Origin: a virus
Lineage: Duplodnaviria; Heunggongvirae; Uroviricota; Caudoviricetes
DNA: 64,000 nucleotides
Strand: one strand, 5' to 3'
Virus record (IMG/VR): IMGVR_UViG_3300015214_000024
Span: 233,787-297,786 of that record
Shown here: piece after piece, positions 1 to 64,000 of the stretch
Layout: every line of letters begins with the position of its first letter
Position numbering within the stretch: position 1 is the stretch's first letter
Translations under genes and position numbers: made by a program
Notes under the pieces: model-generated
Database searches by the model: none
The model's input: the letters and a program-made list of their open reading frames with translations, nothing else
What the model was told of the DNA's origin: nothing

Positions 1-1
1 C

Positions 2-358
2 GGTCTCGATAAAGTCATTGCGCACGGCGCGAAGCCAAGTGTTGGAGGTCAGAGTCAGAGAATTGTGTTTGACGAGCATCCAGATTTGGACTGTATTGTA
101 CATTTCCATTGTCCTACTAAGGAAAATGTTCGTGATTCGCTATCACACGTGGATCAGGCGCCATCAGAATGCGGGTCACACCAATGCGGGTCAAGAACAT
201 CAAAAGGATTAAAGTCTTTTGGGAATCTGGAAGCAGTGATGCTTGATAATCACGGGCCAAATATTGTCTTTTCTAAGGATACCCCAGCTCAAGAAGTTAT
301 TGATTTTATTGAAGCAAACTTTGATCTTGAAGCTAAGACTGGTGGCTTGGTAAGTTAA
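2..358 (+). CDS. 5'-truncated protein, class II aldolase/adducin-like HxH C-terminal domain
   Basis: Open from window start; HPDLDCIVHFHCP and VMLDNHGP resemble class II aldolase metal-binding motifs. Confidence 0.45.
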   Translation, partial: GLDKVIAHGAKPSVGGQSQRIVFDEHPDLDCIVHFHCPTKENVRDSLSHVDQAPSECGSHQCGSRTSKGLKSFGNLEAVMLDNHGPNIVFSKDTPAQEVIDFIEANFDLEAKTGGLVS

Positions 359-1200
359 TTCTTACCAAGCAACTCTTTCCAAGTAATTTGAATTCCGCGT
401 TTTTTGTAAGCCTCGACTGGATTTGAATAAACTCCGGTTGGGGTTTCATTATTTCTAAAATATGTCAACCATTCTCTTGATGTTTTTGAATTTGTTGATT
501 TGAAATATTCTTTAAATTCATCCAATGGCATAATATTTTCCATATAACGTTGTGATAATGCTTCTTGTGCTTTAATTTGGGCCTCCGTTTTTGGCAATCC
601 TTTTCTTTTTAAAGACCATCGCTTTTTAGTTTCTTCGGAATGTTTATAGCCTTTACGCTTTTCGGCAATTTCTTTATATTGCTCGTCAGACAACAATTTT
701 CGTCCCTTTAATGAATTGCTAATTTTTTTCTTTGTTTCTTCGGATATGGTGCGCCCTTTTTGATGTTGTGGGGCCGCCATCTGTGCTTCAGTTTTTGGTT
801 TACCTTTTCGCTGTTGGCTTAATAATTGCTTGGTAGATTCTGAATGAATCATTCCAGCAGTGCTTTCGCCACCATTCGTTAAGTTACTCAATGGCCCTAA
901 ATTTAAATTATATCTTCCAATAACTTTAATGAAATGTATTTCCCACAATTGTGCTTCTTGTTTGGAAAGATTTTCTTTTAATTTAATAATTATCGGTTTC
1001 TGGCCTAAATCTAATATATGTTTAATTTTTCCATTTTTTATAGGATTACAATTAGAATTCAAGCTGTCAGTTTTTAAATGAGCTTGATATCGTTTACCTT
1101 TGCCCATTCCAATATAAAATGGCTCAAAATCAAAATTTTCTCCATTATAAGAAAAATTTCCTGGCTTTCTTGGATCTAAATATGCGTAAACATAAAACAT
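355..1200 (-). mobile_element. Free-standing GIY-YIG-like homing endonuclease with NUMOD3 repeats
   Basis: YVYAYLDP...FYIGMGKGKR, NLTNGGE, repeated HSEETKKKIS motifs; TAAATA upstream. Confidence 0.85.
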
Positions 1201-1263
1201 TTTACTTGACCTTTTTAGGTTATTTAGTTATAAATGCGGTGCAAATACAAATTGGAGATATTA

Positions 1264-1503
1264 ATGTCAGATACTGAAAGTTATTATTCTACCCATAATG
1301 CTGTTTGGAGCGAATCGAAGGGTGAATGGATTGAATATGAAAATTCAAATCCACCATTTCGAACCAAATTTCCAATGTGGCTTATTGTAGGAGCATATGA
1401 GATTTGGATTCTTCCAATTCTTCGCTTCCCTGCCAAGATTGAAGCTGCTATTACTCGAAAGCTTGATCGTATGGATGAAAACCATCAGAATCGAGCCAGG
1501 TAA
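1264..1503 (+). CDS. Hypothetical protein
   Basis: GGAG RBS; sigma70-like promoter at ~1207. Confidence 0.6.
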   Translation: MSDTESYYSTHNAVWSESKGEWIEYENSNPPFRTKFPMWLIVGAYEIWILPILRFPAKIEAAITRKLDRMDENHQNRAR

Positions 1504-1769
1504 TGGTTACGTATCGAATTAAACGCCGCTCGTGCGGTGATTATGAAATTCACCGCAAGGTAGGCTTCTTTTTCTGGAAGCACGATGGTGGCGACCGCAG
1601 GCTAAAATCCGAAGACCGTTCGAGAGGGTTTCGATATTGGTACGACACATATGAACAGGCTAAGAGAGGCCTTGCTGCTCGAGAAGATTTTGACAAGCTT
1701 TCGGCAGCCGAAGGTGGTACTTTGGGTGAAAAGATTTTCTATAAACCTTTCCCTGAAAAGGAAGATTGA
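1503..1769 (+). CDS. Hypothetical protein
   Basis: TAATG stop/start coupling. Confidence 0.6.
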   Translation: MVTYRIKRRSCGDYEIHRKVGFFFWKHDGGDRRLKSEDRSRGFRYWYDTYEQAKRGLAAREDFDKLSAAEGGTLGEKIFYKPFPEKED

Positions 1770-1864
1770 TAGTTGACATAGTTTTGTCCATTTAGTATAA
1801 ATGGAATATTGATAAAAACCATACTGATCCAAACGTTGTAGGTTGTCAACAAAGGAGAAGTAAA

Positions 1865-2182
1865 ATGGTTAGATTATCAAAAGCTGTCCTAGCTCGTCAG
1901 ATCAGGTCAGAAGTTCATTATCCAGATGATGGGGATACCCTCGGAATTATGGTAGAACGCTATGGCCCTGGCGCATATTTGGACATTGTTTACGATTATA
2001 GTGATGTGACTGTTCGTATCATTACAAATCGTGAAGAAACAGACGATGAATATAATGCTAGAATTGAAGCACACCGAGTAGCTTTGCAGGCTGAAACCGA
2101 CAGGAAAAAGAAAGCAAAGGCGAAAAAGGAAGCTGAAGAACGAGCATTGTATGAAAAGTTGAGAGAAAAGTATGGAGAGTGA
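1865..2182 (+). CDS. Hypothetical protein with charged C-terminal helix
   Basis: AAGGAG RBS; TTGACA-N17-TATAAA promoter at 1773. Confidence 0.7.
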   Translation: MVRLSKAVLARQIRSEVHYPDDGDTLGIMVERYGPGAYLDIVYDYSDVTVRIITNREETDDEYNARIEAHRVALQAETDRKKKAKAKKEAEERALYEKLREKYGE

Positions 2183-2203
2183 TCTCCATACTTTCTACTT
2201 TAT

Positions 2204-2270
2204 GCAGTCTTAGTTTAAGATAAAATATTGATTAATCAATGATCTAGGTTCAAATCCTGGCGACTGTACA
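2204..2270 (+). ncRNA. tRNA-like RNA with collapsed anticodon loop
   Basis: Acceptor GCAGTCT/CGACTGT-A; T arm CTAGG-TTCAAAT-CCTGG; anticodon arm ATTGA-TTAA-TCAAT (4-nt loop). Confidence 0.65.
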
Positions 2271-2446
2271 AACAGACCAAAAAGGCGATAAGCCTGCAGG
2301 AAGGCAGAAACTGCGGCCTTGAATATGGAAGATACCTTTTCAGTCTTCTGTATAAAGTAGATCCGGAATATATTTGATATTCTCGGACTGGTATAGCTTT
2401 GTCGTGAAAAGGGGGGCTATACGAAAGACATAGGTTTTGGTTTGTT
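2271..2446 (+). ncRNA. Unidentified multi-stem structured RNA
   Basis: Closing stem AACAGACCAAAA/TTTTGGTTTGTT with several internal hairpins; no ORF. Confidence 0.55.
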
Positions 2447-2449
2447 GAT

Positions 2450-2478
2450 AGGGTGGCATTTGTGCCGCCCTTTCTTAT
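2450..2478 (+). terminator. Intrinsic terminator
   Basis: AGGGTGGCA-tttg-TGCCGCCCT followed by T-rich tract. Confidence 0.7.
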
Positions 2479-2571
2479 TATGATTGACAGGTAAATTGGT
2501 ATCTGCTATATCATAACCAAGCTAACTAAGGTGGTTGGCTGTTCATTATTGTTTTCTTGAAAGGAAAATGA

Positions 2572-3951
2572 ATGTTTAGCACTATGACTTTGGCCATTGG
2601 TGGCATTGTCCTAGCAGCATTTGTAGGTATTCTATTTTTTGCTGCTTTGATTTTCCGCCGCGTGGTCCCAACAAATATGGTACATATCGTTCAGTCGTCT
2701 AAAAAGACTGTTTCATATGGCCGTGGACGTACTGAAGGTAATACGTATTACGAAATTCCTTCTTCGATTCCTTTTTTCGGTGTTACTGTTACTCAGTTCC
2801 CAGAATCAGTTTTCGATATTAACTTGAAAGATTATGATGCTTACGACGTTGATCGTTTGCCATTCCTAGTCGACGTTCGTGCGTTCTTCCGCATTAGCGA
2901 TTCACAGATTGCCGCCCAGCGCGTTTCGAACTTTAATGAGCTTCGTGACCAGCTTTCAGGTGTCCTCCAGGGCGCTATCCGTAACGTTCTTGCACAATAT
3001 ACACTTGATCACATTATGAGCGACCGCGCAACTCTTGGTAAACAGTTCTCTGATGTTGTTGATGGTGGCTTGACTGAATGGGGTGTTTCAACCGTCAAGA
3101 CGATTGAATTTATGGACATTCGTGATGCTCGCGATTCACAGGTTATCCACAATATTATGGCTAAGAAAAAGTCATTTATTGAAATGGAAAGCCGTATTGA
3201 AGTTGCTAACAACAAACAGGCTGCTGAATCAAAAGAAATCGAAGCTCAGCGTCAGATTGCCCTTTCAAAGGCAGAAGCTGAACAGACTGTTGGTATTCGC
3301 GAAGCTGAGCGTGACAAGACTGTTGGTATTGCTAACGAAAAGTCAAACCAGGAAGTTCAGGCTGAAGCAAAGGTGACTACTGAACGCCAGATGGAAGTTC
3401 GCAAGGTTGCCGAAGTTAAGCAAGCTGAAATCAACCGCGATGTTGCTGCCGTTAAGGCAGAACAGGACCAAAAGGTTCAGGTCATTGCTGCTGAGGCTGA
3501 TAAAGAATCACAGATTCAAATCGCCGAAGGTAAGTTGGAAGCTACTAAGAAAGAAGCACAAGGTGTTGAAGCTCTTGGTAACGCTAAGGCCGAGGCTGAA
3601 AAGGCACTGTTGCTTGCACCAGTTAACGCCCAGTTGACTCTTGCTAAGGAAATTGGTGAGAATGAAGGTTACCAGAAATATCTCATCGAGATCCGTAAGG
3701 TTGAAGCTGGTGAAAATGTCGGTAAGGAAATGGCTGGTGCGATGTCACAAGCTGACCTTAAGATCATTGCCAACAGTGGTGATGTACAGGGCGGCATTGG
3801 AAAATTGGCTGATGTGTTTACCCCAGCCGGTGGAACCAGCCTTGCTGGTATGTTGAGCGCATTTGCTCAAACTCCTGAAGGCGCCGCAGTAGTTGAGGGT
3901 ATCACAGCAAAGCTTAATGCCCCTGCTGAAACCGGTAAGAAAGCTAAGTAA
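2572..3951 (+). CDS. SPFH/band-7 flotillin-like membrane protein
   Basis: N-terminal TM helix, band-7 domain, long A/E-rich coiled coil (AEAE repeats). Confidence 0.9.
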   Translation: MFSTMTLAIGGIVLAAFVGILFFAALIFRRVVPTNMVHIVQSSKKTVSYGRGRTEGNTYYEIPSSIPFFGVTVTQFPESVFDINLKDYDAYDVDRLPFLVDVRAFFRISDSQIAAQRVSNFNELRDQLSGVLQGAIRNVLAQYTLDHIMSDRATLGKQFSDVVDGGLTEWGVSTVKTIEFMDIRDARDSQVIHNIMAKKKSFIEMESRIEVANNKQAAESKEIEAQRQIALSKAEAEQTVGIREAERDKTVGIANEKSNQEVQAEAKVTTERQMEVRKVAEVKQAEINRDVAAVKAEQDQKVQVIAAEADKESQIQIAEGKLEATKKEAQGVEALGNAKAEAEKALLLAPVNAQLTLAKEIGENEGYQKYLIEIRKVEAGENVGKEMAGAMSQADLKIIANSGDVQGGIGKLADVFTPAGGTSLAGMLSAFAQTPEGAAVVEGITAKLNAPAETGKKAK

Positions 3952-3974
3952 AGCTTTTAAACCGAAAAAAAAAC

Positions 3975-4010
3975 GAAAAGTGGCGGGGCTTGACCCTGCC
4001 ACTTTTCTAT
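3975..4010 (+). terminator. Intrinsic (possibly bidirectional) terminator
   Basis: GAAAAGTGGCGGGG-cttga-CCCTGCCACTTTTC. Confidence 0.8.
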
Positions 4011-4045
4011 GTTAGTGTCTGAAACACTAACAATAGGAGCGCAGT

Positions 4046-4399
4046 GTGAAATTCATCTTGGAATTCTCTGATTCAGATTTTGAAGAAAAAGGATGGGAAC
4101 GTCCATCAACTGAATTTTCGTTCGACTTGAATCTACCATTTGATTATGATAGTGACGCTTGGTGGGATTGGGATGACAGTGTTCTTCTTGATCAAGTTAG
4201 TGATATGGAAGAGTACGGCGTTCACGATTACACAGCTGGCGGCGATAAAGATGGAAATTGGACTCAATTTGGATATCATTCCTATGAAATCAAGCAAGAT
4301 AAATGGGAAGAAGTAGTTCAAAAATGGCACGAATGGTTTGTTGAGCAAGGTTTTCGGCCTGGTGAAATTACATCGGAAGAAATTAAGGAAGAAGAATAA
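4046..4399 (+). CDS. Acidic hypothetical protein
   Basis: GGAG RBS, GTG start. Confidence 0.65.
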   Translation: MKFILEFSDSDFEEKGWERPSTEFSFDLNLPFDYDSDAWWDWDDSVLLDQVSDMEEYGVHDYTAGGDKDGNWTQFGYHSYEIKQDKWEEVVQKWHEWFVEQGFRPGEITSEEIKEEE

Positions 4400-4815
4400 T
4401 GGAAGTTTTAGTTACTACTGTTGGCGCGGTTCGTGATCACGGCGATACTCTTACTATCGTGACAGTTGGTGAGCACGAAGTTGTCGCTAACAAGAAGGAA
4501 GATGGGACCCCGCGATGGACTGCTGGAGAACTTGTTGTTTATGTCCCAGAAGGGGCCATCATTCCAGATGATGTGCTCAAAGAGCGTGGATATTGGGATG
4601 AAGTAAAGGGTAAGGGCTTGCTTGAAGGCAAGCGTGGAAATCGTGTGAAAATGCGTCGTTTTGCTGGCTTCGAATCTCGCGGTTTATTGTTCAAAGTTCT
4701 TCCATCAGTAGATGCGATTCCGGAAAATCATATTCAGCGTGGCTGTGATTACCAAGGCGTGAACTTGGGTGATAATGTTATGGAATTTCTTGGAATTACG
4801 GAGCATACTGTATGA
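4399..4815 (+). CDS. Stand-alone OB-fold tRNA-binding-like domain resembling the N-terminus of DRB0094-type RNA ligases
   Basis: H-G-D-T-L, GELVVYVPEGAIIP, RVKMRRFAGFESRGLL, GDNVMEFLGITE. Confidence 0.6.
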   Translation: MEVLVTTVGAVRDHGDTLTIVTVGEHEVVANKKEDGTPRWTAGELVVYVPEGAIIPDDVLKERGYWDEVKGKGLLEGKRGNRVKMRRFAGFESRGLLFKVLPSVDAIPENHIQRGCDYQGVNLGDNVMEFLGITEHTV

Positions 4816-5045
4816 TTGAGAAATATACTGATACCGATCTTTACAGCCAGGAATGGCGGCCATCTGACGATCAAATCTTGGCTGCTGCCAGAGTTATAGA
4901 TAGTGACCTTCGTTTCTACGGACTTCTTAGGGAGTATCCTACATACGAAGAAATGCTCATCAGTGATCCAATTGGAGCCAGCGAATGGGGTGGTACGATA
5001 GAACGAATGTTGCTTGCTGCCCACAAGGCCCAAAATGATGATTAA
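4812..5045 (+). CDS. Hypothetical protein
   Basis: GGAG RBS; ATGA overlap. Confidence 0.6.
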   Translation: MIEKYTDTDLYSQEWRPSDDQILAAARVIDSDLRFYGLLREYPTYEEMLISDPIGASEWGGTIERMLLAAHKAQNDD

Positions 5046-5394
5046 CTACGCAGGTATTCGTTCAGTCAAAGCTGGAGAAAAAATCATACCTATAGTTTGG
5101 GTGAAGGATATTGATATTTCGACCATAGAAGAAGGTCATATTACTATATCTACATATGAGGGAGAAATACATAAATCATATGGATTTGATGCTATTGAAA
5201 CCGTTATGGTTTTTAAGCCGAGTGCTCTTGAAGGTCGACGCCTAAAGTGGAAAAAGAATGCTTGGCGTTTTCATAACTTCATAATTCACCCACTTTTAGA
5301 AATCCTTTCAACATTAGGTTTCAAACGCCAAGCGGTGAGATTACACGATTGGGGTACTCCAACGCCTCGTGGATTTAAAGATACTTCTTCTTAA
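5038..5394 (+). CDS. Hypothetical phage protein
   Basis: ORF; W-x-FHN-x-I-x-HP...LHD-x-G-TP motif. Confidence 0.6.
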   Translation: MINYAGIRSVKAGEKIIPIVWVKDIDISTIEEGHITISTYEGEIHKSYGFDAIETVMVFKPSALEGRRLKWKKNAWRFHNFIIHPLLEILSTLGFKRQAVRLHDWGTPTPRGFKDTSS

Positions 5395-6259
5395 TTTCCA
5401 TCCAAGATGTTTTAATTCCTCTTCTTGAATATGCCACTATCGGATTTCGTGGTATGTTGTTAGGAAGTGGATTGTTATTAATATATTCTTGCCATTTTGA
5501 ATAACTATTGACATTGATAGATTTTAGAAAAAATAGAAAATCTTCGAAACTGATATAGTTTTCTCTTAATTTCTCTTTAGTCTCATCTGAAAGTTTTTTA
5601 CCAAGATTGGCCTTTCGTAGTTTTTCTTTAACGCTGTCAGGTCTTGTTCTACCTGTCAATGCTACTCTTATCTTTTCAATAGACTCAGCTGATGGCTTGG
5701 CTCGATTTATTGCTGATCGTCTAAGTATTTCTTTGGTTTTTTCAGAAGCTTTAGATCCTTTTTTAGCCTTACTTATTTTGGCTTTAGCTTCATCAGTATG
5801 ACCTTTGCCCAATCGCGCAGCTTGTATGGATAAAACTTGCTTTTCGCGATAAACTGGATCATTCCACTTGGAAGTTTGTATTTCACTTTTAGTTTTGGCA
5901 ACATTATTTTTAGCGTAGTTCTTCTTATAAGTAGTTTTTTGTTTTTCGATACTACGTTCATCATTATAGAAATTAGTTCTACCGATTTGCTTATTAAGCC
6001 ACTGGTTTGAACTGTGACAATGAAAACACTCTTGAAATTTAATTTCTAAATTTATGATCTGATCAACACCGCCAGCAGCTAAGATTTCAATCACATCTGG
6101 CTCGCCATTAAATGCTCGGAATTCTTTCACATAATGACTTGATGTGAAATATGTTTTCCATAAATTTGATGGATGAGCACTTTTTCCATATTGGCATCCA
6201 ACATACCATTTGTCTATTTTAGACCATCCAATTATGTAAAGATAAGGCAAATTTTCCAT
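5375..6259 (-). mobile_element. Free-standing GIY-YIG-like homing endonuclease with NUMOD3 repeats
   Basis: PYLYIIGW...WYVG...YFTSS...WLNK; HTDEAKAKIS repeats; TATAAATA upstream. Confidence 0.8.
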
Positions 6260-6351
6260 ATTTTAATCAACCATTCTATAGTTTAAATTTATTTATAGAC
6301 TTTTGAAATGATATAAAGTATAGTTAATGGCAATTAACTAAGGACAGAAAT

Positions 6352-6594
6352 ATGGCACATATATATTATTTTAAAGAAAAAAAGAGAAACGAAGATTCTT
6401 ACTCTGCCGGGATTCTTTCTATCCCTAAAGGCCCATATTGCTCCCCTGAATTATTGCCAGTGATTGGTAAAATTTTTCAAGATTCTGATCAAACCTTTTA
6501 TGAAATTGTTGACATAAAATTTAATGCTAAAATGACAAGTCAAATTACGAACTCAATTGATCAAATTTATGATGTGTATTGTGATCAACTTTAA
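6352..6594 (+). CDS. Hypothetical protein
   Basis: AAGGA RBS. Confidence 0.55.
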   Translation: MAHIYYFKEKKRNEDSYSAGILSIPKGPYCSPELLPVIGKIFQDSDQTFYEIVDIKFNAKMTSQITNSIDQIYDVYCDQL

Positions 6595-6599
6595 ATCTT

Positions 6600-6974
6600 A
6601 TGATTGGACCACTCCAGTGCCGAGAGGTTTTAGAGATTAAAAAGATGACAGATTATTCCATATCAAATACTTTTACCTTTTTCGCAAATGGTGAAGCTGA
6701 TATTCTTGAACTGCTTGAAATGGTTAAACGTTATGACGGCCCTGGACATATTGGAAATCAAATTAGAATCATTAATATGATTTACACCATTAATATGTCA
6801 ATTGAGATTGAAAAATATAGAAGAATAGCTGACCAATATCTTGCTTGGAAGGATCTATTAAGTATTTTAAATTCTTGGGAGGAAGCTTGGTTGGCGGTTG
6901 TGACGGCAAATCCAACCAGAGCTAAATTTTGCTGTAATGAAACTGTGATAAATTATACTAAGCTAATTTCTTGA
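6600..6974 (+). CDS. Hypothetical protein
   Basis: ORF in co-directional run; start uncertain. Confidence 0.5.
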   Translation: MIGPLQCREVLEIKKMTDYSISNTFTFFANGEADILELLEMVKRYDGPGHIGNQIRIINMIYTINMSIEIEKYRRIADQYLAWKDLLSILNSWEEAWLAVVTANPTRAKFCCNETVINYTKLIS

Positions 6975-7022
6975 TCAGGACCCTAATTAAATAAGTATAT
7001 AATATAGCAGAGGGAAAGAAAA

Positions 7023-7052
7023 ATGAATTATAGGAATCTTGACATCTTCTAG
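7023..7052 (+). promoter_or_regulatory. Leader peptide MNYRNLDIF-amber overlapping an SD-sequestering hairpin
   Basis: GAGGG RBS; TCTTCTAGT pairs with ACTAGGAGA, which contains the SD of the 7078 gene. Confidence 0.6.
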
Positions 7053-7077
7053 TGATACACAACTAGGAGAATGACAG

Positions 7078-7560
7078 ATGAAATATACGTATCCATTTAC
7101 CGCAATTTTCAAATGCGGTTATACTACCGAAGTGAACAATTCTTCTGAGCTTCGAGCGCTCGTGAAAGAATATGGAGCATTTGGCTATGAATGGATTGAA
7201 ACATCATTTAGCCGAGCATATCGCTATAAGCCTTTTTGTGAAACATATCCAAAGGACTATGTTCCACGTTTCGAATCAGCTCACTATTTCGAATGGATCG
7301 TTCGAGATTTTTATGGTTTAAAAGTCGACTATGCTTTAGTTGAATTTGATGAAAAACCGTACCGAGCTTGGTGGGCTTCCGGTCGATATGAGGAACAGAG
7401 AAAGGCTGCTGAAAGAGGCCTGCCGATTCCATACGTTCGCAGCCGCTGGAGGGCAAACCGCAAATATCCAAAGAATGGCCGCCGCGGCGTCGCGGCAAGA
7501 AACAGCCAGGATAAAAAGATTTTTAATAAAAACAAGAGCCAAAATAATTTCGATGAATGA
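7078..7560 (+). CDS. Hypothetical protein with Arg/Lys-rich C-terminus
   Basis: GGAG RBS; basic tail after GLPIPYV. Confidence 0.7.
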   Translation: MKYTYPFTAIFKCGYTTEVNNSSELRALVKEYGAFGYEWIETSFSRAYRYKPFCETYPKDYVPRFESAHYFEWIVRDFYGLKVDYALVEFDEKPYRAWWASGRYEEQRKAAERGLPIPYVRSRWRANRKYPKNGRRGVAARNSQDKKIFNKNKSQNNFDE

Positions 7561-7704
7561 TTTTGGTTGACAATGAACTAGTCCTTGTACTATAATGATC
7601 CAATAAGGGCTAGTTTAGAGGCGTAAGACACCTCGCTGATGACGCCAATCGAGAAGAACGGCAAACCGGGAGGGACCGGGAGTTTATCAGTAAAACGTTT
7701 GTTT

Positions 7705-7804
7705 AGGTCTTTAGTGTAATGGAAGCACTTTATTAGCAGGCACTTAATTTATTAGGACCTGGTAAGCGGAAATAAGAGTCACGGTTCGATCCCGTGAAGA
7801 CCTG
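7705..7804 (+). ncRNA. tRNA-like RNA with ~36-nt insertion replacing the anticodon loop
   Basis: AGGTCTT/AAGACCT-G acceptor; D arm GTGT-AATGGAA-GCAC; TTATT/AATAA stem; T arm CACGG-TTCGATC-CCGTG. Confidence 0.75.
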
Positions 7805-7806
7805 CA

Positions 7807-7957
7807 AAACCTAGTAGCGTAGGAATGAGATACTTCGATAGGAAAACCTTCGTGTCGCTGGTTCGATTCCAGCTCTCCCCACCAGCTTTTATGGGGAGAT
7901 AGCTCAGACGGTAGAGCAGAGGAAAGAAAAACTTGTTTCGCTTTTATCTCTAGGTTT
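7807..7957 (+). ncRNA. Circularly permuted tRNA-like RNA (Y RNA/YrlA-like)
   Basis: tRNA 3' half incl. ACCA (7847-7884) precedes 5' half (7893-7923); acceptor GGGGAGA/TCTCCCC; closed by AAACCTAG/CTAGGTTT. Confidence 0.75.
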
Positions 7958-7977
7958 CTTTTTTAGGATGTGGGAAG

Positions 7978-8349
7978 ATGGCAATTTCAAAGAGTCACGA
8001 AGAGAATAAACAGCGTTTAGATGAGTTGTCTGATCGACAGCAATATATGAATGAATTCTTTGATGAAATGATGACTTTGATACAACGTCCTTCCAACTTA
8101 CACGTATTGAAGTCTCAGCCATATTTTAATATGATGAAAAAACTTACTTTTATACACGAATTGAGATCTAAAATCTCAAAGCGAGGAAATGAATTAAGTT
8201 TAAAATCTATTCTAACATCGGAAGATTTGGAAGAACTGCATTCTATTAGAATTATAGACTCTGGCCATATTGATTGTATATGGATTTCTATCAGAGAATT
8301 TTTAGCACAAACCAAATTAAAAATCAACATCGACGAACGCCGCACTTGA
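7978..8349 (+). CDS. Hypothetical protein
   Basis: ORF with RBS. Confidence 0.55.
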   Translation: MAISKSHEENKQRLDELSDRQQYMNEFFDEMMTLIQRPSNLHVLKSQPYFNMMKKLTFIHELRSKISKRGNELSLKSILTSEDLEELHSIRIIDSGHIDCIWISIREFLAQTKLKINIDERRT

Positions 8350-8420
8350 TTGTTTAGTTGACACACACTTACAATTAGTGTAAAAGGTGTTGATTTGAAA
8401 ACTTTCAAAGGAGAGAAGTC

Positions 8421-8633
8421 GTGATTGAACAGCTTCCAAAAAATATAGCAAAGGCTCGGAAAGAAGTCACCAATTTTCTAAGCAAGCGATTGTCATTGCA
8501 CGAGCTTGCGTCTTATCACAAATGTACTTCTGAATGGCACCAGCATAAGCCAAACGAATATAACAGCGAATGCCTGAGATTGCTAAATGAATATTGCGCA
8601 GAACGTGGATTTAAAATTGAAAACTTTTATTAA
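8421..8633 (+). CDS. Hypothetical protein
   Basis: AAGGAG RBS; TTGACA promoter at 8358. Confidence 0.6.
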   Translation: MIEQLPKNIAKARKEVTNFLSKRLSLHELASYHKCTSEWHQHKPNEYNSECLRLLNEYCAERGFKIENFY

Positions 8634-8634
8634 T

Positions 8635-8829
8635 ATGATTTATAATCAACAAACTATAATTAGTGAGAAATTTCGAGCTCAAATATCAGTTGATGAATTT
8701 CTTGATAGCCAGCCGTCTATTTTTGAAATTCAAGCATATATTCAAATGGCTCGTAACGACTTAGTAACTAATCCAAATGACATTTATGCAGCTCACGTAA
8801 TTCGTCTATTATCTGGCGATACTGATTGA
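8635..8829 (+). CDS. Hypothetical protein
   Basis: ATG directly after upstream stop. Confidence 0.55.
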   Translation: MIYNQQTIISEKFRAQISVDEFLDSQPSIFEIQAYIQMARNDLVTNPNDIYAAHVIRLLSGDTD

Positions 8830-8885
8830 TTACTAGTTGGCAGTATGCTATAAAGATAGTGACAATACTAATGGAGTATAATTGA

Positions 8886-9395
8886 GTGAAAATTTTGACA
8901 TCGCAAAGCTATTACGGTTATAACGTTGAAGTAAAAACGCCAGAAGCGCCGGAAGAATTGAATTATATTTGTAATTTGGCTATAGCTCAAAAATTATATG
9001 TAAATGAGGATTATACATTTTATAAACTATTGAATAATGAACGGCAATATATCAGACAGATGGCGGCGATGTCTATCCACGATGCTTTGTATGGATTAGC
9101 CATTGTCTGGGATTATTCTAGACGAATTGTTGATCGCGGCTTCGCTGAAAGTATGGAGCAAATGGAATCTTTTGGTTTTTTGCCACAAGCTGTTGGCGTA
9201 TTTGTACCACCACGCCAGCGTGGTGGTTTAATTGGATCATTAATGGTTAATAATATTTTGGATTCTTTTGCCCAGCCAGTATTTTGCATTGGCGATTCCC
9301 TACAGGAACAGGCATTTTGGATGTCAGATCGAGTAGATAAGACTTATATTAAATTTATGCTTACAGAAAAAGCAACAGTCCGGATCAATTTTTGA
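8886..9395 (+). CDS. GNAT-like protein
   Basis: VGVFVPPRQRGGLIGSLMV resembles GNAT motif A; AFW downstream. Confidence 0.55.
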   Translation: MKILTSQSYYGYNVEVKTPEAPEELNYICNLAIAQKLYVNEDYTFYKLLNNERQYIRQMAAMSIHDALYGLAIVWDYSRRIVDRGFAESMEQMESFGFLPQAVGVFVPPRQRGGLIGSLMVNNILDSFAQPVFCIGDSLQEQAFWMSDRVDKTYIKFMLTEKATVRINF

Positions 9396-9409
9396 AAGGA
9401 TATTGAAAA

Positions 9410-9844
9410 ATGTTAGATTCAATGATGGAATTATCAAAAGATAAGCTTTCAGAAATTATAAAAGAATATATTGAAGATTCTATCGCTCTATTGAACCAAG
9501 AGAGACGGTCCTATGAAAAGCGAGCAATTGAAGTAGTAACTCGTCCACGCTTGTTCGGTCTTCGAGCCCCAATGGCGATTAATCCCACTCCTGAAGAGGC
9601 TGTCAGAATAGTCAAAGAAAGACTCAAATGGTATGGATATTCACGACATAGTTATATGGCTCGCAGAGTTCAAGCAACTATGTTTCAGGATATGATTGAC
9701 CGAGGCGATGCTGATTCGAAGTTTTTAATTTCGGTTGATGACCATTCAATGCTGATGAATTGTGACTATTCATCAAAAGCATCTTGGAATGCAAACCGAT
9801 GGGATGCTAAAAATGATCCAGAATTAGCTGATATGTTTAATTAA
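9410..9844 (+). CDS. Hypothetical protein
   Basis: AAGGA RBS. Confidence 0.6.
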   Translation: MLDSMMELSKDKLSEIIKEYIEDSIALLNQERRSYEKRAIEVVTRPRLFGLRAPMAINPTPEEAVRIVKERLKWYGYSRHSYMARRVQATMFQDMIDRGDADSKFLISVDDHSMLMNCDYSSKASWNANRWDAKNDPELADMFN

Positions 9845-9949
9845 AATCGACTTTGTATAATTTTTATAATATAGTCTAATAGTAAAAGTATGTCCTGATT
9901 ACAGGCTTGATAGCTTTTACCAATAAACCAGACTATAAGGAGATATGCT

Positions 9950-10195
9950 ATGTCTGATGAAGTAACATTTAATGATGAATCTGGCTTGAATTGGAATGAC
10001 ATTTCAAGTGAAGATTATCGAGTTTATGAATTTGCTGATACTCAAATTAAGATCCAATCACCCTTAAAACTTAACGTAAGTAGGAGCGGCGGCCATCGAA
10101 TTTTTGATGCGAATGGCGTTAGTCACTACATTCCTGGTGGATGGCGGCATCTCTATTGGGAAGCGCGCCCAGGAAGTCCAAATTTTGTGAAATGA
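9950..10195 (+). CDS. Hypothetical phage protein
   Basis: AAGGAG RBS; DISSEDYRVYEF...GGHRIFD...HYIPGGW motif. Confidence 0.7.
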   Translation: MSDEVTFNDESGLNWNDISSEDYRVYEFADTQIKIQSPLKLNVSRSGGHRIFDANGVSHYIPGGWRHLYWEARPGSPNFVK

Positions 10196-10206
10196 TATAA
10201 CTGCGG

Positions 10207-10416
10207 ATGGTAGATAACTACCATCCGCATTTTTCTTGGGAGAAATATATGTGGGAATATGCTATTTGTGAACGCACTTGGAATGAACTTATGAACGAGT
10301 CATCACTTAACAACTTTGGCAAAGATGGGTGGGAATTAGTTCAAGTCATTAAGTCAGGCCCACGGGAATCGGAACGTCAATATATCTTTAAAAGACTCAA
10401 GGGCAAAAATGCTTGA
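10207..10416 (+). CDS. DUF4177-like small protein
   Basis: WEY...LNNFGKDGWELVQV...YIFKR. Confidence 0.65.
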   Translation: MVDNYHPHFSWEKYMWEYAICERTWNELMNESSLNNFGKDGWELVQVIKSGPRESERQYIFKRLKGKNA

Positions 10417-10447
10417 CACATAGTATTGTCTATCATATATTGGAATC

Positions 10448-10661
10448 GTCCGGTGGGAGGTTCGACTCCGCCCATCCAATGCTTGTCTGAAACCTGGTCA
10501 GCCGGCCCAGCGAGTAAGAAGTCTGGAGAGACTCGCGGAATATATAACCTTTATCCGTGCTAAGCAGCCTAAATGCCGTTTTAACTCTCCGGGGGAGATA
10601 GGTATTTAGAGTCCGAGGGTTCGATTCCTGATGGTAGGCGTGAGATTAATCTTGCGAGGAC
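10448..10661 (+). ncRNA. Unidentified structured RNA with two T-loop motifs
   Basis: Own TTGACA promoter at 10413; GTCC/GGAC ends; GGTTCGACTCC and GGTTCGATTCC; GC-rich and non-coding. Confidence 0.6.
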
Positions 10662-10690
10662 ACAAATTTTTCAAGTCATAGGAGAGCTAG

Positions 10691-11032
10691 ATGAGTAAAT
10701 TGATCCCAAATCGTAAACTTGAATATGCAATTGAAGTGCCTATGACTAAAGCAGAGGCACGTAAAGACGCACTTAAAACATTTAAGACTTTTGGAAGCAT
10801 TGTCCAAACATCTTTCGCCGCCCTTCTAATCGGGTTACTTTCTATTCCAGTTATCATTGCTGCTGAATGGGCAGCTTTAGTACCATTAGTTGGTATATTT
10901 CTATTCCTTCTTTATATTCAATATGATAATTATTATAGTTTCAATCGGAACCGAATCCTTTATAAGGATATAAAAGAAACTCGGGACCAGCTTGACGATT
11001 TTTTAAAGGAAAAAGGATATCTTGATACTTAA
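10691..11032 (+). CDS. Two-TM membrane protein
   Basis: Two hydrophobic segments; AGGAG RBS. Confidence 0.65.
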   Translation: MSKLIPNRKLEYAIEVPMTKAEARKDALKTFKTFGSIVQTSFAALLIGLLSIPVIIAAEWAALVPLVGIFLFLLYIQYDNYYSFNRNRILYKDIKETRDQLDDFLKEKGYLDT

Positions 11033-11342
11033 TAAACATTTGGATCAGATTCCGGAGGATGCCATTTATATTGGAAGGGGATCAAAATGGGGTAATCCAT
11101 TTAAGATAGGTGTTGATGGTAGCCGGTCTCAAGTTATTTTCCTATACGAAGAATGGCTTAAAACACAGGATGAACTTATTGATTCAATTGATGAACTTAA
11201 GGACAAAAGTCTTGTATGTTTTTGCAAGCCAAAACCGTGTCACGGTGATATTTTAATTAAAGTTCAGCGTATGGATTTTAATGATAGGAAGTTGTGGAAA
11301 GAAAACTTTTTTGACCGTAGAAATTTTTTTCAAGGGGCATAA
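11022..11342 (+). CDS. DUF4326 family protein
   Basis: YIGRGSKWGNPF...LVCFCKPKPCHGDIL. Confidence 0.85.
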   Translation: MILNKHLDQIPEDAIYIGRGSKWGNPFKIGVDGSRSQVIFLYEEWLKTQDELIDSIDELKDKSLVCFCKPKPCHGDILIKVQRMDFNDRKLWKENFFDRRNFFQGA

Positions 11343-11343
11343 T

Positions 11344-11622
11344 ATGATATCTGATGATATAATTGGTAAACTTATCACATCTATACAGCGCAACACAAGT
11401 GAGTGGACTGTTGATAATGATCTTCTAATTCACAAATCTAGGATTTTTATCGGCAATTTTAATAATCCATCGTGTTTAATTATCCATATTGCTGGTATCA
11501 AATATGGAGTTATTTCTAATACCATTGATGCAAAACAAGCAAAAATGTTATCCGAAACTATTATGGAAATTTATAATAATACTGTTGACTTATACGTCAA
11601 TTCAATCGTGGATCAGCTCTAA
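11344..11622 (+). CDS. Hypothetical protein
   Basis: AGGGG RBS; coupled to neighbours. Confidence 0.55.
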   Translation: MISDDIIGKLITSIQRNTSEWTVDNDLLIHKSRIFIGNFNNPSCLIIHIAGIKYGVISNTIDAKQAKMLSETIMEIYNNTVDLYVNSIVDQL

Positions 11623-11933
11623 TGATGAGTCAGATTATAAAAATAATTGAAATTTTTGGTGCTGAAATAACAAGCACTGAATATTTTTGTCAAAAGGGTG
11701 AGAATTCAATCTTTTTAGATTTTGAAAATGAATTCTGCTGGGCATCAATATCATATAACAAAGATACTAAAGACTTATCAAGTGCAGCAATTGAAGATAA
11801 AGGCCGTAAATTTTATTTTCAACTTAACATTCCTGGTTCTGTTTATGAAACAGATCCAGAAGCATCGCTTTTAGATAGCTATGAAGCTTATCTTGAAAAA
11901 TCGAAATTAATATGGGAAAATAAACTGACATAA
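11622..11933 (+). CDS. Hypothetical protein
   Basis: TAATG coupling. Confidence 0.55.
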   Translation: MMSQIIKIIEIFGAEITSTEYFCQKGENSIFLDFENEFCWASISYNKDTKDLSSAAIEDKGRKFYFQLNIPGSVYETDPEASLLDSYEAYLEKSKLIWENKLT

Positions 11934-11981
11934 ATTTCATTATGTATAAATAGACAGTTATATTCCTAATAGGAGACTATT

Positions 11982-12146
11982 ATGGCTTGTAAAAATTGTA
12001 AATGTCATATCACAGAAGATGATATTCGAAAAATGGACTACAAACGACTCAATCAGCTATTAAATGAAATGGTTGATGACGAAGTTTGCGATGATACACA
12101 GGCTAACCTCCAAGGAATGATTGAAAAGGCTAAAAAAGTTAAGTGA
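11982..12146 (+). CDS. 54-aa protein MACKNCKCH..., not in ORF track
   Basis: TATAAATA at ~11945; AGGAG RBS; open frame to TGA. Confidence 0.6.
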   Translation: MACKNCKCHITEDDIRKMDYKRLNQLLNEMVDDEVCDDTQANLQGMIEKAKKVK

Positions 12147-12156
12147 GGGTCTGGTT

Positions 12157-13152
12157 ATGCGCTCGAATGAAATTAAAAAACTAAAAGAACAAATTGCTTT
12201 TTTGACTAAAAAGATTGAAGAGGATTTGATTCTCAAATCAGTAAAGCCGGGCGAGATTGTTTTAACTGATCCCACTAACGATGAAGTGCCTGTTTTACAA
12301 AAGGCTGATAATGAAGAGCGTATTAAAATTTTGGCCAGAATTGAAGATGACATTAAAGATGATGAAGATTTGAACGAAAAGAGCGGCTATTCAGCTAAAT
12401 CAGCTCATTCAGGCAAAGACCTCGGTAAGCCAGGTAAAAATTTCAAGAAAATTGCCGATAAAGCCGCCAAGGAATATGGCTCAAAAGAAGCTGGAAAGCG
12501 CGTCGCAGGTGTAGTCTTGGCCAAACTTAGAAAAGAATCAGTAGATCCTTCAAAGGCACTTATGCTTGAAGGTATGGAAATGGCCTTAACTGGCGAGCTT
12601 GACGAAAAACTTAAACCATCAATGGGCGTTGGTGCTTACATTGACGACTTTGTCCATTCAAAGAATAAACGATTTGCTGGTAAATCAAAAGCTCAGCGTA
12701 TCAAAATGGCTAAAGGTGCTTATTACGGTGCTACTAAAGAATCAGTAAATGAAGCAGGTGATGAGTGGTATCAAAAAGGATATCAGCATTATAAAAATGG
12801 CGGTGAACCGAGAAGTCCAGCGTTTTTTGGTAAAATGGATTCGTATCATTCATTTAAAAAAGGTTTTGAAGCTGCTAAGAATGAAAAACCAGTTAATGAA
12901 GCTGCCGAAGATAGTGAACATTTTGTTATCACTCCAGAATTAATGCTCCGTTCAATGGAATGGGCAAAAGAAGATGCTGGAGAAGATATTCAACTTCACA
13001 AATATATTGAAGCGTTGTCAGAAATGATGGCTACCAAGGATGTTTTGGATAGTGATGATTATGAAGCTATTGTTTCAAAAGTTACACCAAACGATCCTAA
13101 TGTCAACGACAATGGACCGGAATCTCCACCAGAACAAGAAAGCACATATTAA
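12157..13152 (+). CDS. Putative late/virion head-associated protein with multiple protease-type (V/L)NE sites
   Basis: MRSNEI start; modules separated by LNE/VNE; downstream of TATAAATA. Confidence 0.55.
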   Translation: MRSNEIKKLKEQIAFLTKKIEEDLILKSVKPGEIVLTDPTNDEVPVLQKADNEERIKILARIEDDIKDDEDLNEKSGYSAKSAHSGKDLGKPGKNFKKIADKAAKEYGSKEAGKRVAGVVLAKLRKESVDPSKALMLEGMEMALTGELDEKLKPSMGVGAYIDDFVHSKNKRFAGKSKAQRIKMAKGAYYGATKESVNEAGDEWYQKGYQHYKNGGEPRSPAFFGKMDSYHSFKKGFEAAKNEKPVNEAAEDSEHFVITPELMLRSMEWAKEDAGEDIQLHKYIEALSEMMATKDVLDSDDYEAIVSKVTPNDPNVNDNGPESPPEQESTY

Positions 13153-13424
13153 TGGATTACAGACAAGCATTAATGTACCATTTGGTACGATATGAAATGA
13201 TGGTGTCGTTAGTTGGTGGTTTACCACTAACGACATATACTAAGCAAGAATTGCAAGAATTTATTAAATTAACAATGGATAATATTGAAAATTACCCATT
13301 AGAGAAGCTTAACCGTTGGTTTGGTTTTATCCAAGGAATTATTATAGCGTGTGGTTTTACAACAGTTCAAGCCGAACGTGATGCTACACGACCACATTTT
13401 AAACATTTAGATTTTCCCGCTTGA
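13152..13424 (+). CDS. Hypothetical phage protein
   Basis: KLNRWFGFIQG...ERDATRP motif. Confidence 0.65.
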   Translation: MDYRQALMYHLVRYEMMVSLVGGLPLTTYTKQELQEFIKLTMDNIENYPLEKLNRWFGFIQGIIIACGFTTVQAERDATRPHFKHLDFPA

Positions 13425-13477
13425 ATTTATCTTTTCTTTATGTTATATTGATTTAAATCAATATTGAAAGGAAGAAA

Positions 13478-14233
13478 ATGATCCCGGTGTATAATGTGAA
13501 TGGCTTACCATTCTGGTCTCAAGAAGACATCAAACTTAGAAATTATCTGAAGGATCATTTTGCATCCAAAGTATTTGGAATTCTTGAACAGGAGAATCCA
13601 GCTTGGAAGATGCTTGAAATTGAAGCACCACTTCTAACACCAGTAAGTTTAATCAATCCAAACTACACAAATGAAGATGTGTGGATGCAAGAACGTATGG
13701 ATAATGAGATTAACCATTTAGTTCTTCGTCCAGAAACGACTCCTGGTTCATATGCCTATGCTAAGCATCTTTTAGAATCGCATTCAATTTACAAGCCACC
13801 ATTTATTGTCTGGCAGGCAGGTAAAAGCTTCCGTCGCGAGCAGGACCAAGTTAGTAAGAATATGCGTTTGAAGGAATTCTATCAACAAGAATTCCAGTGC
13901 ATCTACACTGCTGACACTATGAATGATTATCACACTGCTGTTCTTGATCCAATCAAGGATATGTTGGCAGATGCCTGCAATCTAAGTGCTCGAGTGATTG
14001 CCAGTGACCGTCTTCCTTCATATAGTGAGATTACGATGGATGTTGAGGTATTCAACGGTGACAAATATATGGAAGTTTGCTCCATCAGCCGCCGCACTGA
14101 TTTCCCAACTAAAGCAAGATTCCAAACCAAGAAAGGTTTGGTAGAGAAAGATTTGATGGTTCTTGAAATTGCTATTGGTTTGGACCGCGTGATCTATAAT
14201 AGGAATCATATTGACAGATCACGCCCATTTTAA
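13478..14233 (+). CDS. Glycyl-tRNA synthetase-like class II catalytic domain without anticodon-binding domain
   Basis: LVLRPETT, QAGKSFRRE (motif 2), RLKEFYQQEFQ, LEIAIGLDR (motif 3); ends ~14 aa after motif 3. Confidence 0.8.
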   Translation: MIPVYNVNGLPFWSQEDIKLRNYLKDHFASKVFGILEQENPAWKMLEIEAPLLTPVSLINPNYTNEDVWMQERMDNEINHLVLRPETTPGSYAYAKHLLESHSIYKPPFIVWQAGKSFRREQDQVSKNMRLKEFYQQEFQCIYTADTMNDYHTAVLDPIKDMLADACNLSARVIASDRLPSYSEITMDVEVFNGDKYMEVCSISRRTDFPTKARFQTKKGLVEKDLMVLEIAIGLDRVIYNRNHIDRSRPF

Positions 14234-14246
14234 TTAGAGTGGATAA

Positions 14247-16235
14247 ATGACGAAACTTAATAAAGAACAACAAGAAGCAGTAGATCACAAAGATGGGCCT
14301 TGTATTGTTTTGGCCGGGCCCGGCGCCGGCAAGACGGCAGTATTGACTCGTCGCACCGCAAAACTGGTAGATTCAGGCGTAGCACCTGAACGAGTATTGT
14401 TATTAACGTTTACTCGTTTGGCTGCTAAGGAGATGCTTGATCGGGCAAAAGCCATCAACCCATTGTGCGAAAAAGTTGACGGCGGCACGTTTCACAGTCT
14501 TGCTACCCGCATAGTCAATCAAAATAATCATTTGTTTGGTAAAACCAAGCCATTTACTATTCTTGATGTTGAGGATAACCAGACAATAGTCAAACAGTTG
14601 ACTAATGAAGTCAGAAATGGATCCACAGATGAGGATTGGCCATCGCCATCAATGATTCAGCGAATTATTAGTTTTTCAACTAACACTCGAATGACTATTG
14701 CTGAATCTATTTTTTCAGTATCTCCTAATTATGTTCATCTCACCCAAAAACTTGAAACTATACGTGACAAATATTTTGATTATAAAATTGAACGTGGATT
14801 ATTGGACTATGATGATTGTTTGGAATATTTTTCTGCACTCTTGAGTAATGAAGATATCGCTCCAGCAATTAGGGCCAAATGGGACTATGTCTTAGTTGAT
14901 GAATATCAGGATACTAACCAACTCCAACTTGAGATCGTATATGGGCTGGTACACAAATCTAAAGCCAATATTATGGTTGTGGGTGATCCAGCCCAAAGTA
15001 TATATTCTTTTCGTGGATCTGCCCCAGAAACTATGACGGGCTTTAGAAATCGTTTCCCTAAATCTAAAATAATCAATCTTGATACCAACTATCGATCCAC
15101 ACCAGAGATTGTTGATGTGGTAAATTCAATTGATAAGCGACTTGGTATTGGTTTTAATAGAACATTACATTCATTTCAAAAGAGTAGTGATGACTTACCT
15201 AACTTTGTTGAATGTGGAAATGTTAATTCGCAGGCTGTCACATTGGCTGATAATATACTTGAAAGCAAAAATTCAGGTAAATGTATGTTATCTCAAAACG
15301 CTGTAATTGTTAGAGCTATGGCGTATGCTCGCCCTATTGAGATTGAATTTACAAAACGTAAAATACCTTATAAAATTGTCGGTGGATTGCGTATTGACGA
15401 GGCTGCCCACGTTAAGGATCTGCTCTCATTGGCCCGAATCGCAACGAATCCACAGCACGAACCCGCTTGGCTTCGAATATTGACGAGATTTAAAAAGCTT
15501 GGTGCAAAAACAGCAAATGAAATATCCAGTCTGATGGCTAATGCTGTTGGAATCCAGGATGTTGTTGATCAGCTTGAAAATTACCCTTCTAAGAAATTTG
15601 ATTTTAAACCCGTGATCAATTCTCTAAAGGAGTTTGATAAAAGTGATCTAACTCCTGCTGAAAAACTAGAACTTTGTGTCCAATATATGGAACCAATTTG
15701 GTCTACCATAAAAGAATGGAAAGATGATTGGAAGGACCGTAAAAAGGATCTTGAATCTATAATATCAATAGCTAATGATCATTCTACTGTAGAATCGTTT
15801 CTATCAACTATTACTCTTGATTATTCCGTTGACAACAAAAAGATTCACGAAAAAGAACCAAGATATGAAGATGATATGATTACTATTACTACTGTTCACG
15901 GTTCTAAGGGCCTTGAATGGCCAAGGGTTCATATTCCATCTTTTATATCTGGTCACATACCTTCAACTTATACTCTTGACACAAAAGAAGAAATGCGTAT
16001 ATTGTATGTCGCAGTGAGTAGAGCAAAGAAAGAATTGTTTATCTACAAACCGCTGTTCAATCCGCAAGGATCATTTTCACAAGAATCTGAATTTGAACCG
16101 ATGATTAAGCCACATTGTAATGTGGTTAGAGTTAAAAAGGGATCTCCTTTAGGGAGTGACAGAATAAATTCATCAACTAAAATTGATATGAAGGCAGTGC
16201 TGGCCGCGAAGATGAAAAAACGCCAAACTGCTTGA
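14247..16235 (+). CDS. uvrD: UvrD/PcrA-like SF1 helicase
   Basis: [52 protein letters not shown]. Confidence 0.95.
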
Positions 16236-16290
16236 CTTGCTTTTAAGACAATACTATTATCAGTTAGAAATTAACACAGAAAGGAAATAT

Positions 16291-16917
16291 ATGACTCTTG
16301 TGCCAATGGTTGTAGAACAGACCAATCGCGGTGAACGTTCATACGACATTTATAGCCGACTCCTCAAAGAGCGAATTATCTTTATGAACGGCCAAGTTGA
16401 GGATCATATGGCTCAGGTCATTTGTGCCCAGCTTCTTTTCTTAGAAGCCGAAAGTCGAGAAAAGGACATCTATCTTTACATCAATTCTCCTGGTGGTGTA
16501 GTAACGGCTGGCCTTGCAATCTATGATACTATGCAATTTATCAAGCCTGACGTTTCTACTATCGTAATGGGCCAGGCTTGTTCAATGGGATCATTTTTGG
16601 CACAGGCTGGTGCTCCTGGTAAGCGATTGGTCCTACCTGAATCGCGAACAATGATTCACCGCGTCAGTGGCGGCACGCCTGGGACTCGTGGTTCCATTCA
16701 CGTTCAAGAGCTTGAATTTGAAGATGCGAAAAGAGCATATGAAGAAGGCAAACGTATTAATGAACGATTGACTGAACTCTATGTTCGCCATAACACTGCT
16801 GGTAAGACTTACGAAGAATTGTTTGAAACTATGAAGTTTGACACATTTCTTTCAGCAAATGAAGCAGTTAGTAATGGTTTGGCTGATCGAGTCGTCCCTA
16901 ACCGAGACGCGATATAA
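16291..16917 (+). CDS. clpP: ATP-dependent Clp protease proteolytic subunit
   Basis: [27 protein letters not shown] (Ser), MIHR (His). Confidence 0.97.
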
Positions 16918-16947
16918 ATAAATTAGGATCCATTGGATCCTAATTTT

Positions 16948-17016
16948 GCCCCAGCCGAGGGAGCGGGTGCGAGTTTCCTAAACTTGCTTTTGTAGGTTCG
17001 AATCCTACCTGGGGTA
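16948..17016 (+). tRNA. tRNA-Arg(CCT), atypical D arm and 6-bp anticodon stem
   Basis: GCCCCAG/CTGGGGT; loop TTCCTAA; T arm GTAGG-TTCGAAT-CCTAC. Confidence 0.75.
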
Positions 17017-17021
17017 CTATA

Positions 17022-17375
17022 TTAAAATAAACACGAATCTAATATATCTTTAGATACCATTTTCCCCTGAATATGACTTACTTTATTGATTCTTGCTTTG
17101 TTAAGACGATGTAAACCGTCAATCACCGTGTGCCGCCAAGCGCCTACACTCATATCATACCACTTTGTAATTAACACTGGAATATTGATATTAATAGTTT
17201 CGTAATCGTCTGGGACAGGCTCATCAAAGTTTAAGACCCAAGTTAAGTCACTCACTCGATACAACTCTGGCTTGAGGTGCGCCGTCAATTTAAACAATTT
17301 ATTGATGTCATAAGATTTGCCATCGTGAACAAACGTGCTTGATGGGTCTTCTTTATATATTTCAAATAATCTCAT
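17022..17375 (-). CDS. ParB/sulfiredoxin-like domain protein
   Basis: PVLI...VIDGLHRL..A; MRLFEI N-terminus. Confidence 0.7.
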   Translation of the reverse strand: MRLFEIYKEDPSSTFVHDGKSYDINKLFKLTAHLKPELYRVSDLTWVLNFDEPVPDDYETININIPVLITKWYDMSVGAWRHTVIDGLHRLNKARINKVSHIQGKMVSKDILDSCLF

Positions 17376-17474
17376 CACACCATTCCTTAATTGTCTGATA
17401 TTTATCAGTGTTGACAGAAGAAGATATTGTGTTATACTGGAAACACTGATATAATTCTCTAGAAAGGAATATTA

Positions 17475-18269
17475 ATGGGTTGTTGGTCCGAAAGTTGCGC
17501 AATTTCAGGTCTCGAAATTGGAGCATATTGTGAAGCGGTAGTTATGGTAGTTAAGCCGGTATCAGAAGATGCTTATACTGAGTATGGTTCCTTTTCCCGT
17601 TTCGTCCCAGTATGTCCGCCAACATTTGGTGTATATTCTGATTATGGTGATATAGAGGGTGAAGATGCGCGGCCTGAACAGCTCGATTCTAAATTTTTCC
17701 TTGATCAGCTGGAAAAAGCTCGGCGAATTTACGATCCAAACAAAACAGATCATATGGAATATATGGGTCAGTTTTGGTGGTGTCGAAAAGACGTTTGGGA
17801 TTATTGTGATGCTCTACCTCTTGAATTTTCTTATGGCGACAATCCAAAGACCATAGGCGAGGCAGTCGAGAAACAGAGAATTAATATTAAGAAATATGTT
17901 GATGTACAGCTCGATATTCAAAATTCTGTTGATGATGAGGAAGGAAAACTTCGCCGCCTTTTTAGGAGCATATCAAGTGCTCGAGATATATTCGGATTAG
18001 GTCACATTGATGGCAATTTTGTAATTGGTTTGAAGCAAAAGCTTGATTTTGCTATTGAACAAGGGGACCTTGAAACCATTAACAATGTTGTAGAATCAGC
18101 ATTGCGAGTGCTGAAGGTGTCTCTGATGTGTTACGAACTTCGGAAAATTGTTTGCCCAAGCACTAGGGCAGGGCCTCAACACGGTGGTTATGAAGCCATT
18201 CTGTCATTAAATAAATTCACATTGGCTAAGTGCCAAGAATATTTCGCCGAATATGGTGAAGAAGACTGA
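17475..18269 (+). CDS. Hypothetical phage protein
   Basis: MGCWSESCAISGLEI start; promoter at 17411; RBS. Confidence 0.75.
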   Translation: MGCWSESCAISGLEIGAYCEAVVMVVKPVSEDAYTEYGSFSRFVPVCPPTFGVYSDYGDIEGEDARPEQLDSKFFLDQLEKARRIYDPNKTDHMEYMGQFWWCRKDVWDYCDALPLEFSYGDNPKTIGEAVEKQRINIKKYVDVQLDIQNSVDDEEGKLRRLFRSISSARDIFGLGHIDGNFVIGLKQKLDFAIEQGDLETINNVVESALRVLKVSLMCYELRKIVCPSTRAGPQHGGYEAILSLNKFTLAKCQEYFAEYGEED

Positions 18270-18270
18270 A

Positions 18271-18459
18271 GCCTGAGTCTGCCATAAAGGGCCGGCAGTA
18301 GGAGAAAGAGCCAGCTCAGGTAGCAGTGATCTTAAACACGTTGTGAAACGTTAAGGCTTACGTTCCGCCCCGTTGGGTAGGCAGCGCACCAATAAATGGA
18401 AGTATTTCCACAAGTTGGATGGTTTAGGTAAGGGATCAGCTACGGCGAATCACTGTTCA
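18271..18459 (+). ncRNA. Unidentified structured RNA (two closed domains)
   Basis: GCCTGAG/CTCAGGT and AGCAGTGAT/ATCACTGTT closing stems; GC-rich intergenic. Confidence 0.5.
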
Positions 18460-18483
18460 GTTTTAATTTAAAGGAATGTAATT

Positions 18484-18870
18484 ATGGGTCTATTATCAAT
18501 CGCATTACTTATACCGCTGTTTATTAAGCATTTTATTGCCGATTTCAAACTTCAGCCACCCTATATGTATAAAAATAAGGGAAATTTGTTTCATCCAGGA
18601 GGATGGATCCACGCAGGCATCCACGCAACGATGTCTTTTTTAATCATTTTGTCCTTTTCGATATTTGTTCAAATTTCTGTTTGGACTATTTTGGCAGTAT
18701 GTGTTGCTGAATTATTTGTCCATTATTCGATGGATTATATCAAAGTAAATGTTTGTAAGAAAAATGGATATACTCCAACAACTCACGAAGAATGGTTTAC
18801 TTGGCTCGGTATTGATCAAACAGTTCATAGCTTGACTTATTTGGCAATGGTTGCTATATTGTTGGTATGA
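18484..18870 (+). CDS. DUF3307 family membrane protein
   Basis: HFIADF.LQ, HAGIH, HYSMDYIK, GIDQTVH. Confidence 0.85.
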   Translation: MGLLSIALLIPLFIKHFIADFKLQPPYMYKNKGNLFHPGGWIHAGIHATMSFLIILSFSIFVQISVWTILAVCVAELFVHYSMDYIKVNVCKKNGYTPTTHEEWFTWLGIDQTVHSLTYLAMVAILLV

Positions 18871-18871
18871 A

Positions 18872-19048
18872 ATAGCCAAAGTTGGTGACGTTGAGTCCAA
18901 TTAATTGGGCACCTCTCGAGGCGAGGGTTGTGAAGCCAAAAGTAAGTATGCGAGTAGAGTCGACCGAAAGTTGAACAGTCCGCTAATATGGTCAATTAAT
19001 TCGACGGGATCGTTCCCCGAAGGAAAATATATTAGGCTTTGGTTATTT
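18872..19048 (+). ncRNA. Unidentified structured RNA
   Basis: Closing stem ATAGCCAAAGTT/GGCTTTGGTTAT; internal hairpins. Confidence 0.5.
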
Positions 19049-19134
19049 TTCATAGATGTATCAATATGTCACTAATCGCCGGATGGAGAAGCCGCGGTAT
19101 TATATCGGTTAGAATTTGTTGAAAGAACAATAAT

Positions 19135-19398
19135 ATGGAAAATAACCATTTACTCAGAACAGTATATGTAGTGTTTGATGAATTTAACGGTTTCAAAACT
19201 AAAAATGGTTGGAATAAATCATTTCGGTTAGCTAAAATTTTTACACATAAGACATATGCACTTAATACACACGATGTCAAGAAAGAGCTTAAAAAGCCTG
19301 ATACAACAGTAAGACTTGTACCAATTCAAATGATGATTGAAGAGGCAGACTATACTGCACTGAAATTGGGTGGTTATTTGGAGGGTCCTGAATTGTGA
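19135..19398 (+). CDS. Hypothetical protein, C-terminal-motif family
   Basis: EEADYTALKLG near C-terminus. Confidence 0.6.
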   Translation: MENNHLLRTVYVVFDEFNGFKTKNGWNKSFRLAKIFTHKTYALNTHDVKKELKKPDTTVRLVPIQMMIEEADYTALKLGGYLEGPEL

Positions 19399-19589
19399 GA
19401 AATATACTTGAATATCCAATTACAAAGGATGAAGTGATTGACGCTATCAATGAAGCAATAGCTTATTGGACCAATCCTCTTTCTGTTGGTGACATTGTGC
19501 CATTGGCGTTGACAAAGGCTAAAGAGTTCATTATAGAAAATGGACCTGATGAATTTTATGAAGATTTTGATCCAAGGAGCAAGCAATGA
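19395..19589 (+). CDS. Hypothetical protein
   Basis: GGAGG RBS; GTGA overlap. Confidence 0.6.
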   Translation: MRNILEYPITKDEVIDAINEAIAYWTNPLSVGDIVPLALTKAKEFIIENGPDEFYEDFDPRSKQ

Positions 19590-19948
19590 GTGTTATTGAA
19601 CTGATTCAAACTATTCGAAATGTAAATGTTATTGAAGACACGATCGTGGATTATAGCCAAACTGATCGAAATCAGAAATTGGCTGATTCACTTGGCCGTG
19701 TTGATGTTACTGAATTAACTTCAGAGGAAGCATTAAATCTTGGATTTGGTATTTGGGATGAAGAAACTAATTTGCATTTGATTCCATATTATCTTTATGA
19801 TTTTCTTGAATATGGTCAAGAATTAGAATCCATCTCTGGTGACACTAGGATTGTTACTCCTGAATATAAAGACAATTCGAGCAGTAATTATATTGATAGT
19901 GACTATCGATTTGGTTGCTTGGCTTATGGATTCAGGCCAAAGGAATAA
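19586..19948 (+). CDS. Hypothetical phage protein
   Basis: LGFGIWDE...LIP...D.D.RFGCLAYG. Confidence 0.7.
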   Translation: MSVIELIQTIRNVNVIEDTIVDYSQTDRNQKLADSLGRVDVTELTSEEALNLGFGIWDEETNLHLIPYYLYDFLEYGQELESISGDTRIVTPEYKDNSSSNYIDSDYRFGCLAYGFRPKE

Positions 19949-19950
19949 TT

Positions 19951-20376
19951 ATGGAAGAAGATAATATCAAGCTCTATTGTATTTTTGCAAAAGAGTCTTT
20001 GGCAAAAATGAATGGCAATCGTGGAAAAATGGCAGCTCAGGCTGGCCACGCCTATTTGCATTCTTGGTGGGAAGCCAATTACGCACATAATGTTGAACCG
20101 TTCACTACTGAAGATGTAATTATCGCAAAACGAAAGTGTGATCAAGCACAAGACTATTATAATAGTCCCAGAGCATACAAGATTTGTCTCGTAGTTGACA
20201 CCGTTGACGAGCTCAAGGCCATTCAAGAAGAGTATAAGAACATTTGCGGTACTAGCTTGGTCACTGATGCTGGCTTTACAGTGTTTAATGAGCCCACTAT
20301 TACTTGCTTAGGAGTTGGCCCATTGCGTGATTCTCTAAAAACTGATTCATTGAAGAAATTAAAGACTTTGATATGA
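19951..20376 (+). CDS. pth2: Peptidyl-tRNA hydrolase, PTH2 family
   Basis: GKMAAQAGHA, KICLVV, VTDAGFT, TITCLGVGP. Confidence 0.9.
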   Translation: MEEDNIKLYCIFAKESLAKMNGNRGKMAAQAGHAYLHSWWEANYAHNVEPFTTEDVIIAKRKCDQAQDYYNSPRAYKICLVVDTVDELKAIQEEYKNICGTSLVTDAGFTVFNEPTITCLGVGPLRDSLKTDSLKKLKTLI

Positions 20377-20675
20377 GGATTGTAAAAATCCCACGGGGTG
20401 ATGGCAAAATTTCCATCAATTGTCAGTATCCATATGGCGAGTATCCAAACGGCGGAACTGCAAAAATTTTAGAACAAGACATCCAAACTACTTGTAAAAT
20501 AATTTTTAAAAACGGGCTGGATTCAACAATACGCCGTGGAGAAATGGTCACTACTTCTGGAAGCCGCGGCCGAAAGCTCAAAAAACCGAGATATATTGGC
20601 CGTTGCTTTGCTTTTGTCTGTGATGAGGCTATTTCAGACTTATTTACAGAGACTACTTTTGTCCTAATGAGGTAA
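20373..20675 (+). CDS. Hypothetical protein, possible C-terminal-motif family
   Basis: ATGA overlap; ends FTETTFVLMR. Confidence 0.55.
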   Translation: MRIVKIPRGDGKISINCQYPYGEYPNGGTAKILEQDIQTTCKIIFKNGLDSTIRRGEMVTTSGSRGRKLKKPRYIGRCFAFVCDEAISDLFTETTFVLMR

Positions 20676-20678
20676 ACT

Positions 20679-20951
20679 GTGAGAGAACCATATGGTCATA
20701 TTGAAAGCTGTGATTCATTGGAGCATTTCTTCTATACTTCCGATATGACCAAACATCTATACAATAGGGTGGAATATCCTGGATTAGTATTGGCTCTTGA
20801 GCAAGAAAAAATCCTCAAAAAGATGTCAAATCAAAATTATAAATTCCAACTTACCGAAGATAATGGGAGCGGCCCGTTTAATAAAACCATTTTTATTAAT
20901 TTAATTTTCTTAGACGATTTGACTAAAACCGAATATGAATTGGTGAGATAA
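20679..20951 (+). CDS. Hypothetical protein, C-terminal-motif family
   Basis: Ends IFLDDLTKTEYELVR. Confidence 0.55.
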   Translation: MREPYGHIESCDSLEHFFYTSDMTKHLYNRVEYPGLVLALEQEKILKKMSNQNYKFQLTEDNGSGPFNKTIFINLIFLDDLTKTEYELVR

Positions 20952-20955
20952 AATT

Positions 20956-21186
20956 ATGGCAGAAATTAAAACTATAATGAATAGGCGATTCGAAAATTGC
21001 AGCAAAGCTTCAGAATATTTTAAAGAATTGAAAGATTTGGTGGCTCAATTGGGTTTTGATACCAGTATTGTTAAAACTTATGATGAATATGAATACCGTT
21101 GCAGTCACAGATATCACGATTACACTGAAGTTTATATTATGACTGACGATCCGGTAATCATAACGGCTTTGACTTTGGTAGATTAG
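20956..21186 (+). CDS. Hypothetical protein, C-terminal-motif family
   Basis: Ends TDDPVIITALTLVD. Confidence 0.55.
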   Translation: MAEIKTIMNRRFENCSKASEYFKELKDLVAQLGFDTSIVKTYDEYEYRCSHRYHDYTEVYIMTDDPVIITALTLVD

Positions 21187-21227
21187 TCCATTACAAAAAT
21201 TTCAATATAAATAAGTGTATTAATGTT

Positions 21228-21296
21228 GCCCCATCCAGCGGATCTGGGCTGGAGACTTCTAATCTCTATGAAAGGGTTCGACTCCTTTATGGGGCG
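21228..21296 (+). tRNA. tRNA-Arg(TCT), atypical D arm and 6-bp anticodon stem
   Basis: GCCCCAT/ATGGGGC-G; D arm CCAG-CGGAT-CTGG; TGGAGA-CTTCTAA-TCTCTA; TATAAATA at 21206. Confidence 0.75.
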
Positions 21297-21315
21297 CAAA
21301 TAGAATACAGGTAAT

Positions 21316-21981
21316 TTGACAATGACAAGTAAAACAATCGGTCCATCATCTGCTTTTTTTTCAAATTATCTAAATACTTACCCACCAAGGGAAGGATTAC
21401 TCTTTCAAATTGAAAATGGAATTATAACTGATAATTTGGGCAACACTCAAACATCAACAAACACGCCTACATATAATTCAAATGGTTGGTTAGATTTTAA
21501 TGGTACTAATCAAAGATTACTATATAGCACTACCTCTGGTAATTACGGAATCACAGTACCGTACAGTATTGAATTTGAGGCTTGGTCAAATATAAGTATG
21601 TCAGGTAGACCATATGGTTGTTTGTTTATGACCGTTGGATATAACGGCGGAACGCCAAACACCTCAAGCACTGCTAATATAAGAATCGGCCCCTGGACCA
21701 TTGATAACTTAGTAGCTGCCATATCTTCTTATAGTTACAGTATTAAGACGCCAATGCCAGTCAATACTTGGTTTAAAGTTGGTGTAATGGTCTACAATAA
21801 TGGTGGTACACGACTCAGAACTTACTATAATGATGCTCAAGTTACTGATGTTGCTGTTACACCTTTAGCGCCTACGAATGACCCATTAAGTATTGGCAAT
21901 TCAATAGGAGATGATCCTTATTGGATTAACGGTCGAATAAGAAATATGTATATTGGTCGCTCATTATTCTGGGACATATAA
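21316..21981 (+). CDS. LamG/concanavalin-A-like domain protein, probably virion-associated
   Basis: LDFNGTNQ, NTW..V, LSIGN...NGRIRN; N/T/S/G-rich. Confidence 0.65.
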   Translation: MTMTSKTIGPSSAFFSNYLNTYPPREGLLFQIENGIITDNLGNTQTSTNTPTYNSNGWLDFNGTNQRLLYSTTSGNYGITVPYSIEFEAWSNISMSGRPYGCLFMTVGYNGGTPNTSSTANIRIGPWTIDNLVAAISSYSYSIKTPMPVNTWFKVGVMVYNNGGTRLRTYYNDAQVTDVAVTPLAPTNDPLSIGNSIGDDPYWINGRIRNMYIGRSLFWDI

Positions 21982-22262
21982 TGGCTGATGGATACTGTAT
22001 AATTAGAAAGCAATATTTTCTTAGTGATTATATTGGCTGGGAAGAATTAGAAATGGATGTGTTTTTGGATTTGAAAGCATATCAATTTATTGCAGCCGGA
22101 TTAGGAATTAATATAGCTTTTAAAGCCGATACTATATTAGACTCCACTAACATTGTTGTTGGGTCTGGTTATTTGTCTAAAGGAAAAAATTTATTAATAT
22201 CAATTCCTAACGATTTCTCAAACTATTTTACTTCTGATGTGATAAGGCAGATGGTTAAATAG
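21981..22262 (+). CDS. Hypothetical protein
   Basis: TAATG coupling. Confidence 0.55.
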   Translation: MADGYCIIRKQYFLSDYIGWEELEMDVFLDLKAYQFIAAGLGINIAFKADTILDSTNIVVGSGYLSKGKNLLISIPNDFSNYFTSDVIRQMVK

Positions 22263-22473
22263 ATAAAATCAAAAGAAAATCAGAAAAAAATAGAGTTCTT
22301 CCATTAAAAAACCGGCAGGGGTCGCCTACCGGTTTTATAAATATACTTGGAACAACTTTTGTGATGATCCAATAATATGTCGTAGCAAACATATTTATTA
22401 TTCATCTCAAAAAAGTTGTTCCTTAATTTAAATCCCCGCGAAAAAAGCCGGGAAACAAAAGGAACTAAAAAAA

Positions 22474-22782
22474 ATGAAAGAATTAAATCCAAATGAATAC
22501 GGCCATATTGGGCAACACAATAGAGTTTGGAACCTTAAGCGACATATCGTCGCTGAGCTACATTCTCGTGGTGGCAAAGTAACGATATCAGAATTGCAAA
22601 CGATTGTTATGGGTAATAAATCGTATGGGTCACAAACTGATTTTAGTGTTACATTGCAAGGTATGCTAAATGCTGGTGACTTGAGTCCAAGTTTCGAGAC
22701 CCCTCACGGTTGGATGGACGCACATTTCACGTTAAATCAAAATGAACACATTCTTCAAGTGATCGAAGAATTGACAAATTGA
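22474..22782 (+). CDS. Hypothetical protein, possible winged helix
   Basis: AAGGA RBS; helix pattern GGKVTISELQ. Confidence 0.55.
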   Translation: MKELNPNEYGHIGQHNRVWNLKRHIVAELHSRGGKVTISELQTIVMGNKSYGSQTDFSVTLQGMLNAGDLSPSFETPHGWMDAHFTLNQNEHILQVIEELTN

Positions 22783-23461
22783 TTATTTTAGATATGATCA
22801 TTAATTTTTCATTTTGCTGCTTTTCAGCATATGAATTTTTAGGATCTAAATAAAGGTCATGATCGGGCAGGTAAAAGTCAGGATAATATTTTCTATTCTT
22901 GCCTGCTCGATCTTGATATAAAATAGGTCCAGGGCGTTCCCATTTTAATTCTAATTCATCTAATCGATCTGCTAAAGCATCTTCCCAAGAACTATCAAAT
23001 ATGAATGTTCTACCTTTCTTGTCTGTATAGTTATGAGACATTTTACATTTACGCTGATGATTACTTTTCAATGCTCGTTCGGATATTTTTTGTTTTGTTT
23101 CAGCAGTATGTTTACGACCTTTCATATGTGTCCGGTCAATATGCTTGTAAGTACCGTTTTTATGAAGTTTACTGATGGACGAGGAACGTTTTAAATTTGA
23201 TTCCTCAGTGATGTAAGTCCTGGCGATTTTTACATTGTTGACGTGGTCCGGCCGTAACGGGTTTGAATGACACCATTTGATATGATTTGCTCTTTTAGAT
23301 TTAATTGGCAAACTGGTATCGCAATGAGGACAGAACTCATTTTGAATAGAATGTTTCTTTCCCTTTTGGCAAATTTTTGATCCATAATGTTTGGAAATGT
23401 TGTTGACAGTGACGACACTTCTGCATAATATACAAGAAACGGTGGGTTTCATACTAATCAC
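22727..23461 (-). mobile_element. Free-standing Zn-finger/NUMOD3/PD-(D/E)xK (TnsA-like) homing endonuclease
   Basis: Cys/His fingers, HTAETKQKIS, DSSWE, YYPDFYLP...LDPK. Confidence 0.8.
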
Positions 23462-23527
23462 TTTTTATTTTTAAAGTCATAATATAGCTTGACACTTTAT
23501 AGAAAGTCAATTAATGTAATTACTAAT

Positions 23528-23602
23528 GCGCCTATGGTGAAAGGGATATCATAAGGGTCTTCTAAACCTTTGGTCCAGGTTCGAATCCTGGTAGGCGCGC
23601 CA
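23528..23602 (+). tRNA. tRNA-Arg(TCT), canonical
   Basis: GCGCCTA/TAGGCGC-G-CCA; loop CTTCTAA; own promoter. Confidence 0.95.
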
Positions 23603-23625
23603 TCTTTTTTTTGAAAGGACAATGT

Positions 23626-23835
23626 ATGAGAAATTTTTGGCTTGGCGTAGTTTCAATGTATATGGCTACAGCTCTTCTTTTTTCAATTGCAAGTTCCTTT
23701 GCTATGCCACCAGCTATGAATGTTTGGGGTCACATTTATTATGGTGCTGTTTGGCCAGCCTGGCCACTGTCATCAATTGCCAACACTAACATTGTACCAA
23801 TACCCACTTGGGCATTCACTTTTGACGATGACTGA
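23626..23835 (+). CDS. Small membrane protein
   Basis: Hydrophobic N-terminus; AAGGA RBS. Confidence 0.6.
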   Translation: MRNFWLGVVSMYMATALLFSIASSFAMPPAMNVWGHIYYGAVWPAWPLSSIANTNIVPIPTWAFTFDDD

Positions 23836-24091
23836 TCCATTTAAAACACTAATTATTGGATATTCAGTTCAAGATCTATCAAAAATCCATTCTGGAATAG
23901 AGTTAGACCAATATCTGGCTAATCGAATTTCATATGAAAAAGCTGATACTGTCCTGCAAATTATGCAAAATAAAAATTTTTCTGCCTATAAAATTATAGG
24001 AAGTGACGATCCGAATATTGAGCCCACCGGTGCTTTTGAATTACATTTTCACGATGAACAAACTTATTTAGAATTTCAATTCCTATTGTGA
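23828..24091 (+). CDS. Hypothetical protein, C-terminal-motif family
   Basis: Ends FHDEQTYLEFQFLL. Confidence 0.6.
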   Translation: MTDPFKTLIIGYSVQDLSKIHSGIELDQYLANRISYEKADTVLQIMQNKNFSAYKIIGSDDPNIEPTGAFELHFHDEQTYLEFQFLL

Positions 24092-24097
24092 GGTAAT

Positions 24098-24880
24098 ATG
24101 CGTATCATTGGCGGAAAAGATTATTATGATAGTGCGATTGCATATGGTATTGATCCAGGCATCGTTTTTGTCCGCGATAGTCGAAAACTAACTAATGGAC
24201 AGATGGATCGAATTGGAAGATATTCAGGAATTTCTGTTTCACTAACTCATAAAGACGATGTCGGGAAAACTCCCTATTATGGGAGCAAACGTCGCGTATC
24301 AACATCGATGTACGATTCATACAAGCAAATTGACGGCATTTACTATAAACTCGTAGATCACACTGTTATCTTCTGTGGCAAACTTTATCAGGGTTTGGAA
24401 ATCCAAGAATACGAGTCTATGAAAGCTTCGACTTCGACTTATTTTTGGTCATTTGAAAAATTGAAGAAGTGGGCTGAACCTAAAAATTTGGTACCTGGTA
24501 CTGCTACACCTTATTGGAATAGGGCGAATGACAATAGAGACCCATTCAATGTAGTTGAATTGAAAAAAGACATCATTAATGCACTGATTGATAATAATAT
24601 TTCGATTGCTATGAAGGCAGGCCCTGGAGATAGTTCAGTTAGCCGTGGTCGAACTGGATGGTCAGAGGCTGATAGTGGATGGATAGCTGATTTTGCTGGA
24701 TTGTCTCAAATCGGATTTCAGAGTGCCCTGGACCCATATACTGCATTTCAAGAACTTTCTATGTGGGTTGGTGGTACATTAGCAACCAATGGGCCCAACA
24801 CGATAACTATCACTGATGATAAGGTCAAAATCGCCAAGCACGGGTTTGACAAAATGTCATTTAGGAAGCCAAAAGCTTGA
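24098..24880 (+). CDS. Hypothetical phage protein
   Basis: MRIIGGKDYYD...DPYTAFQEL...KHGFDKMSFRK. Confidence 0.8.
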   Translation: MRIIGGKDYYDSAIAYGIDPGIVFVRDSRKLTNGQMDRIGRYSGISVSLTHKDDVGKTPYYGSKRRVSTSMYDSYKQIDGIYYKLVDHTVIFCGKLYQGLEIQEYESMKASTSTYFWSFEKLKKWAEPKNLVPGTATPYWNRANDNRDPFNVVELKKDIINALIDNNISIAMKAGPGDSSVSRGRTGWSEADSGWIADFAGLSQIGFQSALDPYTAFQELSMWVGGTLATNGPNTITITDDKVKIAKHGFDKMSFRKPKA

Positions 24881-24928
24881 CATAATACTCCTGTTATTGT
24901 ATCAACGGTATGTTAAAAGGAGGTTTAT

Positions 24929-25345
24929 TTGCTTACTCGAATTTCTAAAAAGAAGCTTTTCTTTCGAAATATCTTGGCCAAAATTGGGTTGGCCAAACCA
25001 CTTTACAAATATGACTTTTCAGCATCCTGCCCTGGTGGCATTATTGGTGATTTCAGTCAAGATGGTTTGATTGGACGAATGGATGCTCGAGATCAAATAA
25101 TACAGGCATTAAAAGATGCTTCAATCTCCCATACATATTACAGCGTAGACAAGGTGTTGACAAATATTTCCACCATTGATCGACATTTGAAAGTTTATCC
25201 AGATAGTGATTATGCCAAAGATCTCAAAGCTGCCAAAGGCCTCCAGAAATTTATGTGGAGATTTGGCGGAATGCTTTTTGGTTATGATTATTATTTGTAT
25301 TTTGAACGTGAAAGTGATATAATTGCTTTCCAAATTGTGAGGTAA
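24929..25345 (+). CDS. Hypothetical protein, C-terminal-motif family
   Basis: AGGAGG RBS, TTG start; ends FERESDIIAFQIVR. Confidence 0.7.
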   Translation: MLTRISKKKLFFRNILAKIGLAKPLYKYDFSASCPGGIIGDFSQDGLIGRMDARDQIIQALKDASISHTYYSVDKVLTNISTIDRHLKVYPDSDYAKDLKAAKGLQKFMWRFGGMLFGYDYYLYFERESDIIAFQIVR

Positions 25346-25347
25346 TA

Positions 25348-25941
25348 ATGTTTAATTATTCGGAACGTAGAACTGATTCTCACGTCTATTTTGTGGGCGG
25401 ACCGTTCAGTCAATGGTATAAGGATAAAAACCCTACCAAGTACCAATTTACTCAATTTTTGTTGACAGATGAAGATTATTTGTATGATTTCAACTGTGCA
25501 GAGCAATATATGATGGCCAGTAAGGCGAAGCTTTTTCCTTGTGAGGAAAATGATGTTATTTTTGAAGCTATTATGAATAGCAAGCATCCAGATCAACAAA
25601 AAGAACTTGGCCGCCAAGTTAAAAATTTCGATCCAGAAATTTGGAATACTAATGCGAGAACGATAGTTTTCCGTGGCAACATTCAGAAATTTAAAATTCC
25701 TGAACTTTTTGATTATATTATGGATACTGAAGATCGAATTATCGTAGAAGGAGCAATCTATGATCCAGTATGGGGAGTCAAACTTCGATGGAATGATCCA
25801 GCAATTGAGGACCTAGCCAACTGGCGCGGGACCAATTGGCTAGGTCAAGTTTTGATGAAAGTTCGAAAAACTCTTAAGGAAGATCCTGGTCATTTTGCAT
25901 TTGGATATGACATTGATTGGTCAAAAGAGCCGTGGAAATAA
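25348..25941 (+). CDS. NADAR (YbiA-like) family protein
   Basis: FSQWY, AEQYMMASKA.LF, KELGRQVKNFD, D.VWGV, WRGTNWLG..LM.VR. Confidence 0.92.
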   Translation: MFNYSERRTDSHVYFVGGPFSQWYKDKNPTKYQFTQFLLTDEDYLYDFNCAEQYMMASKAKLFPCEENDVIFEAIMNSKHPDQQKELGRQVKNFDPEIWNTNARTIVFRGNIQKFKIPELFDYIMDTEDRIIVEGAIYDPVWGVKLRWNDPAIEDLANWRGTNWLGQVLMKVRKTLKEDPGHFAFGYDIDWSKEPWK

Positions 25942-26180
25942 AAGAATTCCATAATAGAATAATTTTATGGGCACGTGGTAATCCAAATTTGTATCCTGAA
26001 GAAATTGAGCAGATTGAAAATTTTGGCAAATTATTACGCTTTCACGGTATAGAATATACAGAAGGAAAGTTTGAAACTTTAAAAGAATCGAATGTGAATT
26101 ATGGAATACAAACAATCCACGTCTTACATTTGTTATTCGATGATGCAAACTTTACTGCATATAAAATAATTAAGGATTAA
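25932..26180 (+). CDS. Hypothetical protein, C-terminal-motif family
   Basis: Ends FDDANFTAYKIIKD. Confidence 0.6.
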   Translation: MEIKEFHNRIILWARGNPNLYPEEIEQIENFGKLLRFHGIEYTEGKFETLKESNVNYGIQTIHVLHLLFDDANFTAYKIIKD

Positions 26181-26181
26181 T

Positions 26182-26385
26182 ATGAGATCTGTTTATTTTA
26201 GTATTGATTGTTATGATACCGTAAATGCTTGTATGATCGAATGTATGAAGATCAAAAAAGCTTTGAAGGATCAAAAAGTTAATGTGGATATTAGAACTAA
26301 AAAAGACAGGTATGATCATATTAAATTTTATGAGATAGTGTTTAAATCTGATGAAGATTATATGATTTACCAATTTATTAAGTAA
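26182..26385 (+). CDS. Hypothetical protein, C-terminal-motif family
   Basis: Ends FKSDEDYMIYQFIK. Confidence 0.65.
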   Translation: MRSVYFSIDCYDTVNACMIECMKIKKALKDQKVNVDIRTKKDRYDHIKFYEIVFKSDEDYMIYQFIK

Positions 26386-26394
26386 GGAAAAACT

Positions 26395-26946
26395 ATGTCA
26401 ACTCGTATGCCAGTGAGAATATTAACAGCAATGCCGAACGATGCTAATCCAGATGGCGATATATTTGGTGGATGGCTAATGAGCCAGATGGACTTGGCCG
26501 CCGGCGCAATATGCAAACGACGAGCTGGCGGGCGAGTCGTTACTGTTGCGGTTGAAGGATTTAAATTTCTTGCACCAGTTCACATAGGTGATGAGGTAGT
26601 GATTTATGCTGAAATAGTCAAAACAGGAACGACGTCCCTTACAAGTAAAGTTTGTACTTATACTCGTGATGGCTGTACGGGTGACGAGACCAAAGTATGT
26701 GAAGCGGTTTATGTTTTTGTCCACGTCGGCGCCGACCTAAAGCCTACACCAATCCCCCAAGATGAAGTTTCTGAAGCTGTAGGACTGAATGGGGAAATGA
26801 CTGAAATTGCCCGCAAGGCATATCAATTTATACGCTCTGGCGGAAATGACGGTACTGGTCGACCAATGACACATCCGGCCCAAGAAGCTTTAGTTGCTGA
26901 AGTTGGTCGTTTGATTGGATATTTGATCGATGAAGCCAAAAATTAA
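26395..26946 (+). CDS. Hot-dog fold acyl-CoA thioesterase (YciA-like) with C-terminal extension
   Basis: AMPNDANPDGDIFGGWLMSQMDLA, RVVTVAV, PVHIGD. Confidence 0.92.
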   Translation: MSTRMPVRILTAMPNDANPDGDIFGGWLMSQMDLAAGAICKRRAGGRVVTVAVEGFKFLAPVHIGDEVVIYAEIVKTGTTSLTSKVCTYTRDGCTGDETKVCEAVYVFVHVGADLKPTPIPQDEVSEAVGLNGEMTEIARKAYQFIRSGGNDGTGRPMTHPAQEALVAEVGRLIGYLIDEAKN

Positions 26947-27169
26947 ATTTAGTTTAAAAAATCATCCAACTGAACACGATGCGTATGTTGCTTGGGAATT
27001 AGCTAAGGATTTGTTAGACGAATATCAAATACTATACTATGCTGATGTAATGAATCAAGAAATATTTGTTACAACTGAATTTACCGGAAAGATGGTATTT
27101 TCAAAAGTTTTCAGCATCTCCTTTCAAGACGAAAATGATTTAATGGCATTTCGACTAATCAAGGATTGA
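26930..27169 (+). CDS. Hypothetical protein, C-terminal-motif family
   Basis: Ends FQDENDLMAFRLIKD. Confidence 0.65.
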   Translation: MKPKIKFSLKNHPTEHDAYVAWELAKDLLDEYQILYYADVMNQEIFVTTEFTGKMVFSKVFSISFQDENDLMAFRLIKD

Positions 27170-27170
27170 A

Positions 27171-27404
27171 ATGAGATACGTATCTTTTGATCTATATTCC
27201 CACGGAAGTGAACCAGCAGCCCATATGGCTTTTAGATCAGCTATGAAGTTATTAGACCATTACAGCATACCATATAGTCAAACTATTGAAGACGTTTATT
27301 TCAACGAACCTCCAAATAAACATCGACGAACATATTACACCGTACATAAAATATTTTTTTATAATGAAGAAGATTATTTGGCATATATCCTAATTAAGGA
27401 TTGA
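27171..27404 (+). CDS. Hypothetical protein, C-terminal-motif family
   Basis: Ends FYNEEDYLAYILIKD. Confidence 0.65.
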   Translation: MRYVSFDLYSHGSEPAAHMAFRSAMKLLDHYSIPYSQTIEDVYFNEPPNKHRRTYYTVHKIFFYNEEDYLAYILIKD

Positions 27405-27434
27405 CTTGTGGACTATTAATGCTAATATACCAAG

Positions 27435-27755
27435 ATACCAACTAACCCTTGAAGATGTGGCGGTAAAAGTTACGTACCGCCATTAAGGGGAGGGAGTATA
27501 TTAAACCCAAGTCTGTTCTACATTGATATGAAAATATCAGCGCGCAGGATGGCCAAGGTAGGGAAAGTGAACGGTAATTTAATATTGCCACCCCTTGCAA
27601 AGGGACCGTGGGAGGCGGCGGAATGAGTACCTATAGCGGAGCCGGAAAACTATGCGTAAGTCCGATGGCGTTACAGATGGCAGGCGATTGACACGTCGTA
27701 GGGAAGGGAAAACCTACTGGATTGGTGACAATTCATAAAAAGGGTTAGTTGGTAT
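27435..27755 (+). ncRNA. Large (~320 nt) unidentified structured RNA
   Basis: Perfect 16-bp closing stem ATACCAACTAACCCTT/AAGGGTTAGTTGGTAT; TTGACT promoter at 27401; GNRA-capped hairpins. Confidence 0.75.
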
Positions 27756-27789
27756 AAATATCTTGTAATTTAATCTGCAGGATATTTTT

Positions 27790-28605
27790 ATGCGTCTTTT
27801 TGAATTCACCCAAATTGATGAGTATTTGGACAAAACCCCAGTAAAAAACCAGCAAGATCCAGATTCTGGATTATGGTTGAATGAAAAAGGGGAGACTTGG
27901 AGATCATCAAGCCCATATCTCTATGCTATAAAAAATCCAAGCGGCCGCCCAGGATACGTGGGACAAATCCATATTCCAGCCAGTTTGTATCGTGAACATA
28001 TTCAGGATATGCAACGACGTTGGCCTGATGCCCCATCGTCATTGTTTAGCGATGATCTTAATAAATTGATGCCAATTCTTACACCGGTTTATTCCGATCC
28101 TCGTAAAGCCGCCTGGGTTGCGCAAGAAGTATTGCTGGATACTGGAAATAAAAAAGCCGAAGATATTATCTTAGGATATTTAGATTGGAGATATAGCGGC
28201 AGGCACGATAAAAATGATGCTCACCTTTGGTTTGAATTGTTGAACAATGTCCCATCATTTACTGGCCAACCATTGACTGGTGATGACGCTGATGAATATC
28301 TTGGAGACAAGGAGCAATTAGCTAAAGATCGTGCCGAACGTGAAGCTGCTTTGAAAAAGAAAGTTACATTGGCTAAAAATGCCGGAAATTATGAATCAGA
28401 TAGAAAAAAACAAATTAAACGTGATTTGATGGCTTGGTTCACTCGTATGGGTCCAGCAGTTGCGAAGAAAAAGTTCGGAAAACCATTGACAGGTGAAGAA
28501 CTTTCTGCTAAATTGGACAAAGAAATTGAAGATAAAGGAATTAATTTCTTTTTAACAGGCCCTGGGTCAGTTAAGTTAAAGGATATTGGTTCACTTAAAT
28601 TTTAA
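27790..28605 (+). CDS. Hypothetical late protein (MRLFEF N-terminus)
   Basis: TATAAATA at 27753. Confidence 0.7.
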   Translation: MRLFEFTQIDEYLDKTPVKNQQDPDSGLWLNEKGETWRSSSPYLYAIKNPSGRPGYVGQIHIPASLYREHIQDMQRRWPDAPSSLFSDDLNKLMPILTPVYSDPRKAAWVAQEVLLDTGNKKAEDIILGYLDWRYSGRHDKNDAHLWFELLNNVPSFTGQPLTGDDADEYLGDKEQLAKDRAEREAALKKKVTLAKNAGNYESDRKKQIKRDLMAWFTRMGPAVAKKKFGKPLTGEELSAKLDKEIEDKGINFFLTGPGSVKLKDIGSLKF

Positions 28606-28610
28606 AAATT

Positions 28611-28688
28611 GGGTCGGTGGTGAGAATGGATTAGTCCGTCACGTCGCAACCGTGAAGAATGCAGGTTCGAGTCCTGCCCGATCCTCCA
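28611..28688 (+). tRNA. tRNA with GCA (Cys) anticodon, C33 and a G3-U70 pair
   Basis: GGGTCGG/CCGATCC-T-CCA; TCACG-TCGCAAC-CGTGA; canonical T arm. Confidence 0.75.
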
Positions 28689-28848
28689 ATAAGGTTGGCG
28701 AGGCTACGCCGTAGACCGGCAACCCTTAAATATCTGGCCGGTCGACCAATAGCATTTTATGGTATTGCTAGTAGGATCAGATGTTGCCTTATTTTATAAG
28801 GATAAATAATGTATGAAAAAAGGTCCATACGATTTATTTTAACTAATT

Positions 28849-28920
28849 GCCTCGGTGGCAGAGTGGCTTATGCGCTTGGCTGCAACCCAAGTTACGTCGG
28901 TTCAATTCCGGCCCGGGGCT
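28849..28920 (+). tRNA. tRNA-Cys(GCA)
   Basis: GCCTCGG/CCGGGGC-T; CTTGG-CTGCAAC-CCAAG. Confidence 0.9.
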
Positions 28921-28924
28921 CAAA

Positions 28925-29180
28925 TACTCAAGTGATCATTTTCGGATCACGGATCATCGCCGATGACTTGAACCACCTACCAATCCTTATTAATAGGGGC
29001 AACTGTGTAGAAGTTATGCGATATCTGGATAGTCTCCTGCGTGGATGCAGCCTGAAGTAGGGAGATGAAGGCAAGCAGATTATCATTAATTTGCCCAAGT
29101 TCCGGTTGCAGAGGGTGTGGACCCACAGAGAGGTGAAATTCTTTTAGGGGGCGAGCTTGAGCGTCCCCCTATTCTCTTTT
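28925..29180 (+). ncRNA. Putative structured RNA ending in an intrinsic terminator
   Basis: GC-rich, no credible ORF, multiple hairpins; TAGGGGGCG...CGTCCCCCTA followed by T-rich tract. Confidence 0.45.
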
Positions 29181-29193
29181 AAAGAAAGACTAA

Positions 29194-29793
29194 ATGAGAC
29201 CTATTCCTGTTTCGCGTCGCCGCGCACTTTTCAATGCATCACCAAATCAATTAATTCGTGTCTATTCACGTCAACATAAAGACGCCTGGTCTAAAGCTCA
29301 AGATATTGGCTATTTTACTGGGGATCACGGAATCTTAGATATTGACGAAGAAACCGGAATTGATTTCACTTATCATAAGCCTTATGATTGGATGAAAGAC
29401 CAGATGGCTAAAGTCATCCCTGATTTCTCAGGAGAACGCCCAGTTTGGGCGTATTTGAAACGGCCTTTACATAAAGGATGGTGGAAGCTTCGACCAGATT
29501 TTATTCAATTTACAGCATTGGTGCCAAGAAAGCGTATTCTTTTTTCAGATTATGAGCTTTGGCACCATCCGTTAAATAATTGGCCTATTTTTGAAACTGA
29601 ACAAGAAGATGATGAGTGGTGGGACAAAAAGCCGAGACCTGATCCATCATACACTTGGCACAAGTGTTTGGATATAAGTCAGGAACAAAATTACAAAAAT
29701 AGCTATTGTGGATATACTGATCTAATCCAAGGCTGTATTGATCGTCTGTATGTTGATGAAATCGTTTCTATCAAATATAATAAATTGACTTAA
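29194..29793 (+). CDS. DUF3841-like protein
   Basis: YDWMKDQM...PVWA...ILFSDYELWHHPLN...IQG. Confidence 0.75.
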   Translation: MRPIPVSRRRALFNASPNQLIRVYSRQHKDAWSKAQDIGYFTGDHGILDIDEETGIDFTYHKPYDWMKDQMAKVIPDFSGERPVWAYLKRPLHKGWWKLRPDFIQFTALVPRKRILFSDYELWHHPLNNWPIFETEQEDDEWWDKKPRPDPSYTWHKCLDISQEQNYKNSYCGYTDLIQGCIDRLYVDEIVSIKYNKLT

Positions 29794-29844
29794 ACATTTA
29801 TTTTTTGTATTCTTTATTAAAGAACAAAGAAAGTAAATGGTAAG

Positions 29845-30297
29845 ATGTCACTATTGTTTAGTATTCCTGGAATTATAGCTCTGGTGGTGCTATTTTGGCA
29901 ACATCGTATAGATTTAGTTTATTTCGTTAAGAGCAAAATAGATGATATAAATTATTTTCTTAAATCGCAACTGGGTCAATTTTACACAATTGACCAAGCG
30001 GTATTTAGACCATTTCTTTATTATACTTCGGCGAATTTTTCATCATTCACATCATCGGCTGCGTCTATCACTAGCACACTTTATGGATTGAATTCGTCCA
30101 TATCTAATAGTACAATTAGTGCAACCAATGGTACTGATTTAATTTTAAGTAATTCAAATCACCAAGTAACAGTTACACAGCTTGCTAAAGCAATTAATGA
30201 ACTTCAAATGGTTCGTCAAGAATTATGTGAAATGAAGGTTAAATATCATACCCGGTTACACCAATTGGAACAAATAATTCAGGAGAAAGAAAAATGA
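29845..30297 (+). CDS. Membrane-anchored coiled-coil protein
   Basis: N-terminal TM; Ser/Thr linker; C-terminal heptads. Confidence 0.55.
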   Translation: MSLLFSIPGIIALVVLFWQHRIDLVYFVKSKIDDINYFLKSQLGQFYTIDQAVFRPFLYYTSANFSSFTSSAASITSTLYGLNSSISNSTISATNGTDLILSNSNHQVTVTQLAKAINELQMVRQELCEMKVKYHTRLHQLEQIIQEKEK

Positions 30298-30395
30298 CAT
30301 TGATTAGTTTTATTGCAGGTTTGCTTGTTGGATGGAATTTCCTCAAACAGCCACAATTTATTGCGGATTTCATTGCTTCACGTTTGAAGAAATGA
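30294..30395 (+). CDS. 33-aa membrane peptide MTLISFIAGLLVGWNFLKQP..., not in ORF track
   Basis: AGGAG RBS; ATGA overlaps at both ends. Confidence 0.6.
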   Translation: MTLISFIAGLLVGWNFLKQPQFIADFIASRLKK

Positions 30396-30697
30396 TTAAT
30401 TTTATCTCAAAGCGTCGTAAATGGCGCTTTTTGAAGCTCGGACACATTAAATATGGGTCCGAGTTTCATACTTTAGTTGCTAATAATCTTGAAAAGCAAG
30501 AAATCGACCAACTTCTTTATAAATCGTCAATCAACACCAATTTAGTCCATAGTGTTAAACAGGTCAAATACATTTTTCCTGATAAGTTAACCGAAGATGA
30601 AATTTCTACAAAAACGGTAGATATTGAGTTAGAAGAAACTTGGACGATTTTTTTCTTCGATGAGCTTGATTGGACGCAAATTCAAATACTTAGATAA
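30392..30697 (+). CDS. Hypothetical protein, C-terminal-motif family
   Basis: Ends FFDELDWTQIQILR. Confidence 0.6.
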   Translation: MINFISKRRKWRFLKLGHIKYGSEFHTLVANNLEKQEIDQLLYKSSINTNLVHSVKQVKYIFPDKLTEDEISTKTVDIELEETWTIFFFDELDWTQIQILR

Positions 30698-30810
30698 AAT
30701 AGTGACCTATTAAATCTGTTGACTTTAACAAGTCAGTCGTGTTATAACAGCCAAACTAAGGCTAATACCAGAAAAAGGTTTTAGGTCGCATTATATTATA
30801 TGTTAAGGAT

Positions 30811-31404
30811 TTGAACCGAATGAAAAGAACTTTTTTCGTAATACAGAATAGCGCTGATCCAAATATTTTTTATAAGGAGAAGCGAGGCTCTTGGACCACA
30901 AATCACGGTCACGCTGCAACTTTAGTTGAAACAACTTTCAAAGATGCCAAAAAATTTAAAAGTATTAAAGAAATTCACAATTCGTTAGAAAAATATTTCA
31001 ATAATAAACTCAAGGGTCACATATCTGACCTAAGTTCTGGATTTAAAATAATCCGCCACACGGAAGAAGTGATTGTTTCTTCTAAAGAAGAAGCCTTGAC
31101 TGATGAAACATCAGCATTGATTAATGATGTGGTTTCAGTGTCAAAAATGGTCAAAGATACCCACTATTCAACCATAGAACTTTTTAATAAGATTAGAAAA
31201 GATCCAAACCTTTCCGAATACAAATATATCTTATCCACTCCATATGATAGGCTTTCAACAAGCCAACTGATGGTATTATTTGAATCTCACGAACTTAACC
31301 CTATCAAATACAAGGGAAATTTTGCTTTTGATAAGGAAGAATATTGGACCGCAGCAAAATTACTTTGTGACGTTCCATTTAAATCTTTTAATTTGACAGA
31401 ATAG
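30811..31404 (+). CDS. Hypothetical protein, C-terminal-motif family
   Basis: FAFDKEEYWTAAKLL near C-terminus. Confidence 0.65.
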   Translation: MNRMKRTFFVIQNSADPNIFYKEKRGSWTTNHGHAATLVETTFKDAKKFKSIKEIHNSLEKYFNNKLKGHISDLSSGFKIIRHTEEVIVSSKEEALTDETSALINDVVSVSKMVKDTHYSTIELFNKIRKDPNLSEYKYILSTPYDRLSTSQLMVLFESHELNPIKYKGNFAFDKEEYWTAAKLLCDVPFKSFNLTE

Positions 31405-31542
31405 ATTATCTATGTTATAAATAGGACTGTAATAAAGAAAGACGTTATTCAATCAAAGCAGTAAGAGGAGCTCTTACCGACAAATTTATTATCAAATATA
31501 TTTGCCTCTAAGTCTCCTCCTTTTAATTAAGGAGAAAATACT

Positions 31543-32421
31543 ATGGGATATTCACGTTGGAATGCTGATGATTACACCAGCTATTCAAGCACAGTTGCTA
31601 CTAAATCAACAGCTCAAATCTTCACATCAAATCGGATAGATGAGGCGCTCGATCCTCGTCATATTACAGTTAGGGAAAGCCGTGACTCGGTGCAAAACCC
31701 TAATGCTACACCAATTATCATCGCCAGCGATGTTACTGGATCAATGGGTATGATTTCAGATCATATCGTCCGTTCTGGACTTGGAACCCTTGTTGGAGAA
31801 ATTATCAATCGTCAACCAGTCCAAGATCCGCAAATTTGTTGTATGGCTATTGGTGATATTTTTTATGACCGGGCACCACTACAGGTAACTCAATTTGAAC
31901 CTGATGTAGGAATTACCTCACAGCTTGAAAAGATGTTTCTCGAAGGCGGCGGTGGTGGCAATCGCAGCGAATCATATCAACTTCCTTGGTATTTTGCAAC
32001 TTTCCATACAGCCACAGATCATAATGAACTTCGTGGCGAAAAGGGCTATCTTTTTACCATTGGTGATGAAGAAGTGCCGCCAACTTTGGAAGCTGCACAA
32101 CTTGCACGTATCGGAATCACTGCTCAGAAGGACTATACGACTGAAGAGCTTTATGAAATGGTTAGCGAAAAGTATCACACTTTCCACATTATTGTTGAAC
32201 AGGGTAACCATATGCATTATCGTCCGACACAAGTTCGTGAAAGCTGGAAAGCTTTGATGGGCGATCACGCAATTTTGTTGAGTGATTACACTAAGCTTTC
32301 AGAAGTGGTAGTTTCTGTAATTCAGATTAATGAAGGCGCGGATCGTCATACTGTTATCAATTCTTGGGATGCTGCTACTCAACCGGTAGTTGCTCGAGCA
32401 GTTAATGGAATCCAGCTCTAA
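31543..32421 (+). CDS. von Willebrand factor A (MIDAS) domain protein
   Basis: IIIASDVTGSMG, EGGGGGN..ESY, LFTIGDE. Confidence 0.85.
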   Translation: MGYSRWNADDYTSYSSTVATKSTAQIFTSNRIDEALDPRHITVRESRDSVQNPNATPIIIASDVTGSMGMISDHIVRSGLGTLVGEIINRQPVQDPQICCMAIGDIFYDRAPLQVTQFEPDVGITSQLEKMFLEGGGGGNRSESYQLPWYFATFHTATDHNELRGEKGYLFTIGDEEVPPTLEAAQLARIGITAQKDYTTEELYEMVSEKYHTFHIIVEQGNHMHYRPTQVRESWKALMGDHAILLSDYTKLSEVVVSVIQINEGADRHTVINSWDAATQPVVARAVNGIQL

Positions 32422-32436
32422 GCGGGAGATTGAAAA

Positions 32437-32949
32437 ATGAAAGCATCAGTGGTCATTGGTTCGCCATTCAGTCATCCGATCAGTGTATATCAAGATTTAA
32501 TTCATTTCCAAACCAAGTTGATCGAAACTATTCAACTTGGTTTGGATGACCAAACTTTTAACTCTTATAGAGTATTGGTTTCATCTGGAAATAATGATGA
32601 TTTTTATAAACAACATCATAAAAACGTTGATTGGACTAAACTCGAGCATTATAGTAATTTATTAGTTGATTGTATATTAGATAGCTTTGCTATTGAAAAG
32701 GAAATAAACGCAAATAGAAATCTAATTACAGATGAAATTTCTAAATCTATTTTGAACAAATCCTATCTCAATGTTTTAGATGCTAATTGGCTTTCAGCTC
32801 AATTTGATTCTGTAATAGCTCACGCTATTATTAGATTTATGGGTAAACAAAAATATATTCAGTTAGCCGTTCATAGTAAAAGATTTCCTGAGCTTGCTAC
32901 CATATTAATTGATGTTATAAAAGAAAGCAACAAAAAAGCTGGTCTATAA
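32437..32949 (+). CDS. Hypothetical protein whose first 8 aa resemble the PurA-like N-terminus
   Basis: MKASVVIG versus MKASVVVG at 34020. Confidence 0.6.
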   Translation: MKASVVIGSPFSHPISVYQDLIHFQTKLIETIQLGLDDQTFNSYRVLVSSGNNDDFYKQHHKNVDWTKLEHYSNLLVDCILDSFAIEKEINANRNLITDEISKSILNKSYLNVLDANWLSAQFDSVIAHAIIRFMGKQKYIQLAVHSKRFPELATILIDVIKESNKKAGL

Positions 32950-33948
32950 TTTTCTACCAATAATCCATCCGTTAGATTGATAGATATCAACCTGGTCTAA
33001 TAAAATTTGCCGAGTTTCCTTAGTACCAATACGTGTCATCCATCTAACAGATGGGCGTTTCTTTTTATTTTTTCTACCTGGAAGCCTGCCACTAACCCAT
33101 CCTAAATCAATATAATGTTGAATTTCATTTTCTGGAAGAGCTTTGGATTTACCGTCCGATGGATTATGATACCATTTCCTTCCAGATATTTTATCAGAAA
33201 TTTTCTTCCTAATTTCAGGATTTTCCATAACTTTTTTCTGTGTTTCAGACATTGCTTTTATATAGTCCGGTTTTTCCTGTATCATTTTCTTTCGACCAAT
33301 AGACATATTTTTACGAGCATTAATTGACCGTTTAACGCCAGTTTTTTTATCACGGTATTCTTGGCGTTGCCAAACTTCTTTACCTTTTTCACTTTTTTGC
33401 TTGCGTTTTTCTTCCGAACGTTCAACTTCAGCAATTTTAGCAGTTTGGCTTTCACGATATTCTGGATCTTGCCATTTCTTTCTCATTTCTTCAGAACGTT
33501 GGGTCTTTAATTCATCAGTCCAAGAATTTTTAACAATAGTTGACAGCTTTTGCTTAGTTTCTTGACTCAAGCAATCTGATTCAAATGACGATGTATAGCG
33601 TGTATTAGTTAGTGGTCCTCTTGGCAAGACATCAATTTCAACTATAGTTCCAATTTTTTTCATTATTTCAGCTTCAAGCTTTTTAGCTTCATATTCAGAA
33701 ATATTTTCTTTTATTTTTACAATTATAGGGTCAAACCCCTCACTGATAATTTTTCTGATTTTTGTAGCTTTGATGGTTTGTGTTTTATCTTTTAGATGTT
33801 TAAGATACCGATTTCCTTGACCCTTGCCAACATAGATAGGCTCAAAGTTAAAAATCAAATCTTCATACATATATGACCCAGGTTTTCTTGGATCAAAATA
33901 TATATATGTATAAAAATTTTCCATAAACATCTCCAAAATTTCAACCAA
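32944..33948 (-). mobile_element. Free-standing GIY-YIG-like homing endonuclease
   Basis: FYTYIYFDPRKPG...IYVGKGQGNR; NUMOD-type repeats; GWxxGR modules. Confidence 0.82.
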
Positions 33949-34019
33949 TTACTACACTATTTAGTATTGACTGTCAATATTTGATATGTTATGAATGGGT
34001 TGTTAAAAGGAGATATATC

Positions 34020-35234
34020 GTGAAAGCAAGTGTAGTGGTGGGTGCGAATTTTGGCGACTGTGGCAAGGGGCTAGTTACTAATTGGTTATCTGATGATGAT
34101 ACTACGGTAATTAGGTTCAATGGCGGCGCACAGGCTGGTCATACAGTTCAGTCCGAAGATGGCCACCGACACGTTTTCAGTCACATTGGTGCTGGTTCGT
34201 TTAAGGGTGCTAAAACTTGGTTGGGTGAGGAATTTGTCATCAATCCAGTAATTTTTCGCAAAGAAATGGATGAATATTCAAAATTGCCCTTTGGTAAGCC
34301 TGATATTTGGTATGATTACAGATGTAGGTTTACCACCCCTTGGGATATGGTAATAAACCAAGAATTAGAAATGAAACGAGCAGATAGCCGCCACGGCTCA
34401 GTTGGCCTTGGCTTTGGAGAGACTATTGAGCGATATGAACAGCTCGGTCTAACCTTAGCTATCGACAAAGTCCAAGAATGTAAAGACGATTTCGTTAAAT
34501 TTATGGTAGACAAATGGGTACCGGCTCGGGCTAAAGATCTTGGTATTGAGAGCAGGATTGATTACATACAAGATACGTTTTCAAATAAGCGATTTGTTGA
34601 CAAATATTTTGAAGATATTGATTTCTTTTTGCAAAATGCAAAGTCATCTGGAGTTAGAAATCCAACAAACGATTTGACTTTTATGGTTGGTAAGCGATCT
34701 AAAAATATTGTTTTTGAAGGGGCACAAGGCCTTTTACTTGATCAACATTATGGCAAATTTCCACACGTCACTCGGTCAAATACTGGGTTGATGAATATTG
34801 ATAAGCTTGCCAAACTTAACCATATCACATCGCTCAATATGTATTATGTTACCCGCTGTTATTTGACTCGTCACGGTGCTGGCCCACTGGAAAATGAACT
34901 TGATCAAGCACCTGTTGAGCATTTTTCAGACAAGACTAACCGTCCTAATCCATTCCAGGGATCTTTGCGTTTTGCACCCTTGAACTTGAATAAATTACGC
35001 GAGCGTATTGATCGAGATTTGCGGTTCTCCAATTTGACAAAGCAACTTAATCTTGTTATTACTTGTATGGATCAGATTGGTGACGATAACCGAATACCAG
35101 TCATAATCAATGGAGAAATCCAGGAACTATTGAATTATGAATTGATGGGTGAACTTATGTGTTTCTTCCCAGAATTTAATTTAATGATTTGCTCAGATCC
35201 AACTGGAAAAACTATAAGGGATTGGTTTTCGTGA
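34020..35234 (+). CDS. purA: Adenylosuccinate synthetase-like protein
   Basis: GANFGDCGKG, RFNGGAQAGHTV, FEGAQGLLLD, HVTRSNTG, TRHGAGP. Confidence 0.88.
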   Translation: MKASVVVGANFGDCGKGLVTNWLSDDDTTVIRFNGGAQAGHTVQSEDGHRHVFSHIGAGSFKGAKTWLGEEFVINPVIFRKEMDEYSKLPFGKPDIWYDYRCRFTTPWDMVINQELEMKRADSRHGSVGLGFGETIERYEQLGLTLAIDKVQECKDDFVKFMVDKWVPARAKDLGIESRIDYIQDTFSNKRFVDKYFEDIDFFLQNAKSSGVRNPTNDLTFMVGKRSKNIVFEGAQGLLLDQHYGKFPHVTRSNTGLMNIDKLAKLNHITSLNMYYVTRCYLTRHGAGPLENELDQAPVEHFSDKTNRPNPFQGSLRFAPLNLNKLRERIDRDLRFSNLTKQLNLVITCMDQIGDDNRIPVIINGEIQELLNYELMGELMCFFPEFNLMICSDPTGKTIRDWFS

Positions 35235-35509
35235 AATTTGAAATTACACCAGAGCAATATGCTCGAGCTATGAAATGGATTTCTGAAGAAATTTATCCAG
35301 AGATAGTAGCTCTTCAGAAAGAAACTATTAAGGATCCAACATCAATTCATACCGCGTGTTGGGAGGCTGGTTATCCTTATGAAGGAGCGATCGGCGGCGG
35401 AATCACTTATGAGTTCACGCCTACCAGCTTAGGGATTGTAGAAAAAGTAAAATATACTACTTATAGCAAGGTTTTTGAGTTGGATTTGACTAACTATTCT
35501 GATTGGTAA
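35231..35509 (+). CDS. Hypothetical phage protein
   Basis: GAIGGGITYEFTPTSLG...DLTNYSDW. Confidence 0.75.
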   Translation: MKFEITPEQYARAMKWISEEIYPEIVALQKETIKDPTSIHTACWEAGYPYEGAIGGGITYEFTPTSLGIVEKVKYTTYSKVFELDLTNYSDW

Positions 35510-36309
35510 TCTTTAATCCAAATCCAGCCTTGTGGGATCACATCTGAAGCTTTGAAATATTTTCTAACTAACGTTTCTGTATTGATATACAGTTTAGTGT
35601 TTTTCCGAGCTTCAGAATTCTTTTTATTCCATTCATCAGTCTTTTCGATTTTTTTCATTTTATTAATAAACTCTTTGGATCTTTTTAATCCAGTATTTGC
35701 TTTAGAGATTTTTTCACGTTGCTCTTTTGAAATGATTTTTCCTTTATGAGTTGATGATATTTTCTGTCTTGCTTCTTCTGTATGAGTTTTTCCATACATT
35801 ATATTTTTATTACCGGATCCAAAGACACCATTAGTTCTGCCAAGTTGATATCCATCAGGAATGGATTGTGGTTCTATATATAAATCTTGGATACCATTAG
35901 TAACCCATCGTTTACCTTTCTTTGTGTCAGATATTTTAATTTTCGTTTCATCTGAATGAGTTAAATTCCATTCTAAATGATGATTATAGCCATTTGATTT
36001 ATTAAGGAAATTTTTACTATTGGCAGCATCAATTCTTGATAAAAATTTATGCTCCCATAACAGAGCACTTTTAGGATCATTGAAAATTTTTCTAATGCTA
36101 ATGAAGTCGGGTTCCCCATTCAATAATCTAAATTGTTCTACTTCTTTAGATGATGTGAAATAACTGGTCCATAAATTTGACGGATGTGCTTTCTTCGTCA
36201 ATTGACCAATTTCAACACCATAATACCAAATATTATGAGCAGTCCATCCTATCATATAACAATATGGTTTATAATCGTTCATTTTTATTTCTCCTTTGTA
36301 TTTATACAC
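35494..36309 (-). mobile_element. Free-standing GIY-YIG-like homing endonuclease with NUMOD3
   Basis: PYCYMIGW...WYYG...YFTSS...FLNK; HTEEARQKIS; TATAAATA upstream. Confidence 0.82.
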
Positions 36310-36369
36310 AGATTATAAATCCTGGTAAGGTGCTTGACAGCCGTCTCATTGTGTTATATACAGTCTGGT

Positions 36370-36786
36370 ATGACGACATCATTCATATCCATAGAACTTG
36401 GTGATAGCCACTATTATTTCATTAGTGACGTTGTGGCTATACGACTTGGTGATTATGAGTCAATGTCAGCCGATCAAAAAAATAATATTTGTACGGCTAC
36501 CACTAAATTTGGTGAACCGGTTCCAGAATGCCTAATCACAAGATTTGATAAGACGCCTAACCAAAATTATTTTTATGGAAGGCTGAAAATATTCCCCAGC
36601 CAAAATTCTCCTTATAAGCGAAGCCTTACTAGGATTGTACCAGAGCTTGAACCATTTTACAGAAAAATACGACACCTGTGTGATCTTATTGACGTTAATG
36701 GGAAGGCATATATTACTATCAATCCATCAAATATTGATAATGAAGACCTTCAAACATTCATTTCTTATGTGCAGCTTACAAAATGA
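36370..36786 (+). CDS. Hypothetical protein, paralog of next gene
   Basis: LGDSHYYF / NEDLQTFISYVQLTK. Confidence 0.65.
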   Translation: MTTSFISIELGDSHYYFISDVVAIRLGDYESMSADQKNNICTATTKFGEPVPECLITRFDKTPNQNYFYGRLKIFPSQNSPYKRSLTRIVPELEPFYRKIRHLCDLIDVNGKAYITINPSNIDNEDLQTFISYVQLTK

Positions 36787-37235
36787 TGGACACTGGTGAA
36801 AAAAAGCATTTGCCATTAGGCGAAAATCACTTTTATTATTTGGATGACAAGAGTGAAATTGATCTCAATTTTTACTTAACTTGGTCTGACCAAATGAAAT
36901 CAGATGTGAAAGTGGCAAAATTTGGTGCTAAATGGGGTGCAGCCCCAACCCCTATTGATCTAATACATCATCCATCCGGGCACAAGACTTTTCAAGCAAT
37001 ACGCCGTGCTTGGCCGGATGGCAGAGAAGACGGATTTAAATTTATTGAATCTAGCTACAAGACAACTCAGTTGACTGACGATCTGGCCCAAATGATACGA
37101 GGTAAAAACTTCTTATATTACATTAAAGTTTTCGCCAATAAAAAAGATCATAGAGCATTTGTCATTTATCCGCCAGAATTGGAAGAAGACGAAGATTTTC
37201 AAGCCTTTATGACTTATATTAACTTGACGAGGTGA
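36783..37235 (+). CDS. Hypothetical protein, paralog of previous gene
   Basis: LGENHFYY / DEDFQAFMTYINLTR. Confidence 0.65.
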   Translation: MMDTGEKKHLPLGENHFYYLDDKSEIDLNFYLTWSDQMKSDVKVAKFGAKWGAAPTPIDLIHHPSGHKTFQAIRRAWPDGREDGFKFIESSYKTTQLTDDLAQMIRGKNFLYYIKVFANKKDHRAFVIYPPELEEDEDFQAFMTYINLTR

Positions 37236-37238
37236 ACT

Positions 37239-37607
37239 ATGGAAAAGTTTATTGTTCTTTTGAATAACACTGGCGATGTCTGCATTTCGTGGGACAAAGA
37301 TCAAGATCTTGAGTTGCTAACATATATTCAGAAAAAAATCGACGCAGGATATATTTTCTTTGTTACTGATCGTACTTTTTTTAATTTGGTAAAACGCAAA
37401 AAAGCAATTAAATCAGTGAATGAAATCGGTAAAGATCGAAAAGTTTATCTGGATGATGCTGACGCAGAACAATTAGCAGCTGATAATAAGATCACTATTT
37501 CAAAAATTGAAACTGACCAGGTGAACACTATCAGCAAAGCAAAGACTGCACAAGATGTCGTCAGTGCTGGCGCTGCCGTGGCAGTAAGGCCTGCCAAGGG
37601 AGGATAA
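37239..37607 (+). CDS. Hypothetical protein ending in di-Gly
   Basis: GAGG RBS; C-terminus VRPAKGG. Confidence 0.7.
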   Translation: MEKFIVLLNNTGDVCISWDKDQDLELLTYIQKKIDAGYIFFVTDRTFFNLVKRKKAIKSVNEIGKDRKVYLDDADAEQLAADNKITISKIETDQVNTISKAKTAQDVVSAGAAVAVRPAKGG

Positions 37608-37608
37608 C

Positions 37609-39015
37609 TTGCCCGGTTGTGCCGAAACTCAATATATTTTTGATTCAAGTTTTGAATTAGGCTATATTACTGCTGATGTGTACGATTGGCTATACGATCT
37701 TGATTTCAATTTAGATCGATTAGTTGATTATAGTAATGGTGATATCACTATGGAAGAACTTCGAGCAGAAATTCGCGAAGCGAATATTCGAGACTTCTAT
37801 TATGACAATAATCAGCAAGTTGATTTACAGACAATCGTTACTGACCATTTCGATGAAAACTACAATCATCTTAGCTTAGTTGAACAATGCTTCTATGATC
37901 TTCAGATTATGTTTGGTAGCAATGATCAGCCTGAAAGTATGAAGCACGCTCTTGCTCGTAGAATATCAGACTGTTATTTTGGTAATAGATTTCATCCACC
38001 AATCAAACGTATCACCAATGAGAACGATTTGAGTGATCGATCTTTCCATTTGGAAATTATGCGCAACGATTTGACCATTTCAAAATGGACCAAGCGTATG
38101 AAAGATCGCCGCCATCAGTCTATCAGAAATCTATCCAAAGTTGACGTTGGTGAACTTCGCGAATTTATGATGATGAAACTACAACAGCGCGAAGAGCGTT
38201 TTCGAGCACACGCGCAAATGATGGCGAATTTACGCTTTGATGGAGATCAAGTAGTATTAGAAACTGGCGACAGTGATTATAGTCTATTCCCTGACCGCGC
38301 AGGCCAGGTAAAAAAGCAATATAGGAATAAATTTAGCAAGAAAAATAAAAAGAATGCTAGAAAGGCTATATCTAGGGCAGTTGAATTATTTGGTAAATTC
38401 TTTGATAAAAAAGATATTGAAGGATTTATTAAAGGATATGAATATATCGTAGAGGGCGATAAATTTAATTATCGTTTGACTAAAACTGATAGGACCAATT
38501 TGCTGTTGAATACTATCAATCCTTATAATGTTCATATTCCATATGATTTGGAAATTACTGATAAAAATAATATTGTCTTGGCCAAAGCTTGCTATTTGTT
38601 TGAAGACACGCCAATTATTGACCAAATCATTGCATTTACTATGATGATTAAGAGTGGTAATGAAAATGATTTTATTCAAAAGGCTAATTTGTTTTCCACA
38701 ACTGGTTCATATAAAGGATCAGAGTTACAGCAGGTTAAACAATCCCTAACTCCGACTCGGTTTGGTGATGATATGGATATCCTAAGTCTTGCAATGGAAA
38801 ATCACGCATTAACCGCATTAGGTGATACCCGAGAGCATCAAATTTGGACCAATAGAATCAATGATTCATTAGATCCTGTTTTTGCTGAGCAGATTGGGAT
38901 GAATATTGAAGAATGGAACCTTCTTTGTTATCCTAATGAAAATTTTGGAGCAATGATGGATCATCCATCATTGATAGCACCGCAGATTAGGTTATTGACA
39001 AATAAGTCATCCTAA
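37609..39015 (+). CDS. Hypothetical protein
   Basis: 468-aa ORF; GGAGG RBS; TTG start. Confidence 0.75.
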   Translation: MPGCAETQYIFDSSFELGYITADVYDWLYDLDFNLDRLVDYSNGDITMEELRAEIREANIRDFYYDNNQQVDLQTIVTDHFDENYNHLSLVEQCFYDLQIMFGSNDQPESMKHALARRISDCYFGNRFHPPIKRITNENDLSDRSFHLEIMRNDLTISKWTKRMKDRRHQSIRNLSKVDVGELREFMMMKLQQREERFRAHAQMMANLRFDGDQVVLETGDSDYSLFPDRAGQVKKQYRNKFSKKNKKNARKAISRAVELFGKFFDKKDIEGFIKGYEYIVEGDKFNYRLTKTDRTNLLLNTINPYNVHIPYDLEITDKNNIVLAKACYLFEDTPIIDQIIAFTMMIKSGNENDFIQKANLFSTTGSYKGSELQQVKQSLTPTRFGDDMDILSLAMENHALTALGDTREHQIWTNRINDSLDPVFAEQIGMNIEEWNLLCYPNENFGAMMDHPSLIAPQIRLLTNKSS

Positions 39016-39023
39016 TTTATAGT

Positions 39024-39260
39024 GTGATTATGACAAATAAGATATATCCTTTTGAGACTACAATAACAAAAGAACAACATCCTAATTTAGCCAAGGTGAA
39101 AATCAAAGGCGACAAATGGTGCCGATACCATTGTGCTGATTTGCATTCCAGTAAGATGGTTTATGATGACCTTGATGGTACAGATTATGTCATTTTCCAA
39201 TTCCGTGAAAGTTCAGATTTAACAGCTTTCAAAATTGGGTTTGATGTTTACGATTTTTGA
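39024..39260 (+). CDS. Hypothetical protein, C-terminal-motif family
   Basis: WC...FQFRESSDLTAFKI. Confidence 0.65.
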   Translation: MIMTNKIYPFETTITKEQHPNLAKVKIKGDKWCRYHCADLHSSKMVYDDLDGTDYVIFQFRESSDLTAFKIGFDVYDF

Positions 39261-39273
39261 AAGAATGGAAAAT

Positions 39274-39930
39274 ATGAATTACGAAGAAATTTACTTATCA
39301 CTTGATATTGAAGCTGATGGACGAGTTCCAGGAATTAGCTCAATGTTGAGCTTTGGTTTGGCTGCCTATGATATGGACAAGAACTATTTGGGTTCGTTTG
39401 AACGCAATTTAGATCTCTTACCAAATGCAAAGCCCCATCCTGAAACTGAAAAGTTTTGGGAAGATAACCAAGAAGCATATGATATCACAAGAATTAATAT
39501 GGTTAAACCTTATGATGCTATGATGGATTGTAGCAAATGGATTAATGATATTAGACAAACGTTTAAGGGCAAACCAACTGTTGTTGGCTATCCAGCTACA
39601 TTTGATTATATGTTTTATAATTGGTATATGTGTGCTTTTCTTGGGAATAATGCAATGGGATTTGGTGCGCTAGATGTCAAATCCTATGCTATGGCGATGC
39701 TTAAGAAAACATTTAGAAACACTACTAAGCGGGCAATGCCTAGGGAGTGGTTTGATGCGTTTCCACACACTCACGTCGCTATTGAGGATAGTTTGGAACA
39801 AGGTGCATTGACCATCAATATGATTCGTGCCAATCTGGGACTAGAACGAATCATAGGTGTCAAAGCTCATTCTAAGGCTATCGAAGACATAAATCCTGGA
39901 ACTAAAATTCAACTTCCGGCACGCCGATAG
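39274..39930 (+). CDS. DEDDh 3'-5' exonuclease (RNase T/RNase AS-like)
   Basis: SLDIEADG, FD, HTHVAIEDS. Confidence 0.85.
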   Translation: MNYEEIYLSLDIEADGRVPGISSMLSFGLAAYDMDKNYLGSFERNLDLLPNAKPHPETEKFWEDNQEAYDITRINMVKPYDAMMDCSKWINDIRQTFKGKPTVVGYPATFDYMFYNWYMCAFLGNNAMGFGALDVKSYAMAMLKKTFRNTTKRAMPREWFDAFPHTHVAIEDSLEQGALTINMIRANLGLERIIGVKAHSKAIEDINPGTKIQLPARR

Positions 39931-40809
39931 TTTAATATTATTTTTTTCTTTATCAAGAGTGAATGTATATTTTGATTTAACTTCAATTATCATATTTTCA
40001 CTTTTGATAAAGATATCAGGGTAATATCTTCTTTTCTTCCCATCAAATTCATACCAAATTTCTGGTTTCTCTATATCAGATACGATAATATCGTTTTCTT
40101 CATATCCTTGCGATAATAACCAATCAATCATTTGCGGCTCATACCCTTGGCAATATTCTATCTTGCCGGACGGAAAGACATACTCCTTTTTCTTGTATGA
40201 ATTCTTTAACGCTTTATCTCTAAATTCTGAAACTTGACTTGGGTTAGATACACCATATCGTTCTATCATAGTATTTTGAAAGTTTTGTGTTTGGATTATA
40301 TAATCGGTGTTTTCAGCCATCTTTTTCGAAAACTCTTTAACATTCATAGGATTTTCAACATTATAGCGTTTTAAATTAGTTTGACGCTTTTTCTCCTTAA
40401 TATCTTCAGATTGGCTCGGATTCGATACCCCGTAGTTTTCTAGACACGTCTCAATTTTTCTTTTCTTGATTGCCTCAGCCTGTGATATATGTTGAACCCC
40501 GTATTCTTCTAAAATAGATTGCTTTATTTTTTCACGAATTCCGTGCGACGATAGTGCATACTCAACGCCATAACGCTCTAAACAGGTTTCCTTCATTTTT
40601 TCTTTGACGTCTTCCAATTGTGCTGGATTTTCAACTCCATATTTTTCAATACAAGTCTTTTTAGCTTTTTCTAAAGATTCTTTAGTGCGTGGTTTTTGAC
40701 GTTTTTTCTTCTGAGCCGGGCACTGACTTGGAAATTGTTCACAACGCCACCTCTTTGTTCCTTTTGAATAGAATTTAGCTTCATTACCACATCCGTTGTC
40801 ACATTTCAT
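39841..40809 (-). mobile_element. Free-standing endonuclease with (K/R)YGVEN repeats and PD-(D/E)xK domain
   Basis: CDNGCG; repeated T.LE.YGV.NP.Q units; YYPDIFI...IIEVKS. Confidence 0.8.
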
Positions 40810-40892
40810 TTTAGTGTCCTTTTATTTTATTTATGATATTCATATTGCATTTAATGATGATTTTTGTTATTTTATTTAAAAAGGAAAATCTA

Positions 40893-41312
40893 ATGACAAT
40901 AAAAGATATTTTAATCGAAATAGAATGGTTATTATTCGTAAAAAGCAATAAAAAAATATACTATGAAATACTGGTGGATGGTAATAAAATAACTACTGGT
41001 AATCCCTTCAATAAAGAATATGCTCAGGATTTTGTTGATCAAATCACACGGTTTCGTCATTCTAATAAACACATTACGTTGAAAGTTAAAAATTTAATTG
41101 CAAAAACTATCCCTAAAATTTTCGAAACCTTCAGTGAGCGAACTCCAGATCAAAATACAATGCTAAATTTAATTGACATATGCAATAATATTTTAACTGA
41201 AGATCAATTTTTAGAAATAATTGATAAAATTGATGACCTAACCTTAATATCAATTTTCAAAAAAAATATTACTAGACCAGTCGTCGTTTCAGCAATAGTG
41301 CTGAGAGAATGA
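40893..41312 (+). CDS. Hypothetical protein
   Basis: AAGGA RBS. Confidence 0.55.
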   Translation: MTIKDILIEIEWLLFVKSNKKIYYEILVDGNKITTGNPFNKEYAQDFVDQITRFRHSNKHITLKVKNLIAKTIPKIFETFSERTPDQNTMLNLIDICNNILTEDQFLEIIDKIDDLTLISIFKKNITRPVVVSAIVLRE

Positions 41313-41388
41313 CCAATGTAATTCATTAAGGGTTGACATTCCTGCGGAATCTGCTAAATTGCACACATAACGCAATTTAGGAGGTTTT

Positions 41389-41856
41389 ATGAAAGGGCAA
41401 GCTACTGTTGTTTACGATCCAGCTCGTCCTGGATTGAAGACTCGAAACACTGGATGGGCAGTTGCGAATGTGCGCGGTGGTGCAGAATTGCATCGTTACT
41501 TTCAGTATTGGCTTAACAAGGAAATGAATCCTTTGGCTATTGAAGTCCAAGGTTCTTTGAAAAAGTATCCTTTCGTTAAGCTTTGTCAGCCATCTTGGGG
41601 TACTCACATCTCCATCGTTCGTGGCGAGCGACTCCGTCCGGAAGTTCGTGGACTATGGAAGAAGTACCAAGGCAAGACTTTTGAGTTTGAATATGATCTT
41701 GATTCCCACCAGGTTTTCAGTGGTTATAATAAGGACGATGAAGGATGCTTTTTCATCACTGATATTAAGAGCGATGATTTACTTAATATCCGTGCTGAAC
41801 TTGGTCTTAAGACTGACTGGCCGCTTCATATGACTGTCGCTCGGGTTTATCGCTAA
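41389..41856 (+). CDS. 2H phosphoesterase family protein
   Basis: Two HxS/T motifs, GTHISIV and PLHMTVA; strong promoter and AGGAGG RBS. Confidence 0.7.
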   Translation: MKGQATVVYDPARPGLKTRNTGWAVANVRGGAELHRYFQYWLNKEMNPLAIEVQGSLKKYPFVKLCQPSWGTHISIVRGERLRPEVRGLWKKYQGKTFEFEYDLDSHQVFSGYNKDDEGCFFITDIKSDDLLNIRAELGLKTDWPLHMTVARVYR

Positions 41857-41912
41857 CCCGGGCGATTTTTCTTGATTTTTGAAATGTTGTATGTTATATT
41901 CTGAAAAAGAAA

Positions 41913-42104
41913 GTGGATAATATGCAAATTTCAAATAAAGTAGCTGAACTGTTGGAAAGTGGTTGGGAAATACACGAATATTATGATGTTTCGTTAACTA
42001 CAAATGGTGCAGAAGTTAAGATACCAATCGGTCTCCAACCAGGGCAAATTTGTAGAGAAATTGACGGCATCTTTTTAGTCTATGTTGGAGAAAAAGATGA
42101 CTGA
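41913..42104 (+). CDS. Hypothetical protein
   Basis: ORF after promoter. Confidence 0.5.
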   Translation: MDNMQISNKVAELLESGWEIHEYYDVSLTTNGAEVKIPIGLQPGQICREIDGIFLVYVGEKDD

Positions 42105-42354
42105 TAATGTAATTAACTTTCCCAAAAATAAAAGCACAGAGCCTATGGCTGATGTTGCTCGTGAGATGATTAAAGTTTCAATCAAAGAAGCTGGTAAATA
42201 TGGTTATAATTTAACCAAACATCCAGAAGCCTTGTTGGATTTTGAAATCATTTATAAGATGCTTGTCAGTACATTGGCTAGATCCAAAGGAATTGATCAT
42301 CCGTGGCAACCAGTTATGGATGAACTTACTGGAATAAATCAGGAAACAGACTAA
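42097..42354 (+). CDS. Hypothetical protein
   Basis: MTDNVINFP start; GGAG RBS. Confidence 0.65.
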   Translation: MTDNVINFPKNKSTEPMADVAREMIKVSIKEAGKYGYNLTKHPEALLDFEIIYKMLVSTLARSKGIDHPWQPVMDELTGINQETD

Positions 42355-42788
42355 TGACCATATTTCCACGATTGCCAGAATATGCTTCGTATATTACAAG
42401 CCCGACATTGATTGGTAGTTACGAGCTACTGCAAAGCCGAACTAATGTTCATCCCATTACAGTCAATGAAGGCCAAATGTGGAAACTTAGCTTTTTAGTA
42501 AACCCAAACACAGAACAACTTATTGTCAGGATGACTTTTAGCGACAAACCATTAGAATATCCACTTTTGGGATGGTATAAGTCGTTGCCGCCGGGAGGTA
42601 TTACGGTTTACTTATTTGATGAAAATGGCGACTTCCCGCCACCTCCTGAAATGATAATACAAAATAGAATGGCGGGCTCATCAAAAATCTCACCATTTCA
42701 AATACCAGTATCTCCTGGTCAATATTTCATTAATATGCAAAATTTGTCAAATGTTAAAACGACTTATACAATCAACATCAAAAATTGA
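42354..42788 (+). CDS. Hypothetical beta-rich protein
   Basis: TAATG coupling. Confidence 0.6.
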   Translation: MTIFPRLPEYASYITSPTLIGSYELLQSRTNVHPITVNEGQMWKLSFLVNPNTEQLIVRMTFSDKPLEYPLLGWYKSLPPGGITVYLFDENGDFPPPPEMIIQNRMAGSSKISPFQIPVSPGQYFINMQNLSNVKTTYTINIKN

Positions 42789-42999
42789 TTTAATAGAATG
42801 GGCAGGTAGTTTGCTCGCCATTATTGGCGCTCTACTGATTGCTGCAAATGTCCATCTTGAAGTATTGGCATTCTCGATTTATTTGGTTTCTAACCTTCTT
42901 TTGATTATCTTTTCGTGGCAAAAGAAACATTATGGAATATTGATTATGACTGTGGTTTTTGTTATAATCAACTTTGTAGGTATAATTAGGTGGTTTTAG
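42751..42999 (+). CDS. Small three-TM membrane protein
   Basis: Three hydrophobic helices; start uncertain. Confidence 0.6.
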   Translation: MLKRLIQSTSKIDLIEWAGSLLAIIGALLIAANVHLEVLAFSIYLVSNLLLIIFSWQKKHYGILIMTVVFVIINFVGIIRWF

Positions 43000-43000
43000 A

Positions 43001-43453
43001 ATGGTAACGATAAAGATGATTGAAATCCAAGAAAATAATTGGATGATTTCACGTAAAAATTCAATTGTAGGATTCGTCTTCAAGACGGACAAATTAAATG
43101 TTTTAAGTGATGATTATGCAGGTCAATACGCAGATTTTGACGATTTTTCTGCCAATCATAAAGTTAAATTAACATTTGAACAGATTGAGACTAAGGATCG
43201 AGTCCAGCAAGAACTTGAAGGTTTCCCAGTAAAGCATTCCAATGTGTTTAATGTTGAACACGACCCAGTATTATCTTATACTAAATTAGAGCATAGCCAG
43301 GATCGTTACGCTGCTGGATATTATGGCATTAAATTTAAAGAAACGTTTCAGCCATCGTTTTGTCCACGAATGTCAACAATTACTAGTTACGATTATGTAG
43401 GTCCTTTTAAAACTACATTAGAACTACAACACGCTATGAGGACAGGCGTATGA
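43001..43453 (+). CDS. Hypothetical phage protein
   Basis: YAAGYYGIKF...SFCPR...YDYVGPFKT. Confidence 0.7.
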   Translation: MVTIKMIEIQENNWMISRKNSIVGFVFKTDKLNVLSDDYAGQYADFDDFSANHKVKLTFEQIETKDRVQQELEGFPVKHSNVFNVEHDPVLSYTKLEHSQDRYAAGYYGIKFKETFQPSFCPRMSTITSYDYVGPFKTTLELQHAMRTGV

Positions 43454-43722
43454 ATGCAATATTGAACCAGTTTATCACGCGAGTTCAGACCGCAGCTAAA
43501 TCTAGATCCAAAAACGTTAGCTTGACTATCGATGAAGCACAATCTATTGTGGCTGAGATAACCAAGTTAGTATCAAGGGATAGTTCAATATTGGATCAAA
43601 TTAATACAATAATTAACACAAGCCAGACTGCAAGATTTGCAAAAGCTGACATTCCGACATCGGATTCAGATATAGTTATTTTAAGTGGTGGCAAATTTAC
43701 TGATGAACAAAACCAAAATTAA
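43450..43722 (+). CDS. Hypothetical protein
   Basis: ATGA overlap. Confidence 0.65.
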   Translation: MNAILNQFITRVQTAAKSRSKNVSLTIDEAQSIVAEITKLVSRDSSILDQINTIINTSQTARFAKADIPTSDSDIVILSGGKFTDEQNQN

Positions 43723-43981
43723 AAAATTTCGACATCAAAAAAGAATGAAAGAAGTTGCTAAAGAAAAAGAGCAGCGGATTTTGGATGAACGAAAAGCAAT
43801 ATTAGTTCTAAAGAGAAAAAAGAGAAAAGCTGAAACTAAAGAACGCGCTGCCAAGTTCTTTGATGACTGGTCTTCAAACTGGAAGAGTCAAAGATCACAG
43901 GAAAACTTAGCAATTCCAAGTCTAATAACTGATGAATGGGGTAAGTGTACTAAGAAAAAGTCACCTTTAGACGATTACTAA
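43703..43981 (+). CDS. Basic hypothetical protein
   Basis: Lys/Arg-rich ORF. Confidence 0.5.
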   Translation: MNKTKIKKFRHQKRMKEVAKEKEQRILDERKAILVLKRKKRKAETKERAAKFFDDWSSNWKSQRSQENLAIPSLITDEWGKCTKKKSPLDDY

Positions 43982-44079
43982 ACTTTTTTCTTGACTTATA
44001 TGTTATATACGTATATAACAAGAGTGTAGTTGATTAAGTTATCAACTACTTTTTTATCTAACAAAGATGGAGTAAAAAT

Positions 44080-44589
44080 ATGAAGAAAACATTGTTCGGT
44101 GCCGTTGCTGCACTTCTTACTGTCGCTGCTGCACCAGCTATGGCTCAGGATTTCACTGGTCCACGTATTGGCGTTGTCGGCGGTTATGATAACGTCCAGG
44201 CCCGTGAAGGCTTCACCTATGGTGTGGTTGCTGGCGTTGATGCTCCAGTTGCTAATGGCGTTATTGTTGGCGTTGAAGCAACTTTTGAAGATTCGACCAC
44301 CAATGGTGCTGGTATTGACGCTTCCCGTGAACTTGGTGTAGCTGCTCGTGCAGGCGTCGTTGTTCTTCCAAAGGTTCTTGCTTTTGGTAAGGTTGGTTAT
44401 ACCAATGCTCGCGCTGACTTCGCTGGCAGCGCTGCTTCCATTACTCTTGAAGGTCTCCGTTATGGCGGCGGACTTGAGTATGCAGTATCCAAGCACACCT
44501 ACGCAACTGTTGAATATCGTCGTTCAGAATATGAAGACGGTGTTGGCGGTCGTGACGGCGTCCTCGTTGGATTGGGTATCCGTTTCTAA
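44080..44589 (+). CDS. Outer-membrane 8-stranded beta-barrel (porin/Omp25-like)
   Basis: Signal peptide ...APAMA/QDFTGPRIG; alternating strands; C-terminal Phe; strong codon bias. Confidence 0.88.
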   Translation: MKKTLFGAVAALLTVAAAPAMAQDFTGPRIGVVGGYDNVQAREGFTYGVVAGVDAPVANGVIVGVEATFEDSTTNGAGIDASRELGVAARAGVVVLPKVLAFGKVGYTNARADFAGSAASITLEGLRYGGGLEYAVSKHTYATVEYRRSEYEDGVGGRDGVLVGLGIRF

Positions 44590-44612
44590 TCCATATCAAA
44601 ACCAAAAGATTG

Positions 44613-44640
44613 AGTGGGCCATTGTGCCCACTTTTTCTTT
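44613..44640 (+). terminator. Intrinsic terminator
   Basis: AGTGGGC-cattgt-GCCCACT followed by T-tract. Confidence 0.8.
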
Positions 44641-44657
44641 GATTACTAAATATCTTT

Positions 44658-45410
44658 ATGATACTGAATGAATTAGAATCAAAACCGGAAATAACTTTTG
44701 AATTCCATCCAGAAGCCGAACATTTAAAGGCTGGGATGGTTTGTGATCATTTGTATGCTTACGAAAATGGTAACAAAGTTGGCTATTTGAAAATTGATCG
44801 AATTGATAAAGAGTTATTCAATAAAGAGTGTCCTGATGTTTGGGCATTTATGCAAGAATACCAAGGTAAGCACCTGTTTAGCAATCCAGAAACACCTATA
44901 GCAGACAAGCCCTTCGATGAGCTTGTAAAAGCACTTCGTAGCGGTTTTATGCATCGATATACCAATTATTGGTGTAAGCAAATGAAATGGAATGAAGAGG
45001 ATTCAAAAATAATTGATTCGATTTCAAACGACTATCGCTCTTCTCCCGATGAATGGGCGAAATATAAAGATGTGGTGGTTAGATTTTTTACCGAATGGCC
45101 TAAGAAAACACAAGATGGTAGAAAAGTAGTCAAAGATATGAAAAATAAAGTTGAGTACTTTTCAAAGCCATTTGTTGCTTATATTAATACAAAAGAAAAT
45201 AAACACCAAGGTCTTGTATCTGATAATAGTAAGCGTGGTATCGGCGCTATGTTATATTTGACTGGTGCAAAATGGATCAAGGATAGGGGATTGGCCGCCG
45301 GGCTGTACGCATCATCATTACAATCAGACGACGCTAAAGCTGTTTGGAAAAAATTTGAAAGAGATGGAAGAGTAGTTCAGGATGGTGATAGGAAATACCT
45401 CAATCCTTAG
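44658..45410 (+). CDS. Putative late protein with degenerate GNAT-like C-terminus
   Basis: MILNEL start; KRGIGAMLY...SSLQSDDAKAVW; TAAATA upstream. Confidence 0.6.
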   Translation: MILNELESKPEITFEFHPEAEHLKAGMVCDHLYAYENGNKVGYLKIDRIDKELFNKECPDVWAFMQEYQGKHLFSNPETPIADKPFDELVKALRSGFMHRYTNYWCKQMKWNEEDSKIIDSISNDYRSSPDEWAKYKDVVVRFFTEWPKKTQDGRKVVKDMKNKVEYFSKPFVAYINTKENKHQGLVSDNSKRGIGAMLYLTGAKWIKDRGLAAGLYASSLQSDDAKAVWKKFERDGRVVQDGDRKYLNP

Positions 45411-45705
45411 ATTGATTCTCAAACATAATTCTAAATGCTGTCAAATCTGATTGTTCAGTAAAACCAATTATAGTCGATGCATAATCAGCTTTTTCAGCAA
45501 AGCCATTCTGTCTACCAAAATGATCTACATTGTGTATTGGCTTGGTATATCCTTTGATATTGATACTACTGGAATTACCACCAATAATTATCATTTGGCC
45601 AGTTAAATTTTCTCTACACCAACTCATAACTTCTTCGCGTTCTTTAGCGCTCAAATTAGAGAAGAAAATTGTATATAATGGATCTGTTGAACTAAAATAT
45701 TGCAT
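45400..45705 (-). CDS. Hypothetical protein, C-terminal-motif family
   Basis: WCRENL...GFTEQSDLTAFRIMF. Confidence 0.65.
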   Translation of the reverse strand: MQYFSSTDPLYTIFFSNLSAKEREEVMSWCRENLTGQMIIIGGNSSSINIKGYTKPIHNVDHFGRQNGFAEKADYASTIIGFTEQSDLTAFRIMFENQSKD

Positions 45706-45845
45706 AAATGAGTCCTTATTTGCTTCTTTCGTTTTACGCTAATAAAAAAATAAAGTCAATCAGATTTAAATTGACTAATTAGTGTAGAAATAATAGTATG
45801 ATGATACAGCAACATTTTCGTCAACAACAAACAAAGGAAAAATAA

Positions 45846-46208
45846 ATGTCTGTAGAAACATTCCTAAAAGAATGGGAACAAATTTCATCCGTTGGTACTC
45901 GTAAGGGTGGCCGTGTCTATAACAATGTCGAAGTTCGATTTGCCCGCACCGGATGGGATAATACAGTCAAGCTTCAGCTTTGCATCAGCGCGATGCCAAA
46001 GCAAGGTAACGGCACTTCACTGCTTAGGAAAGCAGTTGAAATGGCCAAGACCCACGGGGTGACCATTCGAGCAACTGCTCAGAATCTTACTCCTTGGAAG
46101 CAAGGTTCAATGAACAAGAACGATATCACCAATTGGATGAAAAAGAACGGCTTTAAGCCAATGTTCACGTGGCCAGATGGTTTTGGCGTTGAAATGGTGA
46201 CTCGATGA
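45846..46208 (+). CDS. GNAT-like protein
   Basis: KQGNGTSLLR...W.KKNGF. Confidence 0.6.
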   Translation: MSVETFLKEWEQISSVGTRKGGRVYNNVEVRFARTGWDNTVKLQLCISAMPKQGNGTSLLRKAVEMAKTHGVTIRATAQNLTPWKQGSMNKNDITNWMKKNGFKPMFTWPDGFGVEMVTR

Positions 46209-46402
46209 GCTTATATAAATTTGAGCCATCGGAAGACATAACTGTTCAAGAATTGGCATTGATTGTCAAAACTTTCTTGTTGGCGATTCATCAAGAAGGC
46301 CCAACAAAAAATCTTGAAGTTATGGAAGATTTGGTTGAATTTTTCATTTCAAAAAACCCATCAATAATCAGACACTTCCAAGAAGTGTCTGATTACGATT
46401 AA
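46205..46402 (+). CDS. Hypothetical protein
   Basis: ATGA overlap; last + strand gene before the strand switch. Confidence 0.6.
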   Translation: MSLYKFEPSEDITVQELALIVKTFLLAIHQEGPTKNLEVMEDLVEFFISKNPSIIRHFQEVSDYD

Positions 46403-47148
46403 TCAGCTAAGCACGTAACTGTTGCTACTTCTTGCCAGCCTGGGCCCATCTTGCTTAGGCTGGCAAGCTTTTTTACCATTCTAAGACTCAATTCGTTTAG
46501 GCTATCCTGATTTGTAATCATAAAAGCCATTAGATCCTGCCGATCTTCATCAGAAAGATCATCCAAAATTGGGGTTTCGTTAATAGTTTTAACAATCCAA
46601 GCCATCATTTCCGCAGGACTACGTAAACCCAAATCAATATAATGAGATCTACTAAGCAAAGCTGATAGGTGTGGCTTTAGTGATTTAGGACCATCCTTGA
46701 AGTCAATGTTAGTCAAGAAAATCACACTTCCTTGAAAGATGAATTCATTAGGGATATGTTCTCGATTCAGAACGTGGCTTTCGGAAAAATAACCAATAGA
46801 TTTGTTGTCATTTAAATCCAATGCCGCCTTCAACAAATTTAGACTGGCTTCGTTGGAGAAGACTGAATCCATATCATCAAGGATTAGCACCGCGCCCTTA
46901 TGGCGATTGGTATAGAGCTTCTTGTATAGATTAATGGGGGTCATAGTGCCTGACAGGCTGTCATATCTAACATCTGTCCCCAAAAGTGGAGCAATGGATG
47001 ACATATAATGTTGCAGCGCCTTTAGCACTGTGAAGGTCTTTCCAACTCCAGCTGGACCTGAAATAATCAATGATGGGCAATTGCTGGCCGCAACTTCGTG
47101 GACCATTCGCTCGATCACTTCAAATTTTGACATTATGCTATTAGACAT
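46399..47148 (-). CDS. AAA+ ATPase
   Basis: Walker A GPAGVGKT; Walker B VLILDD; sensor IFLTN. Confidence 0.85.
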   Translation of the reverse strand: MSNSIMSKFEVIERMVHEVAASNCPSLIISGPAGVGKTFTVLKALQHYMSSIAPLLGTDVRYDSLSGTMTPINLYKKLYTNRHKGAVLILDDMDSVFSNEASLNLLKAALDLNDNKSIGYFSESHVLNREHIPNEFIFQGSVIFLTNIDFKDGPKSLKPHLSALLSRSHYIDLGLRSPAEMMAWIVKTINETPILDDLSDEDRQDLMAFMITNQDSLNELSLRMVKKLASLSKMGPGWQEVATVTCLAD

Positions 47149-47203
47149 AAAACCTCCTTAGGTAATGTCTAATAGCACTTTTAAATTACGAAGTCAATAC
47201 CCT

Positions 47204-47383
47204 TTAGTCGAGAAGGAAATTTTGAAGATTCGATTTTAAAGCTTGACGAATGCTTCGTCTAATTTGACGATTCGCCATTCTACGCAACTCTGCTCTATCT
47301 TCTGGGTCAGCTGATTGGAAATCGATCTTTGATCTATAGTCTTTTTCAAAGTCGTGGACGTATTTCATATTAATCTGTGTCAT
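47204..47383 (-). CDS. Small basic protein
   Basis: AGGAG RBS before MTQIN; RRMANRQIRR helix. Confidence 0.6.
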   Translation of the reverse strand: MTQINMKYVHDFEKDYRSKIDFQSADPEDRAELRRMANRQIRRSIRQALKSNLQNFLLD

Positions 47384-47510
47384 TGCTGTATCTCCTAAGA
47401 AGCAGAAAGGCTCCTGTCCTGAAACAGAAGCCTTAATCTTTTTAAAACAAAGTAGCATATTCAGTTTCCTGAAAATGAAATTAGTAGATCGTTGGATCCA
47501 CTAATATTTA

Positions 47511-47999
47511 TTATAGAACTCCAAGTTCCTCCAACATTTTGATGGAATTTTTTGCACTGGTATGGTGAACAAAACGACCACCATTATCAATCCAAACTTG
47601 GCTGTGTTTTAGTAAATCATCGATCAAAATGTCACCTGGGTTGATCATATGCTTCCATTTATCTCTGGATGGGCAAACTACAATCATTTCAGTACCTGGT
47701 AATTTTTGATCCCTCCACCCTAGCTTCTGTGGCTTGGCCCAATTACCAAACGGGGCACCAGTTAGGATCGTATGATCTAAATGTCTGACAGCATTGTAAA
47801 GTTCCATAGCATCAGCCATCAGTTCTAAATTTAAGAAAAATTGATCATCATTCCTGATTTGGCGCCAAAATTCCTTAGTGCCATACTGATCTTCAAAATC
47901 TTGACCTGGCATACCAAAAATTTCCTCGGCGCGGCGGTCAAAATCTGCTAAAACTCCATCACAATCTAAAAATATGTGTACCATACTGCCTTCTTTCAT
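47511..47999 (-). CDS. HAD-family 5'(3')-deoxyribonucleotidase-like protein
   Basis: FLDCDGVLADF, ILT, K..W, ILIDD. Confidence 0.88.
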   Translation of the reverse strand: MKEGSMVHIFLDCDGVLADFDRRAEEIFGMPGQDFEDQYGTKEFWRQIRNDDQFFLNLELMADAMELYNAVRHLDHTILTGAPFGNWAKPQKLGWRDQKLPGTEMIVVCPSRDKWKHMINPGDILIDDLLKHSQVWIDNGGRFVHHTSAKNSIKMLEELGVL

Positions 48000-48061
48000 T
48001 TACTAAAATCATAATAGTGTATTACTGTGTCAATGTCAACAAACTAACTTCGTACTTACTT

Positions 48062-48586
48062 TTAAATCCTAAGGTTAGACACTATCAATTTAGTTGCTTT
48101 TTCCAAATGCTTGCGCTTAATCTTGAAAGACGTGGATTCAGTACCGCCAAACATTTGTGAATTTGCGTGAATTTCACTCCAAGCAGTGAGAAGTAGATTG
48201 ATTGCTCTTGGATCTTGTATAAGTTGTTCAAGCTCGTCTATTTTTAAAATATGGAAATCCATATCGTGTAAAATATACCAAGCTGTTTCCTCATCGCCCC
48301 CTGCCTCGATCCAAACATTATAGCTCATTTGTGCGTGATTTGGGAAATGCTGCCTGCCTTGTTCATCAACCGATCGACAGCGAGGTTTACCACAATCGTG
48401 ATAAATGTGATATAGGCGTAAGTCTTCAGGCGGCGATGCTAAGCTAATGAGCTTTTTGATTAAATCACCAACCTTACCAAAATCCCATTCGCTGGTTTGA
48501 TTATTATAAAGTTGAACGTAATACTCGTGAACCATATTTCCGTGGTCCATCATATTAACATTCTCAAACTGGTAGCAATTTTTCAT
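48062..48586 (-). CDS. HD-domain phosphohydrolase
   Basis: DHG...YHDCGKP...HFPNHA...HDMDFH. Confidence 0.8.
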   Translation of the reverse strand: MKNCYQFENVNMMDHGNMVHEYYVQLYNNQTSEWDFGKVGDLIKKLISLASPPEDLRLYHIYHDCGKPRCRSVDEQGRQHFPNHAQMSYNVWIEAGGDEETAWYILHDMDFHILKIDELEQLIQDPRAINLLLTAWSEIHANSQMFGGTESTSFKIKRKHLEKATKLIVSNLRI

Positions 48587-48671
48587 TTCTTCTTCAAGCT
48601 GTTTAAAATTCTAACACATTATTATTACTCCTTCAATTGGGTGGATGTCACCATCCACCCAGTGATTAGAT

Positions 48672-57025: not shown

Positions 57026-57777
57026 AGAGTCATAATCTCAAAACCATTATTAGTTACAGCTATAGTGTGTTCCCATTGGGCTGCTGGTTCACGATCACAA
57101 GTAACAATAGTCCAACCATCCGGCATTAGTTTAACACGGCCTTTTCCAGTGGTTAAAATTGGTTCAATGGTTAAAAAATCGCCTTCTTGGAAAACGTGAT
57201 TCCAGTCAGGTAACGTTTCATCTATGAAATTTACAACAGAAGGTGCTTGATGGAAAATAGTTCCGATACCGTGCCCGCAAAATTGATCCAAAACTTTCAA
57301 ATTGTATTTCTTGGAAATTTCGTAACCTAAACGGCCAATATCAGCAACAGTAGTACCTGGCTTCAAAATCTCAATCGACCGCATCATTATCTCATAAGTA
57401 ACATCGCTGAGTCGTTTATGCTTAATTGAAGGTTTATCAACAAAGAACATTCTACTCGTATCACCGTGATGACCATCAACGATAACTGTTACGTCGATAT
57501 TCAAACTGTCACCTTTCTTTAACACCTTATCACCAGGTATTCCGTGGCAAACTACGTGATTCACACTTATGCAAGTATGCTTTGGATAAGGCGGCATAGT
57601 ACCCTTACTTGTATATTGATAACAGGCGCTTATTGCACCATTATCGTGTATAAAGTCGTATGCTTTCTGATCTAAAAAGTCAGTGGTTACTCCAGCCTGG
57701 ATGAAATTGGATAAATGATCCAATGTTCGAGCGGCCAAATGTCCTGCAATTCGCATTTTCTCCAATGATGGAGCCAT
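57022..57777 (-). CDS. map: Methionine aminopeptidase type I
   Basis: CISVNHVVCHGIP, NIDVT...GDTSRMF, GHGIG..FH, TIEP, AQWEHT. Confidence 0.96.
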   Translation of the reverse strand: MAPSLEKMRIAGHLAARTLDHLSNFIQAGVTTDFLDQKAYDFIHDNGAISACYQYTSKGTMPPYPKHTCISVNHVVCHGIPGDKVLKKGDSLNIDVTVIVDGHHGDTSRMFFVDKPSIKHKRLSDVTYEIMMRSIEILKPGTTVADIGRLGYEISKKYNLKVLDQFCGHGIGTIFHQAPSVVNFIDETLPDWNHVFQEGDFLTIEPILTTGKGRVKLMPDGWTIVTCDREPAAQWEHTIAVTNNGFEIMTL

Positions 57778-57879
57778 ATTCAATATCCCACATAATGTTA
57801 CGATTAACATTATTAACATACCGCAACAAATAAGTCAATGCAAAAGTGTAGATCTGCACACTTCTGCCAATCTAATATT

Positions 57880-58896
57880 TTAAATTGATTTATTTTGAAT
57901 ATCATATAGTTGTTGGCTGGCTAAATTTTTGTTTTTAGCTTCAACCATAATATCAGCCATTGGTGAAAAAGAAAGAGCCCATTCATTAAGCGCATTGTTC
58001 CAGCATAAATCAGAATGCTTGCGCAATTTGGTTTTTGTGAAACCATTCTCAAATAACATTTTCATATCAGGAAGATCAGTTGCACCAACGTGTTCAATTA
58101 ACATATCGATACTTGAACTAAAGTGTATCTTTGGACGTTGACCTCGCCAAGAACCAAAAATGATATCTAACCGCTTATCGTCAGGCATTATATAATCGCC
58201 ACTATTAATTAGATGGTGATGTATGTCTAATACGATTGAAAATTTGTCGGCTATTTTGATCACATCATCAACACCAAAAGAAAATTCATCATTTTCGACA
58301 GTTAGGAAATTTTTACAAGCCTGACTTAATCGACGGCTATTATTAACGAAACCATCAGTTCCGCCCTCCTTACCACCAACGTGTATATTAATAGCAAAAT
58401 TGTGATCGTGGAATTTACTTCCATCATAGCCCATCATTTCAGCACAATAAGTATGATATTCAAGTTCAATAATAGTCTTATCAACTACATCACTTTTAAT
58501 TGAATTCAAAATACAAAACTGGCCTGGGTGAAAAGAAAGACGGATATTGTGATTTCGAGCGAACGTCCCGCATTCGCCAAGCTTTAAATCAATCATCTTT
58601 TTGATTGATGGCAAGTTGTAAAACCACATAAACTCAGGATGCGTATAAAGTGGTAATAAGTCTGATCCAATTCTCATCATTCTCATACCAACAGGCATCT
58701 GGCTGACGAACAGTAGCATATTACCAAAAGTTCGCAAGTTGTGCTTAAGAAGAGAAATGAGTTTCTTTTCCTGATCAGCGCGACTGTTCCTATTCATAAA
58801 AGCAACAGTTGTGGATTTTAGATTATGATCTTCAATCCATTCTTTTGTTTTAGTAGGATTCATAATTTTACAAGCAAAGCCAATTTTGGCAATCAT
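57880..58896 (-). CDS. uvsE: UV damage endonuclease UvsE/UVDE
   Basis: IGFACK, RLSFHPGQF, NIHVGG, TVENDE, LDIHHH, HSD, MVEAK.K. Confidence 0.92.
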   Translation of the reverse strand: MIAKIGFACKIMNPTKTKEWIEDHNLKSTTVAFMNRNSRADQEKKLISLLKHNLRTFGNMLLFVSQMPVGMRMMRIGSDLLPLYTHPEFMWFYNLPSIKKMIDLKLGECGTFARNHNIRLSFHPGQFCILNSIKSDVVDKTIIELEYHTYCAEMMGYDGSKFHDHNFAINIHVGGKEGGTDGFVNNSRRLSQACKNFLTVENDEFSFGVDDVIKIADKFSIVLDIHHHLINSGDYIMPDDKRLDIIFGSWRGQRPKIHFSSSIDMLIEHVGATDLPDMKMLFENGFTKTKLRKHSDLCWNNALNEWALSFSPMADIMVEAKNKNLASQQLYDIQNKSI

Positions 58897-59600
58897 AATT
58901 TAAATTTGCTCCAAGTGTTTTTATGTTCTAAACATCGATTTAATATAATCCTTAAGGATTCTGGATCATATACAAAACCAAAATGGGTAGTGTCAACCTC
59001 AATATTCTCACTTATGTCAGTTTCAGTCTCTAAGCAATCCTGATATGGTGCAATAATATCAGCTTTGGAATAGAGAGACGAGAATGGGACCACTGGAATT
59101 TCACCCATATAGTTAGTATATTGATCACAAATTGGATGATCATCGATATCAATACCAATTTTTGTATATTTCTTTCGCATTTCTTCAATGTCAATTTTTT
59201 GCTTGAACGGCGTGCCGAGGGTGATAACTGAATTGACTAGTTCTGGCGACATTTTAGCCAGGCAGCGAGCATAAAAGCCTCCCATACTCCATCCAATTAT
59301 AGTAACGGGGGTTTTATGCTCATCATAAATCCTTACTAATTCTTTATGAATAGTATTAATTAATGAATCACTTGCAATAATATTGGTTCCCTGATTCCAA
59401 GTATAGGGCTTGAATCCACAGGAAAGTAAAGCCGATCTTAGCAATAATGTGGCGTGATCATTAGTTAAAAAGCCAGGAATTACTAAAACTGGCCGGCCGT
59501 CAGCCTCTTCCTTGTATGAGAATGATTCTGCCGAGTCGAGCAAAAAATCAGCTATAAAATTAGGAGTCCTCTTTTTCAATAGATTAAAGAATTCGTCCAT
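58893..59600 (-). CDS. Alpha/beta hydrolase (lipase/esterase)
   Basis: PVLVIPGF, GWSMGG nucleophile elbow, D.IA, H.G. Confidence 0.9.
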   Translation of the reverse strand: MDEFFNLLKKRTPNFIADFLLDSAESFSYKEEADGRPVLVIPGFLTNDHATLLLRSALLSCGFKPYTWNQGTNIIASDSLINTIHKELVRIYDEHKTPVTIIGWSMGGFYARCLAKMSPELVNSVITLGTPFKQKIDIEEMRKKYTKIGIDIDDHPICDQYTNYMGEIPVVPFSSLYSKADIIAPYQDCLETETDISENIEVDTTHFGFVYDPESLRIILNRCLEHKNTWSKFKL

Positions 59601-61210
59601 TAAACTTGTATCCTTTCTTCAACCATCTGAATAAATTGGTCTAAACCAACCATTTCAGCAAATGTACCTACTCTGGGCCCTTGTTCTGAACCAAACACGA
59701 TTTCGTAGATGGCCTTGAACCATTCTTGAAGCTTCTCATAATTAGCTGACTTCCCAATTTCGTAAACAATACTTTGAATTGATTCAGCTGTTGGATTATC
59801 CAACGTCCTAAATTCATCGAGCATTGACGATAGTAGGCCATATTCATATTCAGTTGGTGACCGAAATGAAATCGATCCCGAAAGATGATCATTAAAATAA
59901 TTACCAGCTAACGGAATAATTGAACTGACTTGGTTATTGCCACAATATTGCTCAACAATCTTTCCTACTACTTCTGAATCCGTAATACCTGTTGATCCAA
60001 TCAAGTTCAGCAATAGGCTATAAGATACCTCATTATGTGAAGAATTTACATCGCCATTATGCACGTGGTAAACTGGATTACCAAGCTGTTGGCTGGCCGT
60101 CTGAGTCGCATATAGCTTTAAACTGTTATTATAATCATCCATAGCAATAGGAACAACACCAGCGTGAAGATTCTTCGCTCTAGTTGGCTCGCGATACAAA
60201 TAATATGCGAGACTTTCTTGAGTTCCATATTGAAGCCATTCTTCAATAGTGAAACCATTGCCCTTTGACTTTGAAATCTTTGCTCCATTCTTGTCAAGAA
60301 ATAGTTCATAAGTCAAATTAATTGGTGGGATGCCACCAAGAACTCGACAGATTTGTCCTGAAAGACGGACACTGTCAGTCAAATCCTTACCAGACATTTC
60401 ATAATCAACATCAAAATAGACCCAGCGCATTGCCCAGTCGACCTTCCACTGAAGCTTAGTACGGCCGTTGTGGATATCGACAACGCACGGAGTAGATCCG
60501 AGATTGAACTCCAAAAACCTCTTCCCATTTTCTGTTGAGAGAACAACCGGCACTTGGTTAACGTGTGGGGTCTTGTTTAAACTGACCGAATCGTGGAAAA
60601 CTGGCATAAACGGACTATATGTTTGGCGGCGGTCCTCTCCTAAGGTAGGAAGGATGATATCCAAAATAGCCTGATTGCTATCGAATACTCTGTCCAGCAT
60701 ATTGTTAAACTTGCCAAAACTATAATAATCTGAAGAGCTTACAAAACTCACTCGGCTCCGATTCGGCGAAGAGCCAACAACACTATTATTATAAGTAGCC
60801 AGGATGGCATCAACAAATTCTACCAATCGAGTGTTATTTGCATCAGCAAAGCTGCCGTCTTCTGTTCCATAAGGATTTGGGACCATCGATAGAGGCTCAC
60901 CCAAATGGTCATTCATCCATTCAGGCATTCCATCAGGCACCTTGCGGAAACCATCATAATCGTCACTAAACATAATAAGGCGAGTCTGGTAGGCATTCTG
61001 AGTTAGATCATCAAATGCCTTCATTACCCAAAGTGTACGAACTACTTCAGCAAATGTACCAATGTGGGGAGCGCCAGACGGGCCGTAACCTGATTCGAAG
61101 GTCACAACATCACCTGGCTTCTTGCCCTTACGCTCAATGTGCTTTAGAAGCCTCTTGGCCTCGACGAATGGCCAGGCCTTTGACTCTTCATACACTTGAA
61201 CCATATTCAT
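59600..61210 (-). CDS. lysS: Class I lysyl-tRNA synthetase
   Basis: AWPFVEA, GYGPSGAPHIGT, KLQWKVDW, KISKSKGN, GPRVGTF. Confidence 0.95.
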   Translation of the reverse strand: MNMVQVYEESKAWPFVEAKRLLKHIERKGKKPGDVVTFESGYGPSGAPHIGTFAEVVRTLWVMKAFDDLTQNAYQTRLIMFSDDYDGFRKVPDGMPEWMNDHLGEPLSMVPNPYGTEDGSFADANNTRLVEFVDAILATYNNSVVGSSPNRSRVSFVSSSDYYSFGKFNNMLDRVFDSNQAILDIILPTLGEDRRQTYSPFMPVFHDSVSLNKTPHVNQVPVVLSTENGKRFLEFNLGSTPCVVDIHNGRTKLQWKVDWAMRWVYFDVDYEMSGKDLTDSVRLSGQICRVLGGIPPINLTYELFLDKNGAKISKSKGNGFTIEEWLQYGTQESLAYYLYREPTRAKNLHAGVVPIAMDDYNNSLKLYATQTASQQLGNPVYHVHNGDVNSSHNEVSYSLLLNLIGSTGITDSEVVGKIVEQYCGNNQVSSIIPLAGNYFNDHLSGSISFRSPTEYEYGLLSSMLDEFRTLDNPTAESIQSIVYEIGKSANYEKLQEWFKAIYEIVFGSEQGPRVGTFAEMVGLDQFIQMVEERIQV

Positions 61211-63743
61211 TTTCTACGTCCTCGCATCGTTGACACATATCTTTGTCGTTCACCTTAGCATAGTATGTCCTACAACGCAAGCACTTTTCACCATTATAAA
61301 CTTCAAAATGAACCGTTCGGGTTCCGACTTGCTCATTTTTATATTGAGCACAACCTAAAACTTCTTTCCAATCAACAGGGAGCGGAGATTTGAAACATAC
61401 TACCATCTGCTCCATCTGCCATTTTTGTTCGCTACGTTGATCTTCGAAAGCTTTCAATACTTCATCGCGTTCATTTTCGACGAATTCCCAGTACCCTAAA
61501 TTTTCACAGTCTAAATCATTCAAGCAATAGCTTGGATCAAATCCATATTGTGAAACTTCTGCCACCAAAAATGGTGTAGTTGGTTCCATTACATAAAGTA
61601 ACGTTCTGACTAGGCGATCCAACGTGTATAATACTGCCTGCCTGCGATTGCTTCCCTTTGAATCACAATACAAAGAATCTTTGACTTGAGTGAAATAAAA
61701 TTCACTGACCCAGCGCACATATGCCAATGCCTTTCTTACTGTCGGGAAAGTACCACCACATTGACTCTGTACCAATTCTTTAGCTTTATATAATACATAA
61801 CGGTCAACTGGAAGCAGTTCTGCACTTTGATTAACCACTTCGCCATTGAGGTTTGCTAAGCAGAACCTCACCGTGTTACGGACTTTGTCATAATTTGCCT
61901 GTGTTTGCTTGAGCTTTTCTTCATCAAACTCAACATCTGAATCAGCAAACCCGCTCAACAGCCACAGTCTCATAACATCGGCGCCATATTTTTCAAGAAG
62001 ATCTGGTAGCCCGCCACCATTACCAACACTCTTTGACATTTTCTGGCGGCGCTGGAGCACAAATCCGTGAGTGAACACGTTTTTAAAAGGTAATTTGCCA
62101 TAAAGAGCATAATGGACAAGTGCGCTGGACTGGAACCAACCCCGATGCTGATCAGTACCTTCTAAGTACATATCGGCCCGATCTACGTCAGGATATACAG
62201 CTTTTAAACTTGATCCAGAATCAAACCACACATCAAGAACATCCATCACTTTTTGGTATTGGCCGTGATATTTTTCAGGCAAGAAAAAGTCAGCGTCGTG
62301 TTCATACCAAACATCACTACTATGTTCTTTAAACATTTTTACAACATTAGTATTGACCTCAGGATCAACGAGCATTTCTCCAGTTTCATTGTGGAGAAAC
62401 AGGGCCATAGGCACACCCCAAAGACGTTGACGACTTAAACACCATTCAGATCGGTCGCCAAACATAAATTTGAATCGATTAGCATAGCCAGTAGAATTCC
62501 AATTGACTTCGTCAACTTCTTCGAGCAATTTATCCTTGAAAGAATCAAAATTGAAGAACCAATTTTTCTTGGTTTTCACAACTACTGGTTTTTTAGATCG
62601 CCAGGAGACTTGACGTTCCGACACTCGGTGCAACTCATAATAATAAACTAAATCTGGTCGACTTTCGAGGTATTCCTTTACGGCCTGATTTGCTTTATAG
62701 ACGTGGACTTTTACGCCATTGACTTCCATCATAGCGTCATCATCAACCAGCCCTTCAAGATTTAGGTTATACTTTACACCAAGCTTAAAATCGTCAAATC
62801 CGTGTCCAGGTACAACGTGTAAAAAGCCAGACCCAGCGTGTTCATTAACCGAATCATTTTCTTCCAACAGCGGTGACCTACCCCCAAAAGGAGGATTGAC
62901 AAATTTACCTTTTAGTTCATTTGGATCAAAATTTCTAACAAATTCCAAACCAAGCTCTTGGTTGAGCATAAAGCCAGCACTTTCATTCATCACAACATAC
63001 TTGCCAGATGGTGTTTTGCCCATTTTATAGGTTGCATCAGAATTATAAGCTACCGCTTTATTACCAGGCAATGTCCAAGGTGTAGTGGTCCACACTAAAA
63101 CGCTATAATTTTCACCTTCAACTGGAAATTCAACAAATAATGAATCGAGCGGTAAACTTACAGATTCAAGTTCAGCTTCAGCCAATGTAGTCTTTTCTAC
63201 TGGTGACCAATGAACCGGGCGGAATCGCTGTTCCAAAAGGCCACGCTCTTGAAGTCCATAAAGATTCTTCAAAGTTTCAGCTTCGTATTCATAGTCGTGA
63301 GTTTTATAGCATTTATCCCATTCGGCTCTTACACCAAATGATTTAAATTCTTCTTTTTGAACGTCTACCCACGAATCAGCATATGCTCGGCAATCCTTTC
63401 GGAACTGCACCACGTCAGCATCTTTACTCTTTCCAGCTTTAGTGTATTGTTCTTCAACTTTAACTTCGATCGGTAAGCCGTGACAATCCCATCCTGGACG
63501 GAACGATACGGTTTTTCCATTAAAGCGTTCTTGATGACGATTTACAGAATCTTTCAACACTTTGTTCAAAAAGTGTCCAAGGTGTAAATTACCATTTGCA
63601 TAAGGGGGGCCGTCGTGCAACAAAAAATCAAATCCATCAGATTGTGGATGAGTAGTTACTACTTTAGTGAATGTTGTGTCTGACCCAGCCTGCCGTTTAA
63701 GTGGGAAAGAAGTTGATGGTAGAAAAAGATTAAATTTAGACAT
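61188..63743 (-). CDS. ileS: Isoleucyl-tRNA synthetase (type 1)
   Basis: HDGPPYANG.LHLGH, GWDCHGLPIE, WTTTPWT, WCLSRQR.WG, EGTDQHRGWF, KMSKS, C-terminal CxxC...CxxC. Confidence 0.96.
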   Translation of the reverse strand: MSKFNLFLPSTSFPLKRQAGSDTTFTKVVTTHPQSDGFDFLLHDGPPYANGNLHLGHFLNKVLKDSVNRHQERFNGKTVSFRPGWDCHGLPIEVKVEEQYTKAGKSKDADVVQFRKDCRAYADSWVDVQKEEFKSFGVRAEWDKCYKTHDYEYEAETLKNLYGLQERGLLEQRFRPVHWSPVEKTTLAEAELESVSLPLDSLFVEFPVEGENYSVLVWTTTPWTLPGNKAVAYNSDATYKMGKTPSGKYVVMNESAGFMLNQELGLEFVRNFDPNELKGKFVNPPFGGRSPLLEENDSVNEHAGSGFLHVVPGHGFDDFKLGVKYNLNLEGLVDDDAMMEVNGVKVHVYKANQAVKEYLESRPDLVYYYELHRVSERQVSWRSKKPVVVKTKKNWFFNFDSFKDKLLEEVDEVNWNSTGYANRFKFMFGDRSEWCLSRQRLWGVPMALFLHNETGEMLVDPEVNTNVVKMFKEHSSDVWYEHDADFFLPEKYHGQYQKVMDVLDVWFDSGSSLKAVYPDVDRADMYLEGTDQHRGWFQSSALVHYALYGKLPFKNVFTHGFVLQRRQKMSKSVGNGGGLPDLLEKYGADVMRLWLLSGFADSDVEFDEEKLKQTQANYDKVRNTVRFCLANLNGEVVNQSAELLPVDRYVLYKAKELVQSQCGGTFPTVRKALAYVRWVSEFYFTQVKDSLYCDSKGSNRRQAVLYTLDRLVRTLLYVMEPTTPFLVAEVSQYGFDPSYCLNDLDCENLGYWEFVENERDEVLKAFEDQRSEQKWQMEQMVVCFKSPLPVDWKEVLGCAQYKNEQVGTRTVHFEVYNGEKCLRCRTYYAKVNDKDMCQRCEDVENEYGSSV

Positions 63744-63747
63744 TTTA

Positions 63748-63848
63748 AAAACTCCTATTGAATAAAAATCACAAATTAACTTGGACCAGATAACGTATTA
63801 CCTGGCCTTTATAATTCGTATATTTTTAATCAAATTAAGAGTTTTCAT
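63748..63848 (-). promoter_or_regulatory. Ile-rich leader peptide MKTLNLIKNIRIIKAR (63848-63798) with anti-SD pairing to the ileS RBS
   Basis: 4 Ile codons; AAAACTCTTA pairs with TAGGAGTTTT; UACG-capped hairpin at the leader stop. Confidence 0.75.
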
Positions 63849-64000
63849 TCCTGTTCTTCTTTAATAACTTCTTTCAAAGCGAGTTCTACAAATTGATCGA
63901 TTGAAATTCCACGAAGTGCAGCAGCAGCTTCGAGCATTTCCTTAACATCGTCATCAAGTTCCAAAGTTAAAACAACCCTCGGGTCATATTCTTCACCTTT
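63845..64000 (-). CDS. 5'-truncated protein with ribbon-helix-helix-like C-terminus
   Basis: ...VVLTLELDDDVKEMLEAAAALRGISIDQFVELALKE... Confidence 0.55.
   Translation of the reverse strand, partial: KGEEYDPRVVLTLELDDDVKEMLEAAAALRGISIDQFVELALKEVIKEEQE

What the first reader, a model, noticed from the sequence alone, without database searches (positions are those of the whole stretch)
27435..27755. ~320-nt independently transcribed structured RNA closed by a perfect 16-bp stem
Seen: a promoter (TTGACT...GCTAAT) lies immediately upstream. There is a 16-bp terminal helix and internal hairpins TGGCGGTA/TACCGCCA, TGATAT-GAAA-ATATCA, CCCTT-GCAA-AGGG and GTAGG/CCTAC. GC content is well above the surroundings and there is no credible ORF. 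I cannot match it to RNase P (no GAGGAAAGUCC P4 strand), tmRNA, 6S or SRP. A late promoter motif overlaps its 3' end. Candidate novel large phage ncRNA or ribozyme.
Basis: seen in the sequence. Interest (0 to 1): 0.72.

Follow-up and report, generated by a model that had tools for sequence, protein, structure and literature searches.

The report
Orphan structured RNA gene in giant phage
A 455-kb phage carries a gene for a roughly 320-base non-coding RNA whose two ends are locked together by a 16-base-pair helix; natural variants keep its hairpins paired, it matches no known RNA family, and its job is unknown.

Summary
At 27435-27755 a perfect 16-bp helix joins the two ends of a G+C-richer, ORF-free stretch behind a sigma-70-type promoter.

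Near-identical phages from other studies give the best evidence. In one haplotype, 8 of 10 substitutions lie in pairs of the fold predicted beforehand, and none breaks a pair. Two pairs changed on both sides and four became G-U, which pairs only on the + strand. The start codons of both small ORFs are lost.

I read it as a real + strand non-coding RNA gene. No Rfam family matches, and it is not RNase P RNA, tmRNA, a Y RNA, GOLLD or ROOL.

Cautions:
- Without the closing helix, the interior folds no better than shuffled sequence.
- No distant homologue was found, but a control RNA was not found either, so that negative is weak.
- Expression is not shown.

No terminator follows. A separate hairpin hides the next gene's ribosome site, and a late promoter sits in its 5' arm, as in T4 gene e. 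A distant phage has the same design.

Likely an early stable RNA cut from a read-through transcript. The first-stage scan had flagged this same stretch once more, with no follow-up.

The parts
27401..27428 (+). Sigma-70-type promoter. The -35 hexamer TTGACT is at 27401-27406, followed by a 16-nt spacer. TG is at 27420-27421 and the -10 hexamer TAATAT at 27423-27428. The predicted start is about 27435.
   Evidence: The consensus scan scores it 9 of 12 with TG. In the relative X5, four spacer bases and one base after the -10 change. The -35 and the TG stay, and the one change inside the -10 moves it towards consensus. The start site is inferred, not measured.
27435..27450 (+). 5' strand of the 16-bp end-to-end helix.
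   Evidence: The mean pair probability is 0.97.
27457..27483 (+). Hairpin with a 9-bp stem and a 9-nt loop.
   Evidence: In X5 and X7, two pairs changed on both sides and two became G-U. None is broken.
27484..27536 (+). Variable 5' region. It includes the hairpin 27524-27539.
   Evidence: The 27536 A>G change keeps a U-G pair. The 27530 G>T change alters the GAAA loop and destroys the ATG of the 32-aa ORF. X7 has 27498 A>G and X5 a 3-nt deletion at 27499. An alternative long helix 27484-27499/27582-27597 has pair probability 0.5-0.7.
27537..27694 (+). Conserved purine-rich core, the presumed working part. Its fold is not settled.
   Evidence: The X7 contig has 1 substitution in these 158 bases, at 27600. 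It has 9 in the 80 bases before them. The predicted local hairpins are 27573-27589 and 27592-27604.
27698..27717 (+). Possible 5-bp hairpin with a 10-nt purine loop.
   Evidence: It is present in the sequence and in the interior-only fold, but not in the full-length MFE. No variant bears on it.
27718..27735 (+). Hairpin with a 7-bp stem and a GUGA loop.
   Evidence: The pair probability is 0.95. In X4 a 2-nt deletion plus six substitutions remodel its top. By my hand re-pairing a 6-bp hairpin with a 4-nt loop remains. The position-by-position tally ignores the deletion and scores one pair as broken.
27740..27755 (+). 3' strand of the 16-bp end-to-end helix.
   Evidence: The 27740 A>G change in X4 keeps a U-G pair.
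27753..27760 (+). T4-type late promoter box TATAAATA for the next gene.
   Evidence: The same box stands just upstream of the homologous ORF in L012 and L013. The count in the window is not above chance: 9 against 7.6 expected.
27752..27793 (+). Hairpin that pairs the promoter-box region with the Shine-Dalgarno sequence (27779-27782) and the start codon (27790-27792) of the next gene. It can form only in transcripts that start upstream.
   Evidence: Energy is -13.9 kcal/mol, z -5.93, and 0 of 200 shuffles fold as well. A transcript starting at 27767 has no such fold (z 0.12). L012 has the same design with other letters: -19.6 kcal/mol, z -5.69.
27790..28605 (+). Late gene of unknown function (271 aa), downstream of the RNA.
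   Evidence: There is no Pfam, PHROG, NCBIfam, PDB or Atlas match.

Best explanation
The stretch 27435-27755 is a gene for a non-coding RNA of about 320 nt, read from the + strand.

How I think it works:
1. Host RNA polymerase starts at a sigma-70-type promoter (27401-27428), within a base or two of the first base of a 16-bp helix that pairs the RNA's two ends.
2. No terminator follows. Early transcription runs on into the next gene and probably into the two tRNA-Cys genes.
3. That read-through RNA cannot express the next gene, because a separate hairpin (27752-27793) buries its ribosome-binding site and start codon.
4. A late promoter inside the hairpin's 5' arm later gives an mRNA free of the hairpin. 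This is the T4 gene e / I-TevI design.
5. The RNA is therefore most likely cut out of an early polycistronic transcript and kept as a stable RNA, like the tRNAs beside it. The end-to-end helix would serve as the cutting or protecting device.
6. The substitution-poor, purine-rich core (27537-27694) is the working part. Most likely it binds a protein or RNA of the translation and RNA-handling machinery in which this genome region is rich.

Shown: the helix, the pair-preserving variation, the strand, the lack of coding, the lack of any family match, and the downstream hairpin design.

Inferred: the start site, the read-through, the processing, the stability and the partner.
For: Sequence features:
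- The helix and hairpins are real.
- Only 3 perfect inverted repeats of 16 bp or more, spaced 50-600 bases, occur in the 455-kb genome.

Variation in relatives, measured against the fold predicted beforehand:
- The X7 contig has 10 substitutions over 27457-27694. Eight lie in predicted pairs and none breaks a pair.
- Two pairs changed on both sides and four became G-U.
- With 10 random substitutions, no pair is broken in 0.24% of 200,000 trials. No trial had 8 or more in pairs with none broken.
- All five one-sided changes in pairs (27481, 27482, 27536, 27600, 27740) give G-U on the + strand. On the - strand they would be C-A mismatches.
- The same changes stand in contigs from two different studies: X5 (groundwater DNA) and X7 (root RNA library).

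Coding is excluded:
- 27530 G>T removes the ATG of the 32-aa ORF.
- 27600 A>G removes the TTG of the 52-aa antisense ORF.

Transcription signals:
- The promoter hexamers are kept in X5 while the spacer changes at 4 places.
- No + strand terminator-like site occurs before 29147.
- The downstream hairpin gives z -5.93. The same design in L012, whose ORF is only 35% identical, gives z -5.69.
- The T4 precedent is described in passages of PMC3014915, section 29.

Setting: tRNA genes lie at 28611 and 28849 and aminoacyl-tRNA synthetase genes lie in the window.
Against: - The interior without the closing helix folds no better than shuffles (z -1.08, 30 of 200). An elaborate structure is therefore not supported by energy.
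- The variation comes from only two haplotypes, X5/X7 (nearly the same) and X4. It comes from single contigs of depth 2-7.5, which the tool warns may carry errors. It touches only the peripheral hairpins and the closing helix. The fold of the core has no support.
- 21 further differences were not shown by the tool, so my tally is incomplete.
- No homologue beyond these near relatives was found.
- Transcription is not shown. RNA-library contigs cover 27457-27694 (X7) and 27685-28129 (X4), but the tool states that such contigs do not prove a transcript.
- Sigma-70-like sites in 27000-29200 are not more numerous than chance (10 against 6.2 +/- 2.4). TATAAATA is not over-represented in the window.
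- No phage RNase III gene was found, so any cut in the helix would depend on the unknown host.
Confidence: 0.6

Rival explanations
1. It is a cis-acting leader. The stretch is the long 5' untranslated region of an early transcript for the next gene and the tRNA-Cys genes. It acts in cis as a sensor, a stabiliser or a processing platform, and is not a free RNA.
For: No terminator separates it from the next gene. An X4 RNA-library contig bridges 27685-28129. The promoter would drive the whole unit.
Against: The next gene's ribosome site and start codon are buried in any transcript that starts upstream. The gene has its own late promoter, so the leader would lead a message that is kept silent. 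The hairpin that does this is separate from the 16-bp helix apart from a 4-base overlap. The homologous gene in L012/L013 has the same hairpin but tRNA genes, not this RNA, upstream. The two tRNA-Cys genes have a better promoter-like site of their own at 28486-28514, scoring 10 of 12.
Confidence: 0.12
2. It is a mobile or foreign DNA piece. On this reading it is a miniature inverted-repeat element or another recently inserted fragment, the 16-bp repeats are terminal inverted repeats, and it has no RNA function.
For: The perfect 16-bp terminal inverted repeats enclose about 290 bp whose interior is not unusually foldable. The outer TA on each side could be read as a TA target duplication. G+C differs from the surroundings. 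No homologue was found in distant relatives.
Against: - There is a single copy in the 455-kb genome by BLAST, covariance model and nhmmer.
- No copy was found in 50,697 phage records, 72,556 plasmids or 5,426 E. coli genomes.
- The end of the element was not found in 185,579 species genomes by exact 20-mer.
- The 16-mer alone hits 15 IMG/VR contigs, once each and never as an inverted pair, with no further likeness.
- Selfish DNA gives no reason for two double compensatory changes and + strand-only G-U changes in internal hairpins.
- TA is its own complement, so the 'duplication' cannot be told apart from the repeat.
Confidence: 0.08
3. It is a catalytic RNA: a reduced RNase P-like or otherwise new ribozyme that serves the phage's large tRNA set.
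For: It sits in a tRNA and aminoacyl-tRNA-synthetase island. Its ends are paired as in RNase P RNA helix P1. It has short stretches that, from my memory of the E. coli RNA, resemble conserved RNase P regions. Its core is poor in substitutions.
Against: No RNase P model matches at E<=10 in 601 bases. RF00010 finds nothing in the whole genome at E<=10, while the same search rings in 11 of 14 control genomes, including type B and archaeal ones. I could not build the P4 pairing by hand, and two hairpins stand where RNase P RNA goes straight from P4 to P2/P1. There is no rnpA gene in the phage. No small self-cleaving ribozyme family matches.
Confidence: 0.07
4. It is an oversized Y RNA, bound through its end-to-end helix by the phage's own Ro60 (TROVE) protein.
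For: The phage encodes a TROVE-domain protein. Y RNAs are defined by a long helix made of their two ends (passages of PMC4201824).
Against: Characterised Y RNAs are 80-130 nt, carry a conserved motif in the 5' strand of the helix, and lie within 4 kb of the Ro60 gene on the same strand. This RNA is 321 nt, its helix is perfect and lacks that motif, and it lies about 86 kb from the TROVE gene. No Y_RNA or YrlA match was found.
Confidence: 0.05

Closest known systems
GOLLD and ROOL RNAs (large ornate RNAs of phages and prophages)
   Same: They are encoded by phages, often next to tRNA islands. They are large, non-coding and of unknown function (passages of PMC12286853). This RNA is also phage-encoded, lies within 900 bases of tRNA genes and is of unknown function.
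   Different: There is no match to either Rfam model. The size is about 320 nt, whereas many GOLLD RNAs exceed 800 nt. No elaborate covariation-supported fold exists, and the interior gives z -1.08. It is known only from one narrow lineage.
Stable RNAs C and D of the phage T4 tRNA gene cluster (recalled from my own knowledge; no call)
   Same: They are small stable RNAs of unknown function, encoded among a T4-type phage's tRNA genes and released by processing of a shared transcript.
   Different: As I recall they are about 120-140 nt and lack a long end-to-end helix. I could not compare sequences, so no relationship is claimed.
Bacterial and phage Y RNAs (YrlA)
   Same: The 5' and 3' ends pair into a long helix, and the phage has a Ro60 gene.
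   Different: Size, helix motif, distance from the Ro60 gene and Rfam match all fail.
T4 gene e and I-TevI translational block (applies to the 3' flank, not to the RNA itself)
   Same: A hairpin hides the ribosome site in transcripts from upstream promoters. A TATAAATA late promoter in its 5' arm gives a translatable late mRNA (PMC3014915 section 29).
   Different: Here the upstream transcript is that of a non-coding RNA gene, and the gene controlled has no known function.
Leader-trailer processing helices of rRNA precursors (RNase III sites; established knowledge, no call)
   Same: A long helix made of the flanks of a stable RNA brings its two ends together inside a longer transcript.
   Different: At 16 bp the helix is short for such a site. 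Cleavage is untested, no phage RNase III was found and the host is unknown.

Membership tests
RNase P RNA (bacterial types A and B, archaeal) | Match to the family covariance model. | tested here: not met
   There is no RNase P family at E<=10 in 27300-27900. RF00010 gives 0 matches at E<=10 in the whole genome, while the control rings in 11 of 14 genomes.
RNase P RNA (bacterial types A and B, archaeal) | A P4 pseudoknot between conserved regions near the 5' and 3' ends, with the 3' strand running directly into P2/P1. | tested here: not met
   Read by hand, with the consensus recalled from memory. No complementary partner was found, and two hairpins (27698-27735) lie directly before the closing helix.
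tmRNA | A tRNA-like end (acceptor stem, T arm, CCA) and a tag reading frame. | tested here: not met
   ARAGORN finds none in the window. There is no Rfam match.
Y RNA / YrlA | A long helix formed by the 5' and 3' ends. | tested here: met
   The 16-bp helix.
Y RNA / YrlA | Length of 80-130 nt, with the conserved Ro60-binding motif in the 5' strand of the helix. | tested here: not met
   The RNA is 321 nt and the motif quoted in PMC4201824 is absent from 27435-27456.
Y RNA / YrlA | Encoded within 4 kb of the Ro60 gene on the same strand. | tested here: not met
   The TROVE gene is at G000:174838-175542 and the RNA at G000:261221-261541.
GOLLD / ROOL | Match to the Rfam model. | tested here: not met
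   Searches give no match.
GOLLD / ROOL | Phage or prophage origin, often near tRNA islands. | tested here: met
   The source is a virus record of 455 kb. tRNA genes lie at 28611 and 28849.
Group I intron | Match to the intron model, and interruption of a gene. | tested here: not met
   There is no Rfam match. The downstream ORF starts with an N-terminus that is invariant in all 6 aligned homologues, so it is not a 3' exon. A promoter lies directly upstream.
Miniature inverted-repeat transposable element | Terminal inverted repeats. | tested here: met
   A 16-bp perfect repeat.
Miniature inverted-repeat transposable element | Several dispersed copies. | tested here: not met
   There is one copy in the genome and none in the collections searched. 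The host genome is unknown and was not searched.
Miniature inverted-repeat transposable element | Target-site duplication. | tested here: inconclusive
   TA flanks a 13-bp core repeat on both sides. TA is self-complementary, so it cannot be told apart from the repeat.
T4 gene e type translational block (3' flank) | A hairpin with the late promoter in its 5' arm and the ribosome site and start codon in its 3' arm, absent from the late transcript. | tested here: met
   in two phages whose ORFs are 35% identical. The late start site is inferred from the T4 rule.

The most novel reading that the evidence does not exclude
This is the first seen member of a new class of phage RNA, expressed early from a host-type promoter in a giant phage's translation island. 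Its substitution-poor, purine-rich core is the RNA part of an unknown ribonucleoprotein, or a decoy for a host RNA-binding or defence protein, or is even catalytic. The long end-to-end helix would be a general packaging and processing device that this phage uses for several of its many unusual RNAs.
Probability: 0.2. Interest if true: 0.8.

Novelty: new variant of a known kind. Interest (0 to 1): 0.55.

Why it matters
Giant phages carry far more RNA genes than their annotation shows. The large phage RNAs known so far (GOLLD, ROOL) still have no function.

A further large RNA would add a tractable case, because it has:
- its own early promoter;
- ends locked by a helix;
- hairpins kept paired in natural variants;
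- a place in an island of tRNA and synthetase genes.

At 320 nt it is short enough for probing, pull-downs and cryo-EM.

The flank also shows that the T4 trick of hiding a late gene's ribosome site in early read-through RNA is used far outside the T-even phages, here downstream of RNA genes. The practical limits are that the host is unknown and the family is so far confined to one narrow lineage.

Tried and rejected
Known families:
- Rfam at gathering score over the window, and at E<=10 over 601 bases, gave nothing relevant.
- ARAGORN found nothing in the stretch.
- RF00010 over the whole genome found nothing, while the controls rang.
- I pursued by eye a remembered likeness to conserved RNase P regions and dropped it. 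No P4 pairing could be made, and blastn against E. coli genomes, which hold rnpB, found nothing at E<=10.

Homologues by DNA:
- blastn against phages, plasmids and E. coli found nothing.
- Exact core patterns of 18, 23 and 25 bases, and a 20-base end pattern, were not found in IMG/VR or in species genomes.
- The 16-mer alone gave 15 single hits in IMG/VR with no further likeness.

Homologues through neighbours:
- The downstream ORF has no relative in IMG/VR, as a single protein or as an alignment.
- It has two relatives in JGI metagenomes at 35% identity (L012, L013). There the upstream space holds tRNA genes and an unrelated 139-nt element.
- My impression of shared motifs in the same order was not above chance. 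The alignment score was 51.5 against 49.1 +/- 5.2, and 152 of 500 shuffles did as well. Model R1 finds only bare stems there.
- Eight giant-phage contigs that share a thioesterase at 70-79% identity show almost no shared gene order. Of 11 window proteins, only 2 were found near the match.
- Those eight gave no match by nhmmer on the loci.
- BLAST on the whole records gave 2 weak hits. One I checked and it lies in coding sequence. I did not inspect the other (G004, 15 bases, E 0.49), which is at chance level.
- Model R1 found 0 matches in 5 whole records and nothing meaningful in the 8 loci.
- An 18-mer with 3 mismatches gave 1 hit, in coding sequence. The reversed control also gave 1.
- nhmmer --max on the whole G002 and G004 found nothing.
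- These negatives are weak. G002 and G004 have 46-47% G+C against 39% here.
- A scan of G002 and G004 for long closing repeats gave no obvious counterpart.

Sequencing-run coverage: the X3 run does not cover 27464-27841. I draw nothing from that gap.

Partner proteins: the neighbours have no Pfam, PHROG, NCBIfam, PDB or Atlas match that helps. The phage has no rnpA, RNase III or RtcB gene by Pfam search.

Coding: there is no frame, even with TAG read as sense.

A possible weak terminator (the hairpin 27752-27793 followed by a run of five U after 3-4 bases) was considered and given little weight. L012 has the hairpin without the U run.

Literature: three full-text searches found no paper describing such an RNA. 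I saw only the listings and the starts of the abstracts. I read passages only of PMC4201824, PMC12286853 and PMC3014915. Their supplementary tables, such as the list of phage YrlA RNAs, were not seen.

Full report
WHAT IS THERE

The window is part of a 455,147-bp virus record. It is rich in aminoacyl-tRNA synthetase and tRNA genes.

- 27435-27450 and 27740-27755 form a perfect 16-bp helix.
- The 16-mer occurs only there, once on each strand, against 0.04 expected.
- Only three perfect inverted repeats of 16 bp or more, spaced 50-600 bases, exist in the whole genome. I estimate about 0.06 by chance.
- The four internal hairpins exist.
- G+C is 47.0% against 40.1% in the flanks.
- The longest ORFs are 52 and 32 aa. 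Reading TAG as sense opens nothing credible.

IS IT MORE THAN A LONG INVERTED REPEAT?

Folding energy alone does not say so.

- The full stretch gives z -4.09 on the + strand and -3.53 on the - strand.
- The interior without the helix gives z -1.08 (30 of 200 shuffles as good) on the + strand and -0.43 on the - strand.

The decisive evidence is natural variation. One sequencing-run search listed 24 runs. Two are probably the source sample. I laid four of the others. They hold phages 93-99% like this one, from groundwater (X5, DNA), roots (X7, RNA library), straw (X4, RNA library) and the subsurface (X3).

The X7 contig covers 27457-27694 with exactly 10 substitutions, all of them listed. I set them against the minimum-energy fold, which was computed before I saw any variant.

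- Eight substitutions lie in pairs and none breaks a pair.
- In hairpin 27457-27483, two adjacent pairs changed on both sides and two became G-U.
- One pair in hairpin 27524-27539 and one in hairpin 27592-27604 became U-G.
- With 10 random substitutions, no pair is broken in 0.24% of 200,000 trials. No trial had eight or more in pairs with none broken.
- X5 shows the same changes in an independent study.

X4 has a U-G change in the closing helix (27740). It also has a remodelled hairpin 27718-27735, with a 2-nt deletion and six substitutions. By my hand re-pairing this keeps a 6-bp stem and a 4-nt loop. The automatic tally ignores the deletion and scores one pair as broken.

All five one-sided changes give G-U on the + strand and would be C-A on the - strand. 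The structure therefore belongs to the + strand.

Two of the changes destroy the start codons of the only small ORFs (27530 and 27600).

In X7 the region 27537-27694 has 1 substitution in 158 bases, against 9 in the 80 bases before it. The core is thus conserved while the 5' hairpins drift with compensation.

Limits of this evidence:
- There are only two haplotypes.
- Each rests on single low-depth contigs.
- 21 further differences were not shown by the tool.
- Nothing supports any particular fold of the core.

TRANSCRIPTION SIGNALS

TTGACT (27401-27406), a 16-nt spacer, TG and TAATAT (27423-27428) form a 9-of-12 promoter-like site. It would start the RNA at about 27435, the first base of the helix.

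Such sites are not more common here than chance (10 against 6.2 +/- 2.4). However, in X5 the -35 and the TG are untouched, the single change in the -10 moves it towards consensus, and four spacer bases differ.

No terminator-like site follows on the + strand before 29147. RNA-library contigs cover the interior (X7) and bridge 27685-28129 (X4). The tool states that this does not prove a transcript.

THE 3' FLANK

The late-promoter box TATAAATA (27753-27760) overlaps the last three bases of the helix.

- 27752-27793 folds into a hairpin of -13.9 kcal/mol (z -5.93, 0 of 200 shuffles).
- Its 5' arm is the promoter box. Its 3' arm is the Shine-Dalgarno sequence and start codon of the next gene.
- An RNA that starts at 27767, where a T4-type late transcript would start, has no such fold.

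In L012 the homologous gene is only 35% identical. There, different letters build the same hairpin (-19.6 kcal/mol, z -5.69).

This is the design described for T4 gene e and I-TevI (PMC3014915, section 29, passages). Transcripts from upstream promoters are kept untranslated, and late transcripts are translated.

It implies that upstream transcription does run into this gene. In L012 that transcription comes from tRNA genes. Here it would come from the RNA gene.

WHAT IT IS NOT

- RNase P RNA. No model matches. RF00010 finds nothing in the genome while ringing in 11 of 14 controls. No P4 pairing can be made, and the phage has no rnpA.
- tmRNA.
- Y RNA. The phage has a Ro60 gene, but size, helix motif, distance (86 kb) and the Rfam match all fail against the criteria quoted in PMC4201824.
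- GOLLD or ROOL.
- Group I intron. There is no match, and the downstream gene has a complete, invariant N-terminus.
- A multi-copy mobile element. The genome holds a single copy. None was found in phage, plasmid or E. coli collections, nor by exact end pattern in 185,579 species genomes. The 16-mer alone hits 15 IMG/VR contigs, once each and without further likeness.

HOW FAR IT REACHES

Beyond the near-identical phages I found no homologue.

- Eight giant-phage contigs share a thioesterase at 70-79% identity. They gave nothing by nhmmer, BLAST, covariance model or pattern.
- Whole-genome nhmmer on two of them also gave nothing.
- These phages share almost no gene order with this one and have 46-47% G+C.
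- A control RNA from this genome was not found in them either.

The negative therefore says little.

BEST READING

This is an early-expressed gene for a stable non-coding RNA of a family not yet described.

- It is transcribed by host polymerase.
- It is not terminated, and is released from a read-through transcript like the neighbouring tRNAs.
- The 16-bp helix holds and perhaps marks its ends.
- A conserved purine-rich core is the working part.

Its partner and function are unknown. I favour a protein- or RNA-binding role in the phage's RNA and translation programme. That step is inference from the setting only.

Earlier notes of this scan list several other unusual RNAs in this genome, some with long closing helices. 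My own repeat scan found a tRNA whose acceptor stem is prolonged by a perfect 17-bp helix. Long end-to-end helices may therefore be a habit of this phage's RNA genes.

VERDICT

The feature is real and is a new RNA family within a known kind (large phage RNAs beside tRNA genes). It is of moderate interest, held back by the narrow distribution, the unknown host and the lack of any clue to function.

Noticed in passing
window 27752-27793; L012 2673-2713: A hairpin pairs the late-promoter box with the Shine-Dalgarno sequence and start codon of the 271-aa gene. Different letters build the same hairpin in a phage whose gene is only 35% identical. This is the T4 gene e type of translational block, far outside the T-even phages.
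   Followed up: partly
G000:C1:192304-192401 (outside the window): A complete tRNA cloverleaf has its acceptor stem prolonged by a perfect 17-bp leader-trailer helix. It is one of 8 perfect inverted repeats of 14 bp or more, spaced 50-600 bases, in the genome, where about 1 is expected by chance.
   Followed up: no
G000:C1:174838-175542 (outside the window): A 526-aa open frame has a TROVE (Ro60) domain, so the phage has its own Ro60 protein.
   Followed up: no
L012 2534-2672 (and L013 1489-1627): A 139-nt ORF-free element closed by a stem of about 10 bp lies between the last tRNA gene and the late promoter of the homologous gene. This is the same position as the RNA studied here. Folding gives z -2.66. 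Its sequence is not alike above chance.
   Followed up: partly
window 28486-28514: The best sigma-70-like site of the region (TTGACA, 17 nt, TAAATT, with TG; 10 of 12) lies inside the 3' end of the 271-aa gene, just upstream of tRNA-Cys at 28611.
   Followed up: no
window 28611-28688 and 28849-28921: Two tRNA-Cys(GCA) genes lie 160 bases apart. The first scores much lower (40.7 against 58 bits) and has its anticodon at position 36. In X3 this first gene carries several substitutions and indels.
   Followed up: no
window 27790-28605: The 271-aa protein has only 5 relatives among 5.8 billion clusters. All start with the same six residues, and all share a lysine-rich motif near the C-terminus. 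It has no domain, PDB or Atlas match.
   Followed up: partly
G000:C1:32071-32167 and 119198-119287 (outside the window): Two further perfect inverted repeats, of 16 and 15 bp, enclose 60-65 bases of A+T-rich sequence. Their nature was not examined.
   Followed up: no

Follow-up and report, generated by a model that had tools for sequence, protein, structure and literature searches.

A candidate isoleucine-sensing translational attenuator upstream of a jumbo-phage ileS gene

The isoleucyl-tRNA synthetase gene (ileS) of a 455-kb jumbo phage is preceded by a 16-codon leader ORF that, judging from sequence conservation and folding models, probably functions as an Ile-sensing translational attenuator, raising IleRS production when charged tRNA-Ile is short (we put the probability at about 0.7). 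Comparison of leader sequences indicates that the conserved signal is a CGA-ATT codon pair followed at constant spacing by a stem that begins at nt 9 from the ATT; this core was missed by the first-pass annotation of the DNA. In agreement with that annotation, our search of the literature outside subscription journals found no paper on a cognate-codon attenuator for a phage aminoacyl-tRNA synthetase gene.

The window analyzed here is a stretch of 64,000 nucleotides within a virus record (G000:C1) of 455,147 bp with 69 tRNA calls. The ileS gene (61188..63743, minus strand) encodes an 851-aa isoleucyl-tRNA synthetase whose best family match is ileS (601 bits, just under the cut-off of 621), and its end is overlapped by lysS (59600..61210, minus strand), which encodes a class I lysyl-tRNA synthetase. 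Upstream lies the 3' end (63845..64000, minus strand) of a gene of ~168 aa with a C-terminal ribbon-helix-helix (RHH)/Arc-like segment. The neighborhood further contains gltX, greA, MetAP, and groES, with a tRNA-Ser cluster, serS, and tilS just past the window edge. The best cellular matches of the phage IleRS are alphaproteobacterial, making an alphaproteobacterial host likely. In an IleRS tree built with a quick method and rooted at its midpoint, the phage enzymes cluster with those of other phages, adjoining but outside the sampled Alphaproteobacteria, so that no donor can be named. Elsewhere in the record, we observed a release-factor-like gene (302377-303030, minus strand) with an in-frame TGA that interrupts it after codon 31, and two tRNAs with CUA (amber) anticodons (15281-15358 and 165512-165586). 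A 113-nt tRNA-like element in the window (56368-56480, minus strand) gave an Rfam match of 32.5 bits and was missed by ARAGORN.

The leader ORF (63798..63848, minus strand) comprises 16 codons and a TAA stop (63800-63798). Its ATG (63848-63846) shares nucleotides with the upstream gene's TGA as ATGA, and isoleucine is encoded at codons 7 (ATT), 10 (ATA), 12 (ATT), and 13 (ATA). Every feature listed in the first-pass annotation is present in the sequence. Four Ile residues in 15 codons is unusual relative to phage codon usage (p = 0.018) and unremarkable relative to base shuffles (p = 0.13). The count is within the expectation from AT bias, and Ile enrichment by itself is weak, unconvincing evidence. 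The annotation had named such bias, together with absence of the enrichment from homologs, as the explanation opposed to its proposal; the bias holds for the count, but the homologs described below keep 3–4 Ile codons.

Folding predicts one interrupted hairpin of 42 bp (63746..63847, minus strand) with an energy of -39.1 kcal/mol (z = -7.93, 0 of 200 shuffles as good), in which all of the leader is paired to the 55-nt stretch preceding ileS, a stretch that contains the Shine-Dalgarno (SD) sequence. The ileS SD, AGGAG (63752..63756, minus strand), is paired in this resting fold, in which leader codons 1–5 form an anti-SD arm (63835..63847, minus strand) against the SD and its spacer, and the ileS ATG lies 2 nt past the hairpin base. 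The complementarity between leader and ileS initiation region noted earlier is thus confirmed by folding and larger than had been claimed. The UACG-capped hairpin reported at the stop codon was also found: it is a 10-bp apical stem (63784..63807, minus strand), the top of whose 5' arm is the leader stop codon, and it starts at nt 9 counted from the ATT of the conserved core CGA-ATT-A(TA) (63810..63818, minus strand). Opening the ileS initiation region is predicted to cost 14.2 kcal/mol, compared with a genome median of 8.2 kcal/mol, a degree of closure matched by 26 of 270 sampled genes.

No similar long sequestering hairpins were seen before this phage's other synthetase genes, and the hairpin is present as a single copy in the genome, by which we rejected a repeat or mobile element. 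The leader region yielded no intrinsic terminator and no competing antiterminator, which led us to reject a classical terminator-type attenuator. An Rfam scan of positions 54000-64000 returned no T-box and no other match for the leader; a T-box was rejected on the lack of a match to an antiterminator/antisequestrator or a Stem I specifier. We also rejected a read-through fusion of leader and ileS, which are in frame in this genome only and not in 6 relatives; neither a conserved slippery sequence nor a conserved in-frame fusion was found at the leader.

Searches of GenBank phages and IMG/VR by protein, DNA, and pattern found no close relatives. Eleven IleRS relatives with 53–78% identity were fetched with their flanks from metagenome assemblies. 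Seven of these share the upstream RHH-like gene and a gap of 93–106 nt before ileS; together with the window they make up group 1 (8 loci, the relatives' IleRS being 58–78% identical to that of the window), and the RHH-like gene precedes the leader in all eight. The search for Ile-rich leaders in related phages, suggested in the first-pass annotation, found one in all seven same-context loci, each keeping the ATG, 3–4 Ile codons, and the predicted fold. The TAA is at the stem top in six, and the seventh has an assembly gap there. The ATG is kept across three different stop/start arrangements with the upstream gene, two ATA codons are kept in 8/8 leaders, and the sole length change is an in-frame loss of 3 nt. 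The two most distant leaders have their first Ile codons at other positions, with CGA-ATT-A invariant, and in L021 and L024 Ile codons have reappeared at new positions. In the alignment of the related leaders, 93.9% of cells are paired; 4 of 43 pairs have changed on both sides, a number reached by 33 of 500 shuffles, and covariation gives the predicted fold modest support. The core also pairs inside the hairpin, and part of its conservation may be structural. The lysS gene behind the leader is variable and sometimes absent; since the two most distant leader loci have no lysS after ileS, the leader goes with ileS, and the suggested co-control of LysRS is unsupported.

Four related phages have no mini-ORF before ileS, which counts against the Ile-sensing reading. 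In these loci (group 2; L019, L023, L025, and L027), a gene of ~137 aa belonging to no known family overlaps the ileS start, and its 3' end, 150 nt upstream of ileS, carries a conserved multi-stem fold that extends to the ileS SD and in which changes at silent sites are compensated. All four contain CAG-ATT-AC with a stem at nt 9, and loci of both designs are intermixed on the IleRS tree. The group 2 region may also be an Ile sensor, although one modeled ribosome on its ATT barely opens the SD in 3/4 loci.

The core is also found in bacteria. Among 82 ileS loci, mostly from Alphaproteobacteria, 44 are preceded by a short ORF that begins with ATG, contains CGA-ATT-A(T/C/G)N-NGC-CCG-G, and ends at a stop within the stem that follows, the core being in frame in 44/44. 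ATT is present in 43 and CGA in 37 of these leaders, compared with backgrounds of 0.4% and 0.16% in the same ileS genes; neither codon was imposed by the search. ATA is common at the two codons before the bacterial core (background, 0.06%), a preference for ATA-rich codons just upstream of the core that the phage leader shares, as it does the short ORF before ileS, the CGA-ATT-A(T/C/G)N core, the stem at nt 9, and a stop in or on the stem. Whereas the bacterial leaders lie near a promoter, that of the phage is coupled to an upstream gene; it also does not keep the Pro-Ala codons of the bacterial CCCGG...CCGGG stem and has a long 3' extension that pairs back over the SD. No SD pairing was seen in the bacterial copies, in which 40–170 nt, often C-rich, lie between leader stop and gene.

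The 8-mer of the core has 40 copies in the phage genome, of which only the one at ileS lies within a short ORF that starts with ATG and precedes a gene. By rough arithmetic, for a likeness that was first spotted by eye, the chance of finding the core in the leader is ~7e-4 over 15 in-frame positions. A 20-nt matrix of the bacterial leaders scores the phage leader negatively, a covariance model of the phage leader found no bacterial leader, and overall similarity between them is absent; we therefore rejected homology of the whole element, which was not detected beyond the core. The phage and bacterial cores themselves may be related by descent, the alternative being convergence. Judged by this shared core, the phage element is not an isolated phage invention but has its core in common with a widespread host-side leader.

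The core pattern was present in 96 of 301 alphaproteobacterial genomes, often in 2–4 copies. We assigned targets to 63 hits taken from multi-copy genomes: 20 were before ileS, about 18 before a small ACT-like gene, 1 before a threonine ammonia-lyase gene, and 3 before an AAA_33 gene, with 5 short ORFs without an assigned target and 16 hits outside short ORFs. The small ACT-like gene has one weak ACT_5 match (E 0.03) and no match in the PDB, and presumably resembles IlvM; in two cases it is directly followed by a citramalate synthase gene scoring above the NCBIfam cut-off. CimA and IlvA provide two routes to 2-oxobutanoate for isoleucine synthesis. The AAA_33 targets have no known link to Ile and count against the Ile-sensing reading. 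Tandem copies of the CGA-ATT leader with its stem were observed in L154 and L156. Taken together, the leaders of this type in the alphaproteobacterial genomes (L142-L198) look like an undescribed isoleucine regulon. Rfam had no match for the bacterial leaders or for the other phage attenuators described below. A profiling study of Caulobacter crescentus names a translated ileS leader CDS, CCNA_03934 (PMC4117421), which was mapped there as a CDS and served only as a control; it is likened to our leaders by its annotation.

The distance between core and stem is shared as well. A first stable stem begins at nt 9 from the ATT in 6/7 phage leaders and in 22 of 45 bacterial hits (28 at 8–9), for which the count required CGAATT only, compared with 3% and 2.4% of background Ile codons in the phage and bacterial sets, respectively. 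With this ATT in the A site, the stem would start at +12 from the P-site codon, at the ribosome's mRNA entry site. Stem-loops at +12 spacing inhibit A-site tRNA binding (PMC7282821), and the pausing stem-loops of dnaX and HIV studied there have the same spacing. Those stem-loops are frameshift signals; the phage leaders have no conserved slippery sequence or in-frame fusion, and the proposed use of the stem is sharper sensing at one Ile codon: by this analogy, the stem would make the core ATT slow and hence more sensitive to the supply of Ile-tRNA. The first-pass annotation had also raised sensing of lysidine-modified tRNA-Ile2 through the ATA codons. In its favor, two ATA codons are retained throughout group 1 and the phage carries four CAU tRNAs and a short TilS of 223 aa that scores above the lysidine_TilS_N cut-off (record positions 303720-304391, plus strand), all of which bear on AUA decoding. 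Because the invariant codon is ATT, read by tRNA-Ile1, AUA or lysidine sensing would be secondary at most.

We then modeled ribosomes on the leaders of 7 phages by equilibrium folding with assumed footprints, holding ribosome-covered bases unpaired. Opening the SD and start costs 10–21 kcal/mol with no ribosome, 3–5 kcal/mol with a ribosome on the first Ile codon, and 10–20 kcal/mol with a ribosome at the stop. One ribosome on the core ATT opens the region partially (5–14 kcal/mol), and a core stall plus a second ribosome on the leader start brings the cost to 3–8 kcal/mol. In these models, the switch logic holds in every locus. The earlier proposal that an Ile stall frees the ileS SD is thus favored by conservation, the bacterial core, and footprint folding, but a single ribosome on the core ATT would open the SD only in part, so a queue step, assumed from the 11-codon spacing, would be needed.

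According to the mechanism we propose, ribosomes ending the upstream gene would restart on the overlapping leader ATG. With enough Ile-tRNA they would pass the Ile codons, stop at the stem top, and leave, whereupon the hairpin would re-close and ileS would be accessible only briefly. When Ile-tRNA is short, ribosomes would wait on codons 7 or 10, covering the anti-SD directly, or alternatively on the stem-gated ATT at codon 12, in which case the next ribosome would queue on the leader start 11 codons behind and cover the anti-SD. Either way, the SD would be held open and IleRS would be made.

Several other explanations were weighed. Constitutive translational coupling or dampening, in which the hairpin leaves ileS translation dependent on ribosomes arriving from the upstream gene via the leader without any sensing, would account for the retained ATGA overlap, the lower opening cost with a ribosome on any of codons 3–9, an Ile count that fits AT bias, and the four related phages in which ileS merely overlaps the ~137-aa gene. 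We consider it unlikely, as it leaves unexplained both the identity of the invariant codons with a bacterial Ile-pathway core at an equal stem distance and the Ile codons regained at new positions in L021 and L024. The same Ile sensor might instead act on transcript fate, through Rho-dependent or intrinsic termination or decay, rather than on initiation, as the bacterial copies with their long, often C-rich gaps and no visible SD pairing would allow, and as the terminators at other leaders of this phage might suggest. At the ileS leader, however, no terminator-like site is present, the U run after the SD also occurs before gltX and so is a normal spacer, and the 55 nt from leader stop to ileS start are nearly all paired with the leader; this output is accordingly improbable.

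A protein-binding operator is very improbable. ThrRS binds an operator RNA at thrS, and here the strong nucleotide-level conservation of the core and the RHH-like gene directly upstream could fit IleRS or another protein on the RNA, or the RHH-like protein on a DNA palindrome. The core, however, is always in frame within an ATG-started short ORF, the loop is variable and lacks a GAU anticodon, the hairpin has no second copy in the genome, and G-U pairs with G-C/G-U exchange point to RNA rather than a DNA palindrome. Temporal control of the T4 type, in which the hairpin would silence ileS on a long early mRNA and a late promoter inside it would serve as bypass, is hardly credible: hairpins of such appearance with TA(A)TAAATA inside do precede other genes of this genome, but the sequestering hairpin contains no late promoter, neither late motif occurs within 600 nt upstream of ileS in any of the 7 loci, and no sigma70-like site was found in the leader.

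The Ile-sensing leader probably works, as far as modeling can tell, like a translational attenuator read by hungry codons. In pheM-pheST of Escherichia coli and in the classical amino-acid attenuators trpL, hisL, and ilvL, cognate codons of a leader ORF report the supply of charged tRNA. The phage leader likewise carries cognate codons (3–4 Ile in 8/8 loci) but has no terminator/antiterminator, using SD sequestration instead, and in place of the long run of classical attenuators it has a few scattered regulatory codons and a stem-gated codon. In ermC and cat, a ribosome stalled on the leader ORF frees a sequestered SD. Here too the resting fold pairs the ileS SD with coding sequence of the leader, and in the folding models a ribosome on the regulatory codons opens it whereas one at the stop does not; the signal would be a hungry codon, not antibiotic-dependent nascent-peptide arrest. 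Further parallels are the actinobacterial LEU element, in which a cognate codon run pairs with the leuA SD without a terminator, and the translational ileS T-box, with the same target gene and an SD-sequestering output (PMC1262725). Unlike these, the phage leader has no predicted pseudoknot and no T-box match. Leu-codon mutations left leuA regulation unchanged, according to evidence cited in PMC1262725, which calls for caution with this class.

Other leaders were found in this and other phages. In the present genome, codon-matched leaders with terminators precede Ser, His/Tyr/Glu, Leu/Asn/Pro, and mixed tRNA clusters (record positions about 300240-300460, minus strand, and 180020-180420, 190900-191500, and 209600-209905, plus strand). 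In an unrelated group of AT-rich jumbo phages, nine IMG/VR loci (L032, L038, L039, L042, L043, L044, L051, L053, and L057) have leaders about 170 nt upstream of ileS in which four Ile codons stand in a row, accompanied by competing helices and a terminator with a U tail. These two sets of leaders add to the case for Ile sensing at the present leader. L050, on a separate IleRS branch, has the same layout as the nine loci. In L028, an ORF of 11 codons, three of them for Ile, is located 28 nt upstream of the ileS start, which it overlaps, and comes directly after a promoter-like site, an arrangement that may be due to chance. We also observed long RBS-covering hairpins with TA(A)TAAATA, resembling T4 late promoters, at genes at 158922 (plus strand), 387232-388272 (minus strand), and 428309 (plus strand) of the record.

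A tentative joint reading, to which we give somewhat less than even credence, is that CGA-ATT plus an entry-channel stem forms a portable hairpin-gated Ile pause module, used by Alphaproteobacteria before ileS, cimA, and ilvA-like genes, which this phage clade took over and connected to SD sequestration either as a coupled mini-ORF (8 loci) or buried in the 3' end of the ~137-aa gene (4 loci). The leader would then be one sensor of a phage-wide system making backup translation parts only when host supply fails. The fixed stem spacing would represent a natural regulatory use of the hairpin-induced A-site inhibition described for frameshift signals (PMC7282821), and the stem-gated pause offers a mechanism for the unexplained alphaproteobacterial ileS leader. 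The leader region could serve as a 110-nt reporter for the timing of tRNA-Ile shortage during infection. Such a sensor also bears on the reason for which jumbo phages carry aminoacyl-tRNA synthetases and tRNAs, since it suggests that IleRS is a backup produced on demand as charged tRNA-Ile runs low, possibly through starvation, a tRNA-targeting defense, or synthetase inhibition.
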